In this document: in pieces, positions 1 to 64,000 of the stretch
Layout: every line of letters begins with the position of its first letter
Numbering within the stretch: the first letter of the stretch is position 1
DNA from: an uncultured Bacteroidales bacterium
GTDB taxonomy: Bacteria; Bacteroidota; Bacteroidia; Bacteroidales; UBA932
Length of the DNA stretch: 64,000 nt
NCBI GenBank assembly: GCA_947168525.1
Contig: CAMVMG010000003.1
Coordinates: 93,823 to 157,822 of the forward strand
Direction of reading: 5' to 3'
The notes under the pieces: generated by a model
What the model was told of the DNA's origin: nothing
Database searches by the model: none
What the model saw: the letters and a program-made list of their open reading frames with translations, nothing else
Translations under genes and position numbers: made by a program

Positions 1-553
1 TATGGAAATTATGCCCCTTGATCCGGTGGAAGCCGCTTCCCCAGACCAGGGGCTTCGCCAGGATGGAAGGCTTCGTGTACCGTGTGCCGATCTGGGCATA
101 GTGGCGCTGCTGGAGGAAAGGTTTGTCTTCAGTGATATCGGACTCTTCTCCCAGTTTTTGGCCGAAATCCAGCCCCAGGGCCGACATGGAGCCTTTCACC
201 CTGACGGAACTCAGATACTCCGGCAGGGTCTTTCCCAAGCAGGGGTCCACCACCACGAATTCGTCGGCATCCACGCCGATTACCAGGTCGTAGCCGCCGG
301 AGAGCAATTCCGCCGCTTTGGACGAGAGGAATTTAAGACGCCCCTTCTCCGCCTCCACCACCTGAGAGCCAATCTTTTCCACCGCCTGGGCATGCGTTCC
401 CGTGCAGAAGTCGCCTACCTTCTGGTCCAGCCCGTCCAAATAGATGTACAGGTTTTCCAGCCCCAGCTGGGCGCCATAATAAGCAACCCACTTTCTGAGA
501 TAGAAGTCGTCGTTGCGGGCCATCGTGATGGCAGCGATCCGTTTGGTTTCCAT
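1..553 (-). CDS. Glycosyltransferase family 2-like protein (Glyco_tranf_2_4 type), 5' part only; runs off the window start
   Basis: Not in the ORF track. Hand translation from ATG at 553: METKRIAAITMARNDDFYLRKWVAYYGAQLGLENLYIYLDG...YDLVIGVDADEFVVVD...WGSGFHRIKGHNFH. The frame is open to base 1 and has a DxD motif (DADE). It starts 2 nt after the uvrA stop. Confidence 0.85.
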   Translation of the reverse strand, partial: METKRIAAITMARNDDFYLRKWVAYYGAQLGLENLYIYLDGLDQKVGDFCTGTHAQAVEKIGSQVVEAEKGRLKFLSSKAAELLSGGYDLVIGVDADEFVVVDPCLGKTLPEYLSSVRVKGSMSALGLDFGQKLGEESDITEDKPFLQQRHYAQIGTRYTKPSILAKPLVWGSGFHRIKGHNFH

Positions 554-555
554 GG

Positions 556-3435
556 CTATAGGGTATTATGTAAATATTTGGCAGTAAATGTATCGTCTTT
601 GGCCGCCAGGTCTTCGGGCGTTCCGGCGAACACCACTTCCCCGCCCTTGTCTCCGGCATCCGGACCCAGGTCGATCACCCAGTCGGCACTGCGGATTACT
701 TCCAAATTGTGTTCCACTACCACCACCGTATGCCCTTTCGCAATCAGGACATCGAAGGCTTTCAGTAGTTTTTCCACATCGAAGAAATGCAGGCCCGTCG
801 TGGGTTCGTCGAACAGGAAGAGAATCTTTTCCCGGCCACCCTCTGCCAGCGACAGGAAATAGGCCAATTTAATCCGCTGGCTTTCGCCACCGGAAAGTGT
901 GCTGGAAGGCTGTCCCAGCTTGATATATCCCAGCCCCACATCTACCAGAGGCTGCAGTTTGACGGCGATGGACCGGGCGACGTCTTCTTTCTGGGCGCCG
1001 AAAAAGGCGATAGCCTCCTCTACGCTCATATTCAGGATGTCGTCCACATTCTTCCCCTTGTAGCGAACTTCCAGGATATCCGGCTTGAAGCGCTTGCCTC
1101 CGCAGGATTCGCACACCATGGTGACATCGGCCATGAACTGCATGCCGATCTTCACGAAACCGTCGCCCTGGCAGTCCGGGCAGCGCCCGCCGTCCTGGTT
1201 GAAGGAAAAATAGGAGGGCGTGAACCCGTTGATCCGGGCAAACGGCTCTTCGCTGAGGAGTTTCCGGATATCGTCATAGACTTTGAGGTATGTGACGGCA
1301 TTGGAGCGGGAACTCTTGCCGATGGGATTCTGGTCTACATATTCCACGCGGGTGATACGGCTGAGGTCGCCAGAGAGACCCTTGAAGGTACCGGGAAGGT
1401 CTCCGGTCTCATTGATGCGCCTGTGCAGCGCCGGATACAGGATATCCCCTACCAGCGAGCTTTTTCCGCTGCCGCTTACGCCACTCACTACGGTGAGGGC
1501 GTTCAGCGGGAAGGTGACATCGATATCCTTGAGGTTGTTCTGCATGGCCCCGTTCACGGTAATCCCGTACTGCCAGGGATTCTTCGTGCGCACATAGGGC
1601 TGACGGATCCCCTTCAGGTACTGCAGGGTAAGGGAACGCTCCGTCTCAGCGGCGGTTTCCTCCCCCACCACCCCCTGGAAGACCACCTCGCCGCCGTTGA
1701 TACCGGCTTTGGGGCCCAGGTCGATCAGGCAGTCGGCCGCGCGGATGATTTCCGGATCGTGCTCCACCACTACAACCGTGTTGCCGATATCCCTGAGGCG
1801 CTTGAGCACCGCAATCAGGCGATCGGTGTCCCGGGGATGCAGGCCGATGGAAGGCTCGTCCAGAATATACAGGGAGCCCACCAGGGAGCTACCCAGGGCA
1901 GTTACCAGGTTTACCCGCTGGCTCTCACCGCCGGACAGGGTGTTCATGGTGCGGCTTAGCGTCAGGTACCCCAGCCCCACGTCCTGGATGCATTGCAGCC
2001 GGTAGACAATCTCCTCGATGGCCTTGCCGGCCACCTGACGCTCATATTCCGTGAGCTGCACTTCCTGGAAAAAGGCCAGCAGGCGCTCCACATCCATCGA
2101 CAGCAGGTCATGGATGGTCTTTCCGCCCACCTTTACGTACAGCGCTTCTTTCCGGAGCCGGCTTCCGCCGCAAGCATGGCAGGTGGTGCGGCCGCTGTAT
2201 CGGCTGAGCATATATTTGTACTGGATTTTGTAGCGGTTGCTCTCCACCCATTCGAAGAATTCGTTGATGCCGCAGATGGTGGTTTCGTCCGGGAAATTAC
2301 TGCGGGCCTCCCAGAGCGTACGCTTCTGCTCATCGGTAAGCTTGCAATACGGTTCGAAGATGGGAATGCCGTACTTTTCGGAATTTTTCACCACCAGGTC
2401 CTTGAACCAGCTCATCTTCTCCCCTCTCCAGCAGGCGATGGCGCCGTCGTAGATGCTCTTGGTCTTGTCCGGCACCACCAGGTCTTCGCTGATGCCCACG
2501 ATCTTTCCCAGACCACCGCACACCGGGCAGGCTCCCAGCGGGCTGTTGAAACTGAACAGGTATTCGTCCGGCTCTCGGAACACAATCCCGTCCAGTTCAA
2601 ATCTCGAGCAGAAGCGTCGGAGCCCGGAGGCGGCCTCCCTTTCTTCCGCGTCGCTTCGCGACCCTGTACGGGAAAATGCTCCAGAAAGGGAGGCCGCCTC
2701 CGGACTCCAAAGGGCCATATCGCCGTTTCCTTTGTCAAAAGCGGTCTGGATGGAGGCATGCAGGCGGGTTCGGAGATCTTCATCCAACGTGCCACCCGTC
2801 TTCACACGGTCCACCAGGAGCCAGAGGTTCCCGGGGTAATTCCCATCCATCCGCAGCACGTCCTCGATCGGGAGAATGTTGCCGTCGGCCCCGTTGAAAA
2901 GACGGCCGAAACCCTCTTCCTTGAGGCTCAGCATCAACTCCACCCGGTCGCTGCGGCCTTCCCAGTGAAGGTCGGCGAGGATATAGAAAACATGAGGCCG
3001 CCCGTCGTCGATGACCTCCAGCACATCCTGCACCGAATGGGCCTTCACCTCCTTCCCGCTCACAGGAGAGAAGGTCCGGCCGATCCGGGCAAACAGAATC
3101 CTGAGATAGTCATAGATTTCCGTGGTGGTAGCCACCGTGGAGCGCGGATTCCGGATATTCACCTTCTGCTCGATGGCGATGGCAGGAGGAATGCCGTCAA
3201 TCGCTTCCACGTCCGGTTTCACCATCCTGCCCAGGAACTGCCGGGCATAGGAGGACAGGCTTTCCGCAAAGCGGCGCTGGCCCTCGGCAAAGAGCGTGTC
3301 AAAGGCCAGCGAAGATTTACCGCTGCCGGATATGCCGGTTACCACGACAAGCCGGTTCCGGGGAATTTCCACGGTGATATCCTTCAGGTTGTTCACCTTG
3401 GCTTTTCTGATGACGATATTTCCTTCTGTGGGCAT
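556..3435 (-). CDS. uvrA: Excinuclease ABC subunit A
   Basis: Two ABC ATPase modules (GISGSGKSS and GVSGSGKSS; LSGGESQR twice) with CxxC zinc fingers (CPVCGG, CHACGG, CPDCQG). Confidence 0.97.
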   Translation of the reverse strand: MPTEGNIVIRKAKVNNLKDITVEIPRNRLVVVTGISGSGKSSLAFDTLFAEGQRRFAESLSSYARQFLGRMVKPDVEAIDGIPPAIAIEQKVNIRNPRSTVATTTEIYDYLRILFARIGRTFSPVSGKEVKAHSVQDVLEVIDDGRPHVFYILADLHWEGRSDRVELMLSLKEEGFGRLFNGADGNILPIEDVLRMDGNYPGNLWLLVDRVKTGGTLDEDLRTRLHASIQTAFDKGNGDMALWSPEAASLSGAFSRTGSRSDAEEREAASGLRRFCSRFELDGIVFREPDEYLFSFNSPLGACPVCGGLGKIVGISEDLVVPDKTKSIYDGAIACWRGEKMSWFKDLVVKNSEKYGIPIFEPYCKLTDEQKRTLWEARSNFPDETTICGINEFFEWVESNRYKIQYKYMLSRYSGRTTCHACGGSRLRKEALYVKVGGKTIHDLLSMDVERLLAFFQEVQLTEYERQVAGKAIEEIVYRLQCIQDVGLGYLTLSRTMNTLSGGESQRVNLVTALGSSLVGSLYILDEPSIGLHPRDTDRLIAVLKRLRDIGNTVVVVEHDPEIIRAADCLIDLGPKAGINGGEVVFQGVVGEETAAETERSLTLQYLKGIRQPYVRTKNPWQYGITVNGAMQNNLKDIDVTFPLNALTVVSGVSGSGKSSLVGDILYPALHRRINETGDLPGTFKGLSGDLSRITRVEYVDQNPIGKSSRSNAVTYLKVYDDIRKLLSEEPFARINGFTPSYFSFNQDGGRCPDCQGDGFVKIGMQFMADVTMVCESCGGKRFKPDILEVRYKGKNVDDILNMSVEEAIAFFGAQKEDVARSIAVKLQPLVDVGLGYIKLGQPSSTLSGGESQRIKLAYFLSLAEGGREKILFLFDEPTTGLHFFDVEKLLKAFDVLIAKGHTVVVVEHNLEVIRSADWVIDLGPDAGDKGGEVVFAGTPEDLAAKDDTFTAKYLHNTL
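2619..2708. repeat. 90-bp palindromic element inside the uvrA reading frame
   Basis: Perfect 21-bp inverted repeat CCGGAGGCGGCCTCCCTTTCT (2624-2644) / AGAAAGGGAGGCCGCCTCCGG (2683-2703), extended by GGAG/CTCC after one mismatch. Inner mini-hairpins GTCGC-TTC-GCGAC and CCC-TGTAC-GGG. Confidence 0.9.
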
Positions 3436-3440
3436 AATCT

Positions 3441-4073
3441 CTACTTGTCTACTATCTTTTCCAGGAACTGGGGCGGAATGTAGGAGGTGGCCACGGCCAC
3501 TATCCCCTCGATGGAGACCAGGAGGCGGCGGTGCTTCTTGATCCGCTTCACATAGCCTTCGGCCCCTTTCAGGGGACCTTCCGTCACACGCACTTTGTCT
3601 CCGCTGGTGAAATGGCTGATGTCGTCGGCCGAAAAGAACCGGAGACCGCTGTCGCCGGAATTGGTGACAAGGATGAACAAGGTCATCTGCCGGTCCGGAA
3701 TCACGGAGAAATCCTGCCAGTCCGAGGTGCGGTACACAAAACCCTCCGGTTTGTTGAGGTCGGCCGGGCCCTTGAGCATCTCGCTGATCTGCTGGATGCC
3801 GTCCTTTCCGGAGCGGACAAAGAGCAGGGAACTTACCATGGGACGGCGCTCGAAGATGACGGGGCCCTGGCAGATAAAGCGTTTGTCTTCCCGGTGTTCC
3901 TGGGACAGGCGGGAGAGCTTTCTGGCGGCATCTATATGTTCCTCCCCTTTCAGTTGCACCTTTTCACAGGCCAGATAGGTTTCGTAACCCATAGCCGCCA
4001 GGCGGTCTTCCATCTCGAAGACCTTGTTGTAGAACACCTTCAGCGCATACCAATTCTGACGGACTTCTTCCAT
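3441..4073 (-). CDS. UpxY/NusG-family transcription antiterminator
   Basis: Start reassigned to MEEVRQNWYALKV (ATG at 4073). NGN-like N-terminus (WYALKV) and KOW domain (GDKVRVTEGPLKGAEGYVKRIKKHRRLLVSI). Confidence 0.88.
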   Translation of the reverse strand: MEEVRQNWYALKVFYNKVFEMEDRLAAMGYETYLACEKVQLKGEEHIDAARKLSRLSQEHREDKRFICQGPVIFERRPMVSSLLFVRSGKDGIQQISEMLKGPADLNKPEGFVYRTSDWQDFSVIPDRQMTLFILVTNSGDSGLRFFSADDISHFTSGDKVRVTEGPLKGAEGYVKRIKKHRRLLVSIEGIVAVATSYIPPQFLEKIVDK

Positions 4074-4099
4074 GTGTGTATTCCTGAAATAAAGAGAAA

Positions 4100-4107
4100 C
4101 AAAATTA
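4100..4107 (-). promoter_or_regulatory. Bacteroidetes primary-sigma -7 box (TAATTTTG) upstream of the upxY-like gene
   Basis: Matches the TAnnTTTG consensus 27 nt upstream of the ATG. The same box precedes ffs, mnmA, the ABC-F gene, lplA, gyrB and the tRNA genes. Confidence 0.6.
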
Positions 4108-4146
4108 ACACATTTTTCCTGTTTTAACAAATAAGGTCTGCCCGTG

Positions 4147-4201
4147 CGACAATTTGACAGGAATCCCTGCCAGTTTGTCACGTATAACTGACAGATTGTC
4201 A
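4147..4201. promoter_or_regulatory. Three phased TGACA-N3-TGTCA-like palindromic boxes between upxY-like and hsp20
   Basis: CGACAATTTGACA (4147), TGCCAGTTTGTCA (4168), TGACAGATTGTCA (4189); exactly 21-bp period. Confidence 0.6.
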
Positions 4202-4316
4202 ATTGTTTATACATTTTTAGGCATGGCCTTCCTTTTGATAATACACCTACCGGACGCGCTTTGGAAAACGTCCGTAACAATGATTGTAAAACTTTAAAAA
4301 ATAGGAGATTTAAACT

Positions 4317-4739
4317 ATGTTACCCGCTAGAAGAAACAACCAAACCTGGATCCCGGACATCTTCAACGATTTCTTTGACAACAGCTGGATGGAGCATCCT
4401 AAGGCCACCTGCCCTGCCATCAATGTCTTAGAAACTCCCGAACAGTATCAGTTGGAGCTGGCTGCTCCCGGCATGACCAAGGCCGATTTCGACATCCATC
4501 TGGACGAAGACGGCGATCTGGTAATCAAGATGGAAAAGAAGCAGGAAGAGCAGCACAAAGGCCACTATGTGCGGCGCGAGTTCTCCTACACCAAGTTCCA
4601 GCAGACCATGCTGCTCCCGGACGACACCAACCGCGAAGCTGTCTCTGCCAAGGTGGAAAACGGTGTCCTTACCGTCACCATGCCCAAGGTGAAGAAGGTG
4701 GAAGCGGAAAAAGCCCGCAAGCAGATTACTGTAGAATAA
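4317..4739 (+). CDS. Hsp20/alpha-crystallin small heat-shock protein
   Basis: PAINVLETPEQYQLELAAPG...RREFSYTKFQQTMLLPD...SAKVENGVLTVTMPK; AGGAG ribosome-binding site upstream. Confidence 0.95.
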   Translation: MLPARRNNQTWIPDIFNDFFDNSWMEHPKATCPAINVLETPEQYQLELAAPGMTKADFDIHLDEDGDLVIKMEKKQEEQHKGHYVRREFSYTKFQQTMLLPDDTNREAVSAKVENGVLTVTMPKVKKVEAEKARKQITVE

Positions 4740-4765
4740 GGATCGGGAATCCGCTTATATGCACA

Positions 4766-4804
4766 TTGAAAGGGGCCAGGCGCTTTCCGCCTGACCCCTT
4801 TCAA
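4766..4804 (+). terminator. Intrinsic terminator after hsp20
   Basis: Hairpin TTGAAAGGGGCCAGGCG-CTTTC-CGCCTGACCCCTTTCAA. Confidence 0.8.
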
Positions 4805-4823
4805 CTTTGCTGTGTTATAGCTA

Positions 4824-4952
4824 TTACTTCATAATCAGTATCATTTCGGCCATCTGATGGATGTTGTCCGAAGTGTCCTGGATATCGTCTACCACCAGCC
4901 TGTAGTACTGATAGGCCGTGCTGTTGCCTGGTATATTAAACAAGGCTTTTAT
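4824..4952 (-). pseudogene. Start-less C-terminal gene fragment (42 aa), possibly from a jelly-roll/discoidin-type domain
   Basis: IKALFNIPGNSTAYQYYRLVVDDIQDTSDNIHQMAEMILIMK followed by TAA TAG. It is bounded upstream by an in-frame TAG and has no start codon. AYQYYRL...QMAE resembles F5/8-type C domain ends. Confidence 0.5.
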
Positions 4953-5058
4953 CTATAGGAGCAAATGTCAATAAAGATGAGAAAAAAAGAAAATAAATAA
5001 AAGATTTCTGCCATATGCAGATAGAAAACTGAAACAATCCACACCAATAAAAAACAAA

Positions 5059-5085
5059 GGAAGCCGCTGCTTATCAGCGACTTCC
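5059..5085 (-). terminator. Terminator hairpin after tRNA-Asp
   Basis: GGAAGCCGCTG-CTTAT-CAGCGACTTCC followed on the minus strand by a T-run. Confidence 0.8.
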
Positions 5086-5089
5086 TAAG

Positions 5090-5164
5090 CGGTGCGGACG
5101 AGGCTCGAACTCGCGACCCCCGGCGTGACAGGCCGGTATTCTAAACCGACTGAACTACCGCACC
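5090..5164 (-). tRNA. tRNA-Asp(GTC)
   Basis: Minus strand GGTGCGG...CCGGC-CTGTCAC-GCCGG...GAGTTCGAGCCTC...CCGCACC-G forms a full cloverleaf with anticodon GTC. Confidence 0.97.
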
Positions 5165-5466
5165 AAGTTTTCAGTGAACTTCCCTTTCGGGATTGCAAAG
5201 GTAATACCTTTTTTTGAATCTGCAATAGCTTTTTTCAAAAAATTAAGGCTCACCTGCAAATTTCCGGGGAGGAAAGTGAAATCGCGCTTGACCAGGCTGG
5301 AGCGATATCGTTGTGCCGGTTGTGCCATAGGGCGTAACAGAAGCAGCGGTTTTGTTAAATAGTATAAGAATCACTAAATTTGTGAGTTATCATCGAAACA
5401 TGAGCCATGTCCAAGTTTTCTACATAAAAACAGGGAATGACAACAAACAATAATAAAAGCTCTGCC

Positions 5467-7764
5467 ATGAAAAAGAAATCCTTCCACATCGGGCTGGTCA
5501 AGGCCGCCGTCGCAATCATTGGATTTTCGGGTTTTTTCTCCTGTATCGATCCGTTAAATACGCCGACCGGGTATCTCGCTGAGGTAACATTTCCTGCGGA
5601 GGCTCACGACGGCATCCTGAAACTCAAGGCCCAGAGCACGGAATTCACCCTTGGCATCAAGACCGAAGGCTCCTGGTACATAGAGAGTGACAGACGTTTC
5701 CTTCGGGCTAACCCTGCTGAAGGTACGGGCGAAGCACAAGTGACCATTGCCGTGCAAGCCAATCAGAGTGAAGATGACAAAGTGGGAAAGCTCACGGTCA
5801 TATTTCCCGGGCATGAGGAAAAAAACAGAACGCTCTCCGTTCAGCAGGCATGTGCGAGTCCTGAACTTGAAGTTGAAGGACTTAATACTTCAACCAGGGG
5901 TTATGCCGTAGGGTACAGTTACGATACCGTGGGAGAGTATGCCAACCCGAACTCCGTGAGGATGGAGGTCTTCGACACAAAGGCGCTCATCGAAGACGAG
6001 GTCCTGGCCGTCAATACCAGTCAGGTATCCCTGACCGACTACACCATCACGGGCAGCAGCATCTCGGAGATGACCAACCAACTGGCCGTGCAGGCCAACG
6101 TGAATGGCGGCTATGGGAAGTTCAAGGCCGAAGCCAGTGCGTCGTTCAACATGGACCATGCCGAGAGCAATGAATACGAGTATGCGACCACCTACTTCGA
6201 TCTCACGGTAAGGAAGGCCTCGCTGAGCAAGGACCTGGAGAAACTGAAGGATGATTACATGACCGATGATGCCTACGTTGCCATCAACGGCATTGAGACG
6301 ACGAATGCCCGCGGCGTACCCAAAACTGCCTACCCGTCAAACAATGAGGGCTTCAAGAGACTCATCGAAAACTACGGCACGCACGTCATCGTAGATGCTG
6401 GACTCGGCGGACGCATTCGTTACTCCATGGAGATTGACATCAGTAAGATAGAATCCTCCTACGATGCCAAAGCTTTCATCAAGGCCAGCTACAGCAATGC
6501 CTTTGCCAGTGCCAGCGGCAGTGTAGACGAGCAGTTCAAACAGTCCTTCGAGGAGAACAAAGAGAGCGTGACCATCCGTCTGAACGTGCTGGGGGGTGAT
6601 GAGTCCGCCTCCAAGAAGCTGGGCCTGGAAGGTGGATTCAGCAAGGAGAACCTGGCAGACTGGGTGCAGTCGGTGACGGCCGACAACTTAGCGCTCGTCA
6701 GCTTCAGCCGCACCTCGCTTGTGCCGCTCTACGAGCTGGTAGAACGTAATGCCACCGCTGACCACGGCGGCTTTGACGGCGAGGCCCGTTATCAGGCGTT
6801 GAAGACCTATATGGAGGGACAGATGGTGAACGACTTTGCTCCCAGCAAATGCGGCACGGTGACCGAATTCGAGATTCCAGACTTCAAGAAGAGTTACCGG
6901 TCATCCAACAATTACTTCAGTCTGCCGTTCAATATAAACACACTCATCCAGGATATCATGCTTGGGGGACAGTGGGTGGGGCAAATCTGCGAAGAGTTCA
7001 TTCCGGAAATCAACCGGAACGAGCGCGTCGTCGTTGTCTATCCCGTAATTAGCAATACGCCGCGCTATAACATGGGCGTCTTCCTGGGCGATAACACCCA
7101 TAAACCCGCCCGGGTAGCATGGAACGGCACTACGGTAGCCATACAGGAGTACGCCGACCTGGAATTCGGCCAGGCCACAAAACTCTATCTGCGCGGTGCC
7201 ACCGTCACGCCCGCTCCGGCCGAGGCTACCGAGGTACTGAAGGGCACACTAGACACGGAATGGCTTACTGGACGCTACTTCGACTTTCATAATAATATCG
7301 TGTGTAACTATCCGCTGGTGAAGATTTTCGACCACGTTTGGACCAGATTCAGCTATCATGGCCGGGTGAGCGGTAACAAGGATCGGCCAGTCAGAGACCA
7401 AAAGCTCGGAACCTGGAACATGGAGTACTACTCGTTCGACAATGCCGGCAAATCGGCCAACTTCCCCAGCGGATGGGGCGTACCTAAGCGGGAGGTCTAT
7501 CAGCAGATGAAGGACAAACTGGCCGCCAGTGGATATCCTTCGGCCGGCCTGGCACTACTTGAAGGCGGAGTGACGGGATTCGATGTCGTCTTCCTCGGAT
7601 GGCATAACACGTGGGAAGACCTCGGATGGCGCGGCGACGATAAGAAGGAGATGGATTTTCTTGCCAGGGACGGATATGTGGAAATCCTGAAAAACGGCAG
7701 CTTCAACGTCAAGAAGAGCGACTCCGGAGACCTCTTCATGTGTGTCCGGCTGGTCAAAGAATAG
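5467..7764 (+). CDS. MACPF-domain lipoprotein with N-terminal BACON and C-terminal Fib_succ_major-like domain
   Basis: SPII-type signal (…GFSGFFSC); BACON-like WYIESDRRFLRANPAEGTGEAQVTIAVQAN; MACPF signature YGTHVIVDAGLGG; C-terminal YPLVKIFDHVW…FPSGWGVP…TGFDVVFLG. Likely start MKKKSF at 5467. Confidence 0.85.
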   Translation: MKKKSFHIGLVKAAVAIIGFSGFFSCIDPLNTPTGYLAEVTFPAEAHDGILKLKAQSTEFTLGIKTEGSWYIESDRRFLRANPAEGTGEAQVTIAVQANQSEDDKVGKLTVIFPGHEEKNRTLSVQQACASPELEVEGLNTSTRGYAVGYSYDTVGEYANPNSVRMEVFDTKALIEDEVLAVNTSQVSLTDYTITGSSISEMTNQLAVQANVNGGYGKFKAEASASFNMDHAESNEYEYATTYFDLTVRKASLSKDLEKLKDDYMTDDAYVAINGIETTNARGVPKTAYPSNNEGFKRLIENYGTHVIVDAGLGGRIRYSMEIDISKIESSYDAKAFIKASYSNAFASASGSVDEQFKQSFEENKESVTIRLNVLGGDESASKKLGLEGGFSKENLADWVQSVTADNLALVSFSRTSLVPLYELVERNATADHGGFDGEARYQALKTYMEGQMVNDFAPSKCGTVTEFEIPDFKKSYRSSNNYFSLPFNINTLIQDIMLGGQWVGQICEEFIPEINRNERVVVVYPVISNTPRYNMGVFLGDNTHKPARVAWNGTTVAIQEYADLEFGQATKLYLRGATVTPAPAEATEVLKGTLDTEWLTGRYFDFHNNIVCNYPLVKIFDHVWTRFSYHGRVSGNKDRPVRDQKLGTWNMEYYSFDNAGKSANFPSGWGVPKREVYQQMKDKLAASGYPSAGLALLEGGVTGFDVVFLGWHNTWEDLGWRGDDKKEMDFLARDGYVEILKNGSFNVKKSDSGDLFMCVRLVKE

Positions 7765-7771
7765 CCATTCG

Positions 7772-8647
7772 CTATCGGGTTTCCAGCCATTCAAGGGCAT
7801 CTTCCAGCGGCGTATCAGTGCAGACGTCCGGCTCGATGGGATTGTCACAGAAGACTTCCCCGGTACGGGCGACATCGCAGCCTATGGTGAGAACCAGCTG
7901 AGCCCCGTCGCGTAGCGTAAAAGGCTGGTTGGCCGATGCATATCCGGCAGTGGGCGCACCGAAGACCCGCACATAATCCAGCCCCCGGAAGCAAAGGAGC
8001 GTCGCCTCTGCGGAACTGGCCGTCCATTCATTGGTGAGAATGGCCACCGGACACGCAATCCTGCTCCGGTGCCCGATGCCGACACGCTCAATCACGAAAG
8101 ACAGCGGAATCCACTGCGTGCGTTTTCGCGTGCGGAATCGAAGAATGTCATCATCAGCAATGAACCGGTGCACGGCGACAATCATGGGGTACATGTCTCC
8201 GCCAGTATTGTCCCGAAGGTCGATGACTACCCCGGAGACCGCATCCGGGACCTTTTCCAGCACAGTATTGGCATATCGGATTCCTTCTTCCCCGTTGCCG
8301 GAGAAATGGGGCAGCCTGATAACGGCGATTCCGTTTTCTTCAACGGATACGGCGGGCATTTCCCAAACCGGGGACGTGGCATCCCGGGTCACCTCCGTCT
8401 CCGTTTTCAGGAAGGTATGCTTGCCCCCCGCCACCTTGCCGGCCTCGCGTATGACCTCCTGAGCCTCTTCAATGGAAACGGGCCGGGCCGACAGGGCCTT
8501 TTCCTTCGCGGCCTCCCACTCCTGGCCTTCGGCAAACAGTCCATGCTTATCCATCGTGCGGATGGCGTTGCGAACATACTGCTGATTACGGTCTCCGCAG
8601 GAAATCACAGTCAAGCATGCTGTGATATAGAATAGAAGTCTCTTCAT
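7772..8647 (-). CDS. S41-family peptidase, lipoprotein
   Basis: Lipobox VISC; VVIDLRDNTGG, AILTNEWTASSAE and VFGAPTAG motifs. Confidence 0.9.
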   Translation of the reverse strand: MKRLLFYITACLTVISCGDRNQQYVRNAIRTMDKHGLFAEGQEWEAAKEKALSARPVSIEEAQEVIREAGKVAGGKHTFLKTETEVTRDATSPVWEMPAVSVEENGIAVIRLPHFSGNGEEGIRYANTVLEKVPDAVSGVVIDLRDNTGGDMYPMIVAVHRFIADDDILRFRTRKRTQWIPLSFVIERVGIGHRSRIACPVAILTNEWTASSAEATLLCFRGLDYVRVFGAPTAGYASANQPFTLRDGAQLVLTIGCDVARTGEVFCDNPIEPDVCTDTPLEDALEWLETR

Positions 8648-8662
8648 AACACTGAATTAACA

Positions 8663-9322
8663 TTATTGCGTATCAATCTGTCTCCTGACGGCTTCCAGGA
8701 AGAATTCCCGGCGCTGGTCCCGGGTAACGGGATAACGGACAAGGCGGGAGCTGTCTTTGAGGCCGTCCTCCAGGTTGCAGACAAAGAGGTCGTCCACATC
8801 GGTCAGGTAGAGCATGTTATAGCGGTTGTCCTGGCACTTCTGCAGGGACAGGACGTACTGCATGGCCTTGACGGCGTCGGCCTCGTGAAGATTATCCCGG
8901 CAGAATACGTACAGCCCCATTTTGTTAAAGCGGCCATAGAAGCCATTCCCCACCTTGCACACCTTGCTTTCCAGGATCCGGCGAAGCGGCAACGCCATGG
9001 ACCAGTATGAAAGCTCTTTCACGCCGATATACTTTCCCTCCCGCAGACCATAGGCATAGCCGGATTCCAGGATCTGCTCCATCTCCTTCTGCGGAGCACC
9101 GCTCGTGAGGCCGGCAACATCTTTCAGCAGCATTTCCTCCGCTTTCTTGCTTTCTTCCATCGCCCGCGTCACCTCGATTCCGAGGCTCTGGTTGTCTGGC
9201 GATTGCAAGTCCGGCCGGTCCCGGTTTACAAGGCAGTCAAACTCGCTTCCCAGCAGCGCAGAGAGCGAGATTTGGGCATACTGCTCAAAGAAACAGGTGC
9301 CGTATTTTCGAAGTGTGGACAT
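8663..9322 (-). CDS. Hypothetical protein, possible PD-(D/E)XK-like nuclease fold
   Basis: 219-aa ORF with DRPDLQ…LGIEVT, a pattern typical of PD-(D/E)xK-related domains. Confidence 0.55.
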   Translation of the reverse strand: MSTLRKYGTCFFEQYAQISLSALLGSEFDCLVNRDRPDLQSPDNQSLGIEVTRAMEESKKAEEMLLKDVAGLTSGAPQKEMEQILESGYAYGLREGKYIGVKELSYWSMALPLRRILESKVCKVGNGFYGRFNKMGLYVFCRDNLHEADAVKAMQYVLSLQKCQDNRYNMLYLTDVDDLFVCNLEDGLKDSSRLVRYPVTRDQRREFFLEAVRRQIDTQ

Positions 9323-9515
9323 GGATTCTCATTTTTCGGTCATTCTTTCTTGCAAAGATGGGAATATTTTTTGGAATATCGCTGGCCCCGCCCCCGTTCA
9401 CAGCCCAAGCTGCGCCAAAAAGTGACGGAGTGGTCCAAAACAGAGTACCGGCACTTGATAATATAATTAGTTTTTACTAAACTTGTGCAAAAGAGCGAAA
9501 CCATGGGAGGGACCT

Positions 9516-10010
9516 ATGACAGACTTTGCAGCAATAGACTTTGAGACGGCCAATGAGTGCCGCTCCAGCGTGTGCAGCGTGGGCGTGGTGATTGTCCGCG
9601 GAGGGCAAATCGTTGACTCCTTCTACTCGCTCATCCACCCGGAGCCGGAGTACTACCAGTGGTTTTGTAAACGTGTTCACGGGCTGTCGGAAGAGGACAC
9701 CGAAGATGCCCCGGTGTTCCCGGAGGTCTGGGAAAAGATTGCCCCGATGGTGGAAGGCCTCCCGCTGGTGGCACACAACGCCCCTTTCGACGAAGGCTGC
9801 CTGAAGGAAGTGTTCAAGATGTATCGGATGGACTATCCGGATTATGAGTTCCACGACACCCTGGCGGCATCCCGCCGGATCTACGGGCACAGCCTCCCCA
9901 ATCACCAGCTCCAGACCGTGGCCGCCGCCTGCGGATACGACCTCTCGCGGCATCATCACGCCCTGGCCGACGCAGAGGCGTGTGCCGCCATCGCAGTAAG
10001 AATCCTGTAA
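9516..10010 (+). CDS. DEDDh 3'-5' exonuclease (DNA polymerase III epsilon-like)
   Basis: AIDFETAN, VAHNAPFD and HHALADAEAC motifs; start MTDF at 9516 after GGAGG. Confidence 0.93.
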   Translation: MTDFAAIDFETANECRSSVCSVGVVIVRGGQIVDSFYSLIHPEPEYYQWFCKRVHGLSEEDTEDAPVFPEVWEKIAPMVEGLPLVAHNAPFDEGCLKEVFKMYRMDYPDYEFHDTLAASRRIYGHSLPNHQLQTVAAACGYDLSRHHHALADAEACAAIAVRIL

Positions 10011-10032
10011 GTTAGCAATTAAAAACAAAACC

Positions 10033-10764
10033 ATGAAAAAAAGCATTCTATACCTCGCGAGCCTCCTTCTGGCAGCCCTTTCCTGCACCGGTCCCCGGGA
10101 AAATCCGGCCGACGAACCCTTTACGGACGCCGTCAGCACCGCCCTCGCCAACGGCGGACGCATCGATCCCGCCCTGTTCCAGTGGACACGGGAGCCGCAA
10201 TCCTGCAGCATTTCTCAGGACACCATCCGCATCACCACGGCGCCTCAGACCGACCTCTGGCAGCGGACCTACTACCATTTCCGGAACGACAACGCCCCGG
10301 TCTTCCAGGTCCGGACCCGGGAACGGTATTTCAGCTTTGTGGTAAAAACGGATTTCACCCAGAGCCACCAGCGCTTCGACCAATGCGGCATCGTCATGTA
10401 CCTGGACAGCGAAAACTGGCTGAAAGGCTCCGTGGAGTTCGAGAACGCAGCTTTCCAGCATTTGGGCAGTGTAGCCACCAACCACGGCTACTCGGACTGG
10501 GCAACCACTGCCATCAGCGCCGACGTCAAGACCATGTGGTACCGCTTCTCCCGCCGCGCAGACGACTACTGCATCGAGTGTTCGTCCAACGGCATCGATT
10601 TCTCCCAGATGCGCATCTGCCATATGTACGAGGGAGCCGACACCATCTCCTTCGGCATCTACGCCTGCTCTCCGGAGGCATCGTCCTTCACGGCCGTATT
10701 CACGGACATGCGCATCACCGAGTGCATGTGGAAGGCCCATGACGGGCAGCAGCCGGACGAGTAG
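10033..10764 (+). CDS. DUF1349-family lipoprotein (concanavalin-like fold)
   Basis: Lipobox ALSC; TDLWQRTYYHFRNDNAP, FDQCGIV, WLKGSVE and GIYACSPE motifs. Confidence 0.85.
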   Translation: MKKSILYLASLLLAALSCTGPRENPADEPFTDAVSTALANGGRIDPALFQWTREPQSCSISQDTIRITTAPQTDLWQRTYYHFRNDNAPVFQVRTRERYFSFVVKTDFTQSHQRFDQCGIVMYLDSENWLKGSVEFENAAFQHLGSVATNHGYSDWATTAISADVKTMWYRFSRRADDYCIECSSNGIDFSQMRICHMYEGADTISFGIYACSPEASSFTAVFTDMRITECMWKAHDGQQPDE

Positions 10765-10787
10765 CCTTTCCTGCAAAGACATAAAAA

Positions 10788-10820
10788 ATACATCCGTCCG
10801 GCGACCCCGGACGGATGTAT
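10788..10820. terminator. Bidirectional terminator
   Basis: ATACATCCGTCCGG-CGACC-CCGGACGGATGTAT between convergent genes. Confidence 0.85.
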
Positions 10821-10841
10821 TCTATTACGACAGAGCGTTTT

Positions 10842-11249
10842 TTAGTAAGTGACAACGGGCTCGAGCTCCTTGGCAAGGTCGATGTACTTCTGGATTTCCT
10901 TTTCTACGGGAGTACGCTTGCAAAGATGTTTCTGCTCGTTTACCTCCAGCATCTTGGCGGCCAGGTTGGCGGCGTTGCGGTTGCGCAACTCTTTGACGGT
11001 ATCTACGCCGGCAGCCTCCAGCAACTCGGAGAACTGGGGGCCGACACCCTTGATGCGGAACAGGTCTGCATGGTTGACCCAGGTGAGGATGAGATCTCCG
11101 CGAATACCGGTTTTCTCTTCCAGCGCCTTGCGGCCCTTGGGGGAAGCGCCCTCTGCAAGAAGCTGGTCTACCGTTTCGATGCCCACGCCGATGAGTTTCT
11201 CTGCGTACACGGGACCGATGCCCTGAATGTCGATAATTTTGTAAGTCAT
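10842..11249 (-). CDS. DUF4332-domain protein (helix-hairpin-helix-like)
   Basis: IIDIQGIGPVYAEKL and WVNHADLFRIKGVGPQFSELLEAAGVDTVKELRNRNAANL. Confidence 0.9.
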   Translation of the reverse strand: MTYKIIDIQGIGPVYAEKLIGVGIETVDQLLAEGASPKGRKALEEKTGIRGDLILTWVNHADLFRIKGVGPQFSELLEAAGVDTVKELRNRNAANLAAKMLEVNEQKHLCKRTPVEKEIQKYIDLAKELEPVVTY

Positions 11250-11354
11250 ATACAATTGATATTAAAGGTTATGTGCAAAACGACCTTCCAAATATAAAAA
11301 AAATTAAGGTAAAAAGGAAATTTTTTCATATATTTGCAGTGAAACCTAAAAAAG

Positions 11355-11816
11355 ATGGAGCTTTATCCCTTGGACAGCGAAAAGATTTACTATTCCTCGG
11401 ACTACCTTACCCTGGAGTGCGAGGATGGTCCTGTCAGTCTGAGAATCGGGGAATGGCTCCAGAAAGATCCTGTCCGCATCCACAAGATGGTGGTGAAGGA
11501 TAAAATGCTGAAAGTAGACCAGCTGGAAGTATTCGCTCCGCTTGTATCCAAACTCAGAAGGGCCGATTACGAGTATTATCGCAGGATCACGGGACTCAAG
11601 ATGGTTATCGATTTTCCCGGTTTCACTTCTGAGGTAGAGGCCAAGATTCCCTACGACACAGATCCCATCGCCTTCTACAAGTGGTGGCGCAAAGGCAAGA
11701 ACGAGCACCGCGTATACCTCTCCCCCGCCTACCAGTTCAAACTGTTCCAGAAAGTATCGGCCATGGAACCCAAAGTCATGCTCAAGAAAGACATCGACTT
11801 TGTTAAAAATTTCTGA
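11355..11816 (+). CDS. Hypothetical protein
   Basis: 153-aa ORF with host-like codon use; TATATTTG box upstream; 2 nt from the next gene. Confidence 0.7.
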   Translation: MELYPLDSEKIYYSSDYLTLECEDGPVSLRIGEWLQKDPVRIHKMVVKDKMLKVDQLEVFAPLVSKLRRADYEYYRRITGLKMVIDFPGFTSEVEAKIPYDTDPIAFYKWWRKGKNEHRVYLSPAYQFKLFQKVSAMEPKVMLKKDIDFVKNF

Positions 11817-11818
11817 TT

Positions 11819-12439
11819 ATGACCCTGGAAGAAATCCTCAGCGTCCCCACAGCTCCTTCGGCAGAAGAACTTGAACGGGACGTTTGGGACGACGACAATT
11901 GCCTCAACTATTCCGCCGACGGGAAGCGCCTGTTGGATGCAGAGAATTTTCCTTCGGAAATAAAGGTCAAAGAAGGTTGCGAGATTATCTGCGACCAGGT
12001 TTTCGCCTTCCAGGACTATATGGCCGAGCGCAAGATCGGCGAGGATATTCCCCTGGAGGAACGTTCTTCCTTCCTGGAAAAGATCAAACTTCCCAATTCC
12101 GTCACCCATATCGGCGCGGGCGCCTTTGCCGAATGCGGGGAACTGGTCTCCATTAAACTGCCCACCGGTCTGTTGAGCATCGGCGACAGCGCGTTCGTAG
12201 ACTGCTGGCAGCTGGAAAAGATTTCCCTCCCTGCCGGAACCCGCGTGATCGGCCCCTGTGCTTTCCAGGGCTGCATCAACCTGTACCAGGCGCGACTGAA
12301 CAAGGCCCTCGAGGCCATCGGAGAAGACGCCTTCGACGACTGCGAGTCGCTGGAGACCATCCTGGTGCCCCATGGCATGGGCGCGCATTTCCGGAAACTC
12401 CTTCCCAAGTTCCTGCACAAATGCATTGAAGAATTATGA
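11819..12439 (+). CDS. BspA-type leucine-rich repeat protein (LRR_5)
   Basis: Repeats of the form LPNSVTHIGAGAFAEC / LPTGLLSIGDSAFVDC / LPAGTRVIGPCAFQGC. Confidence 0.9.
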   Translation: MTLEEILSVPTAPSAEELERDVWDDDNCLNYSADGKRLLDAENFPSEIKVKEGCEIICDQVFAFQDYMAERKIGEDIPLEERSSFLEKIKLPNSVTHIGAGAFAECGELVSIKLPTGLLSIGDSAFVDCWQLEKISLPAGTRVIGPCAFQGCINLYQARLNKALEAIGEDAFDDCESLETILVPHGMGAHFRKLLPKFLHKCIEEL

Positions 12440-13428
12440 GCGGCCAAATATTTACCGTGGGCAAGGACAGCCCGCTGCTCTCCTATCTTTTCGAGCTTTA
12501 TCCTGAACGGTCCCGTACCGGCGTGAAAAACCTGCTGTCCAAAGGGCAGGTGCTGGTGAACGGAAAAACCTGCACGGCCTTTGACCAGCCCCTGTTCCGG
12601 GGAGATTCTCTGGAGGTGCTCGCAAAAGGCGTTTCCATCGCCCGGGCCACCCGCTCCGACGCCTTGGAAGAAGTCTTGAAAGCCGGCGTGAAAATCGTTT
12701 TCGAAGACGAGCACTACCTGGTGGTGGACAAGCCCTCCGGCATGCTCTCCATTTCCACCGCACGGGGCAGCGCCGCCAAATCCGGCCACCGGGAACAGAC
12801 GCTGTATGCCCTCCTGAACCAATATGTAAAAGTGAGCGCCCGCATGCAGCGCAAGGAAGACCTCCTGGAAGGCAGGGAACCGGACCGCTCCACGGCCAAG
12901 ATATGGATTGTGCACCGGATTGACAAAGGCACTTCCGGCCTTCTGGTCTTCGCCAAGAACGAGCGCGCCAAGGACATCCTTCAGAGCAAATGGAAAGACC
13001 TGGTAGTGGAGCGCAAATACGTTGCTTTTCTGGAAGGAGAGCTAGAGAAGCCCCAGGGAGCCATCCAAAGCTGGCTGGTAGAGAATCCTAAATCACTGAA
13101 AATGAATTCTTTCCAGAACGAGGTAAAAGACGGACAGCTGGCCATCACCCATTATCGGCAGCTGGGCCTGTTCCACAGGGGGCGCAACCTGTACAGCCAG
13201 GTGGAGTTCTCCCTGGAGACCGGCCGGAAAAACCAGCTCCGCGTCCATGCAGCCGATATCGGCCATCCCATTGCCGGAGACGAAAAGTACGGAGCGCAGA
13301 CAGACCCTGTCCGCCGGCTCGCCCTGCACGCCGCCACGCTGGTCTTCCGCCACCCCTACACCGGCAAAATCGTCAGAACCCATTCCCCGCTCCCCGAAGT
13401 TTTCAAACGTTTCGAACCATGGACTTAG
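12436..13428 (+). CDS. RluA-family pseudouridine synthase
   Basis: S4-like N-terminus; VVDKPSG, VHRIDKGTSG and TGRKNQLRVH motifs. Confidence 0.93.
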   Translation: MSGQIFTVGKDSPLLSYLFELYPERSRTGVKNLLSKGQVLVNGKTCTAFDQPLFRGDSLEVLAKGVSIARATRSDALEEVLKAGVKIVFEDEHYLVVDKPSGMLSISTARGSAAKSGHREQTLYALLNQYVKVSARMQRKEDLLEGREPDRSTAKIWIVHRIDKGTSGLLVFAKNERAKDILQSKWKDLVVERKYVAFLEGELEKPQGAIQSWLVENPKSLKMNSFQNEVKDGQLAITHYRQLGLFHRGRNLYSQVEFSLETGRKNQLRVHAADIGHPIAGDEKYGAQTDPVRRLALHAATLVFRHPYTGKIVRTHSPLPEVFKRFEPWT

Positions 13429-14327
13429 TCAGCATCCCTACCCCGGACATCCAGCTCGCTTCCGCCGTCATCGCGCCGGAGTCTCCCAAGGCCGCCGTTG
13501 TACTTATCCACGGCATGGCCGAGCACAAAGAGCGTTACTTCCCCTTCATGACCTGGCTCTCGGAAAAAGGCTATGCCTGCGTGATCCCTGACCTGCGTGG
13601 CCACGGAGCCACCGCCGCCTCCGAGGCCGACCTGGGTTATTTCGGGAAAAAAGGCCGGGCCAAACTGGTCGAAGACGTGCTCAGCGTGGTCCAGTGGACC
13701 CGCAACCGCTATCCCGGGCTCAAACTGTTCCTTTTCGGGCACAGTATGGGCTCGCTGATCGTGCGGTGCTTCACCCGGGAATACGATGCCCAGATAGACG
13801 GCCTGGTGGTCTGCGGCAGCCCTTCCCCCCGGAACGGCGCTGCCGGCATGGGGATCTTCCTCACCCGGATCATCGGCCTTTTCAAGGGAGAGCGCTACCG
13901 CTCCCCCATGCTGGAGAACCTTTCTACCGGGGCCTATGGGAAGAGATTCAAGGGTGAGGCCCTCACCAATTCCTGGCTCTCGGTGAACAAGGCCAACGTA
14001 CAGGCCTATAACAACGACCCACTCTGCGGATTTCGCTTCACCGTTAACGGCTACCGGGCCCTGCTACAGTTGCTCCGGGACACCTACGAAGAGAAAGGCT
14101 GGGCCGTTGCCGCCCCCAAGCTTCCCGTCCATTTCATCTGCGGGTCGGAAGACCCTTGCATCGGCTCGCTCAAACAGTTTGCCAAGGCGGTCTCCTTCCT
14201 GCGCGACCGCGGATACGCCCAGGTTACCAGCAAGGTCTATCCCAAGATGCGCCACGAGATTCTGAACGAGCTGGGAAAGGAAGATGTCTGGCGTGACATC
14301 GAACAGATTCTGGGCAGCTGGACATGA
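13419..14327 (+). CDS. Alpha/beta hydrolase (lysophospholipase-like)
   Basis: HGMAEH, DLRGHG, GHSMGS nucleophile elbow and RHEILNE. Confidence 0.92.
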   Translation: MDLVSIPTPDIQLASAVIAPESPKAAVVLIHGMAEHKERYFPFMTWLSEKGYACVIPDLRGHGATAASEADLGYFGKKGRAKLVEDVLSVVQWTRNRYPGLKLFLFGHSMGSLIVRCFTREYDAQIDGLVVCGSPSPRNGAAGMGIFLTRIIGLFKGERYRSPMLENLSTGAYGKRFKGEALTNSWLSVNKANVQAYNNDPLCGFRFTVNGYRALLQLLRDTYEEKGWAVAAPKLPVHFICGSEDPCIGSLKQFAKAVSFLRDRGYAQVTSKVYPKMRHEILNELGKEDVWRDIEQILGSWT

Positions 14328-15052
14328 ACATTTTCGCGCGCACAGAGCGGCTGGTAGGCACGCAGGGGCTGCAGAAGCTCGCGGCCGCCCGGGTTATCCT
14401 GTTCGGCACGGGCGGGGTGGGCAGCTGGTGCGCGGAGGCGCTGGTGCGAAGCGGCATCTCCCACCTCACCCTGGTAGATTCCGACTGCGTGGACGAGACC
14501 AACATCAACCGTCAGCTGATGGCTACCACCCGGACTGTCGGCAAAGTAAAGGTAGAGGTGCTCCGGGACAGATTGCTGGAAATCAATCCGGAAGCCGATA
14601 TTACCGCCCTGCAGCGCCGCTATACCCTCGGGGCCGGTTTCCAACTGGACGGATACGACTATATCATCGACGCCATCGATTCGCTTACAGACAAAGCCAA
14701 CCTGCTGCTGGAGGCATCCCACTGTCCGGGGGCAGTCTATTCTTCCATGGGTGCAGCCTGCAAGAAAGATCCCACGCAAGTGCGCGTAGCCGAATTCTTT
14801 GAAGTCCGGGGCTGCCCGCTGGGGGCCGCACTGCGAAAGCGGATGCGCAAGAATGGAACCCTGCCGGCCAAACCTATCCTCTGCGTGTACGACGCCGAAG
14901 TACTTCCTAACCTGGGCCCTGGTCAGGAACCCGTGCCCGGGAAGGCCGTCATCAACGGCACCCTGGCACATATCACCGGTATTTTCGGGTTTACGCTGGC
15001 CGGCCTGGTTATCCAAGACATTCTGGACAAATCCCCTTTAGCAGATAACTGA
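14324..15052 (+). CDS. tcdA: ThiF-family tRNA threonylcarbamoyladenosine dehydratase (TcdA-like)
   Basis: GTGGVGSW, DSDCVDETNINRQ, YIIDAID and SSMGAA motifs. Confidence 0.85.
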   Translation: MNIFARTERLVGTQGLQKLAAARVILFGTGGVGSWCAEALVRSGISHLTLVDSDCVDETNINRQLMATTRTVGKVKVEVLRDRLLEINPEADITALQRRYTLGAGFQLDGYDYIIDAIDSLTDKANLLLEASHCPGAVYSSMGAACKKDPTQVRVAEFFEVRGCPLGAALRKRMRKNGTLPAKPILCVYDAEVLPNLGPGQEPVPGKAVINGTLAHITGIFGFTLAGLVIQDILDKSPLADN

Positions 15053-15410
15053 CCGACTCTGCCTGGAAGCCCTCGGGAACCGGAACCGCCGGCACAGGCG
15101 TATCTTCCAGACAATAGGTCTTGTGGCAGCACGTACAGTAGAAATGTACGTGCACATCGTCGTCGTGGTCCCGGGCATGGGAGTGGCAAAGTTCGTAGCG
15201 AACGCCGTCCCCGCTGTCTTCCAGCACATGCACCAGATGGGCCTCCCGGAAGGCGGAGAGCGCCCGGGAGATATTGCTTTTGTCGATGGTTTCCAGGATG
15301 GCTTCCAGTTCCATCAGCGACAGCGGCCTGCCGGCCTGCTCCAGCGCCTTCACAATGAGGATGCGGTTGGCCGTAGGCTTGATTCCGTGATGTTCCAGCA
15401 AATGTTCCAT
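15009..15410 (-). CDS. Fur-family metalloregulator
   Basis: GIKPTANRILI, HVHFYCTCC and C-terminal GICPEC. Confidence 0.92.
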   Translation of the reverse strand: MEHLLEHHGIKPTANRILIVKALEQAGRPLSLMELEAILETIDKSNISRALSAFREAHLVHVLEDSGDGVRYELCHSHARDHDDDVHVHFYCTCCHKTYCLEDTPVPAVPVPEGFQAESVSYLLKGICPECLG

Positions 15411-15458
15411 GGTGCAAAGATATCAAAGGACACAACCCCTGTCAATCCCAATATATAG

Positions 15459-16652
15459 CTACAGCAATTCTTCCAGCAGGGCCTTGCAATGACCGGGGAC
15501 GATGATATGATGGTTACCGATAGGGTCCGTAAGGAAATAGCGGGCGTCTGCAGGGCTTAGCTGGAGCATCACTTGCGTCCGGCAGAGATGATCCTCGTAC
15601 TGGTTGTAGAGCAGTTCTCCCTCCGCGGCGAAATAACGGTCCAGCCCGCCGGAAACCTTGAAAACGGTGACAGGCCCCTCCGGTAGCTCGCCGTGGATGC
15701 CTACGCCGATTCCGGACTCAAAATGCGTGTCGTACCGCCAGGAAGTGACCATGTTGAACGGAACGGTGCAGTGGGCGAAGAGCAGTTCCCCGCTTTCCGG
15801 GTCTATCCTGGCAGGATTGGCCTGGAAACCGGTAAAACCGGTGAGCGCCTGCGCGATAATCATGGACAGCAGGGCCGGGACATCACCCTCACAGGCTGCC
15901 GGAATGCCGTCGGCATTGAAAGAGGCCAGAGCCAGGCAGCCGGTATTGCCCACGGAGGTGAGGAGGTCGAAGCAACGAAGCGTGAAAGCGCAGAGTTGAT
16001 AACGCGCAATCAGGGCCTCCAGGGCATGATAAATACGGGTGGCACCCGGATAAGCCTTCCGCACCTTGTCTTCCATAGGCTCTTCCCGGGGCGCCTCGTC
16101 GGAAGGTGCTTTGGAAATCTCCTGAAGCAGTTCTTCCATCGGCACTTCCACCAGCCGGGCGCCCAGCTTGTCCATGATAGCCGTGGACTTGGCCTGGCTG
16201 GCGATGAGCCAGTCTGACGGCTCTCCGATGACACCAATCCGCGCTCCCCGGAGCATCTTCCGCGCCCGGGCCGCCCTTTCCAGCAGCTGAACCCGCCTCT
16301 GGAGATAGGCTTCGTTTCCGTGGAGCACTTCCCCCTTAAGCCCCTGCAGCTTCAGGTACGACAGAATCTCCAGCGAGGCCGCCAGGGAGTTGCTCTGTCC
16401 GGATGTGAGCAAGTAGTAACGCTCCGTGCCCCGGGAGAGCATCTCCGGCAGAAGGGACTTGAAAATGCCTTCCACTCCCCCGGTGCGCACATAGATCAGG
16501 TCCAGGTCATGGGTGCCGAAATCGGAGAAATCGGCGCCGCAGAAATCAAAGTCGCCTCCGGGAAATACGCTTCGCAGGAACGTGTCGCTCAGGCTGGCCA
16601 CACGGGCCTCGTCGTGCAGGCCGGAAGTAAGGGTATAGACTGCTGTGAACAT
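15459..16652 (-). CDS. L-fucose/L-arabinose isomerase-like protein
   Basis: TLRCFDLL…GCLALASFN…AACEGD…FQANP…AHCT…HFESG…CRTQ pattern of the FucI-related family. Confidence 0.75.
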   Translation of the reverse strand: MFTAVYTLTSGLHDEARVASLSDTFLRSVFPGGDFDFCGADFSDFGTHDLDLIYVRTGGVEGIFKSLLPEMLSRGTERYYLLTSGQSNSLAASLEILSYLKLQGLKGEVLHGNEAYLQRRVQLLERAARARKMLRGARIGVIGEPSDWLIASQAKSTAIMDKLGARLVEVPMEELLQEISKAPSDEAPREEPMEDKVRKAYPGATRIYHALEALIARYQLCAFTLRCFDLLTSVGNTGCLALASFNADGIPAACEGDVPALLSMIIAQALTGFTGFQANPARIDPESGELLFAHCTVPFNMVTSWRYDTHFESGIGVGIHGELPEGPVTVFKVSGGLDRYFAAEGELLYNQYEDHLCRTQVMLQLSPADARYFLTDPIGNHHIIVPGHCKALLEELL

Positions 16653-16661
16653 ACAAAAAAA

Positions 16662-16758
16662 GGGAAAGCTGATTACATCGCACCGCTACAACCTCCTACC
16701 CTTGCTACATTCCTGTCCTGGGGGAATTCAGAGGGAGCTGGTCGTGTAAGACTTTCCC
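16662..16758 (-). ncRNA. ffs: Signal recognition particle RNA (small SRP/4.5S)
   Basis: Minus strand GGGAAAG…CTCTGAATTCCCCCAGGACA-GGAA-TGTAGCAAGGG…CTTTCCC: long closing stem, SRP domain IV CAGG..GGAA..AGCA; TACCTTTG promoter just upstream and T-run downstream. Confidence 0.85.
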
Positions 16759-16796
16759 GCTGCAAAGGTAGGCATTTTTAGCAAACAAGCAAACAG

Positions 16797-17276
16797 TTAA
16801 GCTTTCAAACTGTCAAAAATCAGAGGAAGCAAGTCGTCTACGCGGAAGAATTTCCGGATTTTCTTGCTGCCGACAAGGATAATCCTGAAAGGCTTTCCCT
16901 GTTTTTTCTGATACTCTGCCATTACCTGGCGGCAGCTGCCGCACGGGGAAGCCGGGCTTTCGCAGACCACCCAATGGTCCGCCCCCACGATGGCCAGGGT
17001 GTCAAAGGGAGTATCCGGATAATTGGCCCCGGCGGCGAACATGGCTGTTCGCTCTGCACAGAGGCCGGCGGGATAGGCCACGTTCTCCTGGTTGGCGCCC
17101 TTGACGATCGTGCCGTCTTCCAGCCGCAGGGCCGCCCCCACCTGGAATTTGGAGTAAGGGGAATAGGAGCCTTTCATGGCCTCCATGGCCGCCGCTACCA
17201 ACTCTCTATCCTGGGGAATCATCTCCTCTGCCGAGGAGTACTCTTCATAGTCGATGTGTATCGTCCGATTAATCAT
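16797..17276 (-). CDS. cdd: Cytidine deaminase
   Basis: SYSPYSKFQVGAA, CAERTA and PCGSCRQ motifs. Confidence 0.95.
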   Translation of the reverse strand: MINRTIHIDYEEYSSAEEMIPQDRELVAAAMEAMKGSYSPYSKFQVGAALRLEDGTIVKGANQENVAYPAGLCAERTAMFAAGANYPDTPFDTLAIVGADHWVVCESPASPCGSCRQVMAEYQKKQGKPFRIILVGSKKIRKFFRVDDLLPLIFDSLKA

Positions 17277-17412
17277 GTGGTGACATTTTTAGTCCTTAAC
17301 ACGCATTAAGGTTTTACAAGATAGGCATTTTTTTTCAAACAAGCTCCATTTCCAGCCTTTTTTGAAGGTATAGCCGAGAATTCCGGGGAATTTGTGTATT
17401 TTTGCAGGACGA

Positions 17413-18840
17413 ATGGCAGACAATGGCAAAATCAAGGTATGCGTAGGGCTCTCCGGCGGAGTGGATTCGTCGGTGGCGGCGTGGCTCCTCAAGCAGGAGG
17501 GCTACGACGTCTTCGCCATGTTCATGCAGAACTGGCACGACGCAGACGCCACCCTGCACGGAGACTGCGAGTGGGAAGAAGACCGCTTCGTGGCAGAGAT
17601 GGTGGCGCGGAAGATTGGCATTCCTTTCTATTTCGTGGACCTTTCCAGGGAATACCGGCAGCGGGTGGTAGACTACATGTTCGACGAGTACGCCAAAGGA
17701 CGCACGCCCAATCCGGACGTGCTGTGCAACCGCGAAATCAAGTTCGACGCCTTCTGGAAAGTGGCCCGCAAGTATGGAGCGGACTATGTAGCCACAGGCC
17801 ATTACTGCCGGAAAGAACCCGTATGCGCAGCAGACGGAAATCCGGTTACGGGGGCCGACGGAGAACCGCTGTACCGCATCCTGGAAGGCACGGATCCCAA
17901 CAAGGACCAGACCTACTTCCTCTGCCAGCTCTCCCAGGAGCAGCTCCGGCAAGTCCTCTTCCCCATCGGCCATCTGAGGAAACCGGAAGTACGGCGCATT
18001 GCCAAGGAGGCAGACCTGCCCTCGGCCGAGAAAAAGGACTCCCAGGGCATCTGTTTTGTGGGGAAAGTAGACCTTCCCACCTTCCTGAAGCAAAAGCTCG
18101 CCTCCGCAGAGGGGGACGTCGTGGAGGTTTTCGACGCCTATTACGCCGGCGACCCGCTGTACCGGTGGCAGCAGGACAAGCTGTCGGAACTGCTGCTGAG
18201 CGGCGTTTCCATCGAGAGAACCGTCCAATATGCACCGGAAGAAAAAGTGCTGACAACCGATGGTAAGCCATTGGGACAGAGCCCGTTCAACTGCGACAAA
18301 GTCCAGGTTCTTACAGACGGGGAGCTGGAGCGCCTTGCCCAGCCCCTCTCCTACCAGCTGAGCTTTGAGACGGAAACCTACCGCAGTGGGCGCAAACACA
18401 TAAAGAAAACCCGTTACAAGGAGAATCCCTGCGGCCGTATTGTAGGCACGCACGAAGGCGCGCAGTTCTACACCATAGGCCAGCGGAAAGGACTGGGGAT
18501 TGGCGGGCACGCAGAACCGGTATTTGTCATCGCCACCGACACCCTGGCCAACCGTGTGTATGTGGGAGAAGGGCACAACCACAAGGGACTCAGCCGTTTC
18601 TGCCTGAAAGTGGCGGCAGCCGATCTCCACTGGATCCGGCCAGACCTGGCCATGGTTCCCGGAGAAATGCGCCGTTACCGCGTGCGCATCCGCTACCGCC
18701 AGCCGCTGCAGGGCGCCACGCTCCTGATGCGGGAAAACGCCCTGTATATCCTCTTCGACGCCCCACAGAGAGGCATCTCCCCCGGCCAGTTCGCCGTCTG
18801 GTACCAGGACGACGAAATGCTGGGCAGCGGGGTTATTTGA
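17413..18840 (+). CDS. mnmA: tRNA 2-thiouridine(34) synthase
   Basis: SGGVDS, GRTPNPDVLCNREIKF, ATGHY, KDQTYFL, DSQGICF, YTIGQRKGL and PGQFAVWY motifs; start MADNGK at 17413. Confidence 0.97.
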   Translation: MADNGKIKVCVGLSGGVDSSVAAWLLKQEGYDVFAMFMQNWHDADATLHGDCEWEEDRFVAEMVARKIGIPFYFVDLSREYRQRVVDYMFDEYAKGRTPNPDVLCNREIKFDAFWKVARKYGADYVATGHYCRKEPVCAADGNPVTGADGEPLYRILEGTDPNKDQTYFLCQLSQEQLRQVLFPIGHLRKPEVRRIAKEADLPSAEKKDSQGICFVGKVDLPTFLKQKLASAEGDVVEVFDAYYAGDPLYRWQQDKLSELLLSGVSIERTVQYAPEEKVLTTDGKPLGQSPFNCDKVQVLTDGELERLAQPLSYQLSFETETYRSGRKHIKKTRYKENPCGRIVGTHEGAQFYTIGQRKGLGIGGHAEPVFVIATDTLANRVYVGEGHNHKGLSRFCLKVAAADLHWIRPDLAMVPGEMRRYRVRIRYRQPLQGATLLMRENALYILFDAPQRGISPGQFAVWYQDDEMLGSGVI

Positions 18841-19471
18841 TCAGAAGATACTCCAGGCCCAGTTTGGGCACAAAATGCACCCCTTCTTTTCTATAGTATT
18901 TCAGGTCCGGGTCCGGGCCTTCGGCCGGTATCAGGAAGATGTTTTCGGCCGGTTTGCCGATGGCGATCACGGCAACGGGTTCCAGTGGTAACTGCAAGGC
19001 TTCCTTAAGCGCTTCCTTCTGGAAATTAAGGATAAAGATGCCGCCCAGGCCCATCTCTACGGCCTTCAGGAGGATGCTCTGTCCGGCAAAACCCAGGTCT
19101 ATATCTATCACCTTGTCTTCCGGAATGCTGCTGCAGACCACCAGGAATGCCTTGGGCTCCATCCCGGGCTTGGGCAGATGCTCCTGAGGAAGGGCGGCGC
19201 CCAGCTTAGTGAGCGGCAGAACCTTATCGGCCTCCTCTTCCGTCACCAGACGGTATCGGAGCACCTGCCGGTTCATTCCCGAGGCTACCAGTGAAGTCAC
19301 TTTCACCAGGCTCTCCAGCTCTTCCCGGCTTACCGTCCGCGCAGGGTCGTATCCCCGGTAACTCCGGTTCCGGTGCAACAGCGTGTCCAGCGAAGGATGG
19401 TTTCGTTTAACCACGGTCTTCCTCTGTCCGGCAAGTTCCGCCTGCCTTTTTTCCAGAAAATTGTCTGCCAT
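18833..19471 (-). CDS. Nitroreductase family protein
   Basis: RNRSYRGY, ASGMNRQ and IDLGFAGQSILLKAVEMGLGG motifs. True start is MADNF at 19471; the upstream extension in the track reads through the repeat array. Confidence 0.9.
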   Translation of the reverse strand: MADNFLEKRQAELAGQRKTVVKRNHPSLDTLLHRNRSYRGYDPARTVSREELESLVKVTSLVASGMNRQVLRYRLVTEEEADKVLPLTKLGAALPQEHLPKPGMEPKAFLVVCSSIPEDKVIDIDLGFAGQSILLKAVEMGLGGIFILNFQKEALKEALQLPLEPVAVIAIGKPAENIFLIPAEGPDPDLKYYRKEGVHFVPKLGLEYLLIK

Positions 19472-19521
19472 ATCCCTTGTATTTCCACAAAAATAACGAT
19501 TTTCCCCCATTCTTCCTGGTC

Positions 19522-19657
19522 CCAAGTGCAAAAACCGCCCAAAATGCACTTGGCAGCCACCAAACTGCCCGGCCCAAGTGCAAAAACCGCCCAAAATGCA
19601 CTTGGTAAGCACCAAACTGCCCGGTCCAAGTGCAAAATCGACCTAAAATGCACTTGA
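19522..19657. repeat. REP-like tandem palindrome array A-left (3 units, 52-bp period)
   Basis: CCAAGTGCA-14 nt-TGCACTTGG units start at 19522, 19574 and 19626, separated by near-identical 20-nt linkers (YARCACCAAACTGCCCGGY-like). Confidence 0.95.
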
Positions 19658-19813
19658 CAAATCGTAAAAAAGAAAACGGATGTTGTCATTATTTCAACCG
19701 AACGGCATTAAAATACAACAAACATCGTAATAAACCGCAAAAAGAGACTTTGGAAGCCTGCCACGCATTTGCAGGAAGAGTAACTGGTCGTTATGTTTGC
19801 AAAAACATGTATT

Positions 19814-20731
19814 ATGAATAAACCGACGGAGTACCAGCTGGAAAGGCTATTTGCCCAGTCCGGACCTTTCTTCCACTTATATACATCGCCCTTGGAGAAC
19901 GATGTCTTGATGGACTGTGACGAAGACCGGACTATAATCCTGAACATGATTGCACTTGTTTCCCGGGAAGCAAACTTGGAAGTTTTGGCCTATGCCTTGA
20001 TGAGCAACCATTTACATATTATCTTCAAAGGCTCCGAGTTAAATGGGAATACCTTCTTTGAACTATTGGCCAAAAGGCTGAAACGATATTTGTCGGGGAA
20101 AGGGAAAGCCAAATGCATTTCAAAGGTTTGCTGCGGGATACAATCCATTACAAGCCTGAGACAGTTCCGGGATGAGATAGCTTATGTTATCCGCAATCCC
20201 TTCGTGGTCCGGGATGACATCAATCTCTTTGCCTATCAATGGTGCAGCGGCTTTCTCTACTTTAATCCTCTTTTGTCTTTCAGGAAGGGTATTCCTGCCG
20301 TAGAAGTCAGTTACCGGGAACGCCGGCGGATTACACGCTCTGCCGATATGGAACTTCCCGAGGGGTTATGGGTATCTGGCGACTTAATTCTCCCGGAGAG
20401 TTTTGTCAATTATCGGCTTGTGGAATCCCTGTTTGGAAGTGCCCGGAAGTTTTTGTTCTGGGTACTGAAAAACGTTGAGGCGCAAGTGGAGTTGGCAAAT
20501 AAGTATGGTGAATCGGTCGGTGTCTCCGACGATGAGATGTTCCAGTTGTCCAGGCAAATGTGTGAAAAACAATTTGGCGTCAAAACTCCGCAGGATTTGC
20601 CGGAATCGCAGCAGAAAGAACTCGCCATTTTGCTCCGGAACCGTTACCAAGCCTCGAACGCTCAATTATGCCGATTAACCGGCCTTTCCAAATCCAAGAT
20701 TGACACACTTTATCCCCTTTCCACCAGATAA
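19814..20731 (+). mobile_element. HUH/Y1 tyrosine transposase, REP-associated (RAYT-like)
   Basis: HUH motif in LAYALMSNHLHII, catalytic Tyr candidate in AYVIRNP, YQWCSG, and a C-terminal HTH-like segment (AQLCRLTGLS). Visibly more AT-rich than its neighbours; flanked by palindrome arrays. Confidence 0.85.
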
Positions 20732-20742
20732 AACACGGATTG

Positions 20743-21034
20743 CCAAGTGCAAAAACCGCCCAAAATGCACTTGGCAGCCACCAAACTGCCCGGCCCAAGT
20801 GCAAAAACCGCCCAAAATGCACTTGGTAAGCACCAAACTGCCCGGACCAAGTGCAAAATCGGCCCAAAATGCACTTGGTAAGCACCAAACTGCCCGGTCC
20901 AAGTGCAAAAACCGCCCAAAATGCACTTGGTAAGCACCAAACGGCCCGGCCCAAGTGCAAAATCGGCCCAAAATGCACTTGGTAACCACCAAACTGCCCG
21001 GTCCAAGTGCAAAATCGGCCCAAAATGCACTTGG
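20743..21034. repeat. REP-like tandem palindrome array A-right (6 units, 52-bp period)
   Basis: Units start at 20743, 20795, 20847, 20899, 20951 and 21003; same sequence and orientation as A-left. Confidence 0.95.
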
Positions 21035-21074
21035 TAACCATCTCATACAGAAAAATGCGTATCTTTGCACTGCC

Positions 21075-22850
21075 ATGCCCAGTTACCTGCAAATAGAGAA
21101 CATCTCCAAGAGTTACGGCCCCAAAGTGCTGTTCCAGCATATCGACTTCAACATCAACGAAGGCGACAAGGTGGCGCTCATTGCACCCAACGGCACGGGA
21201 AAAACCTCGCTCCTGAGGATCCTGGCCGGGAAAGACGCTTCGGACAGCGGCGGTAAGGTGCTCTTTCTCAAAGACATCCGCATCGCCTTCCTGGAGCAGG
21301 AATATGCCTTCGACCCGCAGAAAAGCATTTTCCGGCAAATCATGGACAACTCCCGGCGCTGGACAGAGCATCTGGACCCGGACCACCTGTGGCAGTACGA
21401 GCTCCGCGTGACCCAGCTGCTTACCCAGTTCGGCCTCACAGACCTGGACAAGCCCATGAAAGACCTCTCTGGCGGCGAGGTAAAACGGGTGGCTCTCACG
21501 GAAATGCTTGCCTCCGAGGCCGACTTCTACATCATGGACGAGCCCACCAACCATTTGGACATCGACGCCATCGAATTCCTGGAAAACCACCTCAAGCACA
21601 GCCGCTGCACGCTTTTCATGGTCACCCACGACCGCTATTTCCTGGACCGCGTGTGCAATACCGTCATGGAAATGGACCGGGGCAGCATCTACGTCTACCG
21701 GGGAGACTACATGAACTTTCTCCAGAAACGGCAGGAGCGCATCGACAATTACAACGCGGAGACAGAGAAAGTGCGGAACGTCTTCCGCAGGGAACTGGAA
21801 TGGATGCACGCCTCCCCCTGCGCCCGCACCGGCAAGGCCAAATACCGCAAACAGGCCTTCTGGGAGCTCAAAGAACGGGCCGAAGACAGCTACGTGTCCA
21901 AGCAGGTGGACCTGAGCGAGACACAGGCCAAGGGGACCTACCTGGGCAACAAGGTAATCAACTGCAAGGATGTCTCCTTCTGGTGGGAGAACAAGTGCTA
22001 CCTGAGCCACTTCAGCTACAACTTTCAGCGCTACGAGAGGATTGGCATCGTGGGGCGCAATGCCGCCGGGAAAACCACCTTCCTGAACCTGATCACAGGC
22101 GGCTGGAGGCCGGAACTAGGCGGCACCATGGAGGGTGTGGTGGAACTGGGCGAATCGCTCAAAATCGGTTACTACCACCAGTCAGGCATGCAGTTCAAGC
22201 CTGGACAAACCGTCCTGGAAACCGTCAACGACACCCACCTGCTGGGCCGTTTCCTGTTCACGCACGACATGCTGAACAACCCCGTGGAACGGCTTTCTGG
22301 CGGGGAACGCAGACGCCTGTACCTGCTCACCATCCTGATGCAGCAGCCCAATTTCCTCATTCTGGACGAGCCCACCAACGACCTGGACATCGTCACGCTG
22401 GACATCCTGGAAGAATACCTGCAGGAATTCAAAGGGTCCATGGTGATTGTCTCGCACGACCGCCACTTCCTGGACCGCCTGGCCGACCACCTCTTTGTCT
22501 TCTGCGGCGACGGTGTCGTGAAAGACTTCGTGGGCAACTACACGGAGTACAGGACCTTCATCAAGGACAACGAGGCGCAGAAAAAGGCCGACGAAAAACC
22601 GGCCGCCCAGTCTGTCACCAAGGAGAAGACCCCCGTCAAGCGGAAGCTCTCCTGGAAAGAGCAGCAGGAGCTGAAGTCGCTGGAGGAGAGGCTTCCGGAA
22701 CTGGAAGCCGAGAAGGCCGGCCTGGAAGCGCAACTCTCCAGCGGCACCTTAGCTGCAGAGGAACTCCAGGCTGCCAGCACCCGCTACGGCGTCCTGCAGG
22801 AAGAGCTGGACGCCGCCGAGATGCGCTGGTTGGAACTCTCGGAGATTTAA
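21075..22850 (+). CDS. ABC-F family ATP-binding protein (Uup-like)
   Basis: Two ABC cassettes (APNGTGKT and GRNAAGKT; LSGGE; LDEPTN) and a C-terminal coiled coil; start MPSYLQ at 21075 after TATCTTTG. Confidence 0.93.
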   Translation: MPSYLQIENISKSYGPKVLFQHIDFNINEGDKVALIAPNGTGKTSLLRILAGKDASDSGGKVLFLKDIRIAFLEQEYAFDPQKSIFRQIMDNSRRWTEHLDPDHLWQYELRVTQLLTQFGLTDLDKPMKDLSGGEVKRVALTEMLASEADFYIMDEPTNHLDIDAIEFLENHLKHSRCTLFMVTHDRYFLDRVCNTVMEMDRGSIYVYRGDYMNFLQKRQERIDNYNAETEKVRNVFRRELEWMHASPCARTGKAKYRKQAFWELKERAEDSYVSKQVDLSETQAKGTYLGNKVINCKDVSFWWENKCYLSHFSYNFQRYERIGIVGRNAAGKTTFLNLITGGWRPELGGTMEGVVELGESLKIGYYHQSGMQFKPGQTVLETVNDTHLLGRFLFTHDMLNNPVERLSGGERRRLYLLTILMQQPNFLILDEPTNDLDIVTLDILEEYLQEFKGSMVIVSHDRHFLDRLADHLFVFCGDGVVKDFVGNYTEYRTFIKDNEAQKKADEKPAAQSVTKEKTPVKRKLSWKEQQELKSLEERLPELEAEKAGLEAQLSSGTLAAEELQAASTRYGVLQEELDAAEMRWLELSEI

Positions 22851-25138
22851 CGGATGCCGTACAGATAGGCCAGCAGGGCCATCTTTCCGCGCATGGTCTC
22901 GCGCGGGGTAAATTCCGAATTCACCCACAGATAGCGCTGGTTGAAGAAGCTCTCCTGACGTGGCCAGCCGCCCGTATCCCAGGAAGGATAGCAGCGGTCC
23001 AGCAGGATGCGGGCATCGCCGCCATCCCCCTTCGACCAGGTTTCCGTGCCGTTGAACGGTGTCTGGCCGGGGAAGGTTCCGGGGGCGCCGTCATTGCGCC
23101 CGGGCGAATACACGTCAGTGATGTGCCGCTGTCCCAGGCCAGTCATTTCCACAATATTGCCGGGATTGCGTCCCAGGCCCCAGCCGGCTTCGTCATACAG
23201 GGCCTGCTCCAGTTGTATCCGGCGGGAAGGATCCTGGCACAGATAGTGCGCCAGGATCACCAGCTGCACGTTTTCGTTGGTGATCCAGCGGGCGTCCGAG
23301 GCGCTCCGGCGGGAAGGCCTTTCCCGGGAAGGAGCCAGATGCTGCCGCTCCGCCTGAGCATCCACATCGGCCCGGATACCGTTGTACCAGGAGGCATGGT
23401 GCCGCTCCCAGGGGCAGGTGACATAGGCAACGGCGGCCCAGAACTGGCAATGGGAACGGGTCCAGGCGCCCTGGACCAGGGGAAAGACGGCCTCGACGGC
23501 TGCGATGTCTTCCCAAGCCCTGTCGCCGGTGACATTATACAGGTAGGCGGCGGCCATCTGCTTGAAATCCCGGCCCCGGAGCTGCCACTCGCCCACGGCC
23601 TGACGGTCGTCCAGCTGGTCCCGTGCCTGCTTTTCGGCGTAACGGAATGCCGTAATGGCCTGGTCCCGGTAATAATCACGCAGGGACTCGTTGCCGCCAA
23701 TGCGGAAAGCCTCCGCCATCACGGCACAGTTGGCCGCGTTGGCCCAGGCAGCCATGGTGGTGCTGCCGGCCTGGAACATCATGGTCCAGTCTTTATCCGG
23801 ATTGGTAACGCCCTGGGAATACCCCCCTTCCGGATCCCGGATGCTTAGGAAGAAGTCTACCTCGTTACGAGCTTCGTCCAGCAGGTCCGGAATGCCGTTC
23901 CCGCTTTCCCGGATGCCCAGGTCGTCTTCCGTGAGCCGGCCGCCGGTGAGCAGGTACGGCAGGACCATGTCGTAGATGTTGCTCACATGCGAGAGGTGGC
24001 GGTCCCAGTCCATGGCATCAGAATGACCACCCCGCACCCGGTCGTTCACGGGATGTCCTTCAGGCCGGTGTTTATAGAAGGATGAGGCCTCGGCTTTCTT
24101 GAAATGGGGTTCATCCCACACGTCGCCGGGATTCTTCCTCCAGTCCGGATGCCAGGGCTGCAGATTGGACAGATATACCTTGAAGCCCGTCGGATCGTTG
24201 TCCTGGAAACGGGGCTGACGGGGCACCGGGAACACGTGTTCCGGGTCCTTGGGCTCGCCGATCCGCATATAATAGTATCCGCGCACGGAATAGCGGTATG
24301 GCTCCCGGTACAGATCCGGGGCGATCACGAAATCCATGCTGCAGCCCACTCCGTCCACCACCAGGCGGTATCGGCCGGAATCCTGCCGGGCGAAATCCAG
24401 CTTCCAGACTGGAGAACCGGTAAGATCTTTCCCACCAGCCTCCGCCGACGATGCCTCCTGCGGCTTCCAGAAAGCCACATGCCCGGCCGGAATCCGCTCG
24501 TTCGTATCCAGCCTGTACAGCCAGACCTGCTTTCCTTCGAAGGACTTGTAGTCCCGGGGGCCACCGTCGCCCAGCCAATAGTAAAGGTCGGCCGTCTTCA
24601 CGGCCTGGGCCGGCGTATACCCGAGGATATTCACGTGGATGGCCTCAGAGGGCGTATTCCAGATATCGAAGGTGATGCTGGCCCGGGACCGGTCGCTGCC
24701 GCTGGATGAAGGAATGTGCACCTGGTAGGTATACCCCTGCTTCATGGCCGAAGGAAGGCGGAGGTAGATCCAGTGGTCCAGCTCACTGGTAAGCGTATGG
24801 TCCGTGTTCATCGGCTTAGAGCGCCGGGAAACCGCTACGGCCGCCTTTCCGGAAGGACCGAAACCGGGGTCTTCCGGGCAGATGACGGTCCACGCTTCCT
24901 GCACCGAGGCCGGGTTAAAGCGGGGCAGGAAGGTCTTCAGGGTGTCGTCCCCCTCCACAAAAGTATGGCCCAGGAAGGCGCTTTTTCCGGTGCCGTCGTC
25001 CCGGTAGCGGACTTCTCCGTCGCGGAAATGCAGGACAATGTATTCCTGGTCCAGGGAGCGGACTTCCACCAGCCTGGTGGCCCTGCCGTACAAAGGAAGC
25101 ATGAAAAGGCAAAAAGCCAGCAAAAGGGATTTACGCAT
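22847..25138 (-). CDS. Secreted glycoside hydrolase family 9-like protein with N-terminal Ig-like domain
   Basis: Signal peptide; IHVNILGY Ig-like region, GRYRLVVDGVGCS, GGHSDAMDWD (DAGD-like), ESGNGIPDLLDEAR, and a C-terminal NSEFT catalytic-Glu-like motif. Confidence 0.75.
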   Translation of the reverse strand: MRKSLLLAFCLFMLPLYGRATRLVEVRSLDQEYIVLHFRDGEVRYRDDGTGKSAFLGHTFVEGDDTLKTFLPRFNPASVQEAWTVICPEDPGFGPSGKAAVAVSRRSKPMNTDHTLTSELDHWIYLRLPSAMKQGYTYQVHIPSSSGSDRSRASITFDIWNTPSEAIHVNILGYTPAQAVKTADLYYWLGDGGPRDYKSFEGKQVWLYRLDTNERIPAGHVAFWKPQEASSAEAGGKDLTGSPVWKLDFARQDSGRYRLVVDGVGCSMDFVIAPDLYREPYRYSVRGYYYMRIGEPKDPEHVFPVPRQPRFQDNDPTGFKVYLSNLQPWHPDWRKNPGDVWDEPHFKKAEASSFYKHRPEGHPVNDRVRGGHSDAMDWDRHLSHVSNIYDMVLPYLLTGGRLTEDDLGIRESGNGIPDLLDEARNEVDFFLSIRDPEGGYSQGVTNPDKDWTMMFQAGSTTMAAWANAANCAVMAEAFRIGGNESLRDYYRDQAITAFRYAEKQARDQLDDRQAVGEWQLRGRDFKQMAAAYLYNVTGDRAWEDIAAVEAVFPLVQGAWTRSHCQFWAAVAYVTCPWERHHASWYNGIRADVDAQAERQHLAPSRERPSRRSASDARWITNENVQLVILAHYLCQDPSRRIQLEQALYDEAGWGLGRNPGNIVEMTGLGQRHITDVYSPGRNDGAPGTFPGQTPFNGTETWSKGDGGDARILLDRCYPSWDTGGWPRQESFFNQRYLWVNSEFTPRETMRGKMALLAYLYGIR

Positions 25139-25230
25139 AACCGCTTTGTTTACAAGGGCTTAATTTAGGCATAATCTCCGACAATCCAAAACTATTTGAA
25201 TTGAATCCGATTATTTGTACTTTTGGGGAC

Positions 25231-26208
25231 ATGAAATACCTCCTGAACACCCATACGGATCCGCACTTCAACATGGCCTTCGACGAGTTTGCCCTCTCGT
25301 CGCTGGCCGTACCGGAACCTGTCTTCTACCTCTGGCAGAACCGGCCTTCCGTGATTATCGGCCTCAACCAGAGCGCCTACGCGGAAGTCAACCTGCCGTT
25401 CCTGGAAAAAAGCGGTATCACCCTGGCCCGGCGGGTGACAGGCGGAGGCGCCGTCTATCACGACTGGGGCAACCTCAACTACAGCATCACCGGTCCCCTG
25501 CAAGGGATGTCCGACAAGGAAGAGGTGTATCTGGAGCAGATCGTATCGGCCCTCCGCAGTTTTGGCGCCCCAGTGGAAAGAAGCGGGCGCAACGATATCC
25601 TGATAAACGGGCGCAAATGCTCCGGCTATGCCAAAAGGATGGTCCGGGACCGGATCATGATCCACGGGACGCTGATGTTCGACGTAGACCTTTCCATGCT
25701 CACCAAGGTGCTGGCCTCGCCGGGAAGCAAGCTTTCAGCGGCCGGCATTGCCTCGGTGAAAAGCCGCGTGACCAACCTGAAAACCTATCTCCCGCAGTTT
25801 CCTTCCGTGAAAGAATTCCAGGCCGCCCTCCACAAAGAGCTGGCCGGGGAGGACGGCGAAATCCGGCTCACCGATGCCCAGCTCACCGCTGTCCAGTTGC
25901 AGGCCGATACCAGATTCAGCACCTGGGCATGGAACTACGGGCACTCCCCTTCCGCCACGTTCCGGATGCGGAAAAAATTCTCCTGCGGCACCGTAGAAGC
26001 GCATTTTTCGCTTCGCAGCGGCTGTCTGGACAACCTCACCTTCGGCGGAGATTTCCTGGGCAACCTCCCGGCCGAGGTCATCGCCGCCAGGCTTCAGGGA
26101 GTTCCTTACAGGTTGCCGGACCTGGAAGCCGTCCTGCGCGACATCGGCCAATATTTCGACCGGATGCAGCCCCGGGAAATGGCTCGCTTCCTCTTGGAAG
26201 GGAAATGA
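25231..26208 (+). CDS. lplA: Lipoate-protein ligase A
   Basis: FNMAFDE, RRVTGGGAVYHD, GRNDILINGRKCSG, HGTLMFD and KSRVTN motifs. Confidence 0.92.
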   Translation: MKYLLNTHTDPHFNMAFDEFALSSLAVPEPVFYLWQNRPSVIIGLNQSAYAEVNLPFLEKSGITLARRVTGGGAVYHDWGNLNYSITGPLQGMSDKEEVYLEQIVSALRSFGAPVERSGRNDILINGRKCSGYAKRMVRDRIMIHGTLMFDVDLSMLTKVLASPGSKLSAAGIASVKSRVTNLKTYLPQFPSVKEFQAALHKELAGEDGEIRLTDAQLTAVQLQADTRFSTWAWNYGHSPSATFRMRKKFSCGTVEAHFSLRSGCLDNLTFGGDFLGNLPAEVIAARLQGVPYRLPDLEAVLRDIGQYFDRMQPREMARFLLEGK

Positions 26209-26265
26209 TTGTTTTCCCGGTTTTTTTTCGCTATTTTTGTTTTTCGGATTTTTAGTGACAACGCT

Positions 26266-26691
26266 ATGGCAAGAAAAGGAAAAGTAATCGGATGGATTGT
26301 CGGTGTGCTGGTGCTGGTACTGCTCGCCGGCTTCTTGTATTTCAAATTCCTCTGGGTGTTCTCCGACGGCACCAAGACCGGCGAGCTGAATTCGCTCACC
26401 TATACCGGCTATCTGTTCAAGACGTACGAGGGAGAGATGATCCTCTCCGGATACGGAACCAAAAACAATTATGGAACCGTCCAGAGCAAAACCTTCAAGT
26501 TCTCTGTACAAGACCGGGAGGTGGCGGAAAAACTCACCCAGATGACCGGCATGCGGGTAACCGTGCACTATAAAGAATACAAGGGCACGCTGCCCTGGCG
26601 CGGCTACGAGCGCAGCATCGTAGACAGCGTCTCCCTGGATCCGGAAACGGATAATCCGCAACCTTCTTCGTCAGACGAATTCTTCCTGTAG
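26266..26691 (+). CDS. Membrane-anchored hypothetical protein (OB-fold-like)
   Basis: N-terminal TM; SDGTKTGEL…KTYEGEM…FKFSV…VHYKEY pattern; start MARKGK at 26266. Confidence 0.75.
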   Translation: MARKGKVIGWIVGVLVLVLLAGFLYFKFLWVFSDGTKTGELNSLTYTGYLFKTYEGEMILSGYGTKNNYGTVQSKTFKFSVQDREVAEKLTQMTGMRVTVHYKEYKGTLPWRGYERSIVDSVSLDPETDNPQPSSSDEFFL

Positions 26692-26694
26692 CTT

Positions 26695-28725
26695 ATGACT
26701 AGACACCTTCTTTCCCTTATCGGCGCCGCCCTCCTCGGCAGCGCCCTTTTTGCACAGAACCGGGTCATCGACACCAAACCCGCTCATGACGGGAAAGACC
26801 TCACCATGGAAGAAGCTATCTTCCAGGGAGTGGGTTATGCCCGTGCCAGTGCAAACTGGCTGGACAACGACACGTACGCAGTCCAGACTCCGGACGGCAT
26901 CTTCCGGGGAAAAGCCGGGCAGGCCTTCTCCCGGGAAGCTTACCAGATGCAGCCCCGCAGTGAACGGAGCCAGTACGACACCAGCGCCGCAGGCTACGGA
27001 GTGCGCCGGGAAGGGAATTCCCTGCACGGATACAAGGACGGGCAGGAGTTTCCGCTTGCCGTCTCCACCGACAGAAACATCGTCTACGGGCAAACGGTAA
27101 GCCGTAACGAGTTCGGCATCAACGCCGGCTATTTCTGGTCACCGGACGGTACCCGCCTGGCTTTCTACTGCAAGGACGAATCCAAAGTGACGGATTTCCC
27201 GCTCCTGGACATCGCCAACCGCACCGGAGAGCTCCGCCTGATCAAATACCCGATGAACGGCATGGATTCGGAAATCGTGCGCCTGGGCATCTATGATTTC
27301 AAGAGCGGCAGCACCGCCTGGCTCCAGGTGACGGATTTCACCGAGGAACGCTACATCACCAATGTGAGCTGGGCGCCGGACGGCAAATACATCTATGCCC
27401 AGATTGTAGACCGCAGCCAGCACCATAGCCGCCTCAACCAGTACCGGGCCTCCGACGGCAGTTTCGTGCGTACCCTCCTCACGGAAGACAACGAGGCCTG
27501 GGTGGAGCCGTTGGATCCCATCTGGTTCCTCAAGGGCCGCACAGACCTGTTCCTGTACCGGATCGACACCCGCGACGGCTACAAGAATCTCTATCTGGCC
27601 GACACGCTGGGAACAGTCCGCCGCCTTACCGCCGTCGATGCCGATGTCCAGTACCTGGACAATGACGGGACGAATGTCTATTACACATCGGCCGAGGTCT
27701 CCCCTGTGGAGAATCACCTTTTCAAGATTTCCATCAAGATTCCCAGGAAGAACGCCGTGGCCAAGGCCAAGTTTGGAAAGCCCGTACAGCTCACCGCCGG
27801 CCGCGGCTGGCACACAGTCCGGCTCAACGGGAACTGTACCTGGTTCCTGGACAGCCGCAGCAACCTCACCACCCCGCTGGAGATTTCCCTCTGCAGCACG
27901 GACGGGAAACAAGCTTTCCCGGTCTATGCCATCCAGGATCCGCTGGAGGGCTATGCCTCCTGCCAAGTGGAACTGGGCACCGTTCCCAGCGCCGACGGGG
28001 AGTATGAGAATTACTATCGGCTTATCTATCCCAAAGACTTCGACCCTGCCAATAAGTATCCGGTAATCCTTTACGTGTACGGCGGCCCGCACAGCCAGCT
28101 GGTGCAGGACACCTGGCTGGGCCAGATCCGCATGTGGGAAATGCTGATGGCCCAGAAAGGCTACCTGGTCTATATCCAGGACAACCGGGGCACGGAAAAC
28201 CGCGGCGCCGCCTTTGAGAAGGCCATCAACCGCCGCTGCGGCCAGGAAGAGATGAAAGACCAGATGGTGGGCATTCGCCGGCTGATGGAGCTCCCGTACG
28301 TGGATGCCGGCCGCATCGGCGTGCACGGTTGGAGCTATGGCGGTTTCATGACCATCTCGCTAATGACCAACTACCCGGACGTGTTCAAGGTAGGCGTGGC
28401 CGGCGGCCCGGTGATTGACTGGAAATGGTACGAAATCATGTACGGAGAGCGCTACATGGATAATCCGCAGAGCAACCCGGAAGGCTTCGAGCTCACTTCG
28501 CTCATCAACAAGGCCGGCGACCTCAAGGGCAAGCTACTCATCTGCCAGGGTGCCGTGGACAATACGGTGGTGTGGGAGCATAGCCTCAGCTTCATCCAGG
28601 CCTGCATCGACCTGGAGATTCCCGTAGACTACTTCCCCTACCCCGTGGCCGAGCACAACGTGTACGGGCGCAACCGCATCCACCTGATGGACAAGGTAAC
28701 GCAGTACTTCGAGGATTACCTGTAA
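26695..28725 (+). CDS. S9B dipeptidyl-peptidase IV family protein
   Basis: Signal peptide, DPP IV beta-propeller, GWSYGG catalytic Ser, DNTV Asp and EHNV His. Confidence 0.93.
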   Translation: MTRHLLSLIGAALLGSALFAQNRVIDTKPAHDGKDLTMEEAIFQGVGYARASANWLDNDTYAVQTPDGIFRGKAGQAFSREAYQMQPRSERSQYDTSAAGYGVRREGNSLHGYKDGQEFPLAVSTDRNIVYGQTVSRNEFGINAGYFWSPDGTRLAFYCKDESKVTDFPLLDIANRTGELRLIKYPMNGMDSEIVRLGIYDFKSGSTAWLQVTDFTEERYITNVSWAPDGKYIYAQIVDRSQHHSRLNQYRASDGSFVRTLLTEDNEAWVEPLDPIWFLKGRTDLFLYRIDTRDGYKNLYLADTLGTVRRLTAVDADVQYLDNDGTNVYYTSAEVSPVENHLFKISIKIPRKNAVAKAKFGKPVQLTAGRGWHTVRLNGNCTWFLDSRSNLTTPLEISLCSTDGKQAFPVYAIQDPLEGYASCQVELGTVPSADGEYENYYRLIYPKDFDPANKYPVILYVYGGPHSQLVQDTWLGQIRMWEMLMAQKGYLVYIQDNRGTENRGAAFEKAINRRCGQEEMKDQMVGIRRLMELPYVDAGRIGVHGWSYGGFMTISLMTNYPDVFKVGVAGGPVIDWKWYEIMYGERYMDNPQSNPEGFELTSLINKAGDLKGKLLICQGAVDNTVVWEHSLSFIQACIDLEIPVDYFPYPVAEHNVYGRNRIHLMDKVTQYFEDYL

Positions 28726-28772
28726 AAAGATTTGCAGAATCAGATTATTTAATCTATCTTTGCAATCCATTT

Positions 28773-28847
28773 GAGGGCATAGCTCAGTTGGTTTAGAGCG
28801 CTTGCTTGACAGGCAAGAGGTCCGCAGTTCAAATCTGCGTGTCCTCA
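28773..28847 (+). tRNA. tRNA-Val(GAC)
   Basis: GAGGGCA/TGTCCTC acceptor stem; anticodon arm CTTGC-TTGACAG-GCAAG; TTCAAAT T-loop; TATCTTTG promoter upstream. Confidence 0.96.
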
Positions 28848-28854
28848 CAAAAGG

Positions 28855-28885
28855 AAAGAGGTTGACCAAATTGGTCAGCCTCTTT
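28855..28885. terminator. Bidirectional terminator
   Basis: AAAGAGGTTGACC-AAATT-GGTCAGCCTCTTT. Confidence 0.8.
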
Positions 28886-29884
28886 TTAGATGTCCTTCCC
28901 GTCCATGGGATACACCACGCCCCACTCACGGCGGAGGCCGTCCATCAGCTGCATGATGTAGAGGATTTCTTCCCAGGGCATCTGGGGCGGCTCCAACAAG
29001 CCTGCCTGCATAGCGTCCCGGCAGGCGGCAAACTGGTACTCGTAGCCAGTAATCTGCCTGGGTACAGGGATTTCCTCTACAAAGACGCGGTCGTGCGTGT
29101 TCACCGTGATCTTCTGGGGATTATTCACGTTGTCCAGAATCAGATTGCCATCCGACCCGGCCAGCACGCCGATATTGTCACCCACGCAGTTGGCGGCCGA
29201 CTGCAGGTTGGCCACGAAGCCTCCTTCCAGCACGACGGAGATGGTATTGCTGAGGTCGATGCCGCTATCGGATTTCACGCACTGCGAGCGGATGGAGCGG
29301 ATGGGAGCATCGCAGAACATCCGCATGAAGTTCAGCGTATAGACGCCCAGGTCCAGCAGCGCTCCGCCGCACAGGTCCGGACGCAGAATGCGCTCTTTCT
29401 CCATCATATAGTAGCTCAGGGTGGCATTGATGGTGGAAAGCCGGCCGATCCTGCCGTCGGCAAGCAGTTTCCGGACCATGCCCACTACCGGCTGATAGCG
29501 CGTCCAGATGGCCTCCGCCAGGAAAACGTTCTTCCGACTGGCCCGTTCCACAACCGCCTTGGACTGAGCCAGATTAGCCATGAAGGCTTTTTCTACCAGG
29601 CAGGCCCGGCCCTTTTCCAGGGCTTCCATAGTGATGTCGTAATGATGCGAATGCGGCGTGGCCACATACACCAGGTCCACTTTGTCGTCGTCCAGCAGCG
29701 CCGAATAGCTGCCGTACGCCTTTTCCACCCCCCACTGCCGGGCAAAGGCATCGGCCTTTTGCTGTGAGCGCGAAGCGATGGCATAACACTGGAATCCCTC
29801 CATGCCGTTGAGGGTGATGGCGGCCTTTTCTGCAATCCAGCCCGCCCCGATGATTCCAACTCTGAAAGAACGGTTCATATGCAT
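28886..29884 (-). CDS. Gfo/Idh/MocA family oxidoreductase
   Basis: GIIGAGWIA, VYVATPHSHH, LVEKAF and GGALLDLGVY motifs. Confidence 0.93.
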   Translation of the reverse strand: MHMNRSFRVGIIGAGWIAEKAAITLNGMEGFQCYAIASRSQQKADAFARQWGVEKAYGSYSALLDDDKVDLVYVATPHSHHYDITMEALEKGRACLVEKAFMANLAQSKAVVERASRKNVFLAEAIWTRYQPVVGMVRKLLADGRIGRLSTINATLSYYMMEKERILRPDLCGGALLDLGVYTLNFMRMFCDAPIRSIRSQCVKSDSGIDLSNTISVVLEGGFVANLQSAANCVGDNIGVLAGSDGNLILDNVNNPQKITVNTHDRVFVEEIPVPRQITGYEYQFAACRDAMQAGLLEPPQMPWEEILYIMQLMDGLRREWGVVYPMDGKDI

Positions 29885-29917
29885 CTTGTTTTATCCCATT
29901 AAGATACGGCTTTTTTT

Positions 29918-31327
29918 CTAAATTACACCCAATGCCTCCGCATGGGAAAGCATTTCCTGCGTAGAAACGACATCTAGCTTGGAGAAAATATTCTGCTTGT
30001 GGTTTTTCACCGTACTCAAGCTGATATGCAGCCGCTCGGCGATCTGTGCATTGGACAACCCTTCCCGACAGCTGCGGATAATTTCAATTTCACGGACTGT
30101 AAGGCCGATATTTTTAGCGGCCGATTTCCGCTGGGTACTCAGTTTGATCAGGTAATCCGAAACCTCCTGCTGCAACTCGCCAGGGGCATCATTAAGCAGG
30201 GCCATGCAGTGCTTTCTGGCTTCAGTATCGTCCATCTGCGTAATCTCTTCCATGGTTTTCCTTGCCCGGACGCCAAAATCCGGACTGGTAAGGCTCGTGG
30301 AAACCAGGCGAAGCAGCCCTTCTTTCCCGCGGTTGGCCGCATCCAACGCGTCCCTTTGCCGATGGAGGCGTCTTGTCATCCATATCGACAGACATAGTAA
30401 AGCGGCCAGCAGCAGGGCAATCAAAGACAGAGACCAGATTTCCCAGCGCATCTGTCGAATCTTCTGTTCTTTCTTCTGCGCCTCGTACCGTGTCTCCATC
30501 TCCTGAAGGAGGAAATCCGACTTTTGCCGCATGTAAAGCTGCGTCGTGTTGGCATACAGCTGGTGCGCCTGGGCCGATTCTTCCAGCTGACCAGTAAGGG
30601 CGTACAGCACAGTAAGATGGTTGTAAATTTGTGACCGCTGCAGATAATCGGTTTCATCGGCCTTGGAAAGCGCTTCCTGACAACAGGCGACGGCTTCTTC
30701 CAGACGGCCACCCTGCCGGTAATAACGGATTCTGTACGGAAGGGCTTTCTCCAGAAGGTCCGGCCGATTGTTTTTCCGTGATAGTGTTTCTCCTTTTTCA
30801 AGGGCATCTCCCGCCTCCCTGTATACACTGCGGTCTATCGGATCGTTAAAACGGTTCACATTCACCAACGCCTGAGACATGTTATATAGGATTTCTATCT
30901 GACGGGATATGCTACCCGCCTTCTCCGAAAGAGCCAGCGCTTCGCGAAAAAAGCCCATCGCTTCTTCTTCCCGGGGCGTCGAACCGTCCACATTCGCATA
31001 GACGCAGACGCGACCTTTCTGAAGGAGGGCGTCGGCCAGTAAAGTATCGTTCTGAAGTACACGGGACACTCGTTCAGCTTCCAGGGCGTGCTCCCATGCC
31101 TGGGCGTCCCGCCAGGTGAGAATGTCCAGCGAGGCCATTTGGCAGAGTATCTCTGCACAGGCCACCTTGTCTCTGGCTTTCTCGGCCTCTTGCAACGCCT
31201 CCACGACATATTCGGTCGCCCTGCCGTATTCCGACTCACGGGCCCACTTACGGGACTCTTCCAGCAGAGAGGCAATAGTACCATTCCCTACAAGAAAATA
31301 CAAACTCAATATGATTACAACAGTCAT
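29918..31327 (-). CDS. Membrane-spanning TPR-sensor / LuxR-HTH transcriptional regulator
   Basis: Hydrophobic N-terminus, helical TPR-like region, TM (WSLSLIALLLAALLCLSIWM), and C-terminal LTVREIEII…GLSNAQIAERLHISLSTVKNHKQNIFSKL. Confidence 0.9.
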   Translation of the reverse strand: MTVVIILSLYFLVGNGTIASLLEESRKWARESEYGRATEYVVEALQEAEKARDKVACAEILCQMASLDILTWRDAQAWEHALEAERVSRVLQNDTLLADALLQKGRVCVYANVDGSTPREEEAMGFFREALALSEKAGSISRQIEILYNMSQALVNVNRFNDPIDRSVYREAGDALEKGETLSRKNNRPDLLEKALPYRIRYYRQGGRLEEAVACCQEALSKADETDYLQRSQIYNHLTVLYALTGQLEESAQAHQLYANTTQLYMRQKSDFLLQEMETRYEAQKKEQKIRQMRWEIWSLSLIALLLAALLCLSIWMTRRLHRQRDALDAANRGKEGLLRLVSTSLTSPDFGVRARKTMEEITQMDDTEARKHCMALLNDAPGELQQEVSDYLIKLSTQRKSAAKNIGLTVREIEIIRSCREGLSNAQIAERLHISLSTVKNHKQNIFSKLDVVSTQEMLSHAEALGVI

Positions 31328-31350
31328 ATTGCAAAGATACTCATTCTTCC

Positions 31351-31413
31351 CGTAGTACCGCCACCGGGGACGTAGTACTAAAGAACTATTTTGAAGCGGA
31401 TGGCCGATAGTAC
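31351..31413. promoter_or_regulatory. Direct repeats CGTAGTAC x2 plus TAGTAC; candidate LuxR-type operator
   Basis: CGTAGTAC at 31351 and 31371 (20-bp spacing) and TAGTAC at 31408, in the divergent intergenic region. Confidence 0.45.
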
Positions 31414-31490
31414 CAAGGAATTCTTCGGCATCTTGTTTTTATTTGTATTGCTGAAAAATGTATCTGATGCAACTATTAAACATAACGCTT

Positions 31491-31628
31491 ATGGACCTTA
31501 TCGAAAAAAAAGAGGAATTATACCTCGCACCGGAAGTCTCCGTCTTGGAGATTGCCACTGAAACATTCATTTGTCAAAGTAACCCAGGAGAGATTCCCGG
31601 CAATCTGGGTGGTGGCGGCTGGATTTAG
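31491..31628 (+). CDS. 45-aa YxAP micropeptide (not in ORF track)
   Basis: MDLIEKKEELYLAPEVSVLEIATETFICQSNPGEIPGNLGGGGWI*; shares a motif with the 52336-52461 peptide. Confidence 0.75.
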   Translation: MDLIEKKEELYLAPEVSVLEIATETFICQSNPGEIPGNLGGGGWI

Positions 31629-31656
31629 TGTTTAACCTTTTGAAAAAAAATGAATT

Positions 31657-32679
31657 ATGAAAAAGATTATCTTAGCCCTGGCTACTCTGGCAATTGCCTT
31701 TACAGCCTGCAACAAGGCGGAGGACACGAATACAACTTCCCCCTATTCCAACGTTAAGGTTCACCTCACCGTAACCGCCCCTGAGGCCAATCTCACCAAA
31801 GCAAATTTTGCATGGACAGATCCCAGTAATCCTATCGGCGGCTTAAATGTCACCTGGAAGGAAGGAGACTATTTTGAACTGATTATTTTCCAAGGTAACA
31901 ACGCCGACTGGAAAACTAACTACATCCATAAGACATTTAGTTTACCTGCAGGAGCTGAGGGTCAAACATCCTATGACCTTTCCTCTCTTGTAGGATCAGT
32001 TGATCTCTCCAGCTTCGACGACACTAAGAACCTGAAATATGTCGTTGTATATGAAGGGTTTAATCACTTTAACGAGTATTGGCATGAGTTGAATATCTGG
32101 AACGGTGTTCCTAATTATAGTTATACCCTTTCTCCCAGCGAGCAGATTAATCGGACTATGTTTGCAGAAACAAACGTTCAGGAAATCGCATTCCCCTCCG
32201 GAGACCTTACCCTTAGCGGAAAACTATACTGGATGACTTCTGTCCTGGCTGTTCAGTTTGATATAGACCCGGCTGCCGACATCAGCTACCCTTCTGATTC
32301 GTACTTTATCTGCGATCTCACTCATCCAAGTATAGATCAAGTTGACTGCTATTTTCCCATCACCAGAAAATCTGATGCTTCTACTAAAATCATTTCCCTT
32401 CCTATTGTATTTAATGGTGGTGCCGCTTTAAGTGATGCACTTGACGGCAACAAATGCAGGTATTTTGCCATTCCTTCAGACAGTATTCTCGACGCTGCCG
32501 GAAATACCCGCAAATTAGGAGGAGCCAATGTAAGTTTCCGCCTTTCTAGTCCGAATATAACTTATACTTCTTCCGGTTCCCTTTCCGATGTTGCCATTGA
32601 ACCTGGAATGGTTTACGGTATTAAAGTAAAAGTCACTGACTCTGACAGTAACGGCGAGCCTGAATTTACAAAGCTGTAA
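31657..32679 (+). CDS. Fimbrillin/type V pilin-like surface lipoprotein
   Basis: SPII signal MKKIILALATLAIAFTAC; TKA…VTWKEGD motif; C-terminal strand IEPGMVYGIKVKV; AT-rich. Confidence 0.7.
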   Translation: MKKIILALATLAIAFTACNKAEDTNTTSPYSNVKVHLTVTAPEANLTKANFAWTDPSNPIGGLNVTWKEGDYFELIIFQGNNADWKTNYIHKTFSLPAGAEGQTSYDLSSLVGSVDLSSFDDTKNLKYVVVYEGFNHFNEYWHELNIWNGVPNYSYTLSPSEQINRTMFAETNVQEIAFPSGDLTLSGKLYWMTSVLAVQFDIDPAADISYPSDSYFICDLTHPSIDQVDCYFPITRKSDASTKIISLPIVFNGGAALSDALDGNKCRYFAIPSDSILDAAGNTRKLGGANVSFRLSSPNITYTSSGSLSDVAIEPGMVYGIKVKVTDSDSNGEPEFTKL

Positions 32680-32705
32680 TCGTTCAGGACATCTATCAAA
32701 TATTT

Positions 32706-32737
32706 AGAGGCTGTATTCACAAAAGGATACAGCCTCT
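32706..32737. terminator. Terminator hairpin
   Basis: AGAGGCTGTAT-TCACAAAAGG-ATACAGCCTCT followed by a T-run. Confidence 0.8.
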
Positions 32738-32742
32738 TTTTC

Positions 32743-32850
32743 CTGTTTCTCCAGCTTTGACTTGGCGTAGTCCAGCGTAAGCTTGAAGGTCTTCTTCTGT
32801 GAGGAAGGGGCGTCGAACATGACGTCGGTCATTACGCGCTCGCAGATGGA
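32743..32850 (-). pseudogene. Diverged duplicate of the clpX 3' end
   Basis: Encodes [36 protein letters not shown] versus clp[36 protein letters not shown]. Hand count is 84/105 nt identical to 33160-33264. Confidence 0.92.
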
Positions 32851-32883
32851 ATCAGACACCTACGCTTGTAGATGTCTGATTCC
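32848..32883. other. Palindrome at the clpX-remnant junction
   Basis: GGAATCAGACA-C-CTAC-GCTT-GTAG-A-TGTCTGATTCC (11-bp perfect arms). Confidence 0.8.
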
Positions 32884-32905
32884 CTTTTATAGAGCCGTAA
32901 ATAGT

Positions 32906-32973
32906 CTGTCTGGGGCAGTAGCTCTAAGCGGAGTTTGGATTTCCGGACGGAGCGTGAGCACAGCCCCTGACAG
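32906..32973. other. 68-nt interrupted stem-loop of unknown nature
   Basis: Nested pairings CTGTC/GACAG, GGGGC/GCCCC, GCTC/GAGC and CGGA/TCCG. Confidence 0.6.
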
Positions 32974-33015
32974 AAAACAAAAAAACAGGCACCCATTTAG
33001 TGAATGGGCACCTCT

Positions 33016-33146
33016 GTCCACGAAAACGTCCTAATACGTGGACGAACCATGTAAATAACGCTCTCCGTCCACGAAAATGGCCAAAAACGTGGACGAACCA
33101 TGAAAATGACGCTCTCCGTCCACGAAAACGGCCTAAAACGTGGACG
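33016..33146. repeat. REP-like tandem palindrome array B (3 units, 51-bp period)
   Basis: (C)GTCCACG-14 nt-CGTGGACG with GTCCACG at 33016, 33067 and 33118; loops AAAACGTCCTAATA, AAAATGGCCAAAAA and AAAACGGCCTAAAA. Confidence 0.92.
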
Positions 33147-33159
33147 AGCCTGGGGTCTC

Positions 33160-34380
33160 TTATTTCTCCAACTTGGACTTAGCGTAGTCCAGCGTGAGTT
33201 TGAAGGTCTTTTTCCGCGAGGAGGGTGCGTCGAACATGGCGTCGGCCATCAGTTTTTCACAGATGCTCCGGAGACCACGTGCACCCAGCTTGTTCTGGAT
33301 GGACGTGTCCACGATCAGGTCCAGCACGGCAGGTTCTACGTCCAGGCGCATGCCGTCCATCTCGAACAGTTTCTGGTACTGGCGCAGGAGGGCGTTCTTG
33401 GGCTCCGTGAGGATACGCTTGAGGGAATCGCGGTCCAGCTGGTCCAGATACGTGATCACGGGCAGGCGGCCGACGATTTCCGGAATCAGGCCATAGGAGC
33501 GAAGGTCCATGGCATCTACATACTCCAGGAGATTGTCTGTGTGGATACGCTCTTTCTCCTCTGCGTTGAAGCCGATGATCCTGGTGTTTTTCCGGAGGGC
33601 GATATGGCGCTCGATACCCTCGAACGCGCCTCCGCAGATGAACAGGATATTCTGCGTGTTTACGTGGATGAACTCCTGTTCCGGATGCTTGCGGCCACCC
33701 TTTGGCGGAACATTCACGATACTGCCCTCCAGCAGTTTGAGCATGGCCTGCTGCACTCCCTCGCCGGAAACGTCGCGGGTGATGGAAGGGTTGTCGCTCT
33801 TGCGGGCAATCTTATCTATCTCGTCGATAAAGACAATGCCGCGCTCTGCCTTGGCAAGGTCGAAATCGGCCACCTGCAGCAGCCGGGTAAGGATGCTCTC
33901 CACATCTTCACCTACATAGCCGGCCTCCGTGAGCACCGTGGCATCCACGATAGTGAACGGCACGTCCAGCATTTTGGCTATGGTGCGGGCCAGGAGCGTT
34001 TTACCGGTTCCCGTAGGGCCCACCAGAAGGATGTTGCTCTTTTCCAGTTCCACGCCGTCGTCCGGCTTGTCTACCAGATTGTGGCTGATGCGCTTGTAAT
34101 GGTTGTAAACGGCCACCGACAGCACTTTCTTGGCCCGGTCCTGGCCGATTACGTACTGATCCAGGTAATCCTTGATTTCCTGCGGCTTGGGAGCCTTCCC
34201 CAAAGCAGGGGCAGCCTGCGAAGCACTCCCCTTCTTCTCAATCTCGTCCACATACTGCGCCGCCAGACGGGCACAGTCGCTGCAGATGAATCCGTCCATT
34301 CCCTGCAACAGGAACGGCACTTCAGCGTCGGTCCGGCCGCAGAGGATACAATGATCCGTATGGTCGTTCTTCTTAGCCAT
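33160..34380 (-). CDS. clpX: ATP-dependent Clp protease ATP-binding subunit
   Basis: C4 zinc finger, [22 protein letters not shown] and IDEIDKI motifs; start MAKKND at 34380 overlaps the clpP stop (TAATG). Confidence 0.98.
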
Positions 34381-35048
34381 TACTTGCTTTTCTTTCGAAG
34401 GATCTCGTCCACCATGCCATAGGCCCTGGCTTCCTCGGCGTTCATCCAATAGTCGCGCTCGCCGTCCTCTGCCACCTTCTTGTAGGGCTTGCCGGTATGC
34501 TGGGCGATGATATTGAACAGCTCCGTACGGGTTTTCTCAATTTCCTTGGCGGCAATGAGGATTTCCGTGGCCTGTCCCTGGGCCCCGCCGAGGGGCTGAT
34601 GGATGAGGACGCGGGAGTGCGGCAGGGCGGAACGCTTGCCTTTTTCACCGGCACACAGAAGCACAGCGCCCATGCTGGCGGCCATGCCCGTGCACACGGT
34701 GGCGACATCCGGCTGGACCAGTTGCATGGTGTCGTAGATGCCCAATCCGGAAGTTACCTGCCCGCCGGGGGTGTTCAGGTACATGGTAATGTCGGCCTGG
34801 GAATCACTGGAGGCCAGGAAAAGCAGCTGGGCCTGGATGATGTTGGCCACATCGTCGTCGATGGGAACACCCAGGAAGATGATGCGGTCCATCATCAGGC
34901 GGCTAAAGACGTCCATCTGGGCCACGTTCAGTTTGCGTTCCTCCGTAATGGTGGGATTGATATATCCGTCGTATACGGACTGGTAACGAGAGAGGGTCAT
35001 CGAATTGATGCCCCTCCCCTTCACTGCAAATTTATCGAATTCGGTCAT
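34380..35048 (-). CDS. clpP: Clp protease proteolytic subunit
   Basis: [29 protein letters not shown] and HQPLGG motifs; start MTEFDK at 35048. Confidence 0.98.
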
Positions 35049-35056
35049 ATAATGAG

Positions 35057-36373
35057 TTATTTCAGCTCCCGGAATTTGTCCTGGGAGATTTTCTTGGTCT
35101 GAAGGGTAACCTCTTCGCGCACCTTGGCAATGGCTTTGTTGTCCTCGCACTGCTCTTCCAGGCGGCGGTACTGGTTCTCGTCCTGCATCATGTTCTGAGC
35201 CGACGAACGGATGATGTCCTGGGGGACACCGGCCATGCCGTACATGGCGTACTGATAGGAGACATAGTTCTCTGCGGCGGCCTGGATATCTTCCCGGCTC
35301 ACTTTGAGGCCGAACTTCTGCATGATGTAGCCGCGGACGAGCTGCCACTTAAAGTCCTCAATGAATCCGGGGAACTCTTTCTCTACCTGCTCGGCGGTGA
35401 ACTTGCCATCATTGGCATACACGAGCCAGCGCTTGAGGAAAGCTTCCGGAAGCGTCAGTTTTGCCTTCTCCACGAAGTAGCGGCGGACGTCGGTCCCGAA
35501 ACGGTAATTGGCATCCTGCTCGTGGGAAGCCTTGATACGCTCGATGAGTTTTTCCTCGAACTGCTCCGGGGTGGTAACAGTGCCCTCGCCGAAGATCTTG
35601 TCGTAGGTCTCCTGGTTTTCCTCGGCGGCCACGTAGGTTTTTACGTTTACTACGGTGAAGGTGAATTCCGGATTCAGCTCTGCCAGGCGGACTTTGTCTA
35701 CCTTGAGCATGGCAGCGCGGTCTGTCTCGTTGGGGAAGGCCTCGTTCACGTTCACGTTCAGCTTGTCACCGGCCTTCACGCCCACGAAAGCGGGACGCAG
35801 GTCCTGGGCCACGTTGGCGATGGAGACATAGACGCCCTCCGCCTTATGGCCTTCGTTCTCGATATCGGCGATGATATAGTCGTTCTCGCCGGCTTTCTTC
35901 CCTTCCTGGAGCGAGCCGTACTGCTGGAGCAGCTGCTCACGGGCGGTCTTCTTCTGCTCCGCGGTGATGTTGATATCGTAATAAGGGATTTTGTCTTCCT
36001 TGCCCACCTCGAAACTCAGTTCCGGCGTCTGGGCCAGGTCGAACTTGAAGGTGAAGTCGTTGCCGGCTTTCCACTCCAGCTGCGGCTGGTCTTCTGAAGG
36101 AAGGGGCTCACCCACCACGCGGATCTTTTCCTCGCGGATAAACTGGTCCAGCTGCTCGCTCACCAGGCTGTTAACGCTCTCGTAAAGGGCCTGGTCGCCA
36201 TAAAGGCGCTGGATAAGGCCGATCGGGGCCATTCCTTTGCGGAATCCTTTGATATCCGCCTTCCGTTTGTACTCGTTGAGGCGCTTGCGTAGCGGCTCGG
36301 CATAGTCTGCAGCTGCGATCTCGATAGAAAGCTGGTAGTTCAGCTCATCGGGCTGGTTTTTTACAATGTTCAT
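35057..36373 (-). CDS. tig: Trigger factor
   Basis: GFRKGMAP ribosome-binding motif; tig-clpP-clpX synteny. Confidence 0.95.
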   Translation of the reverse strand: MNIVKNQPDELNYQLSIEIAAADYAEPLRKRLNEYKRKADIKGFRKGMAPIGLIQRLYGDQALYESVNSLVSEQLDQFIREEKIRVVGEPLPSEDQPQLEWKAGNDFTFKFDLAQTPELSFEVGKEDKIPYYDINITAEQKKTAREQLLQQYGSLQEGKKAGENDYIIADIENEGHKAEGVYVSIANVAQDLRPAFVGVKAGDKLNVNVNEAFPNETDRAAMLKVDKVRLAELNPEFTFTVVNVKTYVAAEENQETYDKIFGEGTVTTPEQFEEKLIERIKASHEQDANYRFGTDVRRYFVEKAKLTLPEAFLKRWLVYANDGKFTAEQVEKEFPGFIEDFKWQLVRGYIMQKFGLKVSREDIQAAAENYVSYQYAMYGMAGVPQDIIRSSAQNMMQDENQYRRLEEQCEDNKAIAKVREEVTLQTKKISQDKFRELK

Positions 36374-36442
36374 ATAATGAGTTTATTTTAATATTTCGGT
36401 CGGGGGCGCAAAGTTAGTAAAAAAGTGCCAAAGAATCAACTT

Positions 36443-40593
<4,151 letters not shown>

Positions 40594-40627
40594 TATAATC
40601 AGTAGGAAAAACAAGCCTTCCGGCCGG

Positions 40628-42271
40628 TCAGAAACTGTACTGCGCCCCTATCGAGAAATAGATGCCGCGCTCTGCGTGGAAAAGGGTCCGCTGTACCTCC
40701 ATATTCAGCAGGTTCCCCACCCGGATCCAGGCCGCCATGCGGCGGGTGAAACCGTATTCCCCATAAAGGCCCAGGTCTGCATAGCCGGGAATGTGCAGCT
40801 GCACATCCGTATTGCCCTCCGGAAGCTGGAGCACACGTTCCGTGGCCGCATGCAGATCCACACCGGCCTTGATCCGGCCGCCCCAATTGTACAGGAACTT
40901 GAACTGAGCGGTGAAAGCGGGCGGCGCGAAGATGTAGTCGCTGGAAAGGGTGGTGCGCTGATATCTCAGATGGACATCGGCATCCAGACGCTCGGAGGTC
41001 CAGCCGGCTTTGGCATCGGCATAGAACAGGCTGTAGCTGGCCCGTCCTGCGCTGGGATAGGAAGAAGCCCAGCTGGTATCGTAGCCATAGCCCCACTCAA
41101 GCGCGTTGGCGCGGAACGCATACCCGCCGTTCACGTTGTAATGCATCCGTTCTGCAATGTTTCCCCGGATACCGGCCGACACATGCACCGTTTCCGCCTC
41201 GAAATCCAGCGCCGTGCGCAGGAAGGAAGGCAGGAAATGGTTTCCTTCCAGCAGTGAACCGTACGTCTCCAGCTGGTTGCCGCCCGTTACGGAGGCCTGC
41301 AGTACAAAACTTTCCGGAATCACCTGATAATCCACATACACATCCGGGAACAGATAATGGTCGTGCGTGGGATAGAAATACTCGTCGGAGCGGAATGGGA
41401 AGGAAGCCTTGAGGCCCAGGTTGAGAGAGAAACTTCCCGCCTGGAAGACATAACGCGGAATCAAGGAAAGCTCTCCGGCCTGCCCTTCTCCGGTGAACAC
41501 GCCTTCCACCTGATAATCCAGACGGAGCTGGCTGCGCCGGAGGTTGGCGCCCAGGCCGCCGTCAGACAGAAGATACGTTTCCTTGAGGCCTTCCCGGACC
41601 AGGTGACGTGCCTGAACCCCTACATTGTAGTAGAAGGACGTCTGGGGGGCGGACTGTACCCGCGCCTGCAGGGCCGCGATATGGTGCGCCGTCTCCTGGA
41701 AGGCGTCGGAAGAGAAAATGTTCCGGTAATGAATGTCGGCCGTGAGCATGCCTTTATCCCAGCCGTAGAGGGTATTTACGCCGACGGAAGACAGGGCGTC
41801 TGCCCCACCGTAAAGGGTTCCGTCCCCCCGGAAATAATAATCATTGTCGATGGCGATATTGCGGTAATGGCCGAAATAGCCTTGGTGCCTGCCGTAGAGA
41901 TTAACTCGGAAGTTGTCCTTTTTCACGGGGCTCCACACCGCATCCAGCTCAGGATGGAAGCCATACCCGGCCCCGAGACGGAGGAAAAGAGTCTGTTCCT
42001 CATAGGAACGGGGAGCGGTGCGCAGCTGTACCAGATAGGGATTGAATTCGTAGGCACCCCGGTACGGCGTGGTGCGCACCTCGTAATCCATGTCCAGATT
42101 GAACTTAAGGAGCGAGTCCGGCACGGCCATCTGCTGCAGCGGTTTCTCGATGCCGGTAGCAGCCTGCTCGTACATGTTGGTCACTTCCACCACCGGATTC
42201 AGGTTCTGGGCCATCGCCGGGATCCCGACCAGCAGCGCCAGGGCTGCGGAAAACTGTATAGTGTGTCTCAT
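40628..42271 (-). CDS. Outer-membrane beta-barrel protein (TonB-receptor-like annotation)
   Basis: Signal peptide, alternating beta-strand pattern, and C-terminal FSIGAQYSF BAM signal. Confidence 0.85.
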   Translation of the reverse strand: MRHTIQFSAALALLVGIPAMAQNLNPVVEVTNMYEQAATGIEKPLQQMAVPDSLLKFNLDMDYEVRTTPYRGAYEFNPYLVQLRTAPRSYEEQTLFLRLGAGYGFHPELDAVWSPVKKDNFRVNLYGRHQGYFGHYRNIAIDNDYYFRGDGTLYGGADALSSVGVNTLYGWDKGMLTADIHYRNIFSSDAFQETAHHIAALQARVQSAPQTSFYYNVGVQARHLVREGLKETYLLSDGGLGANLRRSQLRLDYQVEGVFTGEGQAGELSLIPRYVFQAGSFSLNLGLKASFPFRSDEYFYPTHDHYLFPDVYVDYQVIPESFVLQASVTGGNQLETYGSLLEGNHFLPSFLRTALDFEAETVHVSAGIRGNIAERMHYNVNGGYAFRANALEWGYGYDTSWASSYPSAGRASYSLFYADAKAGWTSERLDADVHLRYQRTTLSSDYIFAPPAFTAQFKFLYNWGGRIKAGVDLHAATERVLQLPEGNTDVQLHIPGYADLGLYGEYGFTRRMAAWIRVGNLLNMEVQRTLFHAERGIYFSIGAQYSF

Positions 42272-42274
42272 GTT

Positions 42275-45196
42275 CTACTGCAATTTACGGAGTCTTACAT
42301 CCACCTGGTCAAGGACATCGTCCTCTGCTCCCGAAGGGGTGTAGCCGGAGCGTATACTCTCGAAGGTAGCCTTGGCCTGGGCCGTGTTGCCCTGCTCTGC
42401 GAAACTGTCGCCCAGCACGATGAAAGCCTTAGCCAGCCAGTAATTCTGGCCGCCGGCTTTGTCGGCGAAGGCATACACGCGTTCCTGGATCTGGCCAAAC
42501 TGGGCCCGGTCGAACAGGTCCTGGATCACCAGATAGGCGGCCTCCGCCCCCTCCGGCGTAGAAGGCTGCCTGGAGAGCTCCTGGAAATCGGAGAGGGCCT
42601 CTGCGCGGCGGCTGGTGCTGAAGAAGGACTTGGCCCGCACATACAGGGCTTCCCGCTGCAGGGCGGCGTCCTTGGCGCCAGTCAGCGGCTGGGCGGCCGC
42701 GATGGCGTCTTCCCACTGCTTGGCCCGGAAGGCAGAGCGCATCAGGCCTGCGGCGGCCGAAGCTTTGTTCTCGTCCAGACGGGCCTGCTCCTGCAGGCGG
42801 AGATAGGCGCCGTATGCCTTGCCATAGTTTCCCAGGGTGTAGTTGAGGTGGGCGTATTGCAGGAGGGCCGATTCAGACAGGGCGGCGTCCAATCCGCCTT
42901 CCAGGGCAGCCTGGTACTGGTCGGCCGCCTGCTCCAGGGCACCGGAAGCGCGGTAGCACTCGCCCAGGTAAAACCGGGCCTTGGCCCCGTACACCGGGCG
43001 CGGATAGCGCTCCAGATAGGCTTGCAGGGTGGTAGTGGCCTTGGCGATGTCGCCGGAAAGGAAAATCTGTTCGGCCGTGGAAAAATACACTTCTTCTTTC
43101 TGCTCTTCGGAACGGTGAGCGTCGCCGCCCAGGCTGTTCACATAGGCCAGATAGGCGTCCGGATCCTGACGGGAACGGTAAATGGATTCGATAGCCAGGA
43201 GGGCATCCTCGGCATGGTCTCCCCCGCCCTGAACCACCTGCTTGTACAGGCGGAGGGCATCCTCGTCACGGCCCTGGTTGCGGGCGATAGTGCCCAGCTC
43301 CAGGATGGCCAGCGTGGCCATGGAAGGGTCTTTGGTGGTTTTCTCAAGCGTGGTAAAAGCCTCCGTGGCCTCCTGATGCGCGCCCGTAGCCACATAAGCC
43401 CGGCCCAGCTCATAGTATGTCTCACTGTAATAAGGGGCGGCGGGAGAGGCGTGTTTCACCCCCTCCAGGAAGCGGATCTTTGCGGCATCGTCCTGCAGCA
43501 GGCCGCTGGCCACGCCGGCGCGGAACGCAGGATACAGGTCGTCCGGATCCGGATAGTCCCGCATCTTTTTCTCGTAGGCGCCGATGGCACCCGGGTAATC
43601 GGCCCGGAAGAAATAGCAGTCGCCGATGCGCGTCTGGGCATCTCCGCCGTACTGGCTGTGCCGTCCGCCCAGGTAAATGCCGAACCAGCGGAGCGCCTGC
43701 TCGTAATTGCCTTCCTTGAAATAGGTGTAGGCGATCTGGTACGGAAGCAGTTCACCCTCGGCCTGGCCGGGAAGGGCGCTCAGGTTGTACAGGTCCGTGA
43801 GGATACCCCGGGCATCCCCATACTTGCCGTCCCGGTAATAGGCCTCCGCCATCCAGTAACGGGACAGCTGGTTGAATCCGTCCCTGGAAGGGCTGTAATA
43901 AGCCGCCGTTTTCAGATGCGGCACGGCAGCGCGCCAGGAACCCATTTCCATGAGCTGGCGGGCACGGAGAAAATAGGCCTTCATGTAGTTGCTTTGCATG
44001 GCGGGTTCCAGCACGTCCAGGTTGTCGTAGGCCTCCACGGCGGCCTCGTAATCGTGGTTCTGAAGGGCTACCATGGCCATGTAGGAATAGATTTGGTCGC
44101 CACGGGACTTGGTGTCGAACCGGCTCAGGTACTCCTGGAAAGGAGCGGTATCCTTGCCCAGGTCGAACGCCAGCTTGGCGTAATTGAAGAAGGCGTCTTC
44201 CTTCACTTCCGGTGAAAAATCCAGTTTTGCGGCGTCGTGGAAAGCCTCCAGGGCGGCCACTTTGTTCTTGAGCTGGATTCGGCTGTAACCCAGCTGATAG
44301 GAAGCCATCTGCCCCAGGGAATCCGGCACTGCGCACACCTTTTCAAAGTTGTCGGCAGCCTGTTCCCAGTCCTGGGCCAGGTACATCATCTCGCCTGCGT
44401 AGAAATAGTCGGCACGAGTCTTGGCCTCAGTGCCGCTCAGATGACGGTCGTAATAGGCGCGGGCCCTGTCCACATCGCCCCTTACCAGGTAGGATTCGCT
44501 GATCATGCGGGCCAGGCGGGGCTTGCGGTCTTGAGGGGCGGCATCCAGCATGGCTTCCCCGTTGCGGACCACATAGGCATAATCCTTCTCGTTGAAACGG
44601 CACTCCAGGATGTAGTACTTGGCCAGGTCTTGGAAGCGGACATCCCCGCCGGCCTTCTGGAACCAGTCCTCTGCCTCCCGGAAACGCTCATGGGAATAGT
44701 TCAGATACCCCAGGGTGTAGCACGAGGGGGCGGTATAGTCCGAGTAGGGCAGTTTGCTCACGGCCGACAGCACCTGCGCGGCATACTGCCATTCGCCGGC
44801 GCGGTAGGCGCTGTAGCCCAGTTTGTAGGAGTACTCCGGAATCTGGGATTTCTGGAGCTGGTCCTCCTTGATGGAGGAGAGTAGCAGCAGGACCCGCTGA
44901 TAGTCTTCCTGGTCGAAGAGGTCCATGGCCTGGAAGAACGAAACCTGCGGCACCAGCACGGATTCCGGCCAGTTCTGCAGGTAGGCCTCGGCCAGCTCCT
45001 GCCGGTTGTCCAGTTTCAGTGCCAGGGCCGACAGGGCGCGATAGCCTTCCGGCATGGCTCCATGCTGCCCTTCAAGGGAAGCGATGGACGCAGCATACAG
45101 TCCTTTTTGATAATATTGCCTTCCTGCGTCCCACTCCTGGGCCCAGACGGAAGAGAATAGGAATGCGGCGGAAAGCGCCACGAAGATTCTTTTCAT
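42275..45196 (-). CDS. Large secreted tetratricopeptide-repeat protein
   Basis: Signal peptide MKRIF…VWA (start 45196); many TPR-like repeats (YYLGY, YQLGY, YELGRAY, FYLGECY). Confidence 0.9.
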   Translation of the reverse strand: MKRIFVALSAAFLFSSVWAQEWDAGRQYYQKGLYAASIASLEGQHGAMPEGYRALSALALKLDNRQELAEAYLQNWPESVLVPQVSFFQAMDLFDQEDYQRVLLLLSSIKEDQLQKSQIPEYSYKLGYSAYRAGEWQYAAQVLSAVSKLPYSDYTAPSCYTLGYLNYSHERFREAEDWFQKAGGDVRFQDLAKYYILECRFNEKDYAYVVRNGEAMLDAAPQDRKPRLARMISESYLVRGDVDRARAYYDRHLSGTEAKTRADYFYAGEMMYLAQDWEQAADNFEKVCAVPDSLGQMASYQLGYSRIQLKNKVAALEAFHDAAKLDFSPEVKEDAFFNYAKLAFDLGKDTAPFQEYLSRFDTKSRGDQIYSYMAMVALQNHDYEAAVEAYDNLDVLEPAMQSNYMKAYFLRARQLMEMGSWRAAVPHLKTAAYYSPSRDGFNQLSRYWMAEAYYRDGKYGDARGILTDLYNLSALPGQAEGELLPYQIAYTYFKEGNYEQALRWFGIYLGGRHSQYGGDAQTRIGDCYFFRADYPGAIGAYEKKMRDYPDPDDLYPAFRAGVASGLLQDDAAKIRFLEGVKHASPAAPYYSETYYELGRAYVATGAHQEATEAFTTLEKTTKDPSMATLAILELGTIARNQGRDEDALRLYKQVVQGGGDHAEDALLAIESIYRSRQDPDAYLAYVNSLGGDAHRSEEQKEEVYFSTAEQIFLSGDIAKATTTLQAYLERYPRPVYGAKARFYLGECYRASGALEQAADQYQAALEGGLDAALSESALLQYAHLNYTLGNYGKAYGAYLRLQEQARLDENKASAAAGLMRSAFRAKQWEDAIAAAQPLTGAKDAALQREALYVRAKSFFSTSRRAEALSDFQELSRQPSTPEGAEAAYLVIQDLFDRAQFGQIQERVYAFADKAGGQNYWLAKAFIVLGDSFAEQGNTAQAKATFESIRSGYTPSGAEDDVLDQVDVRLRKLQ

Positions 45197-45272
45197 CGGA
45201 TGTGTTTCTTCAATTTTACAAAAATACGAAAAAATCTGATTATATTTGCGTGATTGTGTCAAATATCGCGCC

Positions 45273-45965
45273 ATGGAACCTCTCATTCATTTCAGCGGAG
45301 CCGATATCCTTAACGGCGAAAGCATCGTCATTTACGGCCTGGACATGGATGTCATGCCGGGTGAGTTTGTCTATATCGTAGGCAAGGTCGGGTCCGGAAA
45401 AACTTCCATCATCCGCACCATCACGGCGGAGAACCGTCTCCACAGCGGAGAAGGGGTGGTGTGCGGTTTCAACCTGCGCACCCTCCGGCCCAAGGAAATC
45501 CCGTTCCTCAGGCGCAGCGTGGGCGTCGTGTTCCAGGATTTCCAGCTGCTGATGGACCGCACTGTGGAAAAGAACCTGGAATTCGTCCTCCGGGCCACCG
45601 GCTGGAAAGACAAGCAGGCGTCGGACGCCCGCATTTCAGAGGTCCTGGAAAGCGTAGGCATGATCACCAAGGCGCACAAGATGCCCCACCAACTCTCCGG
45701 CGGGGAGCAGCAACGCATCGCCATCGCCCGCGCCCTCCTCAACAAACCCTCCGTGATCCTGGCCGACGAACCCACCGGCAACCTGGACGGGGAAACCGCC
45801 GACGAGATCCTCCAGCTGCTGTGCTCGCTGAACGAGGCCGGCACAGCCGTGGTCATGGTCACCCACAACCGGAATATCTTCGAGAAATACCCCGGCCGCG
45901 TCTTCTCCTGCCAGAGAGAAAAATGCACGGAGGTGGTAGACGAAGGCATCGACGTCGTCCTATGA
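45273..45965 (+). CDS. FtsE-like ABC ATP-binding protein
   Basis: [25 protein letters not shown] and [10 protein letters not shown] motifs; no adjacent permease. Confidence 0.88.
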
Positions 45966-46600
45966 CCCGGAAGGAAAGAAGCCATGCCATCATGGACTGG
46001 TTCGCCCAGAACCAGCCTGTCGCCCAGACGGAGCTACATTACCAGGACCCCTTCCAACTGCTTGTGGCCGTGATTCTTAGCGCCCAGTGCACCGACAAGC
46101 GCGTGAACCTGGTCACGCCGCCGCTGTTCGAACGGTTTCCATCGGCCCGGGAACTGGCCGTGGCATCCTTCGACGAGGTATATCCTTACGTGAAAAGCGT
46201 TTCCTACCCCAACGCCAAGGCGCGTCACCTAATTGCCATGGCGCAGAAGCTGCTGGCCGATTTCGGCGGCACAGTCCCCGCCGATATTGATTCCCTGATG
46301 ACTCTTCCCGGAGTCGGCCGCAAAACCGCCAATGTGATTGCCTCCGTGGTGTATGACAAACCGGTGATTGCCGTGGACACGCATGTGTTCCGCGTGTCGC
46401 ACCGCCTGGGACTGTCCGACGGAAAAACACCCTATGCCGTGCAGCAGGACCTGGAACGGCATATTCCCCTGGAGCAGCGGGCCATCGCCCATCACTGGCT
46501 CATCCTGCACGGACGCTATATCTGCACCGCCCGCAAGCCTTCCTGCCACCGCTGCCCCCTCACGGCCTGGTGCCGGGAGTATCCGCTGCTTCACCACTGA
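45962..46600 (+). CDS. nth: Endonuclease III
   Basis: Start MTRKE at 45962; [11 protein letters not shown], Hh[19 protein letters not shown] and the 4Fe-4S motif [17 protein letters not shown]. Confidence 0.96.
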
Positions 46601-46643
46601 TTTTCGGTGGAGGCTATCCTCCTCTTTCTCAATGCTTTATAGG

Positions 46644-46677
46644 GTGTTCCTGTGTGCCGCAAAGCACACAGGAATAC
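46644..46677. terminator. Hairpin between convergent genes
   Basis: GTGTTCCTGTGTGC-CGCAAA-GCACACAGGAATAC. Confidence 0.75.
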
Positions 46678-46699
46678 TCCTTTATTGAGTAATAATCAA

Positions 46700-47893
46700 T
46701 TAGTTAGCCACCACCAGCAGATACCTGTCCCGACCGACAGTACAGCCAAAGATATGAACGGGGCCGCCGGAGCGGCATCCCAGCTTGGCACGGAGCTGCT
46801 CGGACGTTACGGGCAGATTGCGGGCCGTGACTTCTGCCGACGGAAAACGCCTGCCCAGTTCTTTGACGGAATGGTTGTTGAAGGGAACCGTTTCCAGAAT
46901 CCGGAACCATTTTCCAAACGGCGTCAGGGCAGGAACCGGCACCTGTACCGTATATAGATGCGTGTGCCGGGACAGCTTGGTCAGGCCGAAGCGGCAGGGC
47001 AGCGAGAAAGCACCGGCTTTCAGGAGCGCCTTCCCCGGCTCGAACAGCCATCCTTCCGGCGCCGATGCATAGACGGTCTCCTGCCCCTCCGGAATCTCCA
47101 TCACCGCCCCGCCTTCATACACCGTCAGCGAAGGCTTTCCTTCATATCCGCGCTCCAGCAGGAGCAGCAGTTCCTTGCACTCCCCTTCCGCAGCCACCAC
47201 ATGTACGGCTTTGACAGAGCCCAGCTGCCTGCACACCAGGGAGATATCAGCCATGGGGGAAAGCTTCAGCAGCACCCGGGGAGCCGCCTGCCATAGTTCC
47301 GGCAGCAGCTGCAGCACGTCCGGCCGACAATCTTCCAGACGGAACACCTTGCGCCCGTCGTCGGCCCTCCGCGCCGGATCCAGGAAAAGGATATCGGCCT
47401 GGAAATCCTCCAGAATCTCAGGGAGATTACCCGGCTGCAACTCCCGGTTCCGGACCGTGATATTGCCCACCCCCAGCACCTGGAAATTATGCCTGGCGGC
47501 ATCGGAGAGTGCGGGGTTCATTTCATTGTACAGCACTTCACCGAACTGCTGCGAAAAAGCCCAGCTGTCCACGCCCAGTCCGCCGGTCAGGTCTGCCAAA
47601 AAAGGACATGGGATGTCCTCGTCAGGCGTGACGCTGCAAGCAGAGAGAGCCACGGAAGCCTTATAACGTGCAGTTTCGGTGGAAGAACACTGTTCGGCCG
47701 AGAGCTTGAAAGGATACCGGAGTTGTGGAAAAACCACCCACTCCGGCACTTTGCCCCGGAGCTTCCGGCGGACTTCCAGGGTGCTTAGGGCCAGGGAGAA
47801 ATTCTCTACCTGCGCAGCCCATCTATCCCTGGAAAGGGCCAGGGCACCCAGGTCGTCCCCGTCGTGCTGCAATATGAAGGATGCAAAATCCAT
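46700..47893 (-). CDS. SAM-dependent methyltransferase with THUMP-like domain
   Basis: EQCSS, DLTGGLGVD, FLDPARR, LKLSPMADI, EPGKALLKAG and HTHLYT motifs; start MDFASF at 47893. Confidence 0.88.
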   Translation of the reverse strand: MDFASFILQHDGDDLGALALSRDRWAAQVENFSLALSTLEVRRKLRGKVPEWVVFPQLRYPFKLSAEQCSSTETARYKASVALSACSVTPDEDIPCPFLADLTGGLGVDSWAFSQQFGEVLYNEMNPALSDAARHNFQVLGVGNITVRNRELQPGNLPEILEDFQADILFLDPARRADDGRKVFRLEDCRPDVLQLLPELWQAAPRVLLKLSPMADISLVCRQLGSVKAVHVVAAEGECKELLLLLERGYEGKPSLTVYEGGAVMEIPEGQETVYASAPEGWLFEPGKALLKAGAFSLPCRFGLTKLSRHTHLYTVQVPVPALTPFGKWFRILETVPFNNHSVKELGRRFPSAEVTARNLPVTSEQLRAKLGCRSGGPVHIFGCTVGRDRYLLVVAN

Positions 47894-47966
47894 TTTGTTG
47901 CAAAAATACGTATAAATCTTTATATTTGTATGATTGGAAAGACAAACACTAAAACACATAAACACC

Positions 47967-49634
47967 ATGAAGGATTATATGGACGCCGCTAAAAGCTGGC
48001 TTGAAGGCAATTTCGATGAAGAGACCAAGGCAGAAGTCAAAAAGTTGATGGAATCGGACCCGGTAACGCTGGAAGATGCATTCTACCGCAACCTGGAGTT
48101 CGGCACCGGCGGCCTGCGGGGCACCATGGGCGTGGGCACCAACCGCATGAACAAGTACACGGTAGGCATGGCCACGCAGGGCCTTGCCAATTACATCAAG
48201 GCCCACGTAACCGGTGAAAAAAGCGTCTGCATCAGTTACGATGCCCGCAACAATTCCCAGCTCTTCGCCCAGATATCGGCCGATGTCCTGAGCAACAACG
48301 GCATCAAGGTATATCTGTTCGACAGTCTGCGTCCCACGCCGGAGCTCAGCTACAGCATCCGCGCCAAGAAGGCCACGGCGGGCATCATGGTCACCGCCAG
48401 CCACAACCCCAAGGAGTATAACGGCTACAAGGTCTTCTGGAGCGATGGCGGCCAGATTACCGCTCCCGTAGACAAAGACATCGTGGCAGAAGTCGCCCGG
48501 ATCGAGGATCCGGCCGATGTCCGCTTCACTCCCGTTCCCGGTGAAACCCCTGCCCCGGTGGAAATGATGGGCCGAGAAATGGACGAGTGCTACCTGCGGG
48601 ATATCACCTCCCTTGCCCTGAGCCCGGAGGCAGTCCGCAAGCACGCAGACCTCAAGATCGTCTATACCCCGCTGCACGGTTGCGGCGTACGCCTGATGCC
48701 GGAAGCCTTGAACCGCATCGGCTTCAAGAATATCATCCACGTGCCTGAGCAGGACGTGAACGACGGCAACTTCCCCACCGTGGTCTCCCCCAACCCGGAG
48801 GAGCCCGCTGCCATGGCCATGGCCCTCAGGAAGGCCGATGAAACCGGCGCAGACCTGGTCCTGGCCACAGACCCTGATGCAGACCGCCTGGGCATCGCCG
48901 TACGCGACAACGACGGCAATATGGTCCAGCTCACCGGCAACCAGACCTGGAGCTTCCTCACCTATTACATTCTCACCCGCTGGCAGGAGCTGGGCAAGCT
49001 GCAGGACGGAAAGGGCTACGTGGTCAAGACCATCGTCACCTCGGAACTGATCGCCGCCATCTGCGAAAGCTTCGGCGTCAAGTGTTACAATGTGCTCACC
49101 GGCTTCAAGTACATCGCAGAGGTGGTCAAGCGCAACGAGGGCAAGGGAACCTTCATCTGCGGCGGCGAGGAAAGCTACGGCTTCAACCTGGGCGAATTCG
49201 TGCGTGACAAATGCGCGCAGGTAGCCGGCATCATGGTGGCAGAATGCGCCGCCTGGGCCGCCGAGCAAGGTCTCACCCTGTACCAGCTGCTACAGAAGGT
49301 CTATCAGAAATATGGCCTGTACGAAGAAAAAATGGTATACATCGTCCGCAAAGGAAAATCCGGCGCGGAACAGATCCAGCAGATCATGGCGAATTACCGC
49401 AGCTGCCCGCCCAAGGAAATCGCCGGCAGCCCCCTTGTAAAGGTCATCGACTACAACAAACCGGAAGAGACCGGCCTCCCCAAGAGCAACGTCCTCCAGT
49501 TCTTTAACGCGGCGGGAGACGTGGTCTCCGTGCGTCCTTCCGGCACCGAACCCAAAATCAAGTTCTACTTCGGGGCCAAGGGCAGCGACGCCCGGGAGAA
49601 GATCGAACTGCTCAAGGCGCAGTTCATCAACTAA
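47967..49634 (+). CDS. Phosphoglucomutase/phosphomannomutase
   Basis: FGTGGLRG, TASHNP, DPDADR, GEESYG and RPSGTEPK motifs. Confidence 0.96.
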   Translation: MKDYMDAAKSWLEGNFDEETKAEVKKLMESDPVTLEDAFYRNLEFGTGGLRGTMGVGTNRMNKYTVGMATQGLANYIKAHVTGEKSVCISYDARNNSQLFAQISADVLSNNGIKVYLFDSLRPTPELSYSIRAKKATAGIMVTASHNPKEYNGYKVFWSDGGQITAPVDKDIVAEVARIEDPADVRFTPVPGETPAPVEMMGREMDECYLRDITSLALSPEAVRKHADLKIVYTPLHGCGVRLMPEALNRIGFKNIIHVPEQDVNDGNFPTVVSPNPEEPAAMAMALRKADETGADLVLATDPDADRLGIAVRDNDGNMVQLTGNQTWSFLTYYILTRWQELGKLQDGKGYVVKTIVTSELIAAICESFGVKCYNVLTGFKYIAEVVKRNEGKGTFICGGEESYGFNLGEFVRDKCAQVAGIMVAECAAWAAEQGLTLYQLLQKVYQKYGLYEEKMVYIVRKGKSGAEQIQQIMANYRSCPPKEIAGSPLVKVIDYNKPEETGLPKSNVLQFFNAAGDVVSVRPSGTEPKIKFYFGAKGSDAREKIELLKAQFIN

Positions 49635-49647
49635 ACCGGCTTACATC

Positions 49648-49669
49648 ATTCCCGGCTATGACCGGGAAT
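49648..49669 (+). terminator. Terminator after the phosphohexomutase gene
   Basis: ATTCCCGG-CTATGA-CCGGGAAT. Confidence 0.7.
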
Positions 49670-49673
49670 CTAA

Positions 49674-49719
49674 AAAATTACGGGATTTCTTGCAACTTTG
49701 CAGGAAATCCCGTAATTTT
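49674..49719. promoter_or_regulatory. Long inverted repeat overlapping the tRNA-Ala promoter
   Basis: AAAATTACGGGATTTCTTGCA-ACTT-TGCAGGAAATCCCGTAATTTT (21-bp arms, one mismatch); the right arm carries TAATTTTG. Confidence 0.65.
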
Positions 49720-49734
49720 GCACTCCTTTCAAAC

Positions 49735-49808
49735 GGGGTATTAGCTCAGTTGGCTAGAGCGATAGGTTCGCAATCTATAGGTCAGGGGTTCGACTCCCCT
49801 ATACTCCA
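49735..49808 (+). tRNA. tRNA-Ala(CGC)
   Basis: GGGGTAT/ATACTCC acceptor stem with the G3:U70 alanine determinant; anticodon loop TTCGCAA; GGGGTTCGACTCCCC T-arm. Confidence 0.95.
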
Positions 49809-49809
49809 C

Positions 49810-49845
49810 AAACCGCCGCCCTCCTATCAAGAAAGGCGGCGGTTT
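49810..49845. terminator. Bidirectional terminator
   Basis: AAACCGCCGCC…GGCGGCGGTTT. Confidence 0.8.
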
Positions 49846-49864
49846 TGTCATTAGGCCGGTCATT

Positions 49865-52324
49865 TTAATTCGCCGATAGGGTCACATCAGCGGCCGGCAT
49901 GGTAAGGGTATAGGAACCGTTTCCGTTGTTTGTCAAGGTAACGGGGTTACTCGCACCATCGACGGCGCTGTAGGAAGAGCCGCCGGACAGGGTCAGGGTG
50001 ACAGCCTTGCCGGAGACAAAGTACTTGACACCACCGTGCTCCAGATCTTCTGCCGTGGAAGGCGTTACGGTTACGCCACCGGCGCCGACAATCTTGTAAG
50101 CACCCTTAGCGCCCTCCTGGTCAACGCCGTTCACGCCGCCTGAGATCGAAGCGGATGTCGTATAGTAATTGGAGACATAATTGAACTGACCATACGTGTC
50201 GTTGTGCAGGCCGCCTGCTATTCCTCCCTTATAAGAGGTTGCGGAAACCGCTCCCAGATTGAGGTTGTTTTCAAGATTGTTCTTGGACGGTCCTGCACCG
50301 CTGATTTCCGCATAGTCATACGTGGTTCCATTCAATTGTCCGGCGATGCCGCCCACATAGTTGACCCCGGTAACAGAACTCTCATTTACGCAAGAGAGGA
50401 TCCGGATAATGGCATTCTTATGCCCCACGGAAGTTGCTCCGATGATACCGCCGACACAATTCTTTGCCGATTGCACCGTGCCGTGATTCTCACATACGGT
50501 AATTGTTATGTAAGTATCATGATTGTCCGTAGAGTTATTAGTTAAGGAGGCCCAGCCTATGATGCCACCGACATAATTGTCAACGGCCTCTACGGCTCCA
50601 TTATTAATGCAGCCGGATATGATCGTCTCGCTTCCTTGATGATCGTTCCATCCGACTATACCACCCGTAAAACTGCCATATAAGTCCTCGTACTTTGAAG
50701 AGTTGTGGTTAAACCATCCTTTACCATTACTCTTTACCTTCCCGTGATTGGTGCAATTGATAATCCCCATTGCTCCGGTGGCTTGGCCGACAATACCGCC
50801 TACGCGCGTTCTTCCTGTCACATCACCATAGTTTATGCAGGAGGTGATTGCATCCATGGCGGAGTTCTGGGTTTGCGATGTGATACCTCCGGCTCTTTCC
50901 GTTCCAGTAACCGTTCCGTAATTGGTGCAATTCACTAGTTTAGGACCACAAAGACTGACGATTCCGCCGGCATTGCCTCCATTGGCTTTCTCAGCAGTTA
51001 CAGTGCCGTGAAAAGTACATCCACTTATTGAAACATTATTATTTGATGCATTGCCGATGATGCCGCCAACACTTGTTTGCCCAGTGACGCTCCCGGTCAC
51101 GTGACAATTAGTAAACGCACCTTCAGCGTAACCGGCTATCCCACCTGTTTTATTATTATTGTTTGATGAGATGGTACAATCGGCTAGCGTGAGGTCATAG
51201 ACAGAAGTTGCAGTTCCGGATATATAGCCAAACAGGCCTGTGTAATTTGCAGAACTGCTTTCCGTAGTAATCTTCAGGTTGGAGATGGTCTTGTGATTAC
51301 CGTTGAAACTCCCTTTGAAAGGAAGCGTAGCACTTAGGCCAATGGGCTGGAAATTATCTATTTCAGAAAGGTCTAGATTACTGTTCAATGTTACAGTCTG
51401 ACCCTCATAAGTCTTGCCGATACTCACTTCATTGGACAACTGTACCAAATCAGATACAGTGTTGATTTCTGTGATGAAGTTTGCATCCAACGGCGTCATC
51501 GTCAAGGTCGAAGTATAATACTTCCCAGCCTGAAGATTTCCTTTCTTTACGCAACTCAGTTTTCTTGAATTGTCAGTGACACATTTGATTACATAGTTAT
51601 TATCACGATTCATAGAACTGACGGCCACCCATATTTCATTAGTAGCTGTTGCAGGAGTAATGGTTATCTGCCCTACAAAAGCCAGGCTACCGCTTGTATA
51701 GTTCTTAATGTAGTCTGCGGCAATCGTGACACTTGTCACGTTGATGTCGCCATTCGCATCCTTGAACTTCATTTTCCAGATGGCCTGGCAGTTATTGAAG
51801 GCAGCATTGGTAGTAGTGATCACTTTCGTATCCGTGTTCAACTCCGTAATCTCCACCTCGGCAAAGGAGAAATTGCAATGATCGGAGATATACTGCAGCG
51901 TTCCGTCCTGACCCCGATAATCAGTATTGTAATCCGGATAGGATAGACGCAACTTCGAACCTACGGAGAGACCTTCGACGGAAGTTAAAGAGCCGGAGAA
52001 AGTAGTATGCTCACCGCCCGTCTCAGCTGAGAGCGTCCCAATGTTGGCAACAAGCGAGAGTTGCCCGTTATCCAGATACTTATGGACAACGACCTCATCG
52101 TTTTGCGTCCATTCCGACTTAATTGTGCCGTTCGGGTTCATCGACAAAGCTTTGGTAACGGCGTCATTCTTTTCACCGGCCTCTACCTTCAGCGTCCAGA
52201 CTTCTTCCTCTTCTTTTGTTTCCCGCGTTTCTTCCTTACTATCCAGTTCCATTTGAGAGCAAGAAAGCAGTCCCAGGCTCAGACCCAATATAATGGGCAA
52301 TAAGTGCTTAACATTCTTTCTCAT
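49865..52324 (-). CDS. Surface lipoprotein/adhesin: fimbrillin-like N-terminus, GLUG-type beta-helix repeats, C-terminal B-repeat-like domain
   Basis: Lipobox GLLSC; TKA…SEWTQND; LQAGKYYTSTLTM; many GGI(V/I/A)G repeats; AGGAGG ribosome-binding site. Confidence 0.82.
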   Translation of the reverse strand: MRKNVKHLLPIILGLSLGLLSCSQMELDSKEETRETKEEEEVWTLKVEAGEKNDAVTKALSMNPNGTIKSEWTQNDEVVVHKYLDNGQLSLVANIGTLSAETGGEHTTFSGSLTSVEGLSVGSKLRLSYPDYNTDYRGQDGTLQYISDHCNFSFAEVEITELNTDTKVITTTNAAFNNCQAIWKMKFKDANGDINVTSVTIAADYIKNYTSGSLAFVGQITITPATATNEIWVAVSSMNRDNNYVIKCVTDNSRKLSCVKKGNLQAGKYYTSTLTMTPLDANFITEINTVSDLVQLSNEVSIGKTYEGQTVTLNSNLDLSEIDNFQPIGLSATLPFKGSFNGNHKTISNLKITTESSSANYTGLFGYISGTATSVYDLTLADCTISSNNNNKTGGIAGYAEGAFTNCHVTGSVTGQTSVGGIIGNASNNNVSISGCTFHGTVTAEKANGGNAGGIVSLCGPKLVNCTNYGTVTGTERAGGITSQTQNSAMDAITSCINYGDVTGRTRVGGIVGQATGAMGIINCTNHGKVKSNGKGWFNHNSSKYEDLYGSFTGGIVGWNDHQGSETIISGCINNGAVEAVDNYVGGIIGWASLTNNSTDNHDTYITITVCENHGTVQSAKNCVGGIIGATSVGHKNAIIRILSCVNESSVTGVNYVGGIAGQLNGTTYDYAEISGAGPSKNNLENNLNLGAVSATSYKGGIAGGLHNDTYGQFNYVSNYYTTSASISGGVNGVDQEGAKGAYKIVGAGGVTVTPSTAEDLEHGGVKYFVSGKAVTLTLSGGSSYSAVDGASNPVTLTNNGNGSYTLTMPAADVTLSAN

Positions 52325-52335
52325 AAGGCATCCTC

Positions 52336-52461
52336 CTAAAACTCTTCAGGTCCATCATACTGTGGTGCATCACCAGAGACAACGAGGATGGCTCCCTCGG
52401 CCTTTACCTCTACAACCGTCGTTGCAGGGGCTTCATACAAATCGTGCTTAATTGTTTCCAT
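52336..52461 (-). CDS. 41-aa YxAP micropeptide (not in ORF track)
   Basis: METIKHDLYEAPATTVVEVKAEGAILVVSGDAPQYDGPEEF*; its stop codon abuts the AGGAGG of the adhesin gene; TATCTTTG promoter upstream. Confidence 0.78.
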   Translation of the reverse strand: METIKHDLYEAPATTVVEVKAEGAILVVSGDAPQYDGPEEF

Positions 52462-52505
52462 TTTGCTTCATGGTTCTACGAACAGAAGCACAAAGATACT
52501 AAAAA

Positions 52506-52522
52506 GTATGTTATTAACATAC
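52506..52522. promoter_or_regulatory. Perfect palindrome GTATGTTA-T-TAACATAC, candidate operator
   Basis: Lies just upstream of the TATCTTTG box that drives the peptide-adhesin unit. Confidence 0.5.
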
Positions 52523-52581
52523 CAAACAGTATGCAAATGGAGAAAAAAAGTGCGTTTCTTTGTAAAAGCGAAAAACTCTTC

Positions 52582-55473
52582 TCAAAACAGCATATTCCAC
52601 GCCGCCTGCTGCGCCCTTGCACTGTGGGCTGCATTCATCTTACCGAAGTTCCACTTCACCCCGAAGAGAATGTATCGGCCCATACACAGGCGATAGCTGT
52701 CCTCCTCATAGTTGGCAGTGACCGTGTGCGTCAGTCTCCGCGTCTGGTTCAAGATGTCGTAAACCTTGACACTTAGGTTGAATGCGCCGATATTCTTTGA
52801 AACCGCAGCATACCACCGCCATTCCGGTTTCCCATATCCTGCTGCATACCCCTTGTAAAAGACATAGCTGATGTCGGAATTAAACTCAAACTCATGCTTG
52901 GTGGTATATGAGCCACGGGCCGTAATCTTTGTGTCCAGGGTATTCATATTGATGCTGGGGTCAAGCGAGTACCGGGCGATGCGTCCCTGCGTGTTGGCCT
53001 CCAGGCTGATGAAATAATGATCCTGATTGTACTTCACGGTGAATCCTGCGTAGGGATTGAAGGAACGAGTCCTGCTCTCCCCGAATCCGCTGAGCCCGCC
53101 ATAGAAGCGGTCTCCGTCCGCATTCCCCCAGAAATCGTCCATAAAGGCTGAATAATCGAAGCTGTTTTTGTCCAAACCGGGCAGCGTCGTTTTAGCCTGG
53201 TAGCTGACGGAAGAAGTATACGCCAGAACACCATTCAAAGTGAGGGTCCAGTTTTTCTTTGCGTCCAGCGGCGTGGTATAATTCGCCGTCAGGCTGGCCG
53301 ACACACTCGGCTTCCGTGAATTGACCGGGATAGAATAAAGGATGCCATCCGTATCGTACCAGCGGGCAAAACTAATGGGCGATGTATTCAGCCGGCCGTC
53401 CACATAGACCATCAGCGTGGAAAAACGCTCCTTATTGTCCCTTTTCCAGTTGCCGCCGAAATTCGTCGTCGTATATGGCTTCAGGAACACGTTGCCTAGA
53501 CTCAATCGGGAAGGATCACTGATGTTCAGCACGGGCAGCATCCGGGATGAATTGGGGCGCTGTCCATATCCGGAGGCATAGAGCGAAAAACGGTCGTTGC
53601 CATTGCTGTACTGGAAACGCATGTTCGGTGTGACAAACCAATTCCATTCACCCTTTCCGCTATAGTCTTCTATGCCGAAACTCTTGGAGTACGTCTCGTT
53701 CACGATACCCGAGACCCGCCCGCCGAACGTAAACCAACTGTCCTCCCCAAACTTGTATTGGGCTGTCACGTCATATAGTTGAATCAGATAATGGTTGTTG
53801 CTCACGGAACTGTAGTAATCGTTCCTGCCGTTTGCGTCAAACGCATCGCGGTTGTTATTATACTTGGCCCAGTTCAGTTCGGCCTTAGCAGAAAGTGTCC
53901 ATTTCTCGCCGATGGGTTCCGTATATTGAGCAGATCCGCCAAAACCATACGACTTGCTGTCCAACAGATAACGCATAGCATGTGATGTCATTCCTCCTGC
54001 TGTTTTCAGGATGGACGATTCTTCGCTCTCCTCATCTGTGCCACCATAATTGCCATTGAAATCAAAGCGCAGGTTCCTGTTCTTCTTTCCACCCAACTCC
54101 CGGAAAGTAACATCGGCTCTAAGCCCGGTATTATTGCTCGAGGAAAATCTGTGGGAAGTATTATCCGAACTGTTCACGAATGTTCCAGTCCGGTAGGTCT
54201 CCGAGGCCCCAGTTCCCGTCTCATCAATCTTGTTAAAGCGGAAGGAGGGGGTGAAATGGAACCACACCTTTCCTTTCTCCTTCTTGAATTCTACGTTGGT
54301 ATTGAGGGCATTGGCAAACTGCTTGCCGCTGTTTGCCGTTGATGAGTTCAGGTTGCCGTCATCCTGGAAGGTTGTCCTTTCCGTCTGGGAACCGGAATCT
54401 GTGTCCGTGTATTTGTAATTCGCACTGACCGTGGTCTCCACATCCTTGATCCGGGACGTGTTGTAATTCACGCCCGCCTGGGCTGCCGTCGAGAGTCCCT
54501 GGTCCAAGGATGAACGTTCTCCCTCGTCGTCAACGATAATCATCACGACATTCGAATCATCGACATTCTGCCCGTTGGCAATCACCGTCAACTGATCCTT
54601 CTCCGTATAAGCCGACACAAGCGCATTTCCGCCCCAGAGCAATCCCCGGTTATCCTGGAGCGGATTGTCACCATCCTGCCCGCCGATCGTGGTGCCACCC
54701 TTGACGCCGATGTTGCCGAACCAGCCTTTCTCATACTCTTTCTTCAGCGCCACATCCAGCACCTTCTCCCTGCTGCCGTCCTGGATGCCGGAGGCCCGGG
54801 TGGCTTCCGACTCACGGTCGATGACGCGAATCTTGTCCACCACGGCTGCCGGCAGGTTGTTCAAGGCCGTGCTCTGGTCACCGAAGAAGAAGGTGCGTCC
54901 GCCCACGGTGAGTTTGTCGATTTCTTCACCATTGAACTTCACCGTTCCATCATCGGTGATTTCCATACCCGGCATTCGCTGGAGCAAATCCTTCAGCATC
55001 GCATTGGCCCCGACCCGGAAGGAAGAAGCATTGAACTCGACCGTGTCTTTCTTGATGACGATTGGATTACCCACATCAGTGACCACTGCAGCCTGCAGGA
55101 ACTGCTCGTCCACCTGTAGCCGGATGGTGCCCAGGTCCACCTTTTCCTCACGGAAGAAGCGCTCCAGCACAACCGGCTTGTATCCCATCATCTCCACGTG
55201 AAAAGCATAACTGCCGAAGGGTACTTCGTCCAGCTTGGCTTCACCATTGGCGTCCGTCAGGGTAAAATTGGTAATCGTGGTGTCCTTGGCCGGAATGACA
55301 TAGACCGATGCATACGAGATCGGCTCATTGGTCAGAGAATCCAGAACCGTGGTTTTGATCTCGCTCATCCGCTCCTTGAACATGTTTTCGTTGACAATGT
55401 AAACCTGCGCATTAGCTACAAATCCGACACACAAGGACATAGTGAGGGCTGACAAGAATCTTCTCATCATCAT
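52582..55473 (-). CDS. Outer-membrane beta-barrel protein with carboxypeptidase-regulatory-like and plug domains
   Basis: Signal peptide; VLDSLTNEPISYASV; DTVEFNASSF…DLLQRMPGM plug; beta-strands; C-terminal YILFGVKWNF. Confidence 0.88.
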   Translation of the reverse strand: MMMRRFLSALTMSLCVGFVANAQVYIVNENMFKERMSEIKTTVLDSLTNEPISYASVYVIPAKDTTITNFTLTDANGEAKLDEVPFGSYAFHVEMMGYKPVVLERFFREEKVDLGTIRLQVDEQFLQAAVVTDVGNPIVIKKDTVEFNASSFRVGANAMLKDLLQRMPGMEITDDGTVKFNGEEIDKLTVGGRTFFFGDQSTALNNLPAAVVDKIRVIDRESEATRASGIQDGSREKVLDVALKKEYEKGWFGNIGVKGGTTIGGQDGDNPLQDNRGLLWGGNALVSAYTEKDQLTVIANGQNVDDSNVVMIIVDDEGERSSLDQGLSTAAQAGVNYNTSRIKDVETTVSANYKYTDTDSGSQTERTTFQDDGNLNSSTANSGKQFANALNTNVEFKKEKGKVWFHFTPSFRFNKIDETGTGASETYRTGTFVNSSDNTSHRFSSSNNTGLRADVTFRELGGKKNRNLRFDFNGNYGGTDEESEESSILKTAGGMTSHAMRYLLDSKSYGFGGSAQYTEPIGEKWTLSAKAELNWAKYNNNRDAFDANGRNDYYSSVSNNHYLIQLYDVTAQYKFGEDSWFTFGGRVSGIVNETYSKSFGIEDYSGKGEWNWFVTPNMRFQYSNGNDRFSLYASGYGQRPNSSRMLPVLNISDPSRLSLGNVFLKPYTTTNFGGNWKRDNKERFSTLMVYVDGRLNTSPISFARWYDTDGILYSIPVNSRKPSVSASLTANYTTPLDAKKNWTLTLNGVLAYTSSVSYQAKTTLPGLDKNSFDYSAFMDDFWGNADGDRFYGGLSGFGESRTRSFNPYAGFTVKYNQDHYFISLEANTQGRIARYSLDPSINMNTLDTKITARGSYTTKHEFEFNSDISYVFYKGYAAGYGKPEWRWYAAVSKNIGAFNLSVKVYDILNQTRRLTHTVTANYEEDSYRLCMGRYILFGVKWNFGKMNAAHSARAQQAAWNMLF

Positions 55474-55499
55474 AACAGTCTTATTTTAAGGAAATTACT

Positions 55500-56093
55500 T
55501 TATTTTGTATCTATCGAATACGCTCGTCCGTTAATCGTGATTGTCGTGACCGCACGGCCATTGATGGTGATTTTCCCGTCATCATCGACCGTCACCCCGG
55601 GAAGATTCTTCAGGACCTCCGCCCAGTTTGTTTTATCCTTTTTCGTGGTAATGTTCATGACAACTACGTTCTCGCCATATTTCTTCTGCTCCGGTGAGCC
55701 ATCCTTGACCACGGTAATGTTTTCAATATCGAAAGGAGAAATGGAGTTGAAGGCCGAAGCATCTTCGTACGGCACACCATCGATGATATAGATAATCTTC
55801 CGGTGTGTGGACTTGATGACAATCGACGAATCAATGGGAGTCAAAGGCTTCAAGGGAGTGAATGACCCCGTGACAGAAAACACCGAGGGCGATGTGGTAA
55901 TGGCGTGGACCGTAATGGCATTGCGCCCAGAACCTTTCGTTGTGATTTTGTAGTCCCTGACGGTTCTGTCCTTGAGCTGGGAGCCGTCAAAATTCTCCAC
56001 GGTTTCATTGTCGATAATATAAATGGTCTGCTGGGCAGACAGCGTCCATGCGCCGACAAACAGGCAGATGGAAAGAAGGATTATCTTTTTCAT
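55500..56093 (-). CDS. Small secreted protein made of TonB-receptor plug-like segments
   Basis: Signal peptide; IIYIIDGVP…ISPFDIENITVVKD; LKNLPGVTVDDDGKITING. Confidence 0.7.
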   Translation of the reverse strand: MKKIILLSICLFVGAWTLSAQQTIYIIDNETVENFDGSQLKDRTVRDYKITTKGSGRNAITVHAITTSPSVFSVTGSFTPLKPLTPIDSSIVIKSTHRKIIYIIDGVPYEDASAFNSISPFDIENITVVKDGSPEQKKYGENVVVMNITTKKDKTNWAEVLKNLPGVTVDDDGKITINGRAVTTITINGRAYSIDTK

Positions 56094-56104
56094 GGGTGAT
56101 CTTC

Positions 56105-56626
56105 TTACTTGTTCAATGCAACGAGATTAAAGGATTTGCCCCCATCCAGCGGTGTGAGGATGTATGAGGCAGTCTGCCCATCGGGGAAATGGGCGGTCAT
56201 CACAAACCCGTCCCCAACAGGTTTGAATTCCAGGTTCTCGGCTTCCGCCGGATTGAAGTTGGATAAAAAAGCTATCTGCTGAATCAATTTAGTATAGTCA
56301 TTCTGCGGCGTAGCCGGGATGCCGGGACGGTCAGGCTGGCCCGTAAACAATACTACAGCGGTAATGGCTGCGGCCACACCGGCCAGCGAAAGGCCCCAAG
56401 TGAAGAAAGGCCGCACCTTTGCAGGTTTCACCATCCGGTCATACTCAGCGCCGGCTTCCGGCAGTTCAGAGAGTTCGATGGGCCTGACAGAGAGCATCAT
56501 CTTATATACCGCCATCTCTTCCTCATCGGCAGGAGGCGTAGTGGCAAAGGAGGCGGCAAGCTCCTGTTCCTGTTCGCAGGTCGTTTCTGCGTCCAGATAC
56601 AATCTTATCAAGTCTTTCCGGTCCAT
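56105..56626 (-). CDS. Probable anti-sigma factor (single TM)
   Basis: LIRLYLDAETTCEQEQEL N-terminus and a central TM; directly downstream of the ECF sigma gene. Confidence 0.7.
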   Translation of the reverse strand: MDRKDLIRLYLDAETTCEQEQELAASFATTPPADEEEMAVYKMMLSVRPIELSELPEAGAEYDRMVKPAKVRPFFTWGLSLAGVAAAITAVVLFTGQPDRPGIPATPQNDYTKLIQQIAFLSNFNPAEAENLEFKPVGDGFVMTAHFPDGQTASYILTPLDGGKSFNLVALNK

Positions 56627-56630
56627 TGTA

Positions 56631-57122
56631 TTACTTCGTGTTAAAGGTTTTCATCAATTCTTGTCGCGCGGCTGAAATGGAACTTTTCACCCCGCCTTTC
56701 GTCCTTCCGGTTATGGCGGCAATCTCATCCAGGGAAAGCCCGGTGGCGCGCAATTGCAGCAATCGCCTTGTCCCGGCAGGAAGTCGTTCCAGCGCCTTGT
56801 CGGCCATCCTTTCGGCCTCCGACTGTTCAATCAGCGTGGAAGCATCCTTGCCATCCGACAACCATTCCGGATACACTCCACTTCTCACGGGACCCTTCTT
56901 GCGCCATAGCGAAATGCAACTATTCTTAGTAGTAGATACAGCCCAGGCCTCTGCACTGCGAATCTGTACACCGTCACGTCTTGCCACCCAAAGCCGCAGC
57001 AGCACGTCCTGCACTACATCCTCCGGATCACCGTCCAGCCGGGATGCACGGAAAAACTTCAGTGCCGTCGCCAGAACTTTGGGCCTTATCTCTGTGAGTT
57101 CTATTTCAAGCGTTTTATCCAT
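56631..57122 (-). CDS. ECF RNA polymerase sigma factor
   Basis: EDVVQDVLLRLW (region 2); GLSLDEIAAITGRTKGGVKS (region 4). Confidence 0.92.
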   Translation of the reverse strand: MDKTLEIELTEIRPKVLATALKFFRASRLDGDPEDVVQDVLLRLWVARRDGVQIRSAEAWAVSTTKNSCISLWRKKGPVRSGVYPEWLSDGKDASTLIEQSEAERMADKALERLPAGTRRLLQLRATGLSLDEIAAITGRTKGGVKSSISAARQELMKTFNTK

Positions 57123-57134
57123 ACTTCACAGACA

Positions 57135-57159
57135 TAGACGCAAAAACCGCAAAAAGTCA
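57135..57159 (-). promoter_or_regulatory. Candidate ECF-type autoregulatory promoter
   Basis: Minus strand TGACTT…CGTCTA just upstream of the sigma ATG. Confidence 0.45.
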
Positions 57160-57256
57160 AGTAAATTTAGCAACTTTTTCTCATCCGGGCCTGGCAGGTC
57201 GATTCCCTATTTATCGGCACAATCCTTGTCTATAATCCAGTCAAAAACGAAAGAAT

Positions 57257-57947
57257 ATGCGAATCAAACAATTGCTGCTGGCCCTTTTCCTATTGCCTAT
57301 TTCCCTCTTCGGGCAGGGAAACGTTACCGTCAAGGGCCGATGATCTTGTCATCGTGCTGCACGAAAATGAACTGCCTCCGGCCGTGTTCATCGGCGGAAA
57401 CACCAAGGAGAAATACCTTCTCAAACCGGGGACCAAAATATTGGGGAATAAGGGAATCATTGAATTCGTTGCCAAATCTGGCAGCACCAAAGGAGTGGAG
57501 ATTGGTTCTGTGGCGAAGACCAAAAAGCCTTTCCTGGTCAAAGATATCCAATTCGGCATTTACAGAAACACCATTCCCGACTGCGTCGTGTCTGTCAACA
57601 TTTACCGTATCGAAGAAAAGGACAAGGACTTCATCAATGTCCTCCGCTCCCCTATCTATGTGAATGTGGCCGAGTCTTCCGAGCCGAAGAATTTCCATAT
57701 GAGCCCGGAAGAAACCGTCCTTCTGGAGCCTGGTAAATACTTCATTTCCTTCCAGATAGTGGACTGCGACGAAGAATCCCTTCAAGCGTATCTGTCCACC
57801 CCGGAAACTGAGCGGGACCATTCAAAGATGCGCTTGTCTTCCAATATCTATCTCAAAAGCAGTTATATCCGTAAAGCCGCCCTGGGCAAGATGGAACACA
57901 TGCCCGTCAACATCGGCATGGTGGTGAAAGGACTGGAATACCAGTAG
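57257..57947 (+). pseudogene. Frameshifted secreted protein gene (probable internal deletion of a carboxypeptidase-regulatory-like domain)
   Basis: ATG 57257 gives MRIKQLLLALFLLPISLFGQGNVTVKGR*. The body (ADDLVIVLHENELPPAVF…KGLEYQ*) continues in another frame from about 57337. Confidence 0.7.
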
Positions 57948-57978
57948 GATTTTGGGCCGATAAACAGGTCTCTAGCTA

Positions 57979-58389
57979 TTACTTCCTTCTCACAAAGTGC
58001 CGATAATCAGAGCCCCAGGTTCCCGCAGAATAGGTTGTGCCCTCCTTCTGCCATTCCATCTCTTTGGATGTCAGCTTCACCACCTTATAGGTTACATTGC
58101 TGAAGTCCGACATCGCCGGATTGATGGTAATGGTTCCTTTGTTAATCAGGTCGATGGCATACGTGCCGCTATAGTCGTGTGATTCACCGCTAAGGGCATC
58201 ATCCACGTGTAGCTGGTAATGGCCATTCCCATCAAATGTGTACGTCACAGAACCATCCATTGCAAACACCTCCGGATCGTACTGCTCACTCCAGGTTCCT
58301 TCCAACTTGTTCACATCGATCTTCTCACAACCGCTCAGCCCTGTCACCAGCAGCGCTACGCAAAGAACATTTCTCAATATCTTCATCAT
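57979..58389 (-). CDS. Small lipoprotein (lipocalin-like)
   Basis: Lipobox GLSGC; LEGTWSE; YKVVKLTSKEMEW. Confidence 0.7.
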   Translation of the reverse strand: MMKILRNVLCVALLVTGLSGCEKIDVNKLEGTWSEQYDPEVFAMDGSVTYTFDGNGHYQLHVDDALSGESHDYSGTYAIDLINKGTITINPAMSDFSNVTYKVVKLTSKEMEWQKEGTTYSAGTWGSDYRHFVRRK

Positions 58390-58441
58390 TGTTTACGTTT
58401 TCTTATTAAACGCACAAAAAGCCGAAATACTGCTTCAAAAT

Positions 58442-64000: not shown

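Follow-up and report, generated by a model that had tools for sequence, protein, structure and literature searches.

An in-frame palindrome in uvrA, probably one copy of a protein-coding repeat family of ruminant-gut Bacteroidales

Palindromes that encode protein have so far been regarded as an oddity of Rickettsia, apart from intragenic REPs found here and there in other bacteria. The Rickettsia palindromic elements RPE-1 to RPE-10 were described by Ogata et al. (2000, 2002), here as related in PMC10969869 and PMC2229807. Intragenic REPs tagged with GTAG or CGTC, and REP dimers, were surveyed by Di Nocera et al. (2013, PMC3733652), and the listed hosts include uvrA of Opitutus terrae and Thioalkalivibrio as well as other replication and repair genes. 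Recoding intragenic invertons are known from Bacteroides (Chanin et al., PMC10028968), and the bacterial MITEs include Correia/NEMIS, ERIC, RUP and QMITE (PMC10969869). In the literature searched we found no description of elements like the one reported here in Bacteroidales. Loops lying between short inverted repeats invert recurrently, as seen in the non-coding hairpins of chloroplasts, and quasipalindrome correction, a template switch of E. coli, makes or keeps the arms complementary by copying one from the other.

Here we analysed a long hairpin inside uvrA in a 64-kb stretch of DNA (the window, meaning the whole stretch that was analysed). We consider it highly probable that the hairpin belongs to a dispersed family of palindromic repeats that code for protein and are limited to ruminant-gut Bacteroidales, including the account of its spread and upkeep given below. 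Behaviour similar to that of the Rickettsia elements is thereby described in free-living Bacteroidales that are abundant in the rumen. It is more sharply developed there, as the copies are nearly all genic and nearly all in one codon phase, with an invariant core that flips in place and arms that co-evolve with the host gene.

The uvrA hairpin and its insertion site

The host gene (Table 1) was identified as uvrA using the NCBIfam UvrA equivalog TIGR00630 (1004 bits, cut-off 730), and the full-length protein matched the PDB structures 3pih (E = 9e-246) and 2r6f, both with E-values below 1e-230. The arms of the hairpin are 26 nt long with one mismatch, the inner 21 bp are perfect and the spacer is 38 nt. 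Both arm lengths had been given in the original prediction and both were recovered by repeat search. An arm match of this length was absent from all shuffles of the window, and the uvrA hairpin is the longest short-range inverted repeat of the 64 kb. The RNA fold of the element reaches -74.7 kcal/mol (z = -7.3; equalled by none of 200 shuffles) and the DNA fold has z = -7.0, again with none of 200 shuffles as stable. The two mini-hairpins that had been noticed, including GTC-GCGAAGC-GAC, are both seen on the coding (minus) strand, ...CCCGTACAGGG-TCGCGAAGCGA... The window contains a single copy of the element, and the arm consensus without the core had no match in it. No Rfam family was recovered at threshold; the only matches were generic miRNA-type hairpins far below their gathering scores, on which ground a known structured RNA was rejected.

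The loop peptide claimed for the element was found as UvrA residues 244-273, SPEAASLSGAFSRTGSRSDAEEREAASGLR. The repeat had also been said to span exactly 30 codons. Its 90 nt do equal 30 codons, but it is not codon-aligned, as its first nucleotide falls on position 2 of the Trp243 codon. Relatives without the element (L003, L007) have the ~5 bp at the outer end of the stem (GGAGY/RCTCC) as well, which leaves ~76-80 nt for the element proper, made up of arms of 19-21 bp and the 38-nt core. The net gain compared with insert-free UvrA orthologues is 23-25 residues, not 30. The boundaries are approximate, as the closest metagenome uvrA relative is 90 % identical and filled, and our search found no near-identical empty uvrA allele from which exact ends and a target duplication could be read.

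Regarding the protein, a gap had been expected in the orthologues, and we found that P0009, P0010 and P0012 have seven residues and P0084 has five where the UvrA of the window has 30. Some UvrA relatives carry no insert here, others carry unrelated palindromes, and the length of the site varies in all of them. The site is a hotspot for several palindrome families. The AlphaFold2 model places the insert, as anticipated, in a disordered loop between two strands, with pLDDT below 50 for residues 248-269; the loop is modelled at a hairpin turn at the end of the UvrB-binding domain.

Table 1. Features of the uvrA hairpin and its host gene in window coordinates
Feature	Position	Strand	Sequence or reading	Basis
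uvrA, 959 aa, host gene of the element	556..3435	minus		ORF list and translation; ATPase motifs intact
Whole inverted repeat, 26-nt arms (2619-2644 and 2683-2708) and 38-nt core	2619..2708	minus		Repeat search and folding
Outer ~5 bp on each side of the repeat, probably host sequence that lengthens the stem by chance	within 2619..2708		TGGAGCCC...GGGCT	Kept in alleles without the element
Left arm, coding orientation	2683..2703	minus	CCGGAGGCGGCCTCCCTTTCT, reads P-E-A-A-S-L-S	
Conserved 38-nt core, coding strand, F orientation, phase 0	2645..2682	minus	GGAGCATTTTCCCGTACAGGGTCGCGAAGCGACGCGGA, reads GAFSRTGSRSDAE	Pattern search, alignment, frame table
Mini-hairpin 1 of the core	2662..2672	minus	CCC-GTACA-GGG	
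Mini-hairpin 2 of the core	2650..2662	minus	GTCGC-GAA-GCGAC, contains d(GCGAAGC)	
Right arm, coding orientation	2624..2644	minus	AGAAAGGGAGGCCGCCTCCGG, reads (E)-E-R-E-A-A-S-G	
UvrA codons 244-273, predicted coil between strands 239-243 and 272-276	2617..2706	minus		AlphaFold2 and alignment to T. maritima UvrA 3pih

Copies in other genomes and genes

Further copies had been asked for with the original prediction, and in related genomes we found the core at another 53 loci, of which almost all are genic. All these loci are in Bacteroidales MAGs of the ruminant gut (deer, reindeer, buffalo, goat and cattle), and no other taxon among 185,579 species genomes carries the core. The highest number in one MAG is 11 core loci (RGIG5001). 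There were no matches among viral contigs that would point to phage carriage. The same 38-nt core with homologous arms is found at ~30 other gene sites. Of 60 copies, 54 are located in genes verified with Pfam, which represent 27 families. The host proteins include UvrA, MetRS, CysRS, DnaG, DnaX, AtpB/G, Mur ligase, FabD, LpxK and ClpP. Only one or two of the 60 copies are intergenic and a single one (L024) is clearly so.

In rumen metagenome contigs, the summed depth of the core is 880-1315x. Most of uvrA upstream of the element has 5-33x and the part just downstream 0-10x; the core is over-represented 40-100 times. The Logan contigs end inside the element. Metatranscriptome contigs contain the core together with arms and flanks, and the element is therefore not spliced out.

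All copies follow a general plan, in which a nearly invariant 38-nt core with two mini-hairpins is enclosed by arms of 19-22 bp, variable in sequence and kept complementary. In the family alignment (A2) 31 core columns are invariant and 64 of 65 copies have 0-2 core mismatches, values that partly reflect ascertainment as 28 of the 38 nt formed the search pattern. The 10 positions outside the pattern are at least 90 % conserved, except one that is G/T-dimorphic. When up to 10 mismatches were allowed in all loci examined, only one diverged core was found, with 7 mismatches and in tandem with an intact copy (L031). A diverged UvrA copy (L142) has two compensated changes in the stem of mini-hairpin 2. 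The arms in the same alignment are 96.7 % Watson-Crick paired with double changes at all 20 pairs, and none of 500 shuffles reached these values. The arm ends are the most variable part of the element, and G:U pairs in the arms are no commoner than other mismatches. A BIME-like dimer, in which each arm would form its own REP-like hairpin, was rejected as the main structure (66.5 % paired versus 63.6 % in shuffles, little covariation).

The family is almost always in one codon phase and so is translated as ~25 hydrophilic residues in either orientation. In all 54 copies in Pfam-verified genes (18 F, 36 R) the core sits at codon phase 0, and its peptide is GAFARTGSRSDAE or SASLRDPVRANAP depending on orientation. 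Stop codons are ruled out as the reason for this rule because all six reading frames of the element are stop-free. Phase 0 alone pairs third codon positions with third and shares 12 of 12 wobble sites. It seems to be the only phase in which both peptides would be hydrophilic and acidic, and the only one in which wobble positions would coincide between paired arm bases and between the core orientations. The GC3 skew over codons 10-30 is -0.32 and -0.24 upstream versus 0.00 and -0.05 downstream, and the flip of skew at silent sites is only weak.

Opposite core orientations occur at six orthologous sites (uvrA, A2M, dnaX, metG, atpG and KAS). The arms at such sites are inherited with the host gene and diverge with it while still paired, and the core is near-constant and occurs in both orientations. 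The closest UvrA relative of the window, 95 % identical, has the core flipped, and P0001 (F) and P0002 (R) are sisters in the tree with 100 % support. The arms are site-specific and their divergence is about equal to that of the host gene. Between the window and L001 the arms are 82 % and the flanks 86-89 % identical, and between the MetRS genes of L022 and L013 the values are 91-95 % and 81-88 %; in both pairs the core is inverted and differs at 0-1 of 38 positions. Changes in the arms, counted over the orthologue comparisons, are double in 97 cases (87 Watson-Crick in both) and single in 14. Orientation is constant within a lineage (L001, L002, L054 and L062 all R; L013 and L050 R; L022 and L042 F). 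Among UvrA samples retrieved by protein, all eight clusters typed as F or R read the family core peptide with at most one change; the P0074/P0075 protein pair, which carries a diverged copy, stands apart from these eight.

Spread and upkeep of the family

It had been suggested that a palindromic element is tolerated inside UvrA and has added protein sequence to it, and the gap in relatives, the dispersed copies and the loop model support this. The element is also distinct, as had been stated, from the hairpin arrays that accompany RAYT in this window. The name MITE does not fit, since neither a target-site duplication nor a parent IS was found. We propose that the element is a selfish or neutral passenger, which would have spread via a hairpin-forming, probably single-stranded, DNA intermediate with a mobilising enzyme acting in trans. 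Selection would have left only the phase-0 insertions in permissive surface loops, and the function of UvrA is probably unaffected by the insert. Complementarity of the arms may be kept mainly by a mutational process, i.e. template switching in the palindrome by which one arm is copied from the other, and the predominance of double changes over single ones in the arms (97:14) fits such correction. The core could be inverted by the same template switching or by recombination between the arms.

Our searches recovered no transposase, target-site duplication or autonomous parent, and comparison with insert-free alleles, none of them near-identical, revealed no direct repeat flanking the uvrA copy. 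On either side of the window's RAYT-like gene (~19.6-20.9 kb) lie unrelated 52-bp hairpins, and tblastn with this gene detected nothing in 143 loci, with no homologue within 8 kb of any copy. Given the different flanking hairpins and the absence of a homologue near the copies, a link between RAYT and the element is not supported by these loci.

Two observations count against a passenger. With random insertion and subsequent purifying selection one would expect many copies between genes, but there are one or two in 60, and a decaying passenger should drift, yet the 38 nt are kept, silent sites included, where flanks have diverged by 10-30 %. The near-constancy of the core down to its wobble sites, while arms and flanks drift, is not explained by the passenger account. 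Alternatively, the core could be a nucleic-acid signal that is kept intact in ~30 housekeeping genes by an active process that also inverts it, which we regard as unlikely. The process would be a structure-specific recombinase, an HUH-type enzyme or continual conversion from active copies. If true, these genomes would contain phase-locked mini-invertons throughout, recoding loops of UvrA, DnaX, DnaG, tRNA synthetases and ATP synthase, and evolution would have set the codon phase such that the constraints of hairpin, inversion and coding share the same wobble sites.

We give somewhat less credit to a functional intragenic inverton that would serve the host or be served by an enzyme, in which a recombinase or structure-specific enzyme recognises the core or a cruciform and flips the core, toggling the host loops between GAFARTGSRSDAE and SASLRDPVRANAP. 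Conservation of the core, silent sites included, and the compensated change in its mini-hairpin would then reflect what the enzyme requires. Both orientations do occur at the six orthologous sites with the same site-specific arms, the single phase leaves both of them open with wobble sites shared, and there is a precedent in the recoding intragenic invertons of Bacteroides (PMC10028968). However, in the assembled contigs the flips are seen between lineages only and none within a population, the arms, where invertases usually act, vary in sequence, and the hosts are housekeeping proteins of cytoplasm and membrane that are unrelated to each other and for which a switch of loops has no evident benefit. 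Moreover, passive inversion is known for small hairpin loops, and the UvrA site is readily lost or replaced.

A cis-acting RNA structure (RNase III site, translational pause or thermosensor) that tunes uvrA and the other host genes appears very improbable. The RNA fold is very stable and the element is present in metatranscriptome contigs, but G:U is not favoured over other mismatches, so the pairing is kept at the DNA level and on both strands. In addition, the copies lie in either orientation relative to transcription, match no Rfam family at threshold and share no common regulon among their host genes. If the palindrome had arisen within uvrA itself, from a variable loop in which a quasipalindrome grew or the template was switched, no mobile or repeated element would be involved. 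This would agree with the variable length of the site in all relatives and with a small palindrome, AGCCCTGC-G-GCAGGGCT, already present at the site in the insert-free L007 allele, but it is refuted by the core with homologous arms at ~30 other gene sites (53 loci) and retains practically no credibility; the 40-100-fold over-representation of the core in metagenome contigs also speaks against it. That the element or its orientation is an assembly artefact at a repeat is equally hard to believe: the window does come from a metagenome-type assembly and Logan contigs do break within the element, but independent JGI, ENA and GTDB MAG assemblies agree on the in-frame structure, orientation is uniform in each lineage, and the reading frame is always preserved.

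The copies offer a clean natural system in which to ask by what route essential proteins acquire new peptide segments, what keeps palindromes in coding DNA and at what cost, and whether small inversions inside genes are programmed or happen by accident. There are also practical consequences. Metagenome assemblies break at the repeats, the length of marker proteins (UvrA, MetRS and DnaX, for instance) varies more because of them, and their inserts can mislead alignment-based phylogeny and annotation.

Comparison with known systems

Hairpin-loop inversion and quasipalindrome correction are mutational processes rather than element families, and they leave the dispersal and the conservation of the core unexplained. 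MITEs resemble the element in being small, non-autonomous and hairpin-forming, and are sometimes fused in frame to ORFs. However, a MITE is bounded by terminal inverted repeats of conserved sequence, lies between target-site duplications and usually has a related IS, and we found none of these: here the sequence varies most at the ends of the arms, the uvrA copy is not flanked by a direct repeat and no parent element was seen.

The Bacteroides invertons come from the same order and share with the element an intragenic segment that is flanked by inverted repeats, open both ways and read as two protein versions, and such a segment is present at our sites. They are single-locus, enzyme-mediated and flip within cultures, whereas the element is a repeated family with an invertible part of 38 nt and with flips observed between lineages only.

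REPs may also be palindromes inside ORFs and can encode 20-30 residues (PMC3733652), and inverted REP pairs form long hairpins with compensatory changes, like the element. BIMEs and REPINs use RAYT transposases; the genome of the window carries a RAYT-like gene, flanked by another hairpin family. In contrast to the element with its variable stems and conserved 38-nt loop, REPs are mostly extragenic and have an unpaired GTAG or CGTC tag and conserved stems of at least 8-9 bp. In our element CGTC is found only inside mini-hairpin 2 and not as an unpaired end tag, and L024 alone is clearly intergenic among the 60 copies.

Also close in description are the RPEs. In the accounts cited at the outset, they are dispersed hairpin-forming repeats, in frame in conserved housekeeping genes, with a conserved encoded peptide, tolerance in surface loops and no transposase known, all of which they have in common with the element. 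Our copies are likewise multi-copy long hairpins (53 loci, up to 11 per MAG, 96.7 % paired arms) and in frame, with 54 of 60 in Pfam-verified genes at phase 0 and two orientation-dependent peptides. The host is not of the Rickettsiales, as only Bacteroidales carry the core among 185,579 species genomes; it belongs to another phylum and is a free-living gut anaerobe, whereas the RPE hosts of those accounts are obligate intracellular parasites. Compared by description, and as far as these accounts go, the element is shorter (~80 nt versus 105-150), it is more often genic (~90 % versus 19 of 44 for RPE-1), its conserved part is the loop instead of the whole element or its ends, and it uses both orientations, by inversion in situ.

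The palindromic element and its dispersed family

Within uvrA we found the predicted inverted repeat, with 26-nt arms carrying one mismatch (the inner 21 bp are perfect) and 38 nt between them. No other short-range inverted repeat in the 64-kb window is as long; its arm has no second occurrence in the window, and shuffles gave no match. The coding-strand RNA folds at -74.7 kcal/mol (z = -7.3), the DNA fold has a z of -7.0, and the loop holds the two expected mini-hairpins, CCC-GTACA-GGG and GTCGC-GAA-GCGAC. Residues 244-273 read SPEAASLSGAFSRTGSRSDAEEREAASGLR, as originally stated, but the 90 nt, though 30 codons long, are not codon-aligned, as they start at the second base of codon Trp243. 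About 5 bp at the outer end of the stem also occur in uvrA alleles without the element.

Features discussed in the text (window coordinates unless a locus from a related genome is named)
Feature	Position	Strand	Remarks
uvrA, host gene	556..3435	minus	959 aa
Palindromic element in uvrA	2619-2708		
Segment compared for core depth	2636-2683		
RAYT-like gene	19522-21034		gene at about 19.6-20.9 kb, between arrays of CCAAGTGCA...TGCACTTGG hairpins
Second hairpin array	33016-33146		after clpX
Near-perfect 22-nt palindrome	49674-49719		2-nt spacer (AAAATTACGGGATTTCTTGCAA / TTGCAGGAAATCCCGTAATTTT); no relation to the uvrA element
Tandem pair of elements	L031:834-960		inside FabD; one common arm
Decayed copy	L052:5780-5807		DUF6259 protein

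The element had been expected to be dispersed, and an exact scan for 28 nt of the core in one genome per species (185,579 species) recovered it at 53 loci, mostly intragenic, all from uncultured Bacteroidales of deer, reindeer, buffalo, goat and cattle; a single MAG held 11 of them. Viral contigs gave no core matches. In rumen metagenome contigs the summed depth was 880-1315 for the core, 5-33 for most of uvrA upstream of the element and 0-10 just downstream, and in four public rumen/gut runs (X1-X4) core depth was 40-100 times that of the flanks. Many different flanks meet at the arm boundaries, and the core repeats break up rumen assemblies. In the window's own strain, Logan contigs terminate inside the element. 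Since metatranscriptome contigs hold the core together with arms and flanks, the core is transcribed and not removed, DNA carry-over being possible.

The 44 distinct copies align without gaps, with 31 core columns invariant and five more at least 90 % conserved; this conservation is partly ascertained, as the search pattern was itself 28 nt of the core, and most of the 10 positions outside the pattern are also conserved. Across the 20 arm pairs, pairing stands at 96.7 % (66.7 % in shuffles), and all of them show changes on both sides, with a covariation score of 0.856 against 0.245, a value reached by none of 500 shuffles. G:U pairs make up about 3 % and are no commoner than other mismatches, therefore arm complementarity is maintained at the DNA level. 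A hairpin within each single arm was weakly supported, and we found no Rfam family for the element. Of the tandem pair inside FabD, the upstream member has a decayed core (7/38 mismatches), the sole diverged core among all the loci examined.

Host genes and codon phase

Counting the window copy and 59 in the loci, 54 of 60 copies lie in Pfam-confirmed ORFs. The hosts serve replication, repair and translation (UvrA, MetRS, CysRS, DnaG, DnaX (tau/gamma), RsmH, SpoU methylase), envelope and lipid synthesis (Mur ligase, FabD, ketoacyl synthase, LpxK, LptF/G, DapF, UDP-glucose dehydrogenase, WbqC, YfhO, a LysM protein), energy and transport (ATP synthase a and gamma, two MFS transporters, FMN-binding and 4Fe-4S proteins), or are proteases and others (ClpP, peptidases M16 and M20, alpha-2-macroglobulin (A2M) at three sites, prephenate dehydrogenase, DUF3575). 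The remaining six copies are an intergenic one (L024), four unverified ones and the decayed copy in L052, which has mismatched inner arms and, at phase 2, is the one phase exception.

In all 54 confirmed copies the first core base is codon base 1 (phase 0), the core reading GAFARTGSRSDAE in the 18 copies of orientation F, to which the window copy belongs, and SASLRDPVRANAP in the 36 of orientation R. One phase out of three across about 30 independent sites cannot be chance. Stop codons were ruled out as the cause, because the consensus element is stop-free in all six frames. Peptides from phase 0 are hydrophilic and slightly acidic (EGDTLS-GAFARTGSRSDAE-ERVSPS and EGDTLS-SASLRDPVRANAP-ERVSPS), those from the other phases basic, aromatic or Cys-containing. 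In phase 0 only, the stem pairs third codon positions with one another, and the same 12 core bases are wobble sites common to both orientations. Therefore hairpin, core inversion and harmless peptide conflict least in this phase, and the phase rule would be a survivorship filter rather than a property of insertion. The scarcity of intergenic copies argues for some further cause beyond such a filter. Silent-site G/C skew around 51 verified copies, taken over 60 codons on each side, showed a weak asymmetry (-0.32 and -0.24 in upstream codons 10-30, 0.00 and -0.05 downstream).

The UvrA site and its evolution

We aligned 32 Bacteroidales UvrA proteins (alignment A1) and tabulated 120. After GDMALW many relatives carry only 5-11 residues against the 30 of the window protein, the gap expected in orthologues. 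Others have an insert of roughly 30 residues that comes in two forms, ...SGAFARTGSRSDAEE... and ...SASLRDPVRANAP...; the DNA of seven relatives shows these to be one 38-nt core lying in either orientation between similar arms. A third state consists of quite different low-complexity inserts (MPGQAGHD/VMADSDRPS, RGQSPLK, GPGPKS and others). With at least 21 changes of state on a tree of 49 proteins, the site is an insertion hotspot. The window UvrA (F) is sister to P0002 (R) with 100 % support at 95 % identity, and the near-identical sisters P0021 and P0027 have a 63-residue insert and an empty site, respectively. Several other palindromic insert families occupy the same turn (MPGQAGHD / VMADSDRPS, RGQSPLKEE, GPGPKSxW, ESVATLGRVRGRGP; e.g. 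P0021, P0023, P0032, P0042, P0094; L067-L121), and the alleles L067, L068 and L105 have like arms and different loops. Palindrome-type inserts absent from the window gene (TLAPSGLGMT, MPGQAGHD, VMAGSDRPS) also appear in relatives at A1 columns ~585-640 and ~766-810 (window residues ~458 and ~590).

In an AlphaFold2 model built from A1 (mean pLDDT 66; ~85 in the UvrB-binding domain), insert residues 248-269 have pLDDT below 50 and form a coil that links strands 239-243 and 272-276, matching the loop predicted. By alignment with T. maritima UvrA, the insert occupies the turn that immediately precedes the second half of zinc module 1. The protein has kept its nucleotide-binding motifs, insert-bearing alleles stay in frame in lineages 78-95 % identical, and a tolerated surface loop is the economical reading. 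In UvrA of the window lineage the four cysteines of zinc module 1 are missing (RTFSPVSG at ~120-127 and RFCSRFE at ~274-279; HCPECG and MCPVCG in T. maritima), and palindromic inserts directly adjoin this degenerate module.

Arms are site-specific and drift at about the rate of the flanking gene, while the core differs at 0-1 of 38 positions in all four orthologous pairs compared.

Arm and flank identity at orthologous sites
Pair	Gene	Arm identity	Flank identity
window vs L001	uvrA	82%	86-89%
L029 vs L032	A2M	86-91%	87-92%
L022 vs L013	MetRS	91-95%	81-88%
L006 vs L004	uvrA	59-64%	82%

At six sites (uvrA, A2M, dnaX, metG, atpG, ketoacyl-synthase) the core is found in both orientations with the same arms around it, hence it inverted in place rather than being inserted independently. 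Orientation is reproduced when one lineage has been assembled independently (L001, L002, L054 and L062 are all R), which argues against an assembly artefact.

In 17 orthologous comparisons, mutually non-independent, 97 arm pairs had changed on both sides and 14 on one; 87 of the 97 are Watson-Crick in both orthologues. Template switching in quasipalindromes copies one arm from the other, and would be expected to give such an excess; selection on pairing is the alternative source. Diverged L142 (uvrA encoding P0074) has mini-hairpin 2 changed from GTCGC/GCGAC to GCTGC/GCAGC, two compensated changes with the C-GAA-G centre preserved; the structure of the core itself is therefore under constraint. 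Loss was seen in L039 (uvrA of Bacteroidales bacterium UBA3764), a half-element whose left arm was lost when 18 nt were deleted in frame between GGAG direct repeats; its core is F, and its close relative L005 has core R and the same right arm. L061-type alleles look like central deletions.

Relation to known elements

The CCAAGTGCA...TGCACTTGG hairpin arrays share no sequence with the element, as originally stated, and no homologue of the window's RAYT-like gene lies near any copy in the loci examined. No account of such elements in Bacteroidales turned up in our literature search. With a dispersed family, relatives with a short site and a disordered loop, the palindromic element is real and its first reading, as one tolerated inside UvrA, holds. 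In behaviour the family resembles Rickettsia palindromic elements (PMC10969869, PMC2229807) and intragenic REPs, whose reported hosts include uvrA of Opitutus and Thioalkalivibrio along with other replication/repair genes (PMC3733652). However, it is a member of neither: it belongs to a different phylum, its stems vary and its loop is conserved, some 90 % of its copies are genic, and it lacks the GTAG or CGTC end tag of REPs. Its form is that of a recoding intragenic inverton (PMC10028968), with flips known here between lineages.

Follow-up and report, generated by a model that had tools for sequence, protein, structure and literature searches.

A RAYT-like Y1 HUH nuclease flanked by tandem arrays of a cognate 52-bp palindromic unit in rumen and gut Bacteroidales

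The stretch of DNA considered here (the window) comprises 64,000 nt of contig CAMVMG010000003.1 (assembly GCA_947168525.1), from the chromosome of an uncultured rumen Bacteroidales bacterium of the UBA932 lineage. It holds one copy only, as determined by hmmsearch, of a gene for a RAYT-like Y1 HUH nuclease of 305 aa (19814..20731, plus strand), which sits between three upstream and six downstream head-to-tail units of 52 bp. The open reading frame in full extends from 19793 to 20731 (312 aa); the ATG at 19814 is the likely start codon, because the ATG at 19793 falls within a putative Bacteroidetes-type -7 box of the nuclease gene, TATGTTTG (19792..19799, plus strand), recognized by its motif. 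The open reading frames adjacent to the arrays of the window (n = 6) read from their translations as cdd, mnmA, a nitroreductase (also by Pfam), the nuclease, an ABC-F protein and clpX. Each 52-bp unit is built of 9-bp arms around a 14-nt loop, CCAAGTGCA / AAAACCGCCCAAAA or AAATCGGCCCAAAA / TGCACTTGG, and a 20-nt linker, and the linkers are themselves repeated with only 1-3 differences. The upstream array A (19522..19657, plus strand) consists of three CCAAGTGCA-N14-TGCACTTGG units, the last of them without a linker, and is recovered by Tandem Repeats Finder (TRF) at 19521-19660 with a 52-bp period, 2.7 copies and 88% matches. The downstream array B (20743..21037, plus strand) has six units in the same orientation (TRF: 20743-21037, 52-bp period, 5.7 copies, 93% matches); it starts 11 nt past the nuclease stop codon and ends ~22 nt upstream of the -7 box of the ABC-F gene (21060). 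The three units of array A correspond nearly base for base to the first three of array B. Adjoining array A is a minus-strand segment (19488..19521) whose motif suggests an outward-facing promoter, with a -7 box, TATTTTTG, at 19495 that is directed at the nitroreductase gene. A preliminary description of this DNA had reported a 305-aa frame with HUH and Tyr motifs between three and six tandem units, and had placed the arrays against neighboring promoters; the former was confirmed by TRF, pattern search and alignment, and the latter agrees with the finding that the arrays adjoin three TAnnTTTG promoter boxes.

The arrays are not a product of chance. The pattern AAGTGCA-N14-TGCACTT occurs nine times in the window, in a single strand register and in arrays A and B only, against a chance expectation of 0.13, and a count of nine was reached in 0 of 100 shuffles. 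Moreover, an independent metagenome contig from ENA (L079) carries an identical nuclease gene with the same three-unit upstream array before terminating within the downstream one, meaning that the arrays cannot be ascribed to an error in a single assembly, and the same architecture recurs at ~50 homologous loci. Regularly spaced palindromic repeats could also be read as a spacer-less or degenerate CRISPR-like array; the linkers, however, are repeated, hence there are no unique spacers. Together, these observations rule out, for practical purposes, both a CRISPR-like array and an artefact of assembly or chance. The arrays are also not coding, because their period is not a multiple of three.

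The nuclease is composed of two domains: an N-terminal HUH/Tyr catalytic domain of ~160 aa, with H66, H68 and Y124, and an all-alpha C-terminal domain of ~140 aa that has no known relatives. The SNHLH and YVIRNP motifs of the window protein are invariant across the aligned homologues, and H66, H68, E121, Y124, R127, N128 and P129 are conserved in 42/42 of them; S281, N282, Q284 and R287 are likewise invariant in the C-terminal domain. When an AF2 model of the protein (pLDDT 85.8) was compared against the PDB with Foldseek, the best match was 4er8_A, the E. coli RAYT with its REP hairpin (E = 1.1e-4), followed by 29 IS200/IS605 TnpA chains (IS608/ISDra2/IS200). By this model, the protein has a Y1 HUH fold, in agreement with the RAYT-like nuclease proposed earlier. 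The relationship to RAYT and IS200 emerged from fold comparison only, as PDB sequence-profile searches with full-length and C-terminal alignments returned nothing relevant. Pfam Y1_Tnp was found in 37/42 family members at sub- or near-threshold scores (best E = 2e-7), and the window protein itself falls under the cut-offs of both Pfam PF01797 Y1_Tnp (14.9 vs 23 bits) and NCBIfam NF047646 REP_Tyr_transpos (20.7 vs 80 bits). One truncated family member is named "REP element-mobilizing transposase RayT" in IMG. Comparison of the window gene with its orthologue in L001 gave a dN/dS of 0.087 (~0.09), indicative of purifying selection; given selection of this strength and the invariance of the HUH/Tyr residues in 42 homologues, catalysis is likely being kept. 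The C-terminal domain, modelled alone (pLDDT 78.7), had no significant Foldseek match (best E = 1.2, to assorted HTH repressors), no Pfam domain and no significant HTH, DnaA or ParB match. The label "HTH/DnaA_C-like" was therefore left unconfirmed by Foldseek and Pfam, as was the "HTH-like" tail of the preliminary description.

The window protein belongs to a family of 331 clusters at 50% identity (E <= 1e-30), nearly all labelled "hypothetical" and derived from rumen/gut Bacteroidales; most homologues are located on 1-3-kb contigs. We compared ~50 homologous loci from rumen and gut Bacteroidales metagenome-assembled genomes (MAGs), and at most of these loci the gene is bordered on either side by hairpins cognate to it. 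The unit period is 50-53 bp in all families despite their unrelated sequences. No further than 0.5-0.7 kb from the gene there are 31 arrays with a period of 48-54 bp, whereas the other 303 kb of flanks contain 3, a 51-fold difference in density. At least seven of eight arm positions are complementary in 81% of TRF-defined units, compared to 9% of shuffles. Arm sequences track protein clades, and paralogues within one MAG, less than 50% identical to each other, have different arms. Nuclease and arms thus co-diversify. The preliminary description had proposed to check whether each homologue is accompanied by an array of its own, and the outcome is positive: with few exceptions, homologues have cognate units on either side. 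Its view that the units lack a GTAG foot and run head-to-tail instead of as inverted doublets is also upheld by the unit tables: a conserved GTAG/GTGG was absent from the hairpin foot on both strands, and a GGTG at a distance of 3-4 nt from it is limited to some clades. The loop, first described as fixed at 14 nt, typically has this length but ranges from 9 to 19 nt across the family.

Copies of the window's hairpin are not confined to the gene. On contigs of a close relative (L080-L091), orphan doublets occupy at least six other intergenic sites, 3-14 nt past the stop codons of other genes; they are head-to-tail in five of six cases, with opposite loop orientation in L083/L084 only. One of these sites is occupied in the relative and empty in the window (47598-47649), and the presence of doublets at such sites requires some route of arrival. 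Between the window and the 90%-identical relative, the hairpin is common, the linker is homogenized in each genome and unit numbers are specific to each (upstream/downstream counts are 2/2 in L001 and 1/3 in L090), which supports the turnover or conversion that was suspected from the window sequence. The unit k-mer depth in metagenomes is only ~3-9x the flank depth, from which we estimate a copy number for the window unit family of roughly ten to a few tens, well short of hundreds. In Logan contigs (k = 31) the arrays are collapsed, and neither a gene-less A x B deletion joint nor an empty site is visible there for the window locus. The window also holds a second unit family, missed in the preliminary description, in the form of an orphan array at 33012..33147 (plus strand) with three units of 51-bp period (TRF), arms GTCCACG/CGTGGAC and loop AAAACGGCCTAAAA. 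This array lies 13 nt past the clpX stop codon with no nuclease gene nearby; its loop is of the same kind as those of arrays A and B, its stem is different, and its hairpin type is that which flanks a 37%-identical paralogue lineage (L037).

The gene itself has also moved. In the 90%-identical relative the gene-plus-array cassette is relocated and inverted, and a homologue of the 19488..19521 promoter segment is duplicated at two array junctions (L001, L088). A two-inversion model for the difference in gene order between the window and L001 was considered and is ruled out by the duplicated 35-bp promoter segment. Arrays coincide with rearrangement breakpoints between close relatives. A shift of place and orientation is what would be expected of an ordinary, currently mobile insertion sequence of the IS200/IS605 family (IS608, ISDra2) whose subterminal hairpins had multiplied by happenstance. 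Such an element would share the Y1 transposase fold and the arrangement seen at IS200/IS608 ends, in which the hairpins to either side of the gene have the same orientation, and a head-to-tail hairpin pair with a spacing of ~20 nt is similar to the RE-LE junction of an excised circle. In other respects the locus does not behave as an insertion sequence. It is not multi-copy, with no near-identical gene copies found and only diverged paralogues with differing arms in the same MAG; its position beside mnmA is kept across species at 53-56% protein identity, and the low dN/dS noted above speaks against such an element as well. There is no tnpB beside the window gene, nor any nuclease homologue in plasmid and phage collections. 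The arrays vary in unit number where an insertion sequence has single defined ends, and orphan arrays exist without the gene. We therefore regard a currently mobile IS200/IS605 element as improbable.

The placement of units behind genes raises the separate question of whether they act as RNA. In most loci the first hairpin begins at or across the nuclease stop codon, and the orphan copies closely follow the stop codons of other genes, so that transcribed arrays could form RNA hairpins serving as 3'-end mRNA stabilizers, terminators or processed small RNAs, with the nuclease gene as a mere neighbor. E. coli REPs have roles of this kind (PMC8266576). Several properties of the arrays make this account very improbable here. 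Rfam at gathering thresholds gave no family match at the arrays, and G.U-compatible mismatches are not in excess on the sense strand. Either orientation of an array with respect to the preceding gene occurs, and some arrays lie ahead of promoters. The 14-nt loops and lack of T-runs, moreover, are not terminator-like. A search for RNA-seq data yielded a single marginal run besides host single-cell libraries that are unrelated.

The period of the units points in another direction, toward duplex DNA. One unit spans exactly five helical turns, with A/T tracts that recur in helical phase in almost all families: the fifth harmonic of AA/TT is dominant in 32/37 arrays as opposed to 10.8% of shuffles, its power is 0.85 vs 0.13 +/- 0.02, and the tracts of linker and loop share one phase (resultant length 0.86, n = 28). 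As duplexes, the arrays are therefore expected to be curved or to expose one face, and the phased tracts point to a putative additional role of the arrays as double-stranded DNA. As single strands, the hairpins are predicted to fold at -7 to -9 kcal/mol (z-scores -2 to -6); the complementarity of the arms fits a protein dimer on a duplex palindrome equally well. A wobble-bias test, intended to separate a strand-specific hairpin from a duplex palindrome, gave no G.T-over-A.C bias in stem mismatches on either strand (41 vs 52, p = 0.30). The G-rich strand of the arrays showed no significant association with local GC skew, used as a proxy for the lagging-strand template (14 vs 8, p = 0.29); in the window it lies in 3/3 arrays on the lagging-strand template suggested by the negative skew, which amounts to two independent cases only.

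It is conceivable on these grounds that the arrays are binding or curvature arrays in the manner of iterons, operators or centromeres, with a structural or regulatory function such as promoter insulation, local DNA bending or genome structuring. The C-terminal domain or a nucleoid protein would bind the arms as a dimer, and slippage or recombination would multiply the units without HUH chemistry taking part in their spread. The strict 50-53-bp period across unrelated sequences, the tracts phased across loop and linker, the stems free of strand-specific wobble bias and the conserved all-alpha domain with its four invariant residues are all compatible with this account, as is the position of the arrays next to three TAnnTTTG promoters and 3-14 nt after stop codons. 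It leaves the invariance of the HUH/Tyr residues and the strong purifying selection on the gene without a reason, however, and the C-terminal domain has no significant similarity to HTH, DnaA or ParB folds; the gene is also absent from plasmids and phages, and the orphan doublets at sites empty in a related genome would still have to arrive by some means. We consider a purely duplex architecture unlikely, while noting that such a role is compatible with the main explanation below, not exclusive of it.

Among characterized systems, the closest counterparts are the REPtrons of E. coli, Pseudomonas and Stenotrophomonas (Nunvar 2010; Bertels & Rainey 2011; Ton-Hoang 2012; PMC3333891, PMC3116915, PMC8266576). 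These likewise consist of a single-copy, vertically inherited Y1 HUH gene flanked by cognate palindromes, with more palindrome copies in intergenic regions, co-evolution of protein and repeat, and several orthogonal pairs per genome; the RAYT-REP complex 4er8 is, as described above, the best structural match of the window protein. There are also differences. The window family lacks the GT[AG]G foot that guides cleavage in characterized RAYTs, and has head-to-tail units of fixed 50-53-bp period where REPtrons have inverted doublets with variable linkers. REPtron repeats number in the hundreds to thousands, compared to tens for the window unit family, and helical phasing of A/T tracts is a further distinction. 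The window protein is about twice the length of a RAYT, has an extra C-terminal domain and scores under the cut-off of the curated RAYT model. Accordingly, the REP/RAYT-type system of the preliminary description stands as regards the fold and the flanking cognate repeats, and has to be qualified as regards the low copy number and the curated RAYT and Y1_Tnp cut-offs. The REP/RAYT-type reading is supported in the form of a variant without a GTAG foot, with direct units, low copy number and an additional 140-aa C-terminal domain.

Two subclasses of TnpAY1 from Quentin et al. 2018 (PMC6006769) merit comparison by motif signature. Subclass 2.6, from Bacteroidetes, has "atypical secondary structures", the motifs NH[LIV]H, WQ and YIH[QN]NP, and a median length of 179 aa; subclass 2.1 has NHVH/NH[YF]H, YIELNP/Y[IV]HLNP and a C-terminal HTH/DnaA_C-like domain, with no REP (PMC6006769). 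An NH[LIV]H-type HUH motif and a Y...NP tyrosine motif are shared with the window protein, which further resembles subclass 2.6 in its Bacteroidetes host and in flanking structures that lack GTAG and are copied elsewhere in the genome, and subclass 2.1 in its long C-terminal extension. It differs from subclass 2.6 in its 305 aa, its SNH[LFI]H and YVIRNP motifs and the absence of a WQ motif, and from subclass 2.1, which has no associated repeats, in a tail that is unmatched. Tandem arrays go unmentioned in that study (PMC6006769), and we found no account in the literature of a Bacteroidetes RAYT accompanied by head-to-tail tandem arrays. The BIME-2 tandem clusters of E. coli REPs are similar in being consecutive palindromic units in intergenic regions and at gene 3' ends; their units alternate in orientation (REP/iREP), whereas in the window arrays one hairpin with its linker is repeated directly. 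In the F plasmid, sopC is made of 43-bp units repeated in tandem, and an HTH dimer binds the inverted repeat in each of them. Iteron and centromere arrays of this type provide an analogy only: they share direct repeats of ~40-50 bp, one short inverted repeat in each and spacing by whole helical turns, and differ in that the window system is chromosomal and dispersed, with an HUH nuclease in place of a ParB/Rep partner.

Our preferred explanation, to which we assign a probability of roughly 0.65, is that rumen and gut Bacteroidales possess a REPtron-like system, in which a vertically inherited, chromosomal and domesticated IS200-type Y1 HUH nuclease is paired with a cognate repeat. By analogy to IS200/IS608 TnpA and E. 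coli RAYT, a nuclease dimer would bind two adjacent hairpins on single-stranded DNA, and would nick and rejoin within or beside the 20-nt linker. Such activity could add, remove or occasionally transplant 52-nt units or doublets, and could keep arrays homogeneous. The two flanking arrays are direct repeats, so the nuclease gene may also loop out between them and re-enter at another array, which would account for its different position in the close relative. The arrays lie next to promoters and the 3' ends of genes and, as duplexes, may be bound by the C-terminal domain or a nucleoid protein. Both the cleavage chemistry and the mode of unit spread are what we infer within the REPtron-like reading; replication slippage or unequal recombination could expand and contract arrays with no enzyme, which is a point against enzymatic spread.

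A bolder and rather doubtful extension is that the two-domain protein, a Y1 HUH nuclease joined to a new duplex-binding C-terminal domain, assembles on helically phased and intrinsically curved five-turn units and catalyzes site-specific strand exchange between arrays. Its gene would thereby be moved between array sites, as would adjacent promoters that face outward and blocks of neighboring genes. If so, a domesticated single-strand recombinase would be giving structure to Bacteroidales chromosomes and rewiring them, in a way that differs from the dissemination of REP/RAYT as well as from the transposition of IS elements.

To our knowledge, REP/RAYT systems have been characterized almost solely in proteobacteria, and the spread of their repeats is still unresolved. 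The nuclease-plus-array system is a previously undescribed relative of these proteobacterial repeat systems, and defines a large, essentially unannotated family of Bacteroidales nucleases. At a practical level, the arrays break short-read assemblies. The pairing between nuclease and repeat is unusually legible in this family: the arrays directly adjoin the gene, differences in the protein are accompanied by differences in the arms, paralogues form orthogonal pairs with their repeats, and the minimal dispersed element is a direct doublet. As such, the family offers many natural specificity variants with which to test how Y1 nucleases read hairpins. Furthermore, the five-turn period and phased A/T tracts suggest a duplex-DNA dimension, be it curvature or protein wrapping, that is undescribed for REPs.

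The nuclease gene of the window and its flanking arrays are best read as a REPtron-like pair, in which a domesticated Y1 nuclease is coupled to a cognate repeat in a new architecture. Tandem Repeats Finder (TRF) delimits array A (19521-19660, 2.7 copies) upstream of the gene and array B (20743-21037, 5.7 copies) downstream, both with a 52-bp period. Each unit runs from CCAAGTGCA through a 14-nt loop (AAAACCGCCCAAAA or AAATCGGCCCAAAA) to TGCACTTGG and a 20-nt linker, (C/T)A(G/A)(C/G)CACCAAAC(T/G)GCCCGG(C/T/A). A pattern search of the window for the hairpin core AAGTGCA-N14-TGCACTT returned 9 matches against 0.13 expected by chance, all within arrays A and B and in a single orientation, and the computed ssDNA folding energies of the hairpins are -7 to -9 kcal/mol. 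Units 1-3 of the two arrays are near-identical and preserve their order. ORFs that cross the arrays are not coding repeats, because the 52-bp period is no multiple of three. The identical gene with its upstream array also occurs on an independent ENA contig, which breaks within the downstream array.

A scan of species-representative genomes yielded 56 loci with true homologues, which come from Bacteroidales MAGs of the rumen or gut with a single exception, binned as Fibrobacter. This last locus (L010, JAFVGH010000034.1) holds a full-length homologue with cognate hairpins on a 100-kb contig, and represents either mis-binning or transfer beyond the Bacteroidales. The test put forward in the preliminary description, of whether homologues are flanked by arrays of their own, has a positive outcome: arrays with a 48-54-bp period are 51 times as dense within 0.5-0.7 kb of the gene as in the remaining flanks (31 in 61 kb vs. 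3 in 303 kb), and the arm sequences track the protein tree. A TRF array lies nearby in 26 of the 56 loci, and the others mostly have one or two cognate hairpins, invisible to TRF. When arrays were defined without regard to pairing, 81% of unit consensuses had arms complementary at 7 or more of 8 positions, compared with 9% of shuffles. The period is 50-53 bp throughout, and the arms vary by locus (AAGTGCA, GGGGCA, GGTGCA, ATCCTCA, TTGTGTA, ACCGCAC, GGCGTCA and GTCCAC, among others), paralogues that share one MAG carrying distinct arms. The usual loop comprises W4, a GC-rich core and W4. Read on its G-rich strand, the unit consensus is strongly strand-asymmetric (arm, W4-Gcore-W4, arm, G-block, W3-4, G-block); this strand is gene-sense in some clades and antisense in others, including the window. 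The first unit extends over the nuclease stop codon at many loci (e.g., tcctcaaaaTAG followed by gcc...ttgagga), and coding sequence and repeat therefore overlap; the stop codon, sometimes with the last codons, lies inside the arm or loop of the first unit at loci L009, L011, L017, L020, L023, L006 and L038-L041.

A further property, absent from the preliminary description, is helical phasing: at 10.4 bp per turn (52/5), one unit spans five helical turns. Of 37 arrays, 32 have an AA/TT signal dominated by the unit's fifth harmonic, compared with 10.8% of shuffles (maximum 27%), and the mean power of this harmonic is 0.85 vs. 0.13 +/- 0.02. The A/T tract of the linker is in phase with both loop tracts (resultant length 0.86, mean offset -8 degrees, n=28), and all of these tracts lie half-integer turns from the hairpin dyad. 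This phasing, seen across families with otherwise unrelated sequences, is characteristic of duplex DNA that is curved or that shows one face to a protein. Arm complementarity itself is compatible with a single-strand hairpin and with a dimer-bound duplex palindrome alike; neither strand showed an excess of G.T among stem mismatches (41 vs. 52, p = 0.30), and array orientation had no significant tie to local GC skew.

The window protein scores beneath curated cut-offs, at 14.9 bits for Pfam Y1_Tnp (cut-off 23) and 20.7 bits for NCBIfam REP_Tyr_transpos (cut-off 80), and a PDB profile search returned no relevant match. Across an alignment of 42 homologues, H66 and H68 (SNHxH) and E121, Y124, R127, N128 and P129 (YVIRNP) are invariant, a WCSG motif is present, and 37 of the 42 have some Y1_Tnp match. 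The top PDB match of an AlphaFold model (mean pLDDT 85.8) is 4er8, the E. coli RAYT with its REP hairpin, followed at ranks 2-30 exclusively by IS608, ISDra2 or IS200 transposases; one truncated member is annotated in IMG as “REP element-mobilizing transposase RayT.” Conservation extends to the C-terminal 140 residues, which are all-alpha, with S281, N282, Q284 and R287 invariant. They had no Pfam match and no significant structural match, and the earlier characterization of this tail as “HTH-like” therefore remains a guess. A dN/dS of 0.087 against the 90%-identical orthologue shows strong purifying selection on the gene. The family, large and unannotated, has 435 matches among 90% clusters; a 50% library yields 331 representatives at E <= 1e-30, and relaxing the threshold to E <= 1e-3 gives 6071, a count that extends into the wider Y1 superfamily; plasmid and phage collections held no homologue. 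Most homologues in the family match table are on contigs of only 1-3 kb, which fits short-read assemblies breaking at flanking arrays, and MAGs probably under-sample the family. Truncated or early-stop homologues at four loci (L025, L052, L054 and L055; 35-187 aa readable) are candidate pseudogenes, some of them still adjoined by arrays.

The nuclease ORF spans 19793-20731. Its first ATG falls within a Bacteroidetes -7 box (TATGTTTG at 19792), which makes 19814 the likely start, giving 305 aa. The interval 19380-21150 contains just three TAnnTTTG boxes: one upstream of the nuclease gene, one at 19495 on the minus strand that adjoins array A and faces the nitroreductase gene, and one at 21060 that adjoins array B and faces the ABC-F gene. 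On this motif basis, the earlier observation that the arrays abut the promoters of these two neighbors holds. A segment of ~35 bp ending in a putative -7 box (GGGGAAAATCGTTATTTTTG; window 19473-19521, rc; L001 3725-3760, rc; compared sequence L088, ~9430-9470) adjoins the array before the nitroreductase gene. In the genome with the 90%-identical orthologue (hereafter the relative, of which L001 is an assembly) this segment is duplicated, its second copy adjoining the array before mnmA, and the arrays therefore seem to carry along an outward-facing putative promoter. The nitroreductase and MnmA proteins both begin MADN.

Five species with proteins 53-56% identical to that of the window have the gene directly downstream of mnmA, and in two of the five ABC-F follows next, as in the window. 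The gene is thus a long-term vertical resident, a mode of inheritance of which PMC8266576 contains a description for RAYTs. A Bacteroidales small SRP RNA at 16658-16765 on the minus strand (Rfam RF04183, 110 bits) confirms the host lineage. The window order is cdd / mnmA-nitroreductase / array-gene-array / ABC-F, and that of the relative is cdd / array-gene(-)-array / mnmA-nitroreductase / array / ABC-F; the cassette is relocated and flipped, and its former junction still has an array. The flanking arrays being direct repeats, the gene and one array could loop out and then re-enter at another array, and we infer that the relative's arrangement may have arisen in this way.

Unit number also varies, the relative having two units upstream and two downstream in L001 and one plus three in its other assembly, L090. 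The hairpin is common to the window and the relative, and the linker is genome-specific and homogeneous within each, a pattern of concerted evolution. Unit k-mer depth in sheep and bovine gut metagenomes is ~3-9x that of the flanks, and thus points to a copy number for this unit type between about ten and a few tens, not in the hundreds. A metagenome scan found the window's hairpin in 12 contigs, one with the orthologous gene and the rest with orphan two-unit doublets, which lie at six distinct intergenic sites (3-14 nt past stop codons, after a tRNA and terminator, and at the ABC-F/nitroreductase junction). Where the window has only a terminator-like hairpin without a unit (47598-47649), the homologous site in those contigs contains two units. 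Opposite-orientation orphan doublets in two compared sequences (L087, 1246-1330 and 5666-5750; L091, 4029-4110 and 8450-8531) bracket a 4.3-kb block that is a candidate invertible segment; by their translations its ORFs resemble lysA, lysC, asnA and an isochorismatase-like gene, and an apparent tRNA 3' end follows. The sole REPIN-like inverted pair observed is a doublet with opposed loops (TTTTAGGCCGTTTT, then AAAATTGGCCAAAT) at ~1471-1555 of L083/L084. Within the window, a third, orphan array with GTCCACG arms lies at 33012-33147, 13 nt past the clpX stop and with no nuclease gene close by, and its hairpin type is that flanking L037, a 37%-identical paralogue lineage. An 87-nt copy of the clpX 3' end (86% identical; 32746-32832 and 33163-33249) sits ~330 bp past the true stop, separated from the first copy by the orphan array plus a terminator-like hairpin; possible origins are partial duplication of the gene and a small insertion that supplied a replacement 3' end.

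By every comparative criterion tested the window system resembles a RAYT, but the GTAG foot and inverted doublets that define the characterized family are both missing and its scores fall below curated thresholds, and it is therefore classed here as a variant, not a member of the RAYT family. The closest published description, Bacteroidetes subclass 2.6 with its “atypical secondary structures” (Quentin et al., 2018; PMC6006769), differs in that its proteins are half as long and have other motifs, and tandem arrays are unreported for it; a full-text literature search found no description of tandem direct arrays with such a nuclease. What is new in the architecture is the direct tandem units, their fixed five-turn length, the lack of a GTAG foot, the low copy number, the extra C-terminal domain and the phased A/T tracts. 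On sequence grounds, the invariant catalytic residues together with purifying selection argue that nicking chemistry would have been retained, and the phasing of the A/T tracts argues that the duplex form of the arrays may matter as well.

Follow-up and report, generated by a model that had tools for sequence, protein, structure and literature searches.

The window analysed here (64 kb of DNA from an uncultured Bacteroidales bacterium) carries a short array of palindromes, family B, in the 3′ flank of clpX (33160..34380, minus strand; 406 aa from the ATG at 34380; Pfam, translation and homologues). The array was located by TRF, repeat finding and pattern search at 33012..33147 on the plus strand and comprises three hairpins and two linkers; TRF reports it as one array with a period of 51, 2.7 copies, 89% matches and a score of 223. 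The stem has 8 bp, CGTCCACG/CGTGGACG, and the loops are all 14 nt long without being identical: unit 1 reads TGTCCACG-AAAACGTCCTAATA-CGTGGACG (33015..33044, plus strand; pattern search, fold −6.8 kcal/mol), its 5′ arm TGTCCACG beginning with a T that gives a G·T pair, unit 2 reads CGTCCACG-AAAATGGCCAAAAA-CGTGGACG (33066..33095, plus strand; pattern search, fold −8.7 kcal/mol), and unit 3 reads CGTCCACG-AAAACGGCCTAAAA-CGTGGACG (33117..33146, plus strand; pattern search, fold), with 13 nt between its end and the clpX stop codon. The units run head-to-tail, with loops that are A-rich on the plus strand and U/T-rich on the clpX sense strand, and are joined by two linkers of 21 nt each (AACCATGWAAATRACGCTCTC), the third unit having none. 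A first-pass annotation of this DNA had described three units at a 51-bp period, with 14-nt loops and with stems different from those of another palindrome family in the window, family A; TRF, pattern search and folding bear this out. The one loop it quoted is exactly that of unit 3, but units 1 and 2 have other loops. It had also placed the array some 12 kb from family A, which ends at 21037, with no transposase gene alongside, and the neighbours are indeed a 340-aa lipoprotein-like ORF, clpX, clpP and tig.

The repeat stands out clearly from the background of the window. A 30-nt unit pattern with up to 3 mismatches finds its three matches in the window and none in 100 shuffles, and each unit is a predicted single-stranded DNA hairpin of −6.8 to −8.7 kcal/mol (z −2.8 to −4.6). 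When the window was scanned with relaxed settings for hairpins of the form stem-A3/4-N-A3/4-stem, only the nine units of family A and the three of family B rose above chance, and within the window family B is confined to this single site. Inside an array, an arm can alternatively pair with the next one over the linker (arm-linker-arm, reaching 12–14 bp in some families), giving two folding registers, as in the window at 33012-33147 and 20743-21037 and in metagenome loci L131 (11695-11808) and L140 (1043-1180). A-tracts start about every 10 bp, in family B at unit positions 9, 19 and 38, and with this spacing the double-stranded arrays may be intrinsically curved.

The clpX stop codon occupies 33160-33162, the array begins 13 nt past it, and on the far side unit 1 abuts a terminator-like hairpin (32987..33013, minus strand; 11 pairs followed by GTTTTTTTGT; hairpin search and RNA fold). 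Lying between the stop codon and this hairpin, the array would be part of the clpX 3′ UTR, and, judged from the sequence, the transcript would gain from it three stable hairpins upstream of the putative terminator. Beyond lies a displaced and decayed copy of the clpX 3′ end (32741..32848, minus strand), 81% identical at the nucleotide level to 33158-33265; its 108 nt hold the last ~35 codons with the frame kept and the stop lost, and the array and the terminator fill the space of about 310 bp that separates it from the live stop upstream. A further terminator-like hairpin (32706..32737, plus strand; 13 pairs and TTTTT; hairpin search), lying past the ends of both the clpX remnant and the convergent 340-aa ORF, was probably the original shared bidirectional terminator. 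The peptide of the displaced copy (ICERV...) is the C-terminus type of ClpX relatives at 90–91% identity and that of the live gene is the ICEKL type, which suggests that recombination replaced the clpX end; probably, a segment of ~420 bp containing the clpX 3′ end, the array and the terminator replaced the old end. The present site of the array may thus not be a primary insertion. The breakpoint of the displaced copy is abutted by a hairpin with a 16-bp stem (32848-32883). No second copy of the segment 32680-33015 occurs in the window or in loci L001-L159, and flanking duplication as a general insertion signature was dismissed, as 0 of 22 other arrays have one. Rfam returned nothing for 32400-33400 except a sub-threshold chance match, and Bacteroidetes promoter motifs in the T-rich loop strand were rejected for wrong spacing, judged by eye.

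Family A provides the comparison for the array at clpX. Its two arrays, both found by TRF on the plus strand in the same orientation at a 52-bp period, lie upstream (19521..19660, 2.7 units) and downstream (20743..21037, 5.7 units) of a transposase-like gene, and the unit consists of CCAAGTGCA-AAAACCGCCCAAAA-TGCACTTGG and a 20-nt linker. The first-pass annotation held that the loops of the two families nearly coincide, and the numbers agree: the loop of unit 3 has 2/14 mismatches to each family A loop variant, those of units 1 and 2 have 3–4, and up to 2 mismatches are expected with P ~3e-6 per comparison for a random 14-mer of the same composition. Among 126,646 other 14-mers of the window, just 2 are as similar to the family A loops as unit 3 is. 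Both families share a geometry of 14-nt loop, 8–9-bp stem and a period of 52 or 51 bp. Their stems are unrelated, as had been proposed, with 3/9 and 2/9 bases identical; the same claim holds less strictly for the linkers, which have little in common but do share an internal A-tract. The likeness between A and B is therefore real and confined to the loop (12/14 matches) and the geometry.

The gene between the family A arrays (19793..20731, plus strand) was recognised by homologues, motifs and fold as encoding a RAYT-like HUH/Y1 protein of 312 aa. H73 and H75 of the HUH motif, together with Y131, R134 and N135, are invariant in 28 aligned homologues. The AlphaFold (AF2) model of the protein has a pLDDT of 86.8, and its best fold match in the PDB is 4ER8_A (E 2.9e-4), the E. 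coli TnpA-REP (REP-associated tyrosine transposase, RAYT) bound to a REP hairpin, followed by the TnpA of IS608 and ISDra2. As modelled, the flanked protein has a TnpA-REP/IS200 fold together with the catalytic motifs. It falls below the cut-offs of the established families: there is no Pfam match at default thresholds, and it scores 20.7 bits against the NCBIfam RAYT model NF047646 (cut-off 80) and 14.8 bits against Pfam PF01797, Y1_Tnp (cut-off 23), which is matched at E≤0.1 by 26 of the 28 homologues (best 2e-7). The C-terminal half (residues ~160-312, ~150 aa) is conserved, with S288, N289, Q291 and R294 invariant and with confidently modelled helices; it has no Pfam or PDB sequence family match, only weak HTH hints.

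Members of this protein family range from 306 to 332 aa. The 435 homologues all lie on Bacteroidales-type metagenome contigs, most of them 1–3 kb long, suggesting that assemblies break at the arrays. From species to species, the family A gene keeps its synteny with lplA, mnmA and an ABC-F gene, and such a single-copy, syntenic gene appears to behave as a domesticated RAYT. All eight of the A-side homologues examined have 51/52-bp hairpin units beside the gene: those at 57–62% identity have CCAGGTGCA stems, and more distant ones have (C)AGTGCA, TCATCCTCA, GGGGCAAAA or ATGTGTAAAA stems, with the period always at 51–52 bp.

A cognate HUH gene for the family B stems, which the first-pass annotation had anticipated, was found in relatives. 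Locus L131 encodes a RAYT-like ORF of 317 aa, 35% identical to the window protein, preceded by four CGTCCACG units and followed by three or more 52-bp units in inverted orientation; it comes from a different organism, as its run set does not overlap that of the window. Loci L160-162 encode orthologues, 77% identical, in the same MFS-RAYT synteny, the RAYT gene adjoining an MFS transporter gene. Across L131 and L160-162, the ORF is flanked by CGTCCACG or CATCCACG arrays; the TCATCCACG/CGTGGATGA units of L160-162 have a stem that differs from family B by one compensatory change. A 51% homologue (L165) is accompanied by TCGTCCGGG arrays with AAAAGGGGCAAAAA loops. The identity matrix resolves two RAYT protein clades, and stem similarity tracks them. 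The clades occupy different conserved neighbourhoods, A (window, L122, L150, L151) near lplA/mnmA/ABC-F and B (L131, L160-164) directly after the MFS gene, which fits vertically inherited paralogues.

Across 26 hairpins, which were chosen as hairpins and so favour pairing from the outset, all nine stem pairs have changed on both sides, and 94% of cells are paired, compared with 72% in shuffles and 22–39% with slid partners. Both lines of evidence, stem likeness tracking protein likeness and compensatory change at 9/9 pairs, support the earlier proposal of the stem as a family-specific address, in that stems behave as clade-specific.

Is family B then a dispersed element or a local duplication? 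Dispersal, as first proposed, is what the other copies argue for. A metagenome scan with W4-N6-W4 loops found family B stems at 24 loci, all on contigs of gut or rumen type and mostly with 1–4 units at 51-bp spacing. These units usually sit 4–60 nt past a stop codon or between convergent genes, and solo units occur as arm-14 nt-arm, which identifies the 14-nt segment as the loop and not the linker. In GTDB, the goat-rumen Bacteroidales MAG RGIG3317 has two sites, each a 2-unit 51-bp array between convergent genes, where the loop flanks pair (A4/T4) to give terminator-like long stems followed by T-rich tails. Among the matches listed from a stems-only GTDB scan with N14 loops, nearly all were chance hits in high-GC genomes, and the informative ones were three Bacteroidales loci and two from Plesiocystis. 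The latter, in the myxobacterium Plesiocystis pacifica SIR-1 (L043 3647-3780 and L115 6431-6668), are 52-bp tandem arrays with CGTCCACG/CGTGGACG arms at 14-nt spacing and unrelated loops (ACTCAGAGGGCCGT, ACTGTTTTAGCCGT); they may be coincidence or part of a wider class of 52-bp hairpin arrays. Viral contigs yielded neither A nor B units, and at none of the array loci did we see transposition, an empty site or a cleavage site.

The window sequence itself is present in sheep, goat and bovine gut metagenome runs. Its ClpX has no identical sequence on record by exact look-up, and the closest named relatives are from Bacteroidales MAGs and Candidatus Cryptobacteroides. In a sheep-gut contig of run X1, exactly one 51-bp unit is missing (33016-33066), leaving a 2-unit allele for which assembler collapse is a possible cause; contigs of three other runs have no such gap, two of them spanning all three units and the third covering only the two ends of the array. 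The 2-unit allele suggests VNTR-like copy-number variation at the array. Extra depth over unit 2 and several loose ends show that the same metagenomes contain similar units elsewhere.

The loop theme reaches well beyond families A and B. A loop of the form A4-(GC-rich)6-A4 is present on at least six unrelated stems; many of these loops were ascertained by the W4-N6-W4 pattern, but others came to light independently of the loop, in neighbours with mismatched stems or in arrays reached via the protein. Further stem families with the A-tract/GC/A-tract loop (CGAGCACA, TTGGGCAGG and GCCTGCA) occur at L132 3024-3106, L142 6745-6776 and L126 2610-2641. Different stem families share single contigs in L126, L132, L142 and the window itself; since the contigs of L132, L142 and L126 also carry family B units, several families coexist in one genome. 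Contrary to the earlier claim, the loop is not invariant: in the closest family A relatives (L122, L150, L151) CCAG replaces one A4, and L154, L158 and the goat MAG have A4-N6-T4, that is, a longer stem. To call it the shared functional determinant, as the first-pass annotation did, is likewise to overstate what the comparison gives. There is precedent in group 3 RAYTs acting on perfect-palindrome REPs, where loop bases are essential and certain positions tolerate no change (PMC8266576), and by this analogy a role of the loop as a recognition determinant is plausible.

In the relatives, B-type arrays also occur in frame within three conserved genes. They lie in the central loop of an MFS transporter and in the N-domain of a radical-SAM YgiQ-like enzyme, and in a PBP1-type protein they separate the transpeptidase domain from the C-terminal one. 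The arrays lie at L131 9594-9787 (MFS ORF 8943-10469), L161 420-554, L135 4709-4787 and L136 7328-7406, and their reading frame is always the same one, which yields repeats of 17 residues (S-T-K-x-x-Q-N-V-D...). Two species have the MFS insertion in common, and in a third (L163) it has decayed.

Taken together, the repeat is a real one that is dispersed, forms hairpins and is polymorphic in copy number, the last with the reservation that the 2-unit allele may be an assembler collapse. We think it probable that the array is a non-autonomous REP-like element from a hairpin superfamily that co-diversifies with RAYT-like HUH/Y1 endonucleases, with B as the repeat of the second clade. The module is 51 nt long, with a perfect stem of 8–9 bp, a 14-nt A4-GC-rich-A4 loop and a linker of ~20 nt, three times over in the array; the superfamily occurs in ruminant-gut Bacteroidales and its enzymes would be RAYT-like HUH/Y1 single-strand DNA endonucleases of 306–332 aa, family A being the repeat type of the window's own clade and family B that of the other. 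A unit would spread by forming its hairpin on single-stranded DNA, where the cognate RAYT, acting in trans, would bind and cut or rejoin it, recognising the loop and the paired stem. Arrays would grow and shrink unit by unit through slippage, unequal exchange or re-insertion beside an existing unit. The earlier interpretation (a second family, a dispersed RAYT-type system, a shared loop and clade-specific stems) was thus largely right in kind. A more comprehensive reading joins an undescribed, sub-cut-off RAYT subclass of 306–332 aa with a C-terminal extension to 51/52-nt hairpin modules in which the loop is the recognition element and the stem the clade address, which grow head-to-tail and which, as 51 equals 3 × 17, have several times been incorporated into conserved proteins as in-frame repeats of 17 residues; we put this forward tentatively, as somewhat short of probable.

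Other readings of the array have to be weighed against this one. Family B could lack an enzyme of its own in this genome, being either cross-mobilised by the family A RAYT via the loop or an immobile relic, inherited or imported. The window has a single RAYT-like gene, flanked by family A and not by family B, the loops of the two families are nearly the same, and runs X1-X3, which contain the source organism, hold no relative of the L131 RAYT at ≥80% nucleotide identity, the contigs of X1-X4 matching only as promoter-region fragments; furthermore, the array lies within the segment bounded by the duplicated clpX 3′ end, which suggests recombination and not transposition. However, each RAYT clade in the relatives has its own stem type, which changes with the protein and so indicates stem-specific pairing, and 64 kb is a small fraction of a genome in which a divergent B-clade RAYT would escape the 80% nucleotide filter. 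We regard the absence of an own enzyme as unlikely. That chance produced a palindrome, which was then duplicated locally and resembles family A by coincidence, would agree with the single site in the window and with the ability of tandem duplication alone to yield three copies; but the shuffles contain no unit, the loop likeness is far from random expectation, and the stem, the loop length and the 51-bp period are shared by more than 24 unrelated loci and by arrays alongside RAYT genes. The dispersed copies rule this explanation out, and we give it practically no credence.

But could the array serve the host, independently of any transposase? It might act as a stabiliser or terminator in the clpX 3′ UTR, as curved DNA or as a protein-binding array, with the loop reflecting that function. 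Its position, 13 nt past the clpX stop with a terminator-like hairpin immediately behind it, its retention in several strains, the placement of most related units 4–60 nt from stop codons or between convergent genes, the terminator-like A4/T4 stems with T-rich tails in RGIG3317 and the A-tracts roughly one helical turn apart all speak for such a role. Against it, related units occur in frame inside coding regions, every lineage studied has units beside its RAYT genes, both their copy number and their presence vary, and a pure terminator role leaves three tandem copies before a separate terminator unexplained. As the full account of the array, host function is in our view quite improbable; it is compatible with the REP reading, not exclusive of it.

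Finally, we would like to place the REP-like element at clpX into the context of known systems. REP/RAYT systems are well studied in Proteobacteria, and our literature search found no publication joining RAYTs with Bacteroidales or Prevotella. As in the REP/REPtron systems with RAYT/TnpA-REP of E. coli, Pseudomonas and Stenotrophomonas (PMC3479197, PMC8266576, PMC6006769, PMC3116915), the repeats are short hairpins, in the metagenome loci mostly just downstream of genes, and the copies, dispersed across those loci and one MAG, cluster around a single-copy, syntenic HUH/Y1 gene; in those systems, too, there are several families per genome, each with its own enzyme clade, and intragenic copies are known. 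The repeats flank the RAYT of the matching clade, in the window for A and in relatives (L131, L160-162, L165), not in the window, for B. In contrast to classical REPs, there is no GT[AG]G guide, the 5′ flanks being GCTCT(C), GGCGTCT, GGCGACT and CCCTTC; the units are arranged head-to-tail at a fixed 51/52-bp period and not as inverted pairs (REPIN/BIME); the A4-N6-A4 loop is large, at 14 nt; and the enzyme, at 306–332 aa with a C-terminal half of ~150 aa without assignment, stays below the RAYT family cut-offs. In function and layout this is a REP/REPtron-type system that departs from two classical REP criteria.

Within the Bacteroidetes, TnpA-Y1 subclass 2.6 (RAYT group 5) is described as 'flanked by atypical secondary structures' (PMC6006769). 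It shares with our proteins the phylum, an NH[LIV]H-type HUH motif, a Y..(R/Q/N)NP-type Tyr motif and flanking structures without GTAG that have copies elsewhere in the genome (PMC6006769), but averages 179 aa with ~82 aa between HUH and Tyr (PMC6006769), compared with 312 aa and 58 aa (H73 to Y131) here; compared by published description, the two may be related. The CGTC-tagged REP superfamily (PMC3733652) comes close in that the B stem starts with CGTC and stems have 8–9 bp, and that superfamily, for which no adjacent transposase was reported, is known to have intragenic units (PMC3733652). Its members have an unpaired CGTC tag, loops of 4–5 nt, A/T pairs at the stem start and head-to-head dimers (PMC3733652); family B is not one of them, since its CGTC pairs with GACG and its loop has 14 nt, and its stem base is C-G/G-C and its order head-to-tail.

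Rickettsia palindromic elements (RPE) and other in-frame palindromic insertions resemble the related B-type arrays, and not the array of the window, in being read in frame as hydrophilic peptide repeats; unlike RPE, these are 51-nt modules in arrays with a RAYT link. With the ends of IS200/IS605 elements (IS608, ISDra2), the system would share the modelled enzyme fold and, by analogy, a dependence on single-stranded DNA hairpins, but the repeats do not bracket a mobile gene cassette and the RAYT-like gene is single-copy and syntenic. A CRISPR array was rejected, as what lies between the repeated arms, be it loop or linker, stays conserved from unit to unit and does not form unique spacers; a MITE was rejected, as 22 of 23 arrays have no flanking direct repeats, the exception being the 108-nt gene-end duplication.

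For Bacteroidota, the description of such systems has so far not gone beyond "atypical structures" (PMC6006769). The families offer natural swap experiments for RAYT substrate choice, since one loop is combined with six or more stems and there are at least two enzyme clades. The arrays appear to break short-read assemblies, could serve as typing markers given that copy number varies between strains, and add 17-residue repeats to proteins that gene callers and annotators will misread. The array at clpX is a variant within the known REP/RAYT type of element, and the transposase-like gene family that such repeats flank is a poorly described one.

Follow-up and report, generated by a model that had tools for sequence, protein, structure and literature searches.

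A conserved micropeptide family encoded directly upstream of type V pilin-like lipoproteins in Bacteroidales

Sequence comparisons identified a 41-codon open reading frame (ORF) in the window, i.e. the whole stretch of 64,000 nucleotides that was analysed, as a genuine protein-coding gene under selection. By its sequence context it has a Bacteroidetes-type promoter of its own and is predicted to open an operon of two genes, the second of which encodes a surface-type lipoprotein. Its product, peptide A, is very probably a real micropeptide that is functionally tied to this lipoprotein, and its conservation suggests that the ORF is transcribed and translated. A second family member, peptide B, likewise precedes a lipoprotein gene in the window. 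The features of the two modules are listed with their positions in the window.

52336..52461, minus strand: micropeptide A gene (ATG, 41 codons, TAG; product METIKHDLYEAPATTVVEVKAEGAILVVSGDAPQYDGPEEF)
52375..52461, minus strand: conserved head, codons 1-29 of peptide A, with invariant Tyr9 and Pro12 followed by an alternating V-E-V-K-x-E-G-x-I-L strand/hairpin segment
52339..52374, minus strand: subfamily-specific tail, codons 30-41 of peptide A (GDAPQYDGPEEF), acidic, containing Tyr and ending in Phe
52325..52337, minus strand: junction of peptide A and lipoprotein A, with a Shine-Dalgarno (SD)-like AGGAGGA overlapping the TAG and 11 nt to the lipoprotein ATG
49865..52324, minus strand: SPII lipoprotein A, 819 aa (lipobox LLSC, Cys22; acidic linker; TKA at residues 56-58)
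52491..52498, minus strand: Bacteroidetes-type -7 box TATCTTTG (TAnnTTTG), 37 nt 5' of the peptide ATG
52506..52522, no strand: perfect, operator-like palindrome GTATGTTA-T-TAACATAC, just 5' of the -7 box
31491..31628, plus strand: micropeptide B gene, second family member of the window (product MDLIEKKEELYLAPEVSVLEIATETFICQSNPGEIPGNLGGGGWI; HMM E=1.2e-7)
31657..32679, plus strand: SPII lipoprotein B, 340 aa (Cys18 lipobox; acidic linker; TKA at residues 47-49), a complete type V pilin-like protein
29918..31327, minus strand: TPR and LuxR/GerE regulator, divergent from module B (Pfam GerE 9e-16; weak FimS-like match in NCBIfam)

The kinship of peptides A and B had been proposed in a preliminary description from an alignment with 8 of 19 identical residues, and this number was reproduced by hand count. 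BLASTP of peptide A against peptide B only returned no alignment and a profile approach was needed. An HMM of 43 other family members, from which peptide B was left out, was run against all 1321 six-frame ORFs of the window and found peptide B with 27.7 bits (E=1.2e-7) versus E=3.1 for the runner-up. Because an HMM lacking peptide B separates it so clearly from the next ORF, the likeness of the two peptides is ascribed to homology and not to chance, and both are placed in one family.

Nearly all of the 33 close relatives of peptide A are exactly 41 aa long, four having other called starts, and the reading frame of the peptide is preserved down to about 42% identity. Purifying selection, named beforehand as a test of the ORF, was found with a dN/dS of 0.29. 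Variable sites were counted at 12, 11 and 30 for codon positions 1, 2 and 3, respectively, i.e. the third position is about three times as variable as the other two.

Head and tail of the peptide family

In total, 93 distinct family members with a length of 35-56 aa were collected, and ruminant-gut Bacteroidales are the setting of the family (at least 90 peptides). The broad family alignment contained no stretch conserved enough for a search for related loci, and a 12-member subset was used instead; the resulting pattern, [EDV]LYE[AT]P..., favours members of the ELYEAP type, so that the taxonomic range is a lower bound. A profile search in 1.84e9 representative proteins gave 46 matches at E<=1e-3, nearly all of them short peptides sharing the head. 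Neither Pfam nor NCBIfam contains a family matching peptide A or B, and scanning 43 members singly against Pfam-A and NCBIfam gave only scattered single matches (E>=0.009) and no curated RiPP-precursor model. The family profile had no match at E<=10 among PDB sequences, tblastn of the consensus peptide against PLSDB plasmids had no match either, and no DNA-binding or other known motif was recognized in the peptide by the PDB profile search and the Pfam-A and NCBIfam scans. The family is uncurated and without name, and it is absent from the literature searched (motif strings, small ORFs with type V pili, Bacteroidota RiPPs).

The N-terminal head has the family consensus MEtKxKELYEAPxTxVVEVKxEGxI[L/C]xxS. 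All 93 members have the Tyr and the Pro of its YxxP motif, which is followed by an amphipathic strand or hairpin; two positions after the Pro, 54 members have Thr, 16 Ile and 15 Val. The tail is hypervariable, acidic and rich in Gly, Pro and Tyr, with a near-universal Tyr and often with F or W as the last residue, and the boundary between head and tail is marked by small residues (S, G). Calculated over the 93 members, most columns as far as position +17 from the Tyr have an entropy of less than 2 bits, with at least 2.3 bits at five variable positions in this range, and beyond position +21 the entropy exceeds 3 bits. A signal peptide or hydrophobic segment was found in none of the 93 peptides, and no upstream extension of the ORFs is possible.

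Within the A subfamily the tail is invariant (dN/dS 0.22), and the B-type tail [ND]PG[ED]xP[GE][ND]LG[GS]G[GE]WI is kept across the homologues of lipoprotein B. The tail changes along with the type of the lipoprotein, even where the head is about 83% identical: comparison of locus L046 with the window gave 83% identity for the head, 33% for the tail and 34% for the N-domain of the lipoprotein. Between subfamilies the heads are 48-66% identical and the pilin-like domains 19-27%, the upstream DNA of these subfamilies being similar only at background level. Moreover, paralogues with a common head and differing tails are located on one contig in the window and in L009, L014, L033, L045 and L051.

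Linkage to pilin-like lipoproteins and organization of the module

The distance from peptide to lipoprotein gene is 11 nt in module A and 28 nt in module B. In 45 of 53 informative distinct loci a lipoprotein gene starts -7 to 33 nt past the peptide gene, while in the same loci a lipoprotein follows 30 of 203 other ORFs (Fisher p=8e-19 with the strict count of 42). The enrichment of the downstream gene in other genomes, for which a survey with a family HMM had been suggested, was hence seen at p ~1e-18, and the association with pilin-like genes elsewhere, on which the preliminary description depended, was recovered. In a further 5 of the 53 loci a secreted Calx-beta protein is encoded downstream of the peptide instead, followed by such a lipoprotein where this was checked (L013). 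Three peptides are orphans (L049, L062 and the first of the tandem pair in L051), with a weak fourth case in L022. In the reverse direction, homologues of lipoprotein B with 42-54% identity have a family peptide 25 nt upstream, and the position of the peptide is retained where the lipoproteins are only 19-34% identical. No third conserved gene was found beside the pair in the contexts examined.

Expression of peptide and lipoprotein as a fusion by recoding or read-through was ruled out since the gaps, here of 2-33 nt, span all three frames and since the lipoprotein needs its own N-terminal signal peptide. The head was also not accepted as a copy of the pro-strand of the lipoprotein, as comparison by eye showed no similarity that was consistent across the subfamilies.

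The lipoproteins had been described as SPII lipoproteins with a TKA motif directly 3' of each peptide, and the motif spans residues 56-58 of lipoprotein A and residues 47-49 of lipoprotein B. Structure predictions support the match of both proteins to the type V pilin fold of BF2867, Mfa proteins and FimA. Lipoprotein A is predicted to consist of a pilin-fold domain at about residues 42-280 and a long GLUG-like repeat region, the Pfam Glug match being 0.1 bit below the cut-off. The AF2 model of its residues 1-290 has a pLDDT of 75, and Foldseek searches of the PDB with this N-domain returned BF2867 (4h40) at 3.6e-7, along with 3ufi, 4k4k, BF1861 (3sy6) and Mfa3 (5nf4). The model of lipoprotein B (pLDDT 85, pTM 0.82) matched BF2867 (4h40) at 9e-11 and also Mfa3 (5nf4), Mfa2 (5nfi), Mfa4 (5dhm) and the FimA prepilin (6jzk). 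TM-scores of both lipoproteins against type V pilin structures were 0.4-0.5. No match to the Pfam Mfa_like_1 or FimA sequence models was obtained at E<=1 for lipoproteins A and B, and the relative L009:5984-7936 matches Mfa_like_1 at 2.4e-35. Within a set of 52 sequences, a profile of the A-type N-domains reaches this relative at 6.7e-5 and lipoprotein B at 0.008. After removal of signal peptides, 37 of the 52 downstream proteins fall into one homology cluster. The type V pilin-like character proposed earlier is thus borne out by AF2 and Foldseek and by the Mfa_like_1 domain of the relative. The terminal G-x-x-Y-x-h-x-h strand, which had been described for both proteins, is present near the C-terminus of lipoprotein B (GMVYGIKV); in lipoprotein A the corresponding GKYYTSTL is not the end of the protein but that of the N-terminal pilin-like domain.

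Type V pili (P. gingivalis FimA-E and Mfa1-5; the JCSG 'putative cell adhesion protein' structures, e.g. BF2867) share the fold and are likewise made from SPII precursors. To our knowledge, no small cytoplasmic peptide gene has been described in the fim or mfa clusters. Unlike in these five-gene clusters, the pilin-like gene of the modules studied here is usually solitary and located outside any five-gene cluster, and its product often carries large C-terminal fusions of adhesin type (GLUG-like repeats, F5/8 type C, Big_2). Like FimA and Mfa1, the lipoproteins have a Lys/Arg-Ala site, at residues 47-63 and near the position cut by gingipain, at which cleavage is putative; a putative cleavage site T-[K/R]-[A/S/G] at the expected distance from the Cys is present in 37 of 42 lipoproteins. 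Arg-gingipain cuts FimA at Arg46 and Mfa1 at Arg49, by which the groove for strand exchange is freed (PMC8512630).

At the junction of the two genes, a GGAGG-type element was found in 22 of 40 distinct cases (55%) versus 3% upstream of other ORFs, corresponding to a 17-fold enrichment, and in none of the 41 regions that precede the peptide genes. The -7 box is conserved at 36-37 nt in 17 upstream regions of the A subfamily, against a frequency of 2% for the motif in 58-nt windows taken at random. The palindrome is conserved in the A-subfamily relatives, which carry a divergent TetR-family gene; this gene is absent from the corresponding position of the window. Beside B-type modules the TPR-LuxR regulator is retained in L007 and in L077/L078. 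Regulator neighbours differ among subfamilies and many loci have none.

Possible roles of the peptide

The best reading, to which we give somewhat less than even weight, is that each peptide is produced along with its own lipoprotein and is the cognate partner of the latter. A physical partnership, in preference to a signalling or regulatory function, is proposed equally tentatively. Both proteins would be co-produced by translational coupling, as suggested by the gap of -7 to 33 nt together with an SD-like element at the junction that is otherwise rare in the group. The head may be the functional part shared by all members, probably as a beta-strand with affinity for something conserved in the pilin-like domain or in the machinery handling it, and the tail would provide specificity for a particular lipoprotein. 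Because the peptide carries no export signal, its proposed site of action is the cytoplasm, either ahead of the Sec export of the prelipoprotein or while this export is under way, and it could be a small dedicated holding or targeting factor for the prelipoprotein.

Several points stand against this partner role. As a Sec/SPII substrate, the lipoprotein folds outside the cytoplasm, and a lasting complex with an unexported peptide would be topologically awkward. We know of no 40-aa export chaperone for lipoproteins. With 48-66% identity, the head is much more conserved than its supposed target, the pilin-like domain (19-27%), and the split into head and tail, the paralogues, the tandem pair and the orphans suit a leader/core peptide with shared machinery equally well or better. 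PapD and FimC, the chaperones of chaperone-usher pili, are about 25 kDa in size, carry signal peptides and reside in the periplasm. The groove of type V prepilins is capped by their own N-terminal pro-strand. The idea shared with donor-strand complementation by PapD and FimC is that of a beta-strand stabilising a pilin groove in trans; in contrast to them, the peptide has about 40 residues and lacks an export signal. If the peptide were to donate a strand in the periplasm or on the cell surface, an exporter encoded elsewhere would be required, and this role faces direct difficulty, since all 93 peptides are devoid of a signal peptide or hydrophobic segment and their ORFs are not extendable.

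The strongest rival to the partner role, though a rather doubtful one, is a RiPP-like or otherwise exported leader/core peptide. The head would be a leader for shared machinery encoded elsewhere (an RRE-type protein, a peptidase, an exporter), and the variable tail, perhaps modified at its Tyr, would be released from the cytoplasm. Outside, it would cap the groove of its cognate pilin-like lipoprotein or supply it with a donor strand, as suggested in the preliminary description, or would act on a sensor, e.g. the periplasmic TPR of the module B regulator. This would account for the sharp entropy split with small S/G residues at the boundary, for the invariant YxxP, for several paralogues with the same head and different tails on one contig, and for the orphans and the tandem pair. 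The TPR-LuxR regulator with a FimS-like sensor region, which is kept beside B-type modules, also fits. In lasso, PQQ and LPP precursors the motif [Y/W]xxPx[LVIAFY] is bound by the RRE, and their N-termini are conserved and their C-termini variable (PMC13381572). The peptides studied here resemble RRE-dependent precursors (lasso, PqqA, LPP) in size, in the YxxP followed by a strand, in the conserved N-terminal and hypervariable C-terminal part and in the presence of several copies per genome (PMC13381572). They differ from them in having no linked RRE, peptidase, cyclase, kinase or transporter in the window and the other contexts scanned, and in that the conserved neighbour is a lipoprotein rather than an enzyme. 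Moreover, position P+2 is Thr in 58% of the members, which is outside the RRE consensus.

RRE, radical SAM, YcaO, lasso cyclase, peptidase-ABC transporter and kinase were all absent from about 40 genes of the window scanned with Pfam, in agreement with the earlier statement that the window has no RiPP enzymes, and from the precomputed Pfam annotation of a further dozen or so contexts. The 43 members scanned matched no curated RiPP-precursor model. In the RiPP loci described for Bacteroidales, precursors with a GG motif go together with PCAT transporters (PMC10352776), and neither of the two is found here. A double-glycine leader end is absent from the sequences read, where S-G or S forms the boundary and the hydrophobic positions do not fit the register, and no C39/ABC transporter gene lies beside the peptide modules in the contexts examined. 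Finally, the strict placement before the lipoprotein and the SD-like junction are left unexplained by a leader/core peptide as such.

Lasso peptides in particular were rejected on the core rules and on the lack of B and C genes in the window and the contexts scanned. The rules of Thr at -2, G/A/S/C at 1 and D/E at 7-9 are inconsistently followed when the sequences are read in the YxxP register: in peptide A, Leu would be the first core residue and positions 7-9 lack D/E, and only some subfamilies, including B, fit. Genes for the RRE (B1), the leader peptidase (B2) and the macrolactam synthetase (C) were found neither among the about 40 window genes nor in about a dozen contexts. We know of no export or processing route for these peptides. 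It is unlikely that they are leader/core micropeptides of a novel kind which serve specifically the type V pilin-like adhesins. In this case a shared maturation or export system would recognise the head with its YxxP and strand, and the locus-specific tail with its Tyr and aromatic residues would dock on its own lipoprotein or on a sensor. If this were true, the tail would control capping, cleavage, polymerisation or expression at the cell envelope, and type V pilus biology would gain a trans-acting peptide component, which is not known in it.

Still less probable is a regulatory upstream cistron or micropeptide, i.e. an ORF that mainly controls expression of the adhesin-like lipoprotein. In cis, translation of the ORF would bring ribosomes to an SD-led start that is otherwise poorly used by Bacteroidetes ribosomes. 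In trans, the peptide would feed back on TetR or TPR-LuxR or mediate cross-talk among paralogous loci in the manner of UpxZ, which acts in the cross-talk among Bacteroides capsule loci. Such control would be in line with the constant position of the ORF as first cistron with its own promoter, the very short gaps, the 17-fold enriched SD-like elements, the operator-like palindrome and divergent TetR of the A subfamily, the TPR-LuxR regulator of the B subfamily and the many paralogous modules per genome. However, an ORF acting only in cis would not keep its amino acid sequence (head 48-66%) amid unrelated DNA flanks, the neighbouring regulators vary or are missing and cannot be the common target of a conserved head, and no DNA-binding or other known motif is present in the peptide.

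The upstream regulatory cistrons and arrest peptides SecM-secA, TnaC-tnaA and SpeFL-speF have their functional conserved residues at the C-terminus, near the stop or arrest site. The peptide ORF resembles them as a short ORF right before, and probably translationally coupled to, the gene of an exported protein, and the start of the lipoprotein gene (-7 to 33 nt) is near enough for coupling. It is unlike them in that the N-terminal 29 residues are conserved and the C-terminus is variable: where arrest peptides conserve their tunnel-proximal part, the entropy here exceeds 3 bits per column and conservation is confined to subfamilies. RRNPP/Rgg pairs of Firmicutes share with module B a small peptide gene beside a TPR regulator and a variable C-terminal part; in contrast to them, the A subfamily has a TetR or no neighbour, many loci are free of regulators and the organism is Gram-negative.

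A chance ORF or annotation artefact without function is most improbable and is already contradicted by the profile match, the dN/dS and the linkage counts: although the ORF is very short, BLASTP of A against B finds nothing and none of the RNA runs listed, which are single-cell poly-A libraries sharing just a species label, contains the locus, the profile gives E=1e-7 versus E=3 for the next ORF, frame and length are conserved in 93 distinct members, dN/dS is 0.29 with a surplus of third-position changes, and the position is retained where the lipoprotein is only 19-34% identical.

Meaning for the surface biology of Bacteroidales

In Bacteroidales of the gut and the rumen, few groups of surface proteins are as abundant and diverse as the lipoproteins with a type V pilin fold. 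The whole gene family of the peptides has been overlooked by standard annotation owing to its length of 35-56 aa and the lack of a model match, and a family HMM would permit their annotation. One cultured species, Seramator thermalis (strain SYSU GA16112; locus L016), has a module, so that genetics is conceivable. A peptide that heads dozens of such operons, with a tail that tracks the lipoprotein, is a candidate factor for the biogenesis or control of solitary, adhesin-fused pilins, and the findings point to a peptide family that may be an undescribed partner of adhesin-like lipoproteins.

Two micropeptide genes of one family

The window holds two modules, each a micropeptide gene with the lipoprotein gene that follows it.

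52461 to 52336, minus strand: peptide A gene, an ATG-to-TAG ORF of 41 codons with the product METIKHDLYEAPATTVVEVKAEGAILVVSGDAPQYDGPEEF
52324-49865, minus strand: lipoprotein A gene, an 819-aa ORF beginning 11 bases past the peptide A stop
52498-52491, minus strand: -7 box of the Bacteroidetes type, TATCTTTG, 37 nt 5' of the peptide A ATG
52506-52522: perfect 8+8 palindrome, GTATGTTA-T-TAACATAC, directly 5' of this -7 box in the peptide A promoter
31491-31628, plus strand: peptide B gene, with the product MDLIEKKEELYLAPEVSVLEIATETFICQSNPGEIPGNLGGGGWI
31657-32679, plus strand: lipoprotein B gene, encoding a 340-aa lipoprotein 28 nt 3' of the peptide B gene

The peptide A ORF is not extendable due to a stop codon two codons 5' of its ATG. 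Neither peptide matched Pfam or NCBIfam. The preliminary description had aligned the two peptides with 8 of 19 residues identical, a count that is right, and BLASTP gave no alignment between them. Querying a word index with peptide A gave 33 clusters that share 71-100% identity with it, almost all of exactly 41 residues, with Y9, P12, V16 and the block SG-APQY-GP--F invariant. The profile made from these clusters was used against 1.84 billion representative proteins and yielded 46 matches at E<=1e-3, almost all 35-56 residues long, apart from some longer calls whose starts are extended and a single repeat protein of 333 aa, which was set aside. The N-terminal ~30 residues were common to the matches, and the remainder was wholly different. 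An HMM built from 43 of the matches, peptide B being left out, was run on the 1321 six-frame ORFs of the window and scored peptide A at 85 bits and peptide B at 27.7 bits (E=1.2e-7). Because this peptide B-free HMM finds peptide B and the next ORF lies at E=3.1, the two peptides form one family, and their proposed kinship is borne out.

The family set comprised 93 distinct members, taken from search hits and 78 retrieved loci, and was aligned on Tyr (position 0). Y and P are invariant in all 93, and entropy is also below 1.2 bits at L -1, E +1, V +7, E +9, E +13, I +16 and L/C +17; K at +11 reaches 1.39 bits and all columns past +21 exceed 3 bits. The conserved head of ~29 residues is followed by a variable tail of 8-25 residues, rich in G, D, E, P, Y and N, which contains Tyr in 77/93 members and ends in F or W in 46/93. 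The mean net charge is -5.3, and none of the 93 has a signal peptide or hydrophobic segment. Inside a subfamily the tail is conserved, namely as GDAPQYxGPxxF for A and as [ND]PG[ED]xP[GE][ND]LG[GS]G[GE]WI for B, the latter holding across lipoprotein homologues at 42-54% identity.

Coding constraint, promoter and junction

A lack of dN/dS constraint would have refuted the preliminary description, but the peptide A ORF proved to be constrained: among 18 A-subfamily DNA sequences, all distinct, the variable sites at codon positions 1/2/3 numbered 12/11/30, and Nei-Gojobori dN/dS was 0.29 for the whole ORF (head 0.32, tail 0.22). Members at only about 42% identity still keep frame and length, and a chance ORF is excluded. 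The -7 box is retained 36-37 nt from the ATG in 17 A-subfamily upstream regions, the motif occurring in 2% of random windows. No RNA run containing the locus was found; the peptide A gene is presumably expressed. The palindrome is kept in A-subfamily relatives that have a TetR-family gene of 202-220 aa in divergent orientation; the window lacks this gene beside the palindrome, where an outer-membrane protein gene ends at 52582 instead.

A GGAGG-type Shine-Dalgarno-like element was present at 22 of 40 distinct peptide-lipoprotein junctions, compared with 3% upstream of other ORFs and 0/41 upstream of peptide genes; at junction A in the window the element reads TAGGAGGATGCCTTATG and overlaps the stop codon. 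Since Bacteroidetes, to our knowledge, generally avoid Shine-Dalgarno-led starts, the element and the short gap point to termination-reinitiation coupling of peptide and lipoprotein.

Between locus L046 and the window, identity is 83% in the head, 33% in the tail and 34% in the N-domain of the lipoprotein; the tail tracks the lipoprotein and not the head. Family-wide, head identity is 48-66% whereas the lipoprotein domain falls to 19-27%, which makes the head the best conserved element of the module, and upstream DNA is at background similarity. The head is conserved as protein, with mosaic flanks around it.

Association with pilin-like lipoproteins

Pattern-based scans gave 9 loci from one genome per species (rumen Bacteroidales MAGs and the cultured Seramator thermalis) and 50 from metagenome contigs, and exact look-ups were added; the pattern favours ELYEAP-type heads. 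Among the resulting 56 distinct peptides with flanks, 53 were informative. A lipoprotein gene lies -7 to 33 nt past the peptide stop in 45 of the 53 (42 by a strict regular expression and 3 with obvious lipoboxes missed by it); of 203 other ORFs >=150 aa in the same loci, 30 encode lipoproteins. The recurrence of the module claimed from the window was thereby confirmed. Fisher p was 8e-19, or 6e-25 with a T-[KR]-[AGS] site also required; the counts are phylogenetically non-independent, yet the loci cover lipoproteins at only 19-34% identity. Conversely, lipoprotein B homologues (42-54% identity) are preceded, at a distance of 25 nt, by a family peptide, in L077 and L078 together with a divergent GerE regulator. 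With signal peptides removed, 37/52 downstream proteins, including lipoprotein A, formed a single phmmer cluster.

A secreted Calx-beta protein is encoded next after the peptide in 5/53 cases, which belong to one subfamily (L013, L014, L048, L053, L054; tails like PYGTQDYNYGSLDEDD). Its gene starts 12-13 nt past the peptide and encodes an SPI-type signal and ~980 aa, but 439 aa in L048. In L013, the sole case checked, it is followed by a 314-aa pilin-like lipoprotein of the same kind as in other modules, so the module is able to hold an extra gene. Orphan peptides, with hairpins or no gene downstream, account for 3/53; in L049 and L062 hairpins follow. Tandem family peptides precede one lipoprotein in L051 (503-637 and about 330 nt downstream), and a weak family-like 39-aa ORF lies behind the lipoprotein gene in L022 (7739-7858).

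Lipoprotein A has the lipobox LLSC with Cys22, an acidic linker, the strand VWTLKVEAGE and TKA at residues 56-58. For lipoprotein B, the AlphaFold2 model (pLDDT 85, pTM 0.82, from 26 aligned sequences) resembles Bacteroides 'putative cell adhesion proteins' (BF2867, 4h40, E=9e-11) and also matches P. gingivalis Mfa3, Mfa2, Mfa4 and the FimA prepilin. For lipoprotein A residues 1-290 (27 sequences, pLDDT 75) the model matched 4h40 at 3.6e-7, as well as 3ufi, 4k4k, BF1861 and Mfa3. Both lipoproteins are pilin-like by predicted fold, and the type V pilin-like character ascribed to them from sequence is upheld at this level. Neither reached Pfam Mfa_like_1 by sequence; one family-associated lipoprotein matches it at 2.4e-35 and is found by the A-type domain profile at 6.7e-5. 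In P. gingivalis, Arg-gingipain cuts FimA (Arg46) and Mfa1 (Arg49), by which the pro-strand is released and the groove opened (PMC8512630); the Lys-Ala site of the module lipoproteins is placed like this cut and is a putative cleavage site. Lipoprotein A continues with GLUG-like repeats over about 530 more residues, which gives it rather the look of an adhesin borne by a pilin-like stalk.

No third gene was conserved beside the pair in the loci compared. Neighbours vary from TetR (A relatives) and TPR-LuxR (divergent from the peptide B gene) to AAA ATPases, MraZ, a phosphatase or nothing recognisable. Four genes that share one orientation (52582-57119, minus strand) directly precede module A; plug and barrel appear to be separate genes.

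56631-57119, minus strand: ECF sigma factor
56105-56623, minus strand: 172-aa protein without Pfam match, possibly anti-sigma
55500-56090, minus strand: 196-aa protein with a TonB-receptor Plug domain only
52582-55473, minus strand: 963-aa CarboxypepD_reg and OMP_b-brl_3 barrel protein

The neighbours of A-type modules are wholly different among the window, L001, L003 and L008. On metagenome contigs L003-L006 (790-aa A-type lipoprotein) genes for a relaxase, a MobC/NikA-like protein and two ATPases (AAA_25 and ATPase_2) are found next to the module, which may thus ride a mobilisable element. Close to A-type modules (window 57979-58386, minus strand; L008 5771-6178 and 9607-10050) there are also small lipocalin-like lipoproteins (Lipocalin_4, about 135-147 aa) whose N-termini are almost the same; they are absent from other subfamilies. 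The sole transporter-type neighbours seen were large MacB_PCD + FtsX permease genes close to module A (~780 aa; window 58442-60775, minus strand; three consecutive in L001 1-7187), which were left out of the system because they are absent near other modules. Elsewhere in the window, 5437-7761 (plus strand) encodes a lipoprotein of 775 aa that contains both a BACON and a MACPF domain (Pfam MACPF 7e-19).

Possible roles of the peptide

The peptide is very probably the product of a genuine micropeptide gene with a functional link to a lipoprotein of pilin fold. The reading we favour, tentatively, is that it may be a cognate partner made together with its own lipoprotein; a function common to all loci would then reside in the head and locus specificity in the tail. 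Since the peptide has no export signal, it would act before or during export. Against this stand the different compartments in which peptide and lipoprotein end and a head far better conserved than its presumed target, and we know of no precedent.

The main rival, which is less likely, is a leader/core precursor processed by unlinked machinery, a reading that also takes in the proposed donor-strand cap or chaperone, as this needs export. The Y-x-x-P of the family followed by a strand resembles the [Y/W]xxP motif by which RREs are bound in lasso, PQQ and LPP precursors, which likewise combine conserved N-termini with variable C-termini (PMC13381572); moreover, paralogues of the same genome have the head in common, and tandem and orphan copies exist. 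However, Thr predominates at P+2, the tails do not consistently follow the rules for a lasso core, curated precursor models gave no match, and among about 40 window genes and about a dozen other annotated contexts no linked gene for a maturase, RRE, peptidase or exporter was seen, so that the absence of RiPP enzymes noted at the outset extends to those contexts. A regulatory role of the peptide or upstream cistron is improbable; it would account for the place of the peptide gene as first cistron, for an SD-like junction and for regulators alongside, but leaves unexplained an amino-acid head conserved across loci with differing or no regulators.

Nothing on the family turned up in Pfam, NCBIfam, PDB sequences or the literature searched. 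Type V pilin-like lipoprotein operons are themselves of an already known kind; the new element is their micropeptide component, previously undescribed.
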